A DNA stretch of 14,000 nucleotides from Takakia lepidozioides (lineage: Eukaryota > Plantae > Bryophyta). Positions 1 to 14,000 of the stretch are shown here, one piece after another (position 1 is the stretch's first letter; every line of letters begins with the position of its first letter). The stretch is taken from contig JAKLZA010000105.1 of NCBI GenBank assembly GCA_030704615.1, forward strand, positions 1 through 14,000, written 5' to 3'. The notes beneath the pieces are model-generated. The model did not search any database. It was not told the DNA's origin and was given only the letters and a program-made list of their open reading frames with translations. The position numbers were made by a program, and so were the translations under genes.

Positions 1-39
1 TATGTGAGTCATGTGTCAAGAATATACCAGAGTAACGCC

Positions 40-331
40 ATGTCGGACATTGAAATGCGGCACCGCATTTCCATGTCGGCATGGAAATGTGGCGCCGCAT
101 TTCCATGTCGGGATCGAAATGCGGCGCCGCAATTCCATGTCGGGATCGAAATGCGGCGCCGCATTTCCATGTCGGGATCGAAATGCGGCGCCGCATTTCC
201 ATGTCGGGATCGAAATGCGGTGCCGCATTTCCATGTCGGACATCGAAATTCGGCACCGCATTTCCATATCGGACATGGAAATGCGGCACCGCATTTCCAT
301 GTGGGACAAGAAAATGCGGTGCATCATTTCC
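40..331. repeat. Tandem array of 9 units of 32-33 bp (ATGTCGGGATC-GAAATGCGG-YR-CCGCATTTCC)
   Basis: Palindrome centres read at 61, 93, 125, 157, 189, 221, 254, 287 and 320. The linkers are nearly identical to each other. Confidence 0.95.
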
Positions 332-392
332 GTCCAGGTACACGAAATACCAACACGGGTCTATAAATTGATCAGAAAACGAGGTTGGCATT

Positions 393-928
393 GCAAATGC
401 GGCGACGCATTTCCAGCTTGGCAATGGAAACTTCTTTTTGGACAAGGGAATGCGGTGCCGCATTTCCGTCCAACACTTCGAAAAGTGCACCTATTTCCGA
501 CCAGCGCGATGGAATGCGTTACCGCATTTCCGAGAGAGGGTCTGCAAATTGACAAATTGCGATGTCCGTTCTGGAAATGCGGCGCCGCATTTCCATGTCC
601 GTCATCGACTTTTTTTTACAATGGAATGCGGTGCCAGTTTTTGCTGATGGGTCTGCAGTTCGAACAACCACCATCCCCAATATGGAAATGCGGCACCGCA
701 TTTCCAATCCCGCCATGTCGGCCTCCTTGTTCGACCTCCTTGTTCGACCTCTGTAAGCGTGGTGGCATCCATGCAATGAGCGGGAGAGGCCAAAACTGGC
801 GTGTGGACAAAGGAAATTTTGGAAATGCGGCACCGCATTCCCAATTCAGATTACTTTTTACTATGCCAACATTGAAATGGAAAAATTAGTCCCTCCCTGT
901 TTTGGAAATGCGGTGCCGCATTTCCAAA
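393..928. repeat. Eight dispersed copies of the same 22-bp palindrome
   Basis: Centres at 403, 456, 520, 583, 632 (partial), 694, 831 and 914. The last copy extends to TTTGGAAATGCGG-TG-CCGCATTTCCAAA. Confidence 0.9.
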
Positions 929-1113
929 AGAGGTTCTTAGAGTTGCCAAAATTTTGGAAATGCCCTGACCCATTTCTGATTTTGGGAGCGTCCTGGTTTG
1001 GGCGATTGTGTGGCTGGAATGCACACTGGAGAGGGGTCACGAATGTCGGGCAGAATTTTCTTTATATACTCTGGAAGAGAATTTACATTTACAGAGACTT
1101 CATTAAAATTCTA

Positions 1114-4100
1114 TTAATCTTGAAAATCATCGGAATCCTCATCCTGTTCTAGACTGTCCTGCTCCTCCTCCACCCCCTCAGTGCCTCTCTCATCTCCAGC
1201 GGACTGCTCGTTGGCCAGGCTTTCAAAAATCCCATCTTCCCTTGCGGAACTGTCCATCTCACCTCCGTTGGGTCGTCCTCCTCCCTGTCTGCGTCGCTCT
1301 CATCCGCTGAATCACATATGTACTTTCGTACCCGTCTACCTGTCTGAGCTGCTGCCAACTCTTTCCTTATCCTTCTGTCCTCCCTAGCCCTCTCCAAAAT
1401 CTGCTCTACTTTACTGGGATTCTCACTTCTTCTAATCGCTGTATTTGCGAGTTTAGCTGCATAACTAGGAAGGGAGTAGTCCCTCACCGGGCTCGTCATG
1501 AAGTCGGCCCTCGCAAAGAACGGGACATTCTTCCTGGCAGGAAGTGTAGGCCCTACATGTTTCGACCCGGACCCTGCAATCCTGCACATGACAATCATCA
1601 ACGAGACTAATGAGAACCACAGTCGGGAAATTCCTTTGACATAAATGACCCAGAAGGCTTTGCAAACTTACAATGTTTGCACTCACTCGTATTCCGGGTT
1701 CTCCTCTGCATCAATGTCCACTGTGTCTTCCTCGGACTCCGACGAATCCGAGGAGACTTCCGCTCTGTCGGGAGCCTTCACATTCCGTTGCAGCCCCTCC
1801 AGATGGGATCCCCACACGGATGAATCCTCCTCGTAGGCAAAGAGGTGCCGGTCGGAAAACCGCCCAGCCCACATTGAGGCACCTGTTACAATGCCATCCA
1901 CACATTACCACATGGCGCTTCAGATGTTGCGAACTACATCCTAACGAGAATTTGCAGAACAGCAGAGATCAAGATTCTGCATACCTGTCCCACAGATGAG
2001 GTCCAGCACTGTGCCCTCCACGTCTGTGCATGTCTCCATAATTGTCTGAATGAAGGCAGGGCTCCGAGTCCGTGAGTACCGCAGGGGTTCCGTTGAAGTG
2101 AGGCTATGAGGGAGAAGTTCCTTGGGAACGTTGTTGAACAGAACGTCGTAATCGAGTGGGTCGCAGTTCGGGTCAACCTTTCCTCCTCCTTCCGGAAAGC
2201 AAAGGTGGAGTTTTCCTTCACAAAGCAGTATGCATCGAACTGCTTCGTCTGCATACACAGGGGGAAAACGATTAGAAACCGAATGCGGCACCGCATTTGA
2301 AAGCACCCAAGCAAATGAATGGACGAGTGCCAGTGTCGTAATCACCTTCTTCCCTTCCGACCGAAGGCCCAGTGTGTTGATGCACGTCCACTTCTTTTTC
2401 AGAATCGGGACGGCGCTCTTGCGGGTCCACTTCGCAATTCCTGTCTGAGTGTTTTTTCCTCTGCTCGCCAGGACAACCACACAGCCTCTGTCGTCCAACA
2501 CCATGCGGGCAAGCCCGAATCCTTTCTTCCAAAAGTCCTCCGAGTACCTGTTCCAAGATGGCAAAGCTTGCAGTCCTTCCACAGGCTCTCCGTCCGGATA
2601 TCCAAGATGATCATATCGCAAGACCACTCGGTGGCATTTCCGCCCCTCCTACAATCCTTGTCTGCACACACCCTCTCAAAGAACAAGACCATATTCTGAA
2701 ATCCTGGGGTGTCGGAAGGCTCTTCGGCAGTCGCCTTCTTCAGTGCTCTGCCCTTCAGACCCTCCATGGTCTTCATGTATGCCAACTTGGCTGCCCGTCC
2801 ATCCAAAGCCGCCAAGAAACTCTCATTTACACACTGGACTACAGTTTCGGGAGCCACTTTCGGCCTCTTCATTTCCACCGGCTCGAAAGGGTGCCCCCCT
2901 GGGGGGTTGAAGAGTGCCTTCTTTGCCGAGCCAGTTCTCGTGCCTCTGGTGACAACGGTGGGCACAGGGGAGGCAGCCTGCGTTTGGGGGGGTGGGCTGG
3001 TTGCAAAGTCTCCATCGGAGTCCTCTTCCTCACCCTCTTCCTGAACAGGCTGTTTCTGCTTCTTCGTTTTGGCGGGTGTCACAACAGCTGCTCCTTGCTG
3101 GCGAGTCCTCTTCTTCGACCCCTTCTGTTGGGCCTGCACAGCTGCATCCACCGTCTTTTGTGCCATCTCAGCTGCCTTTCTGGATCTTCCAGAGCAGCAG
3201 ATTCCTTTGCCGACTTTGGCCCAGCAGGGACACGTCTTTCCTTTCTCTTCTCTTCTGCCAAGGCGTGCAGATCTTTCTCAGACTCGTCAACAATACCGCC
3301 AGACATGTCCAGGTACCACGGGCATCCAACGAGATGCGCGGGATGCCATTGTTTCTGCATCTCGGGTGTGTAGACACAGCTTGGGCCCGCCACGGTCCAA
3401 GCCATGAAGAACGGGGGCTCTTGAGCCAGGGCCCCTGTCTGAAGGAGCACGTATTTCATATACCTGCAAGGCAGTCAGCATGCGTGAGCAAAACTTGAGA
3501 CCAACCTACTGGCAGAGTGCCACCGAAAACATAAAATGCGAATGCGGTGCCGCATTTCCGAGACAAACCTCGTAACCAGGCTTCGCATACAAGGGCAGCT
3601 GTGCTTCACCTGTAACAATTCGCATTGCAGCTTTCCCCGCTCCCTCCTGATGTGTAAACTCCACGCTCCTTCTTGCTGTCTGTAGCTCTCTGGCGAAAAG
3701 GTTGTCCTTGTACGCACATCTGAAACGTGTCACGTAGTCTTCCAATGTCTGTGTTCCATCCCATTTGACGTACAAGCCGAACGAATTTGTGTGCATTACG
3801 ACTTGCTCCTTTGCATTCGACATTACCTGCCATTCCCAAATGCATTGTCACGTAGCAGTTCAGGGAATTCATGTCAGAAAAGCAAATCTGGGGAAGTACC
3901 TTGAATTACCTGGAACCACCAAGTCATACGGTTGAGCCACACATCCACTGCAGGGTCGGAAACTTCCAGTGGAAAAGACCACATTGTCCTTATGCTCTCG
4001 GATGCATTCCAGATCGACAGCCACCGTGTCTGCCATTTCCGATCCAATGTCAGTGGCTGGAAGAGAGTGGCTATTGCTAGGAAGGAATTCAGTGCATTGA

Positions 4101-6227
4101 AACCTCACCTTCTCTTTCGCCTCCACACATGCCGTTGAGAGGTGATGCAGTTTCTCCAATTGCATGGTCGGCTGCATGGCCCGAGAATAGTGTTTTGCAA
4201 TCTCGGGGATGAAGTCCTTTCCAAGTGCCGGATCTGCAATTGCCACCAGCTTCACAAGCTTTGACTTGTATTTGGTTCTGGACTTGACACCGGCTTCCTT
4301 CAAGTGCTCAGTCAATGACTGCAATGTTTTGACCTGCCCCTCACTTTCCATGAAGAAGCGTTTGGCATGGGCCAAATCCAGCTTGATGTTTGACTGCCAA
4401 CAAAAACATGCAGAAGCGTTACATTCGATTCATGTGGAAACATTACTGGAAATTGGGGAAGGATGAGCAGAGGGAAATTGGAGCACGACTTACTTCGTAT
4501 ATCACCTCCACCATTCCATCCATAGTGAGACGATACCATGTCCGGTCTGTTTTTGCAACGGCTTTCTGAATGAGCTCCGGCTCCAGCATTTCCGCAAACA
4601 TCTGCGGATCAGTAAGACCAGTTTTCCTTCCTCCCCCTGTACAGCATATGTGCCATGTGGGTATGCACGTACGCATTCTCAGTGACCCTGCAAGGCACAC
4701 TCTCCAGTTCAGTACACGGAAGCACGGAATCAAACCAGAATGGAAACCGAAATGGCACCGCATTTCGAATGTGCTAGGGCGGGTTGAGTATCTTACGATT
4801 TGAGGTCCGCCTTGCATTCTTTTCTGCCGCCTTCACCTTGAGGATGACACACTCCACCATGTAATGCCAGCCAATGTGCTTGGCATGGTTCTGCTGATGT
4901 GTACTCCCACCAGGCGAGAAGTCGGTGATTCCCGTCCCACACAAAGAAACATTTTTCCCGACATATGGCCGAAGTCGGGATCACCCTTCAGCGTCGCCTC
5001 GAATTCGTGGTTGCGAGTGTGCCAGTGGGTATCCCACGTTGACAATTCATCGGCAGTGGGTCCACGGGTTTCGCCGTCCTCATTCTCTATGGAAACGTAA
5101 AACGCTGCCGATCCAGACGGTACCCTTCTCGAAATGCGAACTTGAGCTTATCCACATCTCCGGGAAGGGCTGCCTGACGATGGGAAGGGAGACCATGCGA
5201 CAGAGTGGGATTCGAAGAGTCCGCTGGAATACCCTGCTGCCCAGAACAGACTCTGCCAATGCTACTGTGTGTCTCCTCCAACATTTTATCCGCTGCACTT
5301 TGAAATCCTCCGGAGACATGTCTGTAGGTGCCGGTAGTGGCTGAGCAGGTGGAGCATCCTCAACTGGAGCTGCACTCTGGGGCCTGTGTGCGGGCAATTC
5401 TGCCACTGCAGAGGCCTCCTCCGGGCCTGCTAGCTCATCGGTGGTGAGGTCTGCCTGCGAACGTTCAGCGGCAGCACCCTCCTCCGGTACCAAATCGAGA
5501 TCAACGGTCGATCCCATTGCCTTCGCTGCAGCAGAGTCGGCCCCAACATCTGCAGGCGGGAAATCCTCAGGAACTGAGCTTCAGCTCGTGGAAGCGGTTT
5601 TGCGGGAGATTGTTCGCCCGTCGCCCTGATTGCCTTCTGCTTCCTCATCCTTGCAGGTGGTGAAGGTGTCTGCTGCAATAGAATCTGTCTTCTACCCTGC
5701 TGCTTCATTCGCGTTGGGGGGGGTGGTGAATCGGCCTGAGCCGGTTCAGAAGCCAGTAGAGGGACGGGCTGCTTCTTCTTCGACTTTGCTGGAGAGAAGG
5801 GCCCGACCCCTGCTGGCGATTCTCCATGATCGAAGAACGCGAGTCGATCTCTGAGACTTTGAACTTGCCCTTCGAAGACGGTCTTTGAATCGCAGAGGGC
5901 TAGGCCCGGCAGGAGTACCCGCGCTCGGGGATCGGGTGGGTGTACGTGCTGCAGCTAGCTCTCGGAACTTCCTGCGGCTCTTCGGATTCCTGCGATCCCT
6001 CCAGCACGTCCACCTTTCCTGTTAGGCATGCAAACATGTTCTGCATTCAAGTCTCCTAGCATTCAGTCTAAGAATTACAGAAGCAAAATGGGGGGTTCGG
6101 TGCTCGATCAGCTGCGCGCAGCCCGATCGCATGGAGCTCTCACTGGTGGCTGGGTTGCCTGAGTGGCCTGCTGCTCGGAGATGGCAATCTCCTCCTGTAG
6201 ACGCATCTGCTTCCTCCCCTTCGGCAT
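1114..6227 (-). CDS. Multi-exon ParB/Srx-like domain + beta-class amino-(N6A/N4C) DNA methyltransferase-like fusion, ~1,400 aa, frameshifted as given
   Basis: Hand-built model with GT-AG introns. Exons approx. 6227-6144, 6018-4797, 4687-4494, 4393-4109, 4029-3910, 3826-3569, 3463-2346, 2248-1985, 1882-1687, 1581-1114. Most junctions are phase-compatible (e.g. VIYE|SNIK, GKK|TKQF, CGT-G|ASMW, EY-E|IAGS). It ends in an acidic tail (..EQDEDSDDFQD*) with TAA at 1114-1116. The start (MPKGRKQ), the first intron and the 3569 donor are less certain. About 10 single-base indels must be corrected. Confidence 0.72.
1823..2625 (-). other. Beta-class (permuted) N6-adenine/N4-cytosine methyltransferase-like domain
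   Basis: Motif IV-like CDMIILDI[P]DG comes first (needs +1 C at ~2597), followed by ARMVLDDRGCVVV. After splicing comes RSPAFIQTIMETCTDVEGTVLDLICGTG|ASMWAGRFSDRHLFAYEED, matching the KP..l...li...t..gd.VLDPF.GSGtt..aa...gR..ig.E.d block of N6_N4_Mtase enzymes. Confidence 0.8.
4820..5225 (-). other. ParB/Sulfiredoxin-like domain
   Basis: Joining adjacent frames gives LRIPLCRMVSLPIVRQP[L]PGDVDKLKFAFREGYRxGSAAFYVS...GKMFFVWDGNHRLLAW...WHYMVECVIL. This has the early Arg, the l..l..s/f...G segment and the hydrophobic-DGxHR-xxA signature of the ParB/Srx fold. Confidence 0.72.
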
Positions 6228-6304
6228 TGGCCTACGTCCGAAGTATAATTTCCGGAGCTTGCGACGAGGTCTCCTGTCTGGTGCACGAACTCCCCCCCTC
6301 TCAG

Positions 6305-6400
6305 GTTCGAGCATAAGAAGAACAGAGAGAGGGAAAGGGGCAAAGAGTGCAGATGGAAAGGGCGCGAGAGGGGTGACTGAGGAGAGACACGACAAAAGTA
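6305..6400 (-). promoter_or_regulatory. CT-rich (Y-patch-like) tract upstream of the ParB-MTase start
   Basis: The minus strand is strongly pyrimidine-rich (e.g. CCCTTTCCCTCTCTCTGTTCTTCTT) about 80-170 nt upstream of the ATG at 6227, as is typical of plant core promoters and 5' UTRs. Confidence 0.35.
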
Positions 6401-6661
6401 GATGAAACGGCGGTGATGCACCACTTGGGTTCGAAAGGTTGGACGAAAGTGTCTCCTCGTGGAGTTTGCGTCATTACGAAATTCGAATCGTTGAGGGTAC
6501 GCCGCCGTCCGAAAATCAAACATCATTATCCAACGGTCAGGCCGCGCCGCCTCATGCCCTTCAGTCAGATAGAGTGCCGACATGTGCAGCAATTCCGTTG
6601 CTCCACGTGTTCACATTTCAAGGCATTTCCGTCCCAGCGTCTGATGAGTTGGAGCGAGAAT

Positions 6662-8200
6662 GCGAATGCGGCGCCGCATTTCCGTTAAGTACCATCACGA
6701 AGCTACACATCCGTACTTGTTGGAAGAAAATGCGGCACCGCATTTCCGTTCCACCTTCATACCTTAGTTGTTGAACGGAAATACGGTGCCGCATTTCCGT
6801 CCCACAGCTCCATGTATGAGATTCAGAAGGGAAATGCGGCGCCGCATTTCCGTTCCCACTTCACATACGTTAGTTGATGAATGGAAATGCCGTGCCACAT
6901 TTCGTTCGGGAAAGTATAGAGGTCTCACCTGGACAGAAATGCGGTGTGCGCATTTCCGGTCTGAAAGGTTGAAGGTCTCACATGGATGGAAATGCGGCAA
7001 CACATTTCCGTAGCACCAGCTCCAGGCCGAAATACAAAACGGAATGCGGCGCCGCATTTCCGTTCGAGAATGTCGGAAGGTGCGACTCGAACGGAAATGC
7101 GGTGCGCATTTCTGTACCCGTTGCGCACGATTTTCAGTCAGAATGGAAATGCGGTACCGCATTTCCGTTCTGTAGAGTATTAACGTCTGACGCTGGCGGA
7201 AATGCCTTCCCGCATTTTCGTTCCACAGCTCCATGCCTCACATACAAAACGGAATGCGGTGCCGCATTTCCGTTTTGGAATGTCGGATGGTGGGACTCCG
7301 ACGGAAATGCGGTACCGCATTTCAATTCCGATGTTTCAGGATATTTCATCAGAACGGAAATGCGGTGCCGCATTTCCCTTTTAAATCTAATACATTCGTT
7401 CTGGGAATGTTGGGAGGTGCGACTCGGATGGAAATGCGTTGCCGCATTTCAGTTCCGATGGTTCCACGATTTTTCAGTCGAACGGAAATGCGGTGCCGCA
7501 TTTCCGTTTGGAATGATGGTAGGTGCGACTCGGATGGAAATACGGTGCCGCATTTCAGTTCAGATAGTTCACGATTTTCAGTCAGAACGGAAATGCGGTG
7601 CCGCATTTCCGTTCTGGATAGTGTGAATGTCTCAACCGGTCGGAATTGCGCTGTATGAAGCTGTCGGAATCTTACTCGGCTCCAGGCATCAGATACAAAA
7701 TGGAAATGCGGCGCCGCATTTCCTTTATGGAATGTCGAAAAGTGCGACTTTGACGGAAATGCGGTGCCGCATTTCTGTTCCCGTTGTTCATAATTCTCAA
7801 TCAGAACGGAAATGCGGTACCGCATTTCCGTTCCACCTTCACATACCGTGCTTTTGAATGACGGAAATGTGCTGCAGCATTTCTATCCTCAGCTCCATGC
7901 ATCAGATACAAAATGGAAATGCGGCGCCGCATTCCCGTTCTGGAATGTCGAAAAGTGCGACTCGGACGGAAATGCGGTGCCGCATTTCTGTTCCCGTTGT
8001 TCATAAATCTCAATCAGAACGGAAATGCGGTACAGCATTTCCGTTCCACCTTCACATACCGTGCTTGCTGGATGGAAATGCGTTACCGCATTTCCGTTCT
8101 GAGAGTATAAAGGTTTCCCCCGGACGGAAACTCGGTGCCGCATTTCCGTCGCTCTGTTGCATGACCAAGATGCAATACGGAAATGCGGCGCCGTATTTCC
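6662..8200. repeat. Intergenic array of 29 palindrome copies, ~53-bp period, with a ~213-bp four-monomer higher-order unit
   Basis: Centres run from 6672 to 8189 with spacings mostly 52-53 bp; a few copies are degenerate (7208, 7652, 7873). Linkers of ~31 bp fall into recurring classes, and 7690-7855 is nearly duplicated at 7903-8067. Confidence 0.95.
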
Positions 8201-8629
8201 GTCCACCAGCAATCGACAGAATCACTCGTGACGGGAAATCTGGAACCTCAATGGGTTGCATTGTTCCGAAACAACACAATTGCGGCCAGTCTTGATGAGC
8301 ACAACTTGGTTGTCTGACCGTTTTAACCAGCAGTCCTGGCACTTGTCAGTGCGAACGTTCCTGTCTGCACCGAGAATACTACTGGATCCACCCTCAGGAG
8401 AAACTGTCAGGAGATGTTATTTCGTCGCCGAATCGGCCATCATTGTCATACTCACTGGCTATGGAATCAAACCTCCCACCTTTATGCATGTAGCTTGAAA
8501 CAATACTTTCCACTTCAATGTGCGACTTCCAATCGTCGATGGACTCCGCAGATCCACTTAGATGGTGCCTGTGAGCCTTGGTCTGTCGCTATACTGAACC
8601 TCGCACTTGCCAACTCCGTGCGGTGTTCG

Positions 8630-11600
8630 ATGGCTCCGAATTCCTACGCTATAGTTTGCTGTCCTCCGCAACTTGGGAGAGCCTGGATCCCAAACGAGGG
8701 AGGACTTTGCAGAGTGACTGAAACTTACCTTTGTTCCAAATTCAAGCTCAAACCGGGCACAGTTTATTTGGAAGAAGAAAGGAAGGATGTTCCTGGACAG
8801 GTTGACGAGACCATTGTCGTGCTAGGTAACGACGGAGGTTGCGGAATCGAATGGCACGTTCCCCCGTCAGACACCATCCTGTACCGAGCTGTGGGAATGC
8901 CCATTCCCTTTCCGAATCAGTCGCTGCCCACACCATCCACAAAGGAGTCCGGAAACCGAGAGGCGGCCACTGCCAACAGAGAGGTATGCAACGATAATCA
9001 TTCCCGACCTGGACCGTCAAGACCCTCCATAGCTTCTCGTGTGGACGTATTCGACATTTCCGACGAGGAAGATGATTGCATTGAGGTACCCATGTCCTCC
9101 ACACGGTCGTTCAAATCCGGCATGGACGTCTCTGTAGGTGCTACGCATGTGCCCTCGAGCATAACTCCAACCCGGTCCATTGTGCAGCTCCTACGACAAC
9201 ATCACCTCGATGGTTCTCGCTCCGAGCTGGCTGCTCTCGACTATGCCAAATTCCCAGTCAGAAAGGTAACTTTTCTGCCTCCCGAAGTCGATGGCAATGT
9301 CATCTTTGAGTTTCCACCTGTTTCTTCGTCAAAGAAAGCCTCCGGGATGTTAACAGACATGGATCGAAAGCATGACGGACACCCCTGGTGTGTGACGAAG
9401 ACCAGTAGCACGAAAATTGCTGATGGTGTTCGTGTACGATATGTCCTCTGTGCGGGGAAGCTGAGGTGCCTCAATCCCACCTGCTTCCACTTTCTCTCCA
9501 AAGGAGGGGAGAGAAACGAGACGGATTGGACTGGCACAACGCATCATCCATTCATTGTCTCCAGCCAAGCTCCTGCGGGTTCTTTCAAGTGTGCACATTG
9601 CAAAGAACCACCGACGTGCATGTCCATGTGCAGAGCCAAGCAATATTACGTAATCCATTTGCTCCCGGACTTGACTAGAGCTTGCATACACGTTGGGGTC
9701 CACTGCCACCCCTTGGCGAGAGGCAACATGCGTGAGGCTGTGCAGGAAGCACACGACATCATAAAAGAGGAGGTCAAATTGAGCCCCGGAGCCAGACCAA
9801 AGCAGATTCAGCTGAAGGCAGCCCACAAGATTGCTCTTGGCAAAATCATGTCTGAAGATGGTTCCGACCGAGAGCCCTTGACCGAAGACGAGATGCGTGA
9901 CCTCTTGGAGTCCGTCTCGCACGTTTGTAGTCCGAATGTGCGGAATCACATCGTATCTTGCAAGCAGGAGTTCGGCAGGGGGTCGGACATGTACTCAATC
10001 CTGGAGGTGAAACGAATGACTGGATATGACTACATCCAAGGTAGCAGGTTTCCAGGGCAAGGCGGCGAATCCGATCGTTGTTACATTTTCAAAATGTCGA
10101 CGTGTGGGCCTGGGAGTGGAGTCGACTTGGTCACTCGCATGACAACTGGAAACTTGTCGAATGCTTGGGTGATGTTTGATCACATCAAGCGAATTACAAA
10201 CCATCAGTGGGTGACTATGGGTGCGCATGTTTATGACTATCACTCCAAGAGGCTCATGACGATTGCAATCTGCGAGATGAAAGGGGAGGACACACAGTCC
10301 GAGATGCATCTGTGGGAGGGCATAAACGAGCAGATGGCAAGGGCGGGATTGCCAGAGCCCAATTTCAGGGGATTCATGGCAGACAACGCTCAGGCCAACT
10401 GGGCAGCGGTGCGGCGTGTGTACGGTGAGGACCCCAATGTTCCAATGGAGGGGAAAGAGAGATCCTGTGGATTCCATTGGATGCAGAGTCTATCCCACTA
10501 CACTACCAAATTTGTTGCTAGCTCATTCCAGGCTGAACACCGTGTCCTTTGTACGGCGTGGAAGGATGCACCCACATATGATGACGCGGAGGTTAAGTTT
10601 GCTATCATCGAGGCTTGGTGGAACACGTCAGGTGCAGTGGAGACAACCAATCTGGGAGCATTGCACAGCTGGTTGGGGTGGTGGCATTTTCGGTATCGAC
10701 AGTTCGGACAGTACATGCGGGAGGTAGGCTGCTGTCAATTTCGTTCATTTGTCTTTCTGTTACGGACATTTCGATTGGTCCCTCACCGTTGTTTGTGTCC
10801 TTCTAGGAGCGGTGCTTGGATTCCGACACGGACATGCCGAACACGAATATGGCAGAATCGGTCCACTCCTCCTGGCGAGCGTCTTCTGCCGCACATCTGG
10901 TGGACGTAGTGACGGCCACAACGGAGGACATCGACAGAGCAATCATGCAGCAAGCCACGTACTACAAGTTCCTGAGCGGCAAACAATGGGGCTTTGGGCC
11001 GGACAGGGAGGAATTGTTGGTACGAACAGCTTCGAGGTCCAAGAATCCAGTGAAATGGGCGACAGCATTGCGAGAGAAGATCAAAGGGACGCCTCTGCAC
11101 CGCAGAGGTGAACACCTAGAGGGGGACGTCCGGACTCGCCCTGTCAGGCGGAGGATTGAAGAGGAACCCGGGTGCGAAGAGGATTCCTGGAGATCCGACA
11201 GGAACATTCGGACAGCACCTCGAGGTCCCGTCATGTTGCCGCACAATGTGTCTTCCAGCAGTGGAAGCCCAAGAAATTCCAGATCGCCGTCGCCTTCAAC
11301 CGGGGATTTCGTGCAACAAATTCCCACCGCTCCCTGCCCCACATTCCGCCCGCTGTTATGCAGTATGGCCAAGCCATTGTGGAGACGACTGTGTCTGCCT
11401 CACAGTGGAGAATTGCTCGCACAAAGCCGTCGTTTCGAGGAAGGTGTTCCGCAATTCGTGTGGATACACGGCAACGTTGTTTAGAGATGATAAGGAGGAA
11501 TCCAGATGGGGCTGTCCCTGCTCCTACTTTTACAGGAAGATTTGTCCATGCAAAGTTTGCGGAGGCGACAACCACCCAGTTCTGGTTCTGCAGGCACGAC

Positions 11601-12236
11601 ATTATGACTTGCGTGTATGGAAAGCCCAAGTACGGCATACAGACAATGCCAGAGGCTCCCCCGGTGTGGCCGGTGGAACCAGGCAGCGATCTGAGTCAGG
11701 TTGAGGCCGACGCCCTTACCGCCGCAGGATTTCGGATGGTGCAGCGCACTGACGTGCCCAGACAACCATTTCCGCTTCCACAGCCTCCACCACCGACCCC
11801 TGTGAGAGCAAGAACAATGGGACACGACAGCTCTAAGCATCCTACACACCGTTGGGGGAAACCGAAGAGGCGGCGACCTCCCTCAAAAGTGAACGAGACA
11901 AGGATGGGGAATGCACTTCGGATGAACTGTACAATCCAGAGCTCGACAGAAGTGCCCCCACTAGGATTCGGGCGTGTGTATCAGATGGCCACGGCGGGCT
12001 CAGCTGTTCGCAATGAGGTGTACACCATCACCATTTCAGAATTACCCACCTGCAATTGCACCGACTTCCAGATCATGGCGAACAAGGGGGCATCATACTG
12101 CCCTTGCAAGCATTTGTACTACGTGTACCTAAAGAGACTCCGTTGTAATTCCACAACTCATCACTTCATACATGCACCAGGGTTGAGCCCCCAGGAGGTT
12201 CACACTCTTCTGAATATGGATCCAGGGGACCAGTGA
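8630..12236 (+). CDS. MULE-like DDE transposase with GCM-like domain and C-terminal SWIM zinc finger (~1,170 aa)
   Basis: GCM/WRKY-like region DGHPW..VLCAGKLRCLNPTC..CAHC..C..HVGVHCHP (9374-9712). Catalytic candidates: WVMFD (10178), FMADNAQANWAAVRRVY (10382), CGFH (10466-10477), NTNMAESVH (E at 10855). SWIM CNC..CKH (12051-12113). One intron (10724-10806) and one 1-nt frameshift between ~11205 and 11365. The start at 8630 (MAPNS) is preferred, but the frame is open from 8414. Confidence 0.85.
10724..10806 (+). other. 83-nt phase-0 spliceosomal intron in the transposase
   Basis: GAG|GTAGGC...TGTCCTTCTAG|GAG with a T-rich interior. Removing it joins ORF 8414-10909 to ORF 10816-11484 in frame (QYMRE|ERCLDSD) and supplies the catalytic Glu. 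Confidence 0.88.
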
Positions 12237-12481
12237 GCTTGGCTTGCGGTCCACATACAATGGTACGCCCATCGGATAGTAGAACTGTACTGCTGCCAGT
12301 ACCTCAGACTCTGGCCACACAAAGGTCCGACATATGTCTTGCCTACCAGTAACCTGTTTTGATCGAACTAAGATATTACTATATCGTTCACTTGTTTCCA
12401 CGTGCATGTATTTTTGTATGTTGGAGGGTTCATGTTTTTCTGCTTTCCGAAAACTTGCTCTCCTCATTCGACCTCCGACAA

Positions 12482-12600
12482 GGAAATGCGGCGCCGAATT
12501 TCCAAGTATCGTCGTAGGTACCCCCAGAGGCGGCCTTCGCCAACACCAAACCGCTCCGAAATTTCGCACGTGCGAACCCTAATGCGGCACCCTATTTCCC
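12482..12600. repeat. Two imperfect palindrome copies downstream of the transposase
   Basis: GGAAATGCGGCGCCGAATTTCC at 12482-12503 and AATGCGGCACCCTATTTCC at 12581-12599. A further half-site TGCCGCATTTCC lies at 12951-12962. Confidence 0.8.
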
Positions 12601-12810
12601 AGTTCAGTTGCAAACCTTTCCGCCGAATACCCGAAGAAGACAGAATTGTGAAGTACTGCAGACTGTATTGGTGCAGACTCCATTGGTTCAATCGCGGCAA
12701 AAGGGTCAGCTTCATTCCAATGTTAAGGCATGTAAAACCGCGGAATACTCTATACAGGCCAGTATGCGACGTCCTTTTGCAGTGGTATACTGGATTTCCC
12801 GTTGCACGGT

Positions 12811-13075
12811 CACTTATTTCCATGAGCGGATCTATAAAACCATGAGCGGACTTGTTACTGACGACATATCTTCGCCGCATTACATGATCTGGAACGTCCA
12901 AAAACGGCAAGGTCAAATAAAAAAACTATTATTTTAATACTTGTTTAATCTGCCGCATTTCCAAATTTGGAGGAGTCCGCTCATGAAATCCGCGTATCTT
13001 AGACTTCGGCTCACCGCTCATGCGGCTCATGCGGCTCATGGCTCATGGCTCATGGTTTCTGCTCATGAAATAGTA
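12811..13075. repeat. CATGAGC(GG) short-repeat cluster, putative subterminal region of the element
   Basis: CATGAGCGGA at 12821 and 12841. The reverse form GCTCATG occurs at 12979, 13016, 13025, 13034, 13041, 13048 and 13061. An AT-rich core lies at ~12915-12950. Confidence 0.75.
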
Positions 13076-14000
13076 AACCTCGCCATGAAGAGCTGACCCA
13101 ATTGACAGCACTGTGTAAATCCGTCCATACCCCGGAGAAGGGACTTCGGTAATACGAGACACCCGAGCCTGCAAAATTCTAGCAGATTCCATCTTGCATT
13201 CGTGATCTGCACCCGAAGCGAAACGGCGCACTGTTTTTCCATCTCTTTTTGTTGGGTGGGAGTCGGCACAGGGTGGCGGCATTGCCGGAGCATGTGGCAC
13301 ATATGTGCCGACAGTGCATGAGGGCACCACCCGGGACCGTGCAAGACAGAACCCTCCCTCCTCCAGCATGCTTATCTCGGTTGATGACAGCGACGTCCCA
13401 ATTTGCACAGGCCAAATTGCGGGGGGGGGGGTTTCATTATCACCGAAGGACGAACTGTTCCCTTCACGCATCGTGCCATATCGTCTGGGCAGAACCAAAA
13501 TTTGTGGTCCTTTGACTCCCCACTATGATAAGGTCGGAACAACCTTGTGAATGTTGGAGCTGGAGTCCCCCTGGAGCCTTTGCATATCTTTGATTTGCAT
13601 TTCTTGAATGAGGGGGTCCGAATTGCCATGCAAGCCACTCTAGATCCTGGTGGGGTGCGTTCTATATGCCACTCACTATCAATGCAATCGGATTCCTGCA
13701 CCATGGCCACCGCCTCCTCCAATGGGATTCCCGCTACTGTGCTTGTATGTTCTGCACGTGCTCCACTGGAGGAGGACCCATCTGGGAAGGGGCGGGCACA
13801 CGACTCAGTGTGCAGTGGAGACACCTTTGGCACAGAGAAATTGACCCTGTCTGGCCGATGGGAATCTCCATCTGACCCTGGAAGAGTGTTCAATTTCCTT
13901 TTGCATGATCCAAATCTTTCCTCGCCTTCCAAATGGGGGATCCTGGATTGTAGAGCGGACCCTTCAGTGCATCTGTTTAGAGCTCTGGCCATCTTTGACG
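13073..14000 (-). pseudogene. 3' part of a second, diverged transposase of the same family, truncated before the SWIM finger
   Basis: Colinear with the first copy: HLEGE/HLEGD, DSHRPDR/DSWRSDR, WHIER/WRIAR, PAPTFT/PAPTFT, FWFC/FWFC, IWPVQIGTSLS/VWPVEPGSDLS, HPTKRDGK/HPTHRWGK, TEVPSPGYGRIY/TEVPPLGFGRVY, GEVY/NEVY. Frameshift at the G11 run 13421-13431. The frame is open to the window edge. Confidence 0.88.

Follow-up and report, generated by a model that had tools for sequence, protein, structure and literature searches.

The window, i.e. the whole 14,000-nt stretch of DNA analysed here, carries a divergent pair of genes, namely a transposase-like gene and an accessory gene related to ParB/methyltransferase-like proteins, together with 41 copies of a 20-nt palindrome. 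We interpret the window as most of one copy of a cut-and-paste DNA transposon of ~13 kb with two genes, a reading to which we assign a probability of roughly 0.6. The copy is decayed. The element family to which it belongs is a resident of early-diverging land plants, with members in the liverwort Riccia, in Adiantum ferns and in eukaryotic contigs of peat-moss metagenomes, and within it the palindromes are co-inherited with the gene pair inside common termini.

Organization of the window and its transposase gene

The two genes are transcribed divergently, the transposase-like gene on the plus strand and the ParB/MTase-like gene on the minus strand. The palindrome occupies the non-coding zones around them, i.e. 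the region 3' of the accessory gene, the intergenic region and, sparsely, the region 3' of the transposase (Table 1). The divergent gene pair with an intergenic palindrome array that the first-pass annotation had described is borne out by this layout. Its claim that the same palindrome lies at both outer flanks holds in that both flanks carry it, but the distribution is lopsided, with 15 copies on the left versus one good copy and remnants on the right.

Table 1. Features of the putative element copy in the window
Feature	Positions	Strand	Remarks
Array A	36..976	.	15 palindromes at 52-924, 3' of accessory gene
Accessory gene	~5517 down to 1686	-	
MTase-like C-terminal domain	1686..2648	-	last exon 1886-1686
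Middle exons	3193..4725	-	conserved, including CPWY(L/V)DM motif
ParB/Srx-like domain	4836..5220	-	VWDGNHRLLAW, fits GxxRxxA
N-terminal part	5221..5517	-	poorly conserved; candidate ATG at 5517
Array B	6663..8199	.	24 palindromes; fills divergent intergenic region
Transposase-like gene	8414..12236	+	reads open
Transposase exon 1	8414..10723	+	770 codons
Transposase intron	10724..10806	+	83 nt, GT-AG
Transposase 3' exons	10807..12236	+	stop at 12234-12236
Single palindrome	12483..12502	.	1 mismatch; 3' of transposase

Exon 1 of the transposase gene encodes a Cys/His-rich N-terminal domain, the first D (FDH), the second D (FMADNAQANW) and a CxxH motif (ERSCGFHW), and the 3' exons supply the catalytic E, in NTNMAES, as well as a SWIM zinc finger (~12021-12131; pattern CxC...CxH readable at ~12050-12115). 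The frame shifts between 11202 and 11346, which marks either an intron or a frameshift. The MULE superfamily is recognized by a DDE core in which the second D is followed by a C/DxxH motif and the third motif is of the N-x-x-E-S type, and a C-terminal SWIM zinc finger is common, albeit not universal, among its members. By inspection, the alignment of the window transposase with its relatives contains the MULE-type DDE core (FDH, FMADxAQANW, ERSCxFHW and NLAE(S/T)xH). The Pfam models MULE, Transposase_mut and DBD_Tnp_Mut gave no match at E-values up to 10 with the window ORF and 12 relatives, and the transposase was likewise unmatched by the KDZ transposase and CxC models (KDZ / Zisupton). The SWIM model PF04434 matched 3/13 relatives (best E = 6.8e-5) and reached E = 0.036 in the window. 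On these sequence motifs we class the transposase as MULE-like. Of the earlier description as a MULE-like eukaryotic transposon, the eukaryotic DNA transposon is upheld by introns and plant relatives, while the term MULE stands for the motifs and the SWIM finger only.

The weak SWIM hit was the one Pfam match among all products of the window. When window ORFs, stop-free pieces and relatives were scanned against Pfam and NCBIfam, the matches were confined to SWIM, DndB (E ~0.09) and, in Riccia only, a sub-threshold PF01555. Searches of PDB sequences with the MTase, ParB and transposase alignments and with a Riccia accessory protein (P0192) returned nothing informative. The domain names used here for the window genes are thus supported solely via relatives and predicted folds.

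Because array A begins at base 36, the left end of the element probably lies outside the window. A search for terminal inverted repeats (TIRs) and target site duplications (TSDs) within the window found nothing but the palindrome in common between the two flanks, and termini were not located. An unrelated transposase fragment is also present in the window (13046-14000); as a possible second copy of the element it was dismissed, since it has no nucleotide similarity to the first and is truncated before the SWIM finger.

Predicted domains of the accessory protein family

In the window, the ParB-like part of the accessory gene contains at least three reading-frame changes between 5220 and 4898, located near 5172, near 5105 and at 4950-4985, and a probable fourth near 4900. 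Homologous stretches in different frames adjoin or overlap one another, which leaves no room for introns, and the gene is a pseudogene in this copy. In the MTase-like domain, the motif IV region lies at ~2600 and motif I (VLDLICGTG) at ~1950, and one intron contains a palindrome at 2283. Motif IV reads D-HLG-YPDG in the window and is disrupted by an insertion of 3 aa. The ParB-MTase gene proposed in the first-pass annotation is recovered at the level of the family, by fold and motif, but the copy in the window is broken.

The accessory family has an N-terminal domain of the ParB/Srx fold with a conserved GxxRxxA nucleotide-binding motif. The AlphaFold2 (AF2) model of this part has a pLDDT of 92.6, and in a Foldseek search against PDB its top 50 hits were all of the ParB/Srx fold (best E = 6e-3, probability up to 1.00), each being a Noc, ParB, sulfiredoxin, KorB, PadC or SbnI structure. 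Across 42 sequences, G and N in the G-N-H-R motif never vary, and H and R hardly do; the A of GxxRxxA, three residues past the R, was read from individual sequences (GNHRLLA in the window). Pfam ParBc gave no match in the accessory family, for the ParB part of which DndB (E ~0.09, as above) was the only hit, and the ParB alignment had no relative among the viral contigs searched.

The C-terminal domain is predicted to be a circularly permuted Rossmann methyltransferase of the N6_N4 (CcrM-like) type. The permuted order, with motif IV preceding motif I, can be followed in four sequences (the window, locus L001, Adiantum P0165 and Riccia P0192), in which D-x-P-x-G stands ~150-180 residues upstream of (L/I)D..G.G...GR. 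The top Foldseek hits of the MTase model were CcrM (6pbd, E = 4e-5), M.BceJIV and M1.HpyAVI at a TM-score of ~0.36, for a low-confidence model with a pLDDT of 54 that falls below 50 in its C-terminal half. PF01555 matched the Riccia homologs with E = 9.4e-6 to 5.2e-5 and 23.7-26.2 bits, below the 26.7-bit curated cut-off and with the match limited to the profile's motif I end; it did not match the window or fern proteins.

Whether this domain methylates DNA bears on an alternative that we consider somewhat unlikely, namely that the accessory protein is a ParB/KorB-like regulator or clamp, acting in divergent promoter control or DNA bridging, whose MTase domain is a non-methylating pseudo-enzyme. 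The canonical motif IV, (D/S/N)PP(Y/F/W), is absent throughout the accessory family, and its first proline is missing in every lineage. Copies other than the window's have DLPTG, DVPEG, DIPEG, DMPED or DGPNG (DLPTG, DVPEG and DMPED being those of bryophyte-type copies), and an aromatic residue occurs in ferns only (DLPF/DVPF, as DLPFGG or DVPFGG). The motif of the ParB domain is far better conserved than motif IV, and the limited PF01555 match points in the same direction. Since motif IV is non-canonical, amino-MTase activity is uncertain. Against a pseudo-enzyme, the MTase domain has been retained over deep divergence, with motif I and the GR...(E/D) segment kept in ferns, liverwort and moss-type copies. 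In addition, the fern DLPF and DVPF are similar to N(L/I)P(Y/F), the motif of the Erm/KsgA amino-MTases.

Palindromes and their linkage to the gene pair

The palindrome in the window has the consensus GAAATGCGG-YR-CCGCATTTC, and a search for GAAATGCGGYRCCGCATTTC with at most 2 mismatches yielded 41 sites versus 0.00 expected (200 shuffles). In array A, the first nine sites form a tandem with a spacing of 32-33 bp (52-297), followed by looser spacing, and array B is built on a lattice of ~53 bp within higher-order repeats of 213 bp. An isolated copy lies at 3539, within the middle-exon region of the accessory gene, and weaker copies or half-sites occur at 4754 as well as at the intronic position mentioned above. 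To the right of the transposase, the single good copy is accompanied by a degenerate copy (12581-12600) and a half-site (12951-12965). When the centre was left free, 36 sites were found, of which 35 retain both arm CpGs and all have CG, TG, CA or TA as central dinucleotide. This pattern is that of constrained half-sites around an unconstrained, CpG-decaying centre. Across the element family, the palindromes follow the general form arm-GCGG-N2/3-CCGC-arm and are specific to the element, and arrays are also present in loci L001 and L002.

The accessory gene is multi-copy, and in many independent copies it faces the transposase head-to-head, which is the co-occurrence that the first-pass annotation had proposed to test for. 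In 10 distinct metagenome loci, the transposase has a ParB exon 3.6-9.6 kb upstream, in opposite orientation. Two moss loci (L067 and L079) are collinear over 12 kb including both genes, at 79% identity, and the head-to-head pair at Riccia locus L086 includes an annotated accessory protein of 1207 aa. The same order is common to the liverwort, moss-type, L001-type and window lineages, the transposases of which are just 35-42% identical. About half of the moss copies are without the accessory gene. In two of these, L077 and L061, the left boundary is the same, lying ~2.8 kb upstream of the transposase match, and no TIR was found there. During the search for termini in moss loci, a candidate element end at L067:16854 was discarded as specific to that locus.

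Termini were obtained from Riccia sorocarpa, in which three copies on two chromosomes share the same right terminus within 3 nt, 2 kb past the accessory gene, and continue into three different flanks. The L086 element of ~13.5 kb encloses the gene pair and all 27 palindromes (versus 0.03 expected), which are distributed over the same zones as in the window. The single full Riccia copy shows ~70 bp of imperfect inverted matching and, as putative TSD, a direct repeat of 7 bp (AAATTTA). MULEs are characterized by long TIRs and TSDs of 8-11 bp. The genes thus belong to a single element, as had been suggested: in Riccia the pair and its arrays lie inside shared termini, and neither a single-copy, syntenic accessory gene nor termini between the two genes were found. 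In moss loci, decayed CTTTYGGYRCCRAAAG arrays were detected in seven loci that hold, or are collinear with, an accessory-gene segment, and two more loci have single weak CTTTYGGYRCCRAAAG matches. Where no accessory gene lies divergently upstream, as in nine moss loci, palindrome sites are absent from the 10 kb flanks (0/9).

It is plausible that the palindromes are putative methylation targets or putative binding sites with which the element marks itself. They would be the cognate sites of a dimeric, element-encoded protein, for which the ParB-like accessory protein is the likeliest candidate by analogy with ParB-parS, Noc-NBS and KorB-OB. After nucleation on the arrays, this protein could either bring its MTase domain to the element's own DNA or clamp the divergent promoter and the element ends, in a structural or regulatory role. 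Copies with a dead accessory gene, such as the one in the window, would then rely on intact copies in trans. A more elaborate version is quite doubtful. In it, the accessory protein would be a eukaryotic, transposon-borne, NTP-dependent clamp of the ParB type that loads at the parS-like arrays, spreads along the element and, through a divergent amino-MTase domain, writes 6mA or 4mC on the element's own DNA. With this methylation the element would work against silencing by host 5mC or be flagged for its transposase. Bryophytes and ferns would have the system in common, and it would have passed repeatedly from one transposon superfamily to another.

The binder may instead be the transposase, with the palindromes as its own subterminal or internal sites (cf. 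En/Spm TnpA motifs, Ac hexamers and MURA sites) and the accessory gene as cargo that does not recognize them. This explanation, which we regard as unlikely, agrees with the position of two of the three Riccia arrays, 0.3-0.7 kb inside the two element ends, and with the sites or arrays near both presumed ends in the window. The Cys/His-rich N-terminal domain of the transposase is conserved, and profile scans of the accessory protein identified no HTH or other DNA-binding domain. It fits less well with the densest arrays, which sit centrally between the genes in both the window and L086, and with the complete lack of sites in the nine moss loci without the accessory gene. Moreover, arrays in red algae adjoin a ParB-domain accessory gene within an unrelated transposase superfamily. 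That the two genes are chance neighbours in a repeat-rich region, through segmental duplication or as two nested elements, is highly improbable: the accessory gene is indeed missing next to the transposase in several moss loci, of which two have the same left boundary, and the window does hold an unrelated transposase fragment, but the conserved head-to-head order over four lineages, the common terminus past the accessory gene in three Riccia copies with different flanks and the confinement of all 27 Riccia palindromes to the same boundaries speak against it.

Comparison with known systems and implications

The first-pass annotation knew of no characterization of this architecture but allowed for an earlier description. 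The architecture is in fact on record: ParB-MTase and ParB-oxygenase accessory genes with adjacent inverted-repeat arrays were reported from algal transposons in 2025. In the brown alga Ectocarpus, the giant DNA transposon Sola1-1_Ec32 has a gene with ParB-like and DNA MTase domains opposite its transposase; the MTase domain is predicted to produce 4mC or 6mA, and the authors propose the element itself as the DNA that the protein binds and modifies (Dinatale et al. 2025, PMC12477816). The window family resembles it in the opposite-strand accessory gene with ParB-like and MTase domains, the accessory proteins being likened by description. Unlike in the window family, palindrome arrays are not reported for Sola1-1_Ec32, which has a 4-bp TSD and 282-bp TIRs. 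Its transposase motifs (DNT..ENKN, GHTH) are unrelated to those of the window family (FDH, FMAD, CxxH, NxAES). The Sola1 superfamily was therefore rejected for the window transposase, none of the conserved alignment motifs being found in the Sola1-1_Ec32 transposase when compared by eye.

In red algae, a transposon accessory protein of the set encoded by the Plavaka-associated genes PAG2 and PAG3 has a ParB-like N-terminal domain, tandem inverted-repeat arrays adjoin its gene, the accessory genes include a PF01555-type methylase, and the same hypothesis of self-binding and self-modification was put forward (Petroll et al. 2025, bioRxiv 10.1101/2025.02.11.637652). These accessory genes move between transposable element superfamilies, including Mutator elements of Chondrus (bioRxiv 10.1101/2025.02.11.637652). 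In this red algal system, the ParB domain is joined to a 2OG oxygenase in one protein and the methylase to SET in another, and the carrier is an EnSpm/Plavaka element, whereas the window family combines ParB and MTase in one protein of a MULE-like element in land plants. By description, it fits the type of algal PAG3 and Sola1-1_Ec32, i.e. a fusion of ParB with a modifying domain in a DNA transposon with inverted-repeat arrays. Because such elements have been described in brown and red algae, the window element joins a known, uncharacterized kind.

With the prokaryotic and phage systems, namely ParB-N6_N4 fusions and ParB-parS, Noc and KorB, the family shares the ParB/Srx fold, GxxRxxA, a predicted permuted CcrM-like MTase fold and clustered palindromes. 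It differs from them in the lack of a Pfam ParBc match, the sub-threshold PF01555 and a motif IV that is not DPPY, as well as in being eukaryotic, with introns, no ParA partner and no relative in viral contigs. The VANDAL MULEs of Arabidopsis offer a functional analogy within the Mutator superfamily, as their accessory protein VANC is thought to act on the element's own repeated non-coding motifs; VANC, however, belongs to neither the ParB nor the MTase proteins, and its effect is a loss of methylation. Marchantia MpDN4MT1 and the N4CMT of bdelloid rotifers are likewise eukaryotic proteins of prokaryotic amino-MTase ancestry. A link to MpDN4MT1 was ruled out by its canonical TSPPY; it is a sperm-expressed host gene, whereas the window family is transposon-borne with D-(L/V/I)-P-x.

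A transposon that encodes its own DNA-binding and DNA-modifying protein and also carries the sites bound by it would amount to a self-contained epigenetic module, an idea that has so far been confined to brief remarks in genome papers on brown and red algae. This work extends the pattern to land plants, namely a liverwort, ferns and moss-associated contigs. The assembled Riccia sorocarpa genome provides intact copies, the palindromes are clear, countable and lineage-specific, and the copies without accessory gene and without sites form a natural control, so that binding, NTP dependence and methylation are directly testable. The answers would bear on the origin of eukaryotic 6mA/4mC enzymes.

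The gene pair in the window and in related copies

The transposase gene, divergent from the accessory gene (table below), contains an 831-codon plus-strand open reading frame (ORF) starting at 8414. A change of frame between 11202 and 11346, either an intron or a frameshift, is located inside an unconserved linker. The encoded protein comprises an N-terminal domain rich in Cys/His, the motifs FDH, FMADNAQANW, ERSCGFHW (CxxH) and NTNMAES, and a C-terminal CxC...CxH SWIM finger, a motif pattern that we take to be that of Mutator-like transposases. SWIM was the only Pfam match, with E = 0.036 for the window and 6.8e-5 for relatives of full length; neither the window transposase nor its relatives matched MULE, KDZ or other transposase models. 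The description ‘MULE-like’ in the first-pass annotation thus agrees with the motif pattern and the SWIM finger but not with any Pfam transposase model, and is therefore a reasonable label for these motifs rather than demonstrated membership. A Sola1 identity was rejected, as the motifs of the Ectocarpus Sola1-1 transposase are quite different. The transposase has relatives that share approximately 40% identity with it.

Features of the gene pair and the palindromes in the window, and of the gene pair in Riccia copy L086
Feature	Position	Strand	Remarks
Accessory gene	about 5517 to 1686	-	
ParB-like region of accessory gene	5220-4836	-	similar to relatives in three different frames
C-terminal MTase-like part of accessory gene	2648-1686	-	open across two short introns
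Transposase exon 1	8414-10723	+	comparison with relatives
Transposase intron	83 nt after 10723	+	GT-AG; comparison with relatives
Transposase 3' coding part	10807 to stop at 12234-12236	+	comparison with relatives
Palindrome array A	52-924		15 copies; first nine in a 32-33 bp tandem
Palindrome array B	6663-8199		24 copies; ~53 bp lattice, 213 bp higher-order repeats
Lone palindrome copies	3539 and 12483		
Palindrome remnants	2283, 4754, 12581, 12951		
L086 accessory gene	10001-13843	+	annotated, Riccia sorocarpa chromosome
L086 transposase	7668-4638	-	head-to-head with accessory gene

Homologous segments of the ParB-like region abut or overlap in different frames, so that at least three frameshifts are present; a fourth is probably located near 4900. 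Assembly noise is an unlikely cause, since the adjacent transposase ORF is uninterrupted for 770 codons. On its sequence, the accessory gene in the window is a pseudogene. Its MTase-like part displays a motif IV region (D-HLG-YPDG), followed by motif I (VLDLICGTG) and GR..F, and no Pfam or NCBIfam model matches pieces of the gene. A 172-codon stretch free of stops (1152-1667, minus strand) is located between the stop of the accessory gene and array A; none of the fetched loci contains a homolog, and the stretch may represent UTR or have arisen by chance. At 13046-14000 (minus strand), the C-terminal part of a second transposase, strongly diverged, is arranged tail-to-tail with the main element; this fragment has a frameshift, stops short of the SWIM finger and lacks nucleotide similarity to 10800-12236. 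It is probably another family member in a TE-rich neighbourhood, and a short microsatellite-like GCTCATG / GCGGCTCATG run (13009-13053) is found where it is truncated.

A metagenome scan for the transposase yielded 462 relatives, and 80 loci were returned, mostly from peat-moss samples. In at least ten distinct loci, the transposase is preceded at a distance of 3.6-9.6 kb by a ParB exon on the other strand, and three further loci end just short of its expected position. Among the loci listed, the accessory gene is missing in about eight and rearranged in two. Most moss copies contain in-frame stops. Two 79% identical paralogues, L067 and L079, are collinear over 12 kb including both genes. From a point 3.0 kb upstream of the transposase onwards, locus L004 is 98% identical to L002. 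Beyond that point, farther from the transposase, the MTase half of the accessory gene is present in opposite orientation (377-2460, plus strand), with a frameshift at motif I. This arrangement identifies L004 as a rearranged or nested copy.

The cleanest evidence for one element as opposed to two neighbours comes from three Riccia sorocarpa copies on two chromosomes (L086, L087 and L088; 96-98% identical). They have a common right terminus (...CATGGTCTCGTG) 2 kb beyond the accessory gene, with ends within 3 nt and a different flank in each. A left end remains in L086 alone; there, an imperfect inverted match (~2357-2424), together with AAATTTA as a direct repeat of 7 bp, would bound a 13.5 kb element on the basis of this one copy. 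L087 also contains a 1.37 kb insertion (15764-17131) ~90 bp inside the right terminus, likewise found in L088, and a 1.2 kb insertion within the transposase. The accessory gene is multi-copy, and the pair lies head-to-head in metagenome loci and in L086. Neither a single-copy syntenic accessory gene nor termini between the two genes, the findings that would have refuted the first-pass proposal, was observed.

Domains of the accessory protein family

When the intact ParB exon of L001 was compared by phmmer with 1.8 billion representatives, 505 matches were obtained; the named members, all annotated as ‘hypothetical’, belong to ferns of the genus Adiantum and to the liverwort Riccia sorocarpa. 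The AlphaFold model of the ParB-like domain, built from 42 sequences, has a pLDDT of 92.6, and all 50 of its top 50 PDB matches display a ParB/Srx fold (Noc, ParB, sulfiredoxin, KorB, PadC and SbnI; best E 6e-3, probabilities up to 1.00). The family motif G-N-H-R-x-x-A, with invariant G and N and nearly invariant H and R, is compatible with the GxxRxxA nucleotide-binding motif. For the MTase-like domain, the model of fern protein P0165 (pLDDT 54 overall, N-terminal half confident) best matches the permuted beta-class DNA adenine methyltransferases CcrM (E = 4e-5), M.BceJIV and M1.HpyAVI, with MT-A70 enzymes next. Full-length P0192 of Riccia (1207 aa) and its fragments match PF01555 (N6_N4_Mtase) with E = 5e-5 to 9e-6, at 23.7-26.2 bits and thus below the 26.7 cut-off, and motif IV lies ahead of motif I throughout. 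Given these fold matches, the near-threshold PF01555 scores and the motif order, the first-pass term ParB-amino-methyltransferase fits the family at the level of fold.

The UniRef name ‘Trimethylguanosine synthase’ of the Riccia proteins P0192, P0190 and P0193, whose nearest Pfam model is N6_N4_Mtase, looks like an automatic mislabel. Some accessory-protein paralogs of Adiantum nelumboides (P0173, P0177 and P0182) are annotated as fusions with retrotransposon gag/capsid or SH3 domains, which probably reflect chimeric gene models where TE insertions are nested.

The assignment is weakest with regard to catalysis: the canonical (D/S)PP(Y/F) form of motif IV is absent from ferns, Riccia, moss-type copies and the window. 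Ferns have DLPFGG or DVPFGG, Riccia DLPTG, and moss-type copies DVPEG, DIPEG, DMPED or DGPNG; the motif of the window is interrupted. Because motif IV is non-canonical, a structural or regulatory, KorB-like accessory protein, whose putative MTase would not methylate DNA, is a serious alternative.

Palindrome arrays

The palindrome GAAATGCGG-YR-CCGCATTTC, the dominant feature of the window, occurs at 41 sites in the window at ≤ 2 mismatches, versus 0.00 expected, which confirms, with caveats, the array reported initially. A second search with a free centre, allowing one substitution per arm, found 36 palindromes, with CG (12), TG (13), CA (6) or TA (5) as centre and no other dinucleotide. Both arm CpGs are kept in 35 of these 36 while the centre varies, and the arms are therefore constrained half-sites. 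The transition-only drift of the central CpG looks like methyl-CpG decay at an unconstrained palindrome centre. Within array B, between the two genes, TG outnumbers CA 10 to 1, probably from duplication of variant units.

In L086, 27 CCRGCGR-N3-YCGCYGG sites (0.03 expected) are confined to 2630-15163, with none in the flanks. Six are located 3' of the transposase, nine in the intergenic region, one inside the accessory gene and eleven 3' of that gene with a 66-69 bp period, in zones that parallel those of the window. Upstream of the accessory gene of L001, CTCTCGG-NN-CCGAGAG occurs five times with a 139 bp period, and L002 has GTTCGG-TG-CCGAAC-type palindromes. Two extra palindromes of L001 (12077 and 12204) are located between exons of the transposase gene, in what is presumably an intron; there are none inside the transposase gene of the window. 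CpG-decayed CTTTYGGYRCCRAAAG arrays were found in seven moss loci holding, or collinear with, an accessory-gene segment, including L067 with nine sites of this type, four of them spaced at 51 bp. A single weak match is present in each of two additional moss loci with such a segment, and CTTTYGGYRCCRAAAG-type sites occur in none of the nine moss loci without a divergent upstream accessory gene. Across these sequences, the palindromes travel with the accessory gene. The arm sequence is lineage-specific and a GG-N2/3-CC core is common to these lineages, as would be expected for co-evolution of a dimeric protein with its sites.

Putative palindrome binders and algal precedents

The first-pass interpretation of the gene pair and its palindromes is partly supported. 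Established here are a two-gene element, whose non-coding DNA is packed with a palindrome specific to it, and an accessory protein bearing both a ParB/Srx domain and a domain with a CcrM-like MTase fold. We infer that an element-encoded dimer binds the palindromes as putative binding sites. The zinc-binding domain of the transposase itself may be the binder, and the two Riccia arrays close to the element ends fit such binding. The ParB-like accessory protein is the favoured candidate dimer, since sites are missing from copies in which no accessory gene lies divergently upstream and since, in an unrelated superfamily of transposons, similar red-algal arrays adjoin an accessory gene with a ParB domain. 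As assembled, the window copy cannot make the accessory protein, for which it would depend on intact copies acting in trans.

On the strand opposite to its transposase, the 21.5 kb Ectocarpus element Sola1-1_Ec32 encodes a protein of 1104 aa that combines a ParB-like domain with a DNA MTase domain of the 4mC/6mA type; the authors, who also cited cases from green and red algae, suggested that such proteins bind the transposon encoding them and modify it (Dinatale et al. 2025, PMC12477816). In red-algal Plavaka elements, PAG2 combines a PF01555 methylase with SET and PAG3 a ParB-like domain with a 2OG oxygenase, and Plavaka accessory genes are also found in Mutator and Zisupton elements (Petroll et al. 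2025, bioRxiv 10.1101/2025.02.11.637652). The novelty initially claimed for the architecture has been overtaken by this 2025 literature; our literature search found no land-plant description of such elements. The window locus therefore belongs to a recently recognised kind of element, with functions predicted. It differs from Sola1-1_Ec32 of the brown alga in its carrier transposase and from the red-algal PAG2/PAG3 in its fusion (ParB and MTase versus methylase and SET or ParB-like and 2OG oxygenase). Its relatives provide unusually clear comparative evidence linking the accessory gene to the sites; the window copy is degenerate, but the family lends itself well to experimental work.
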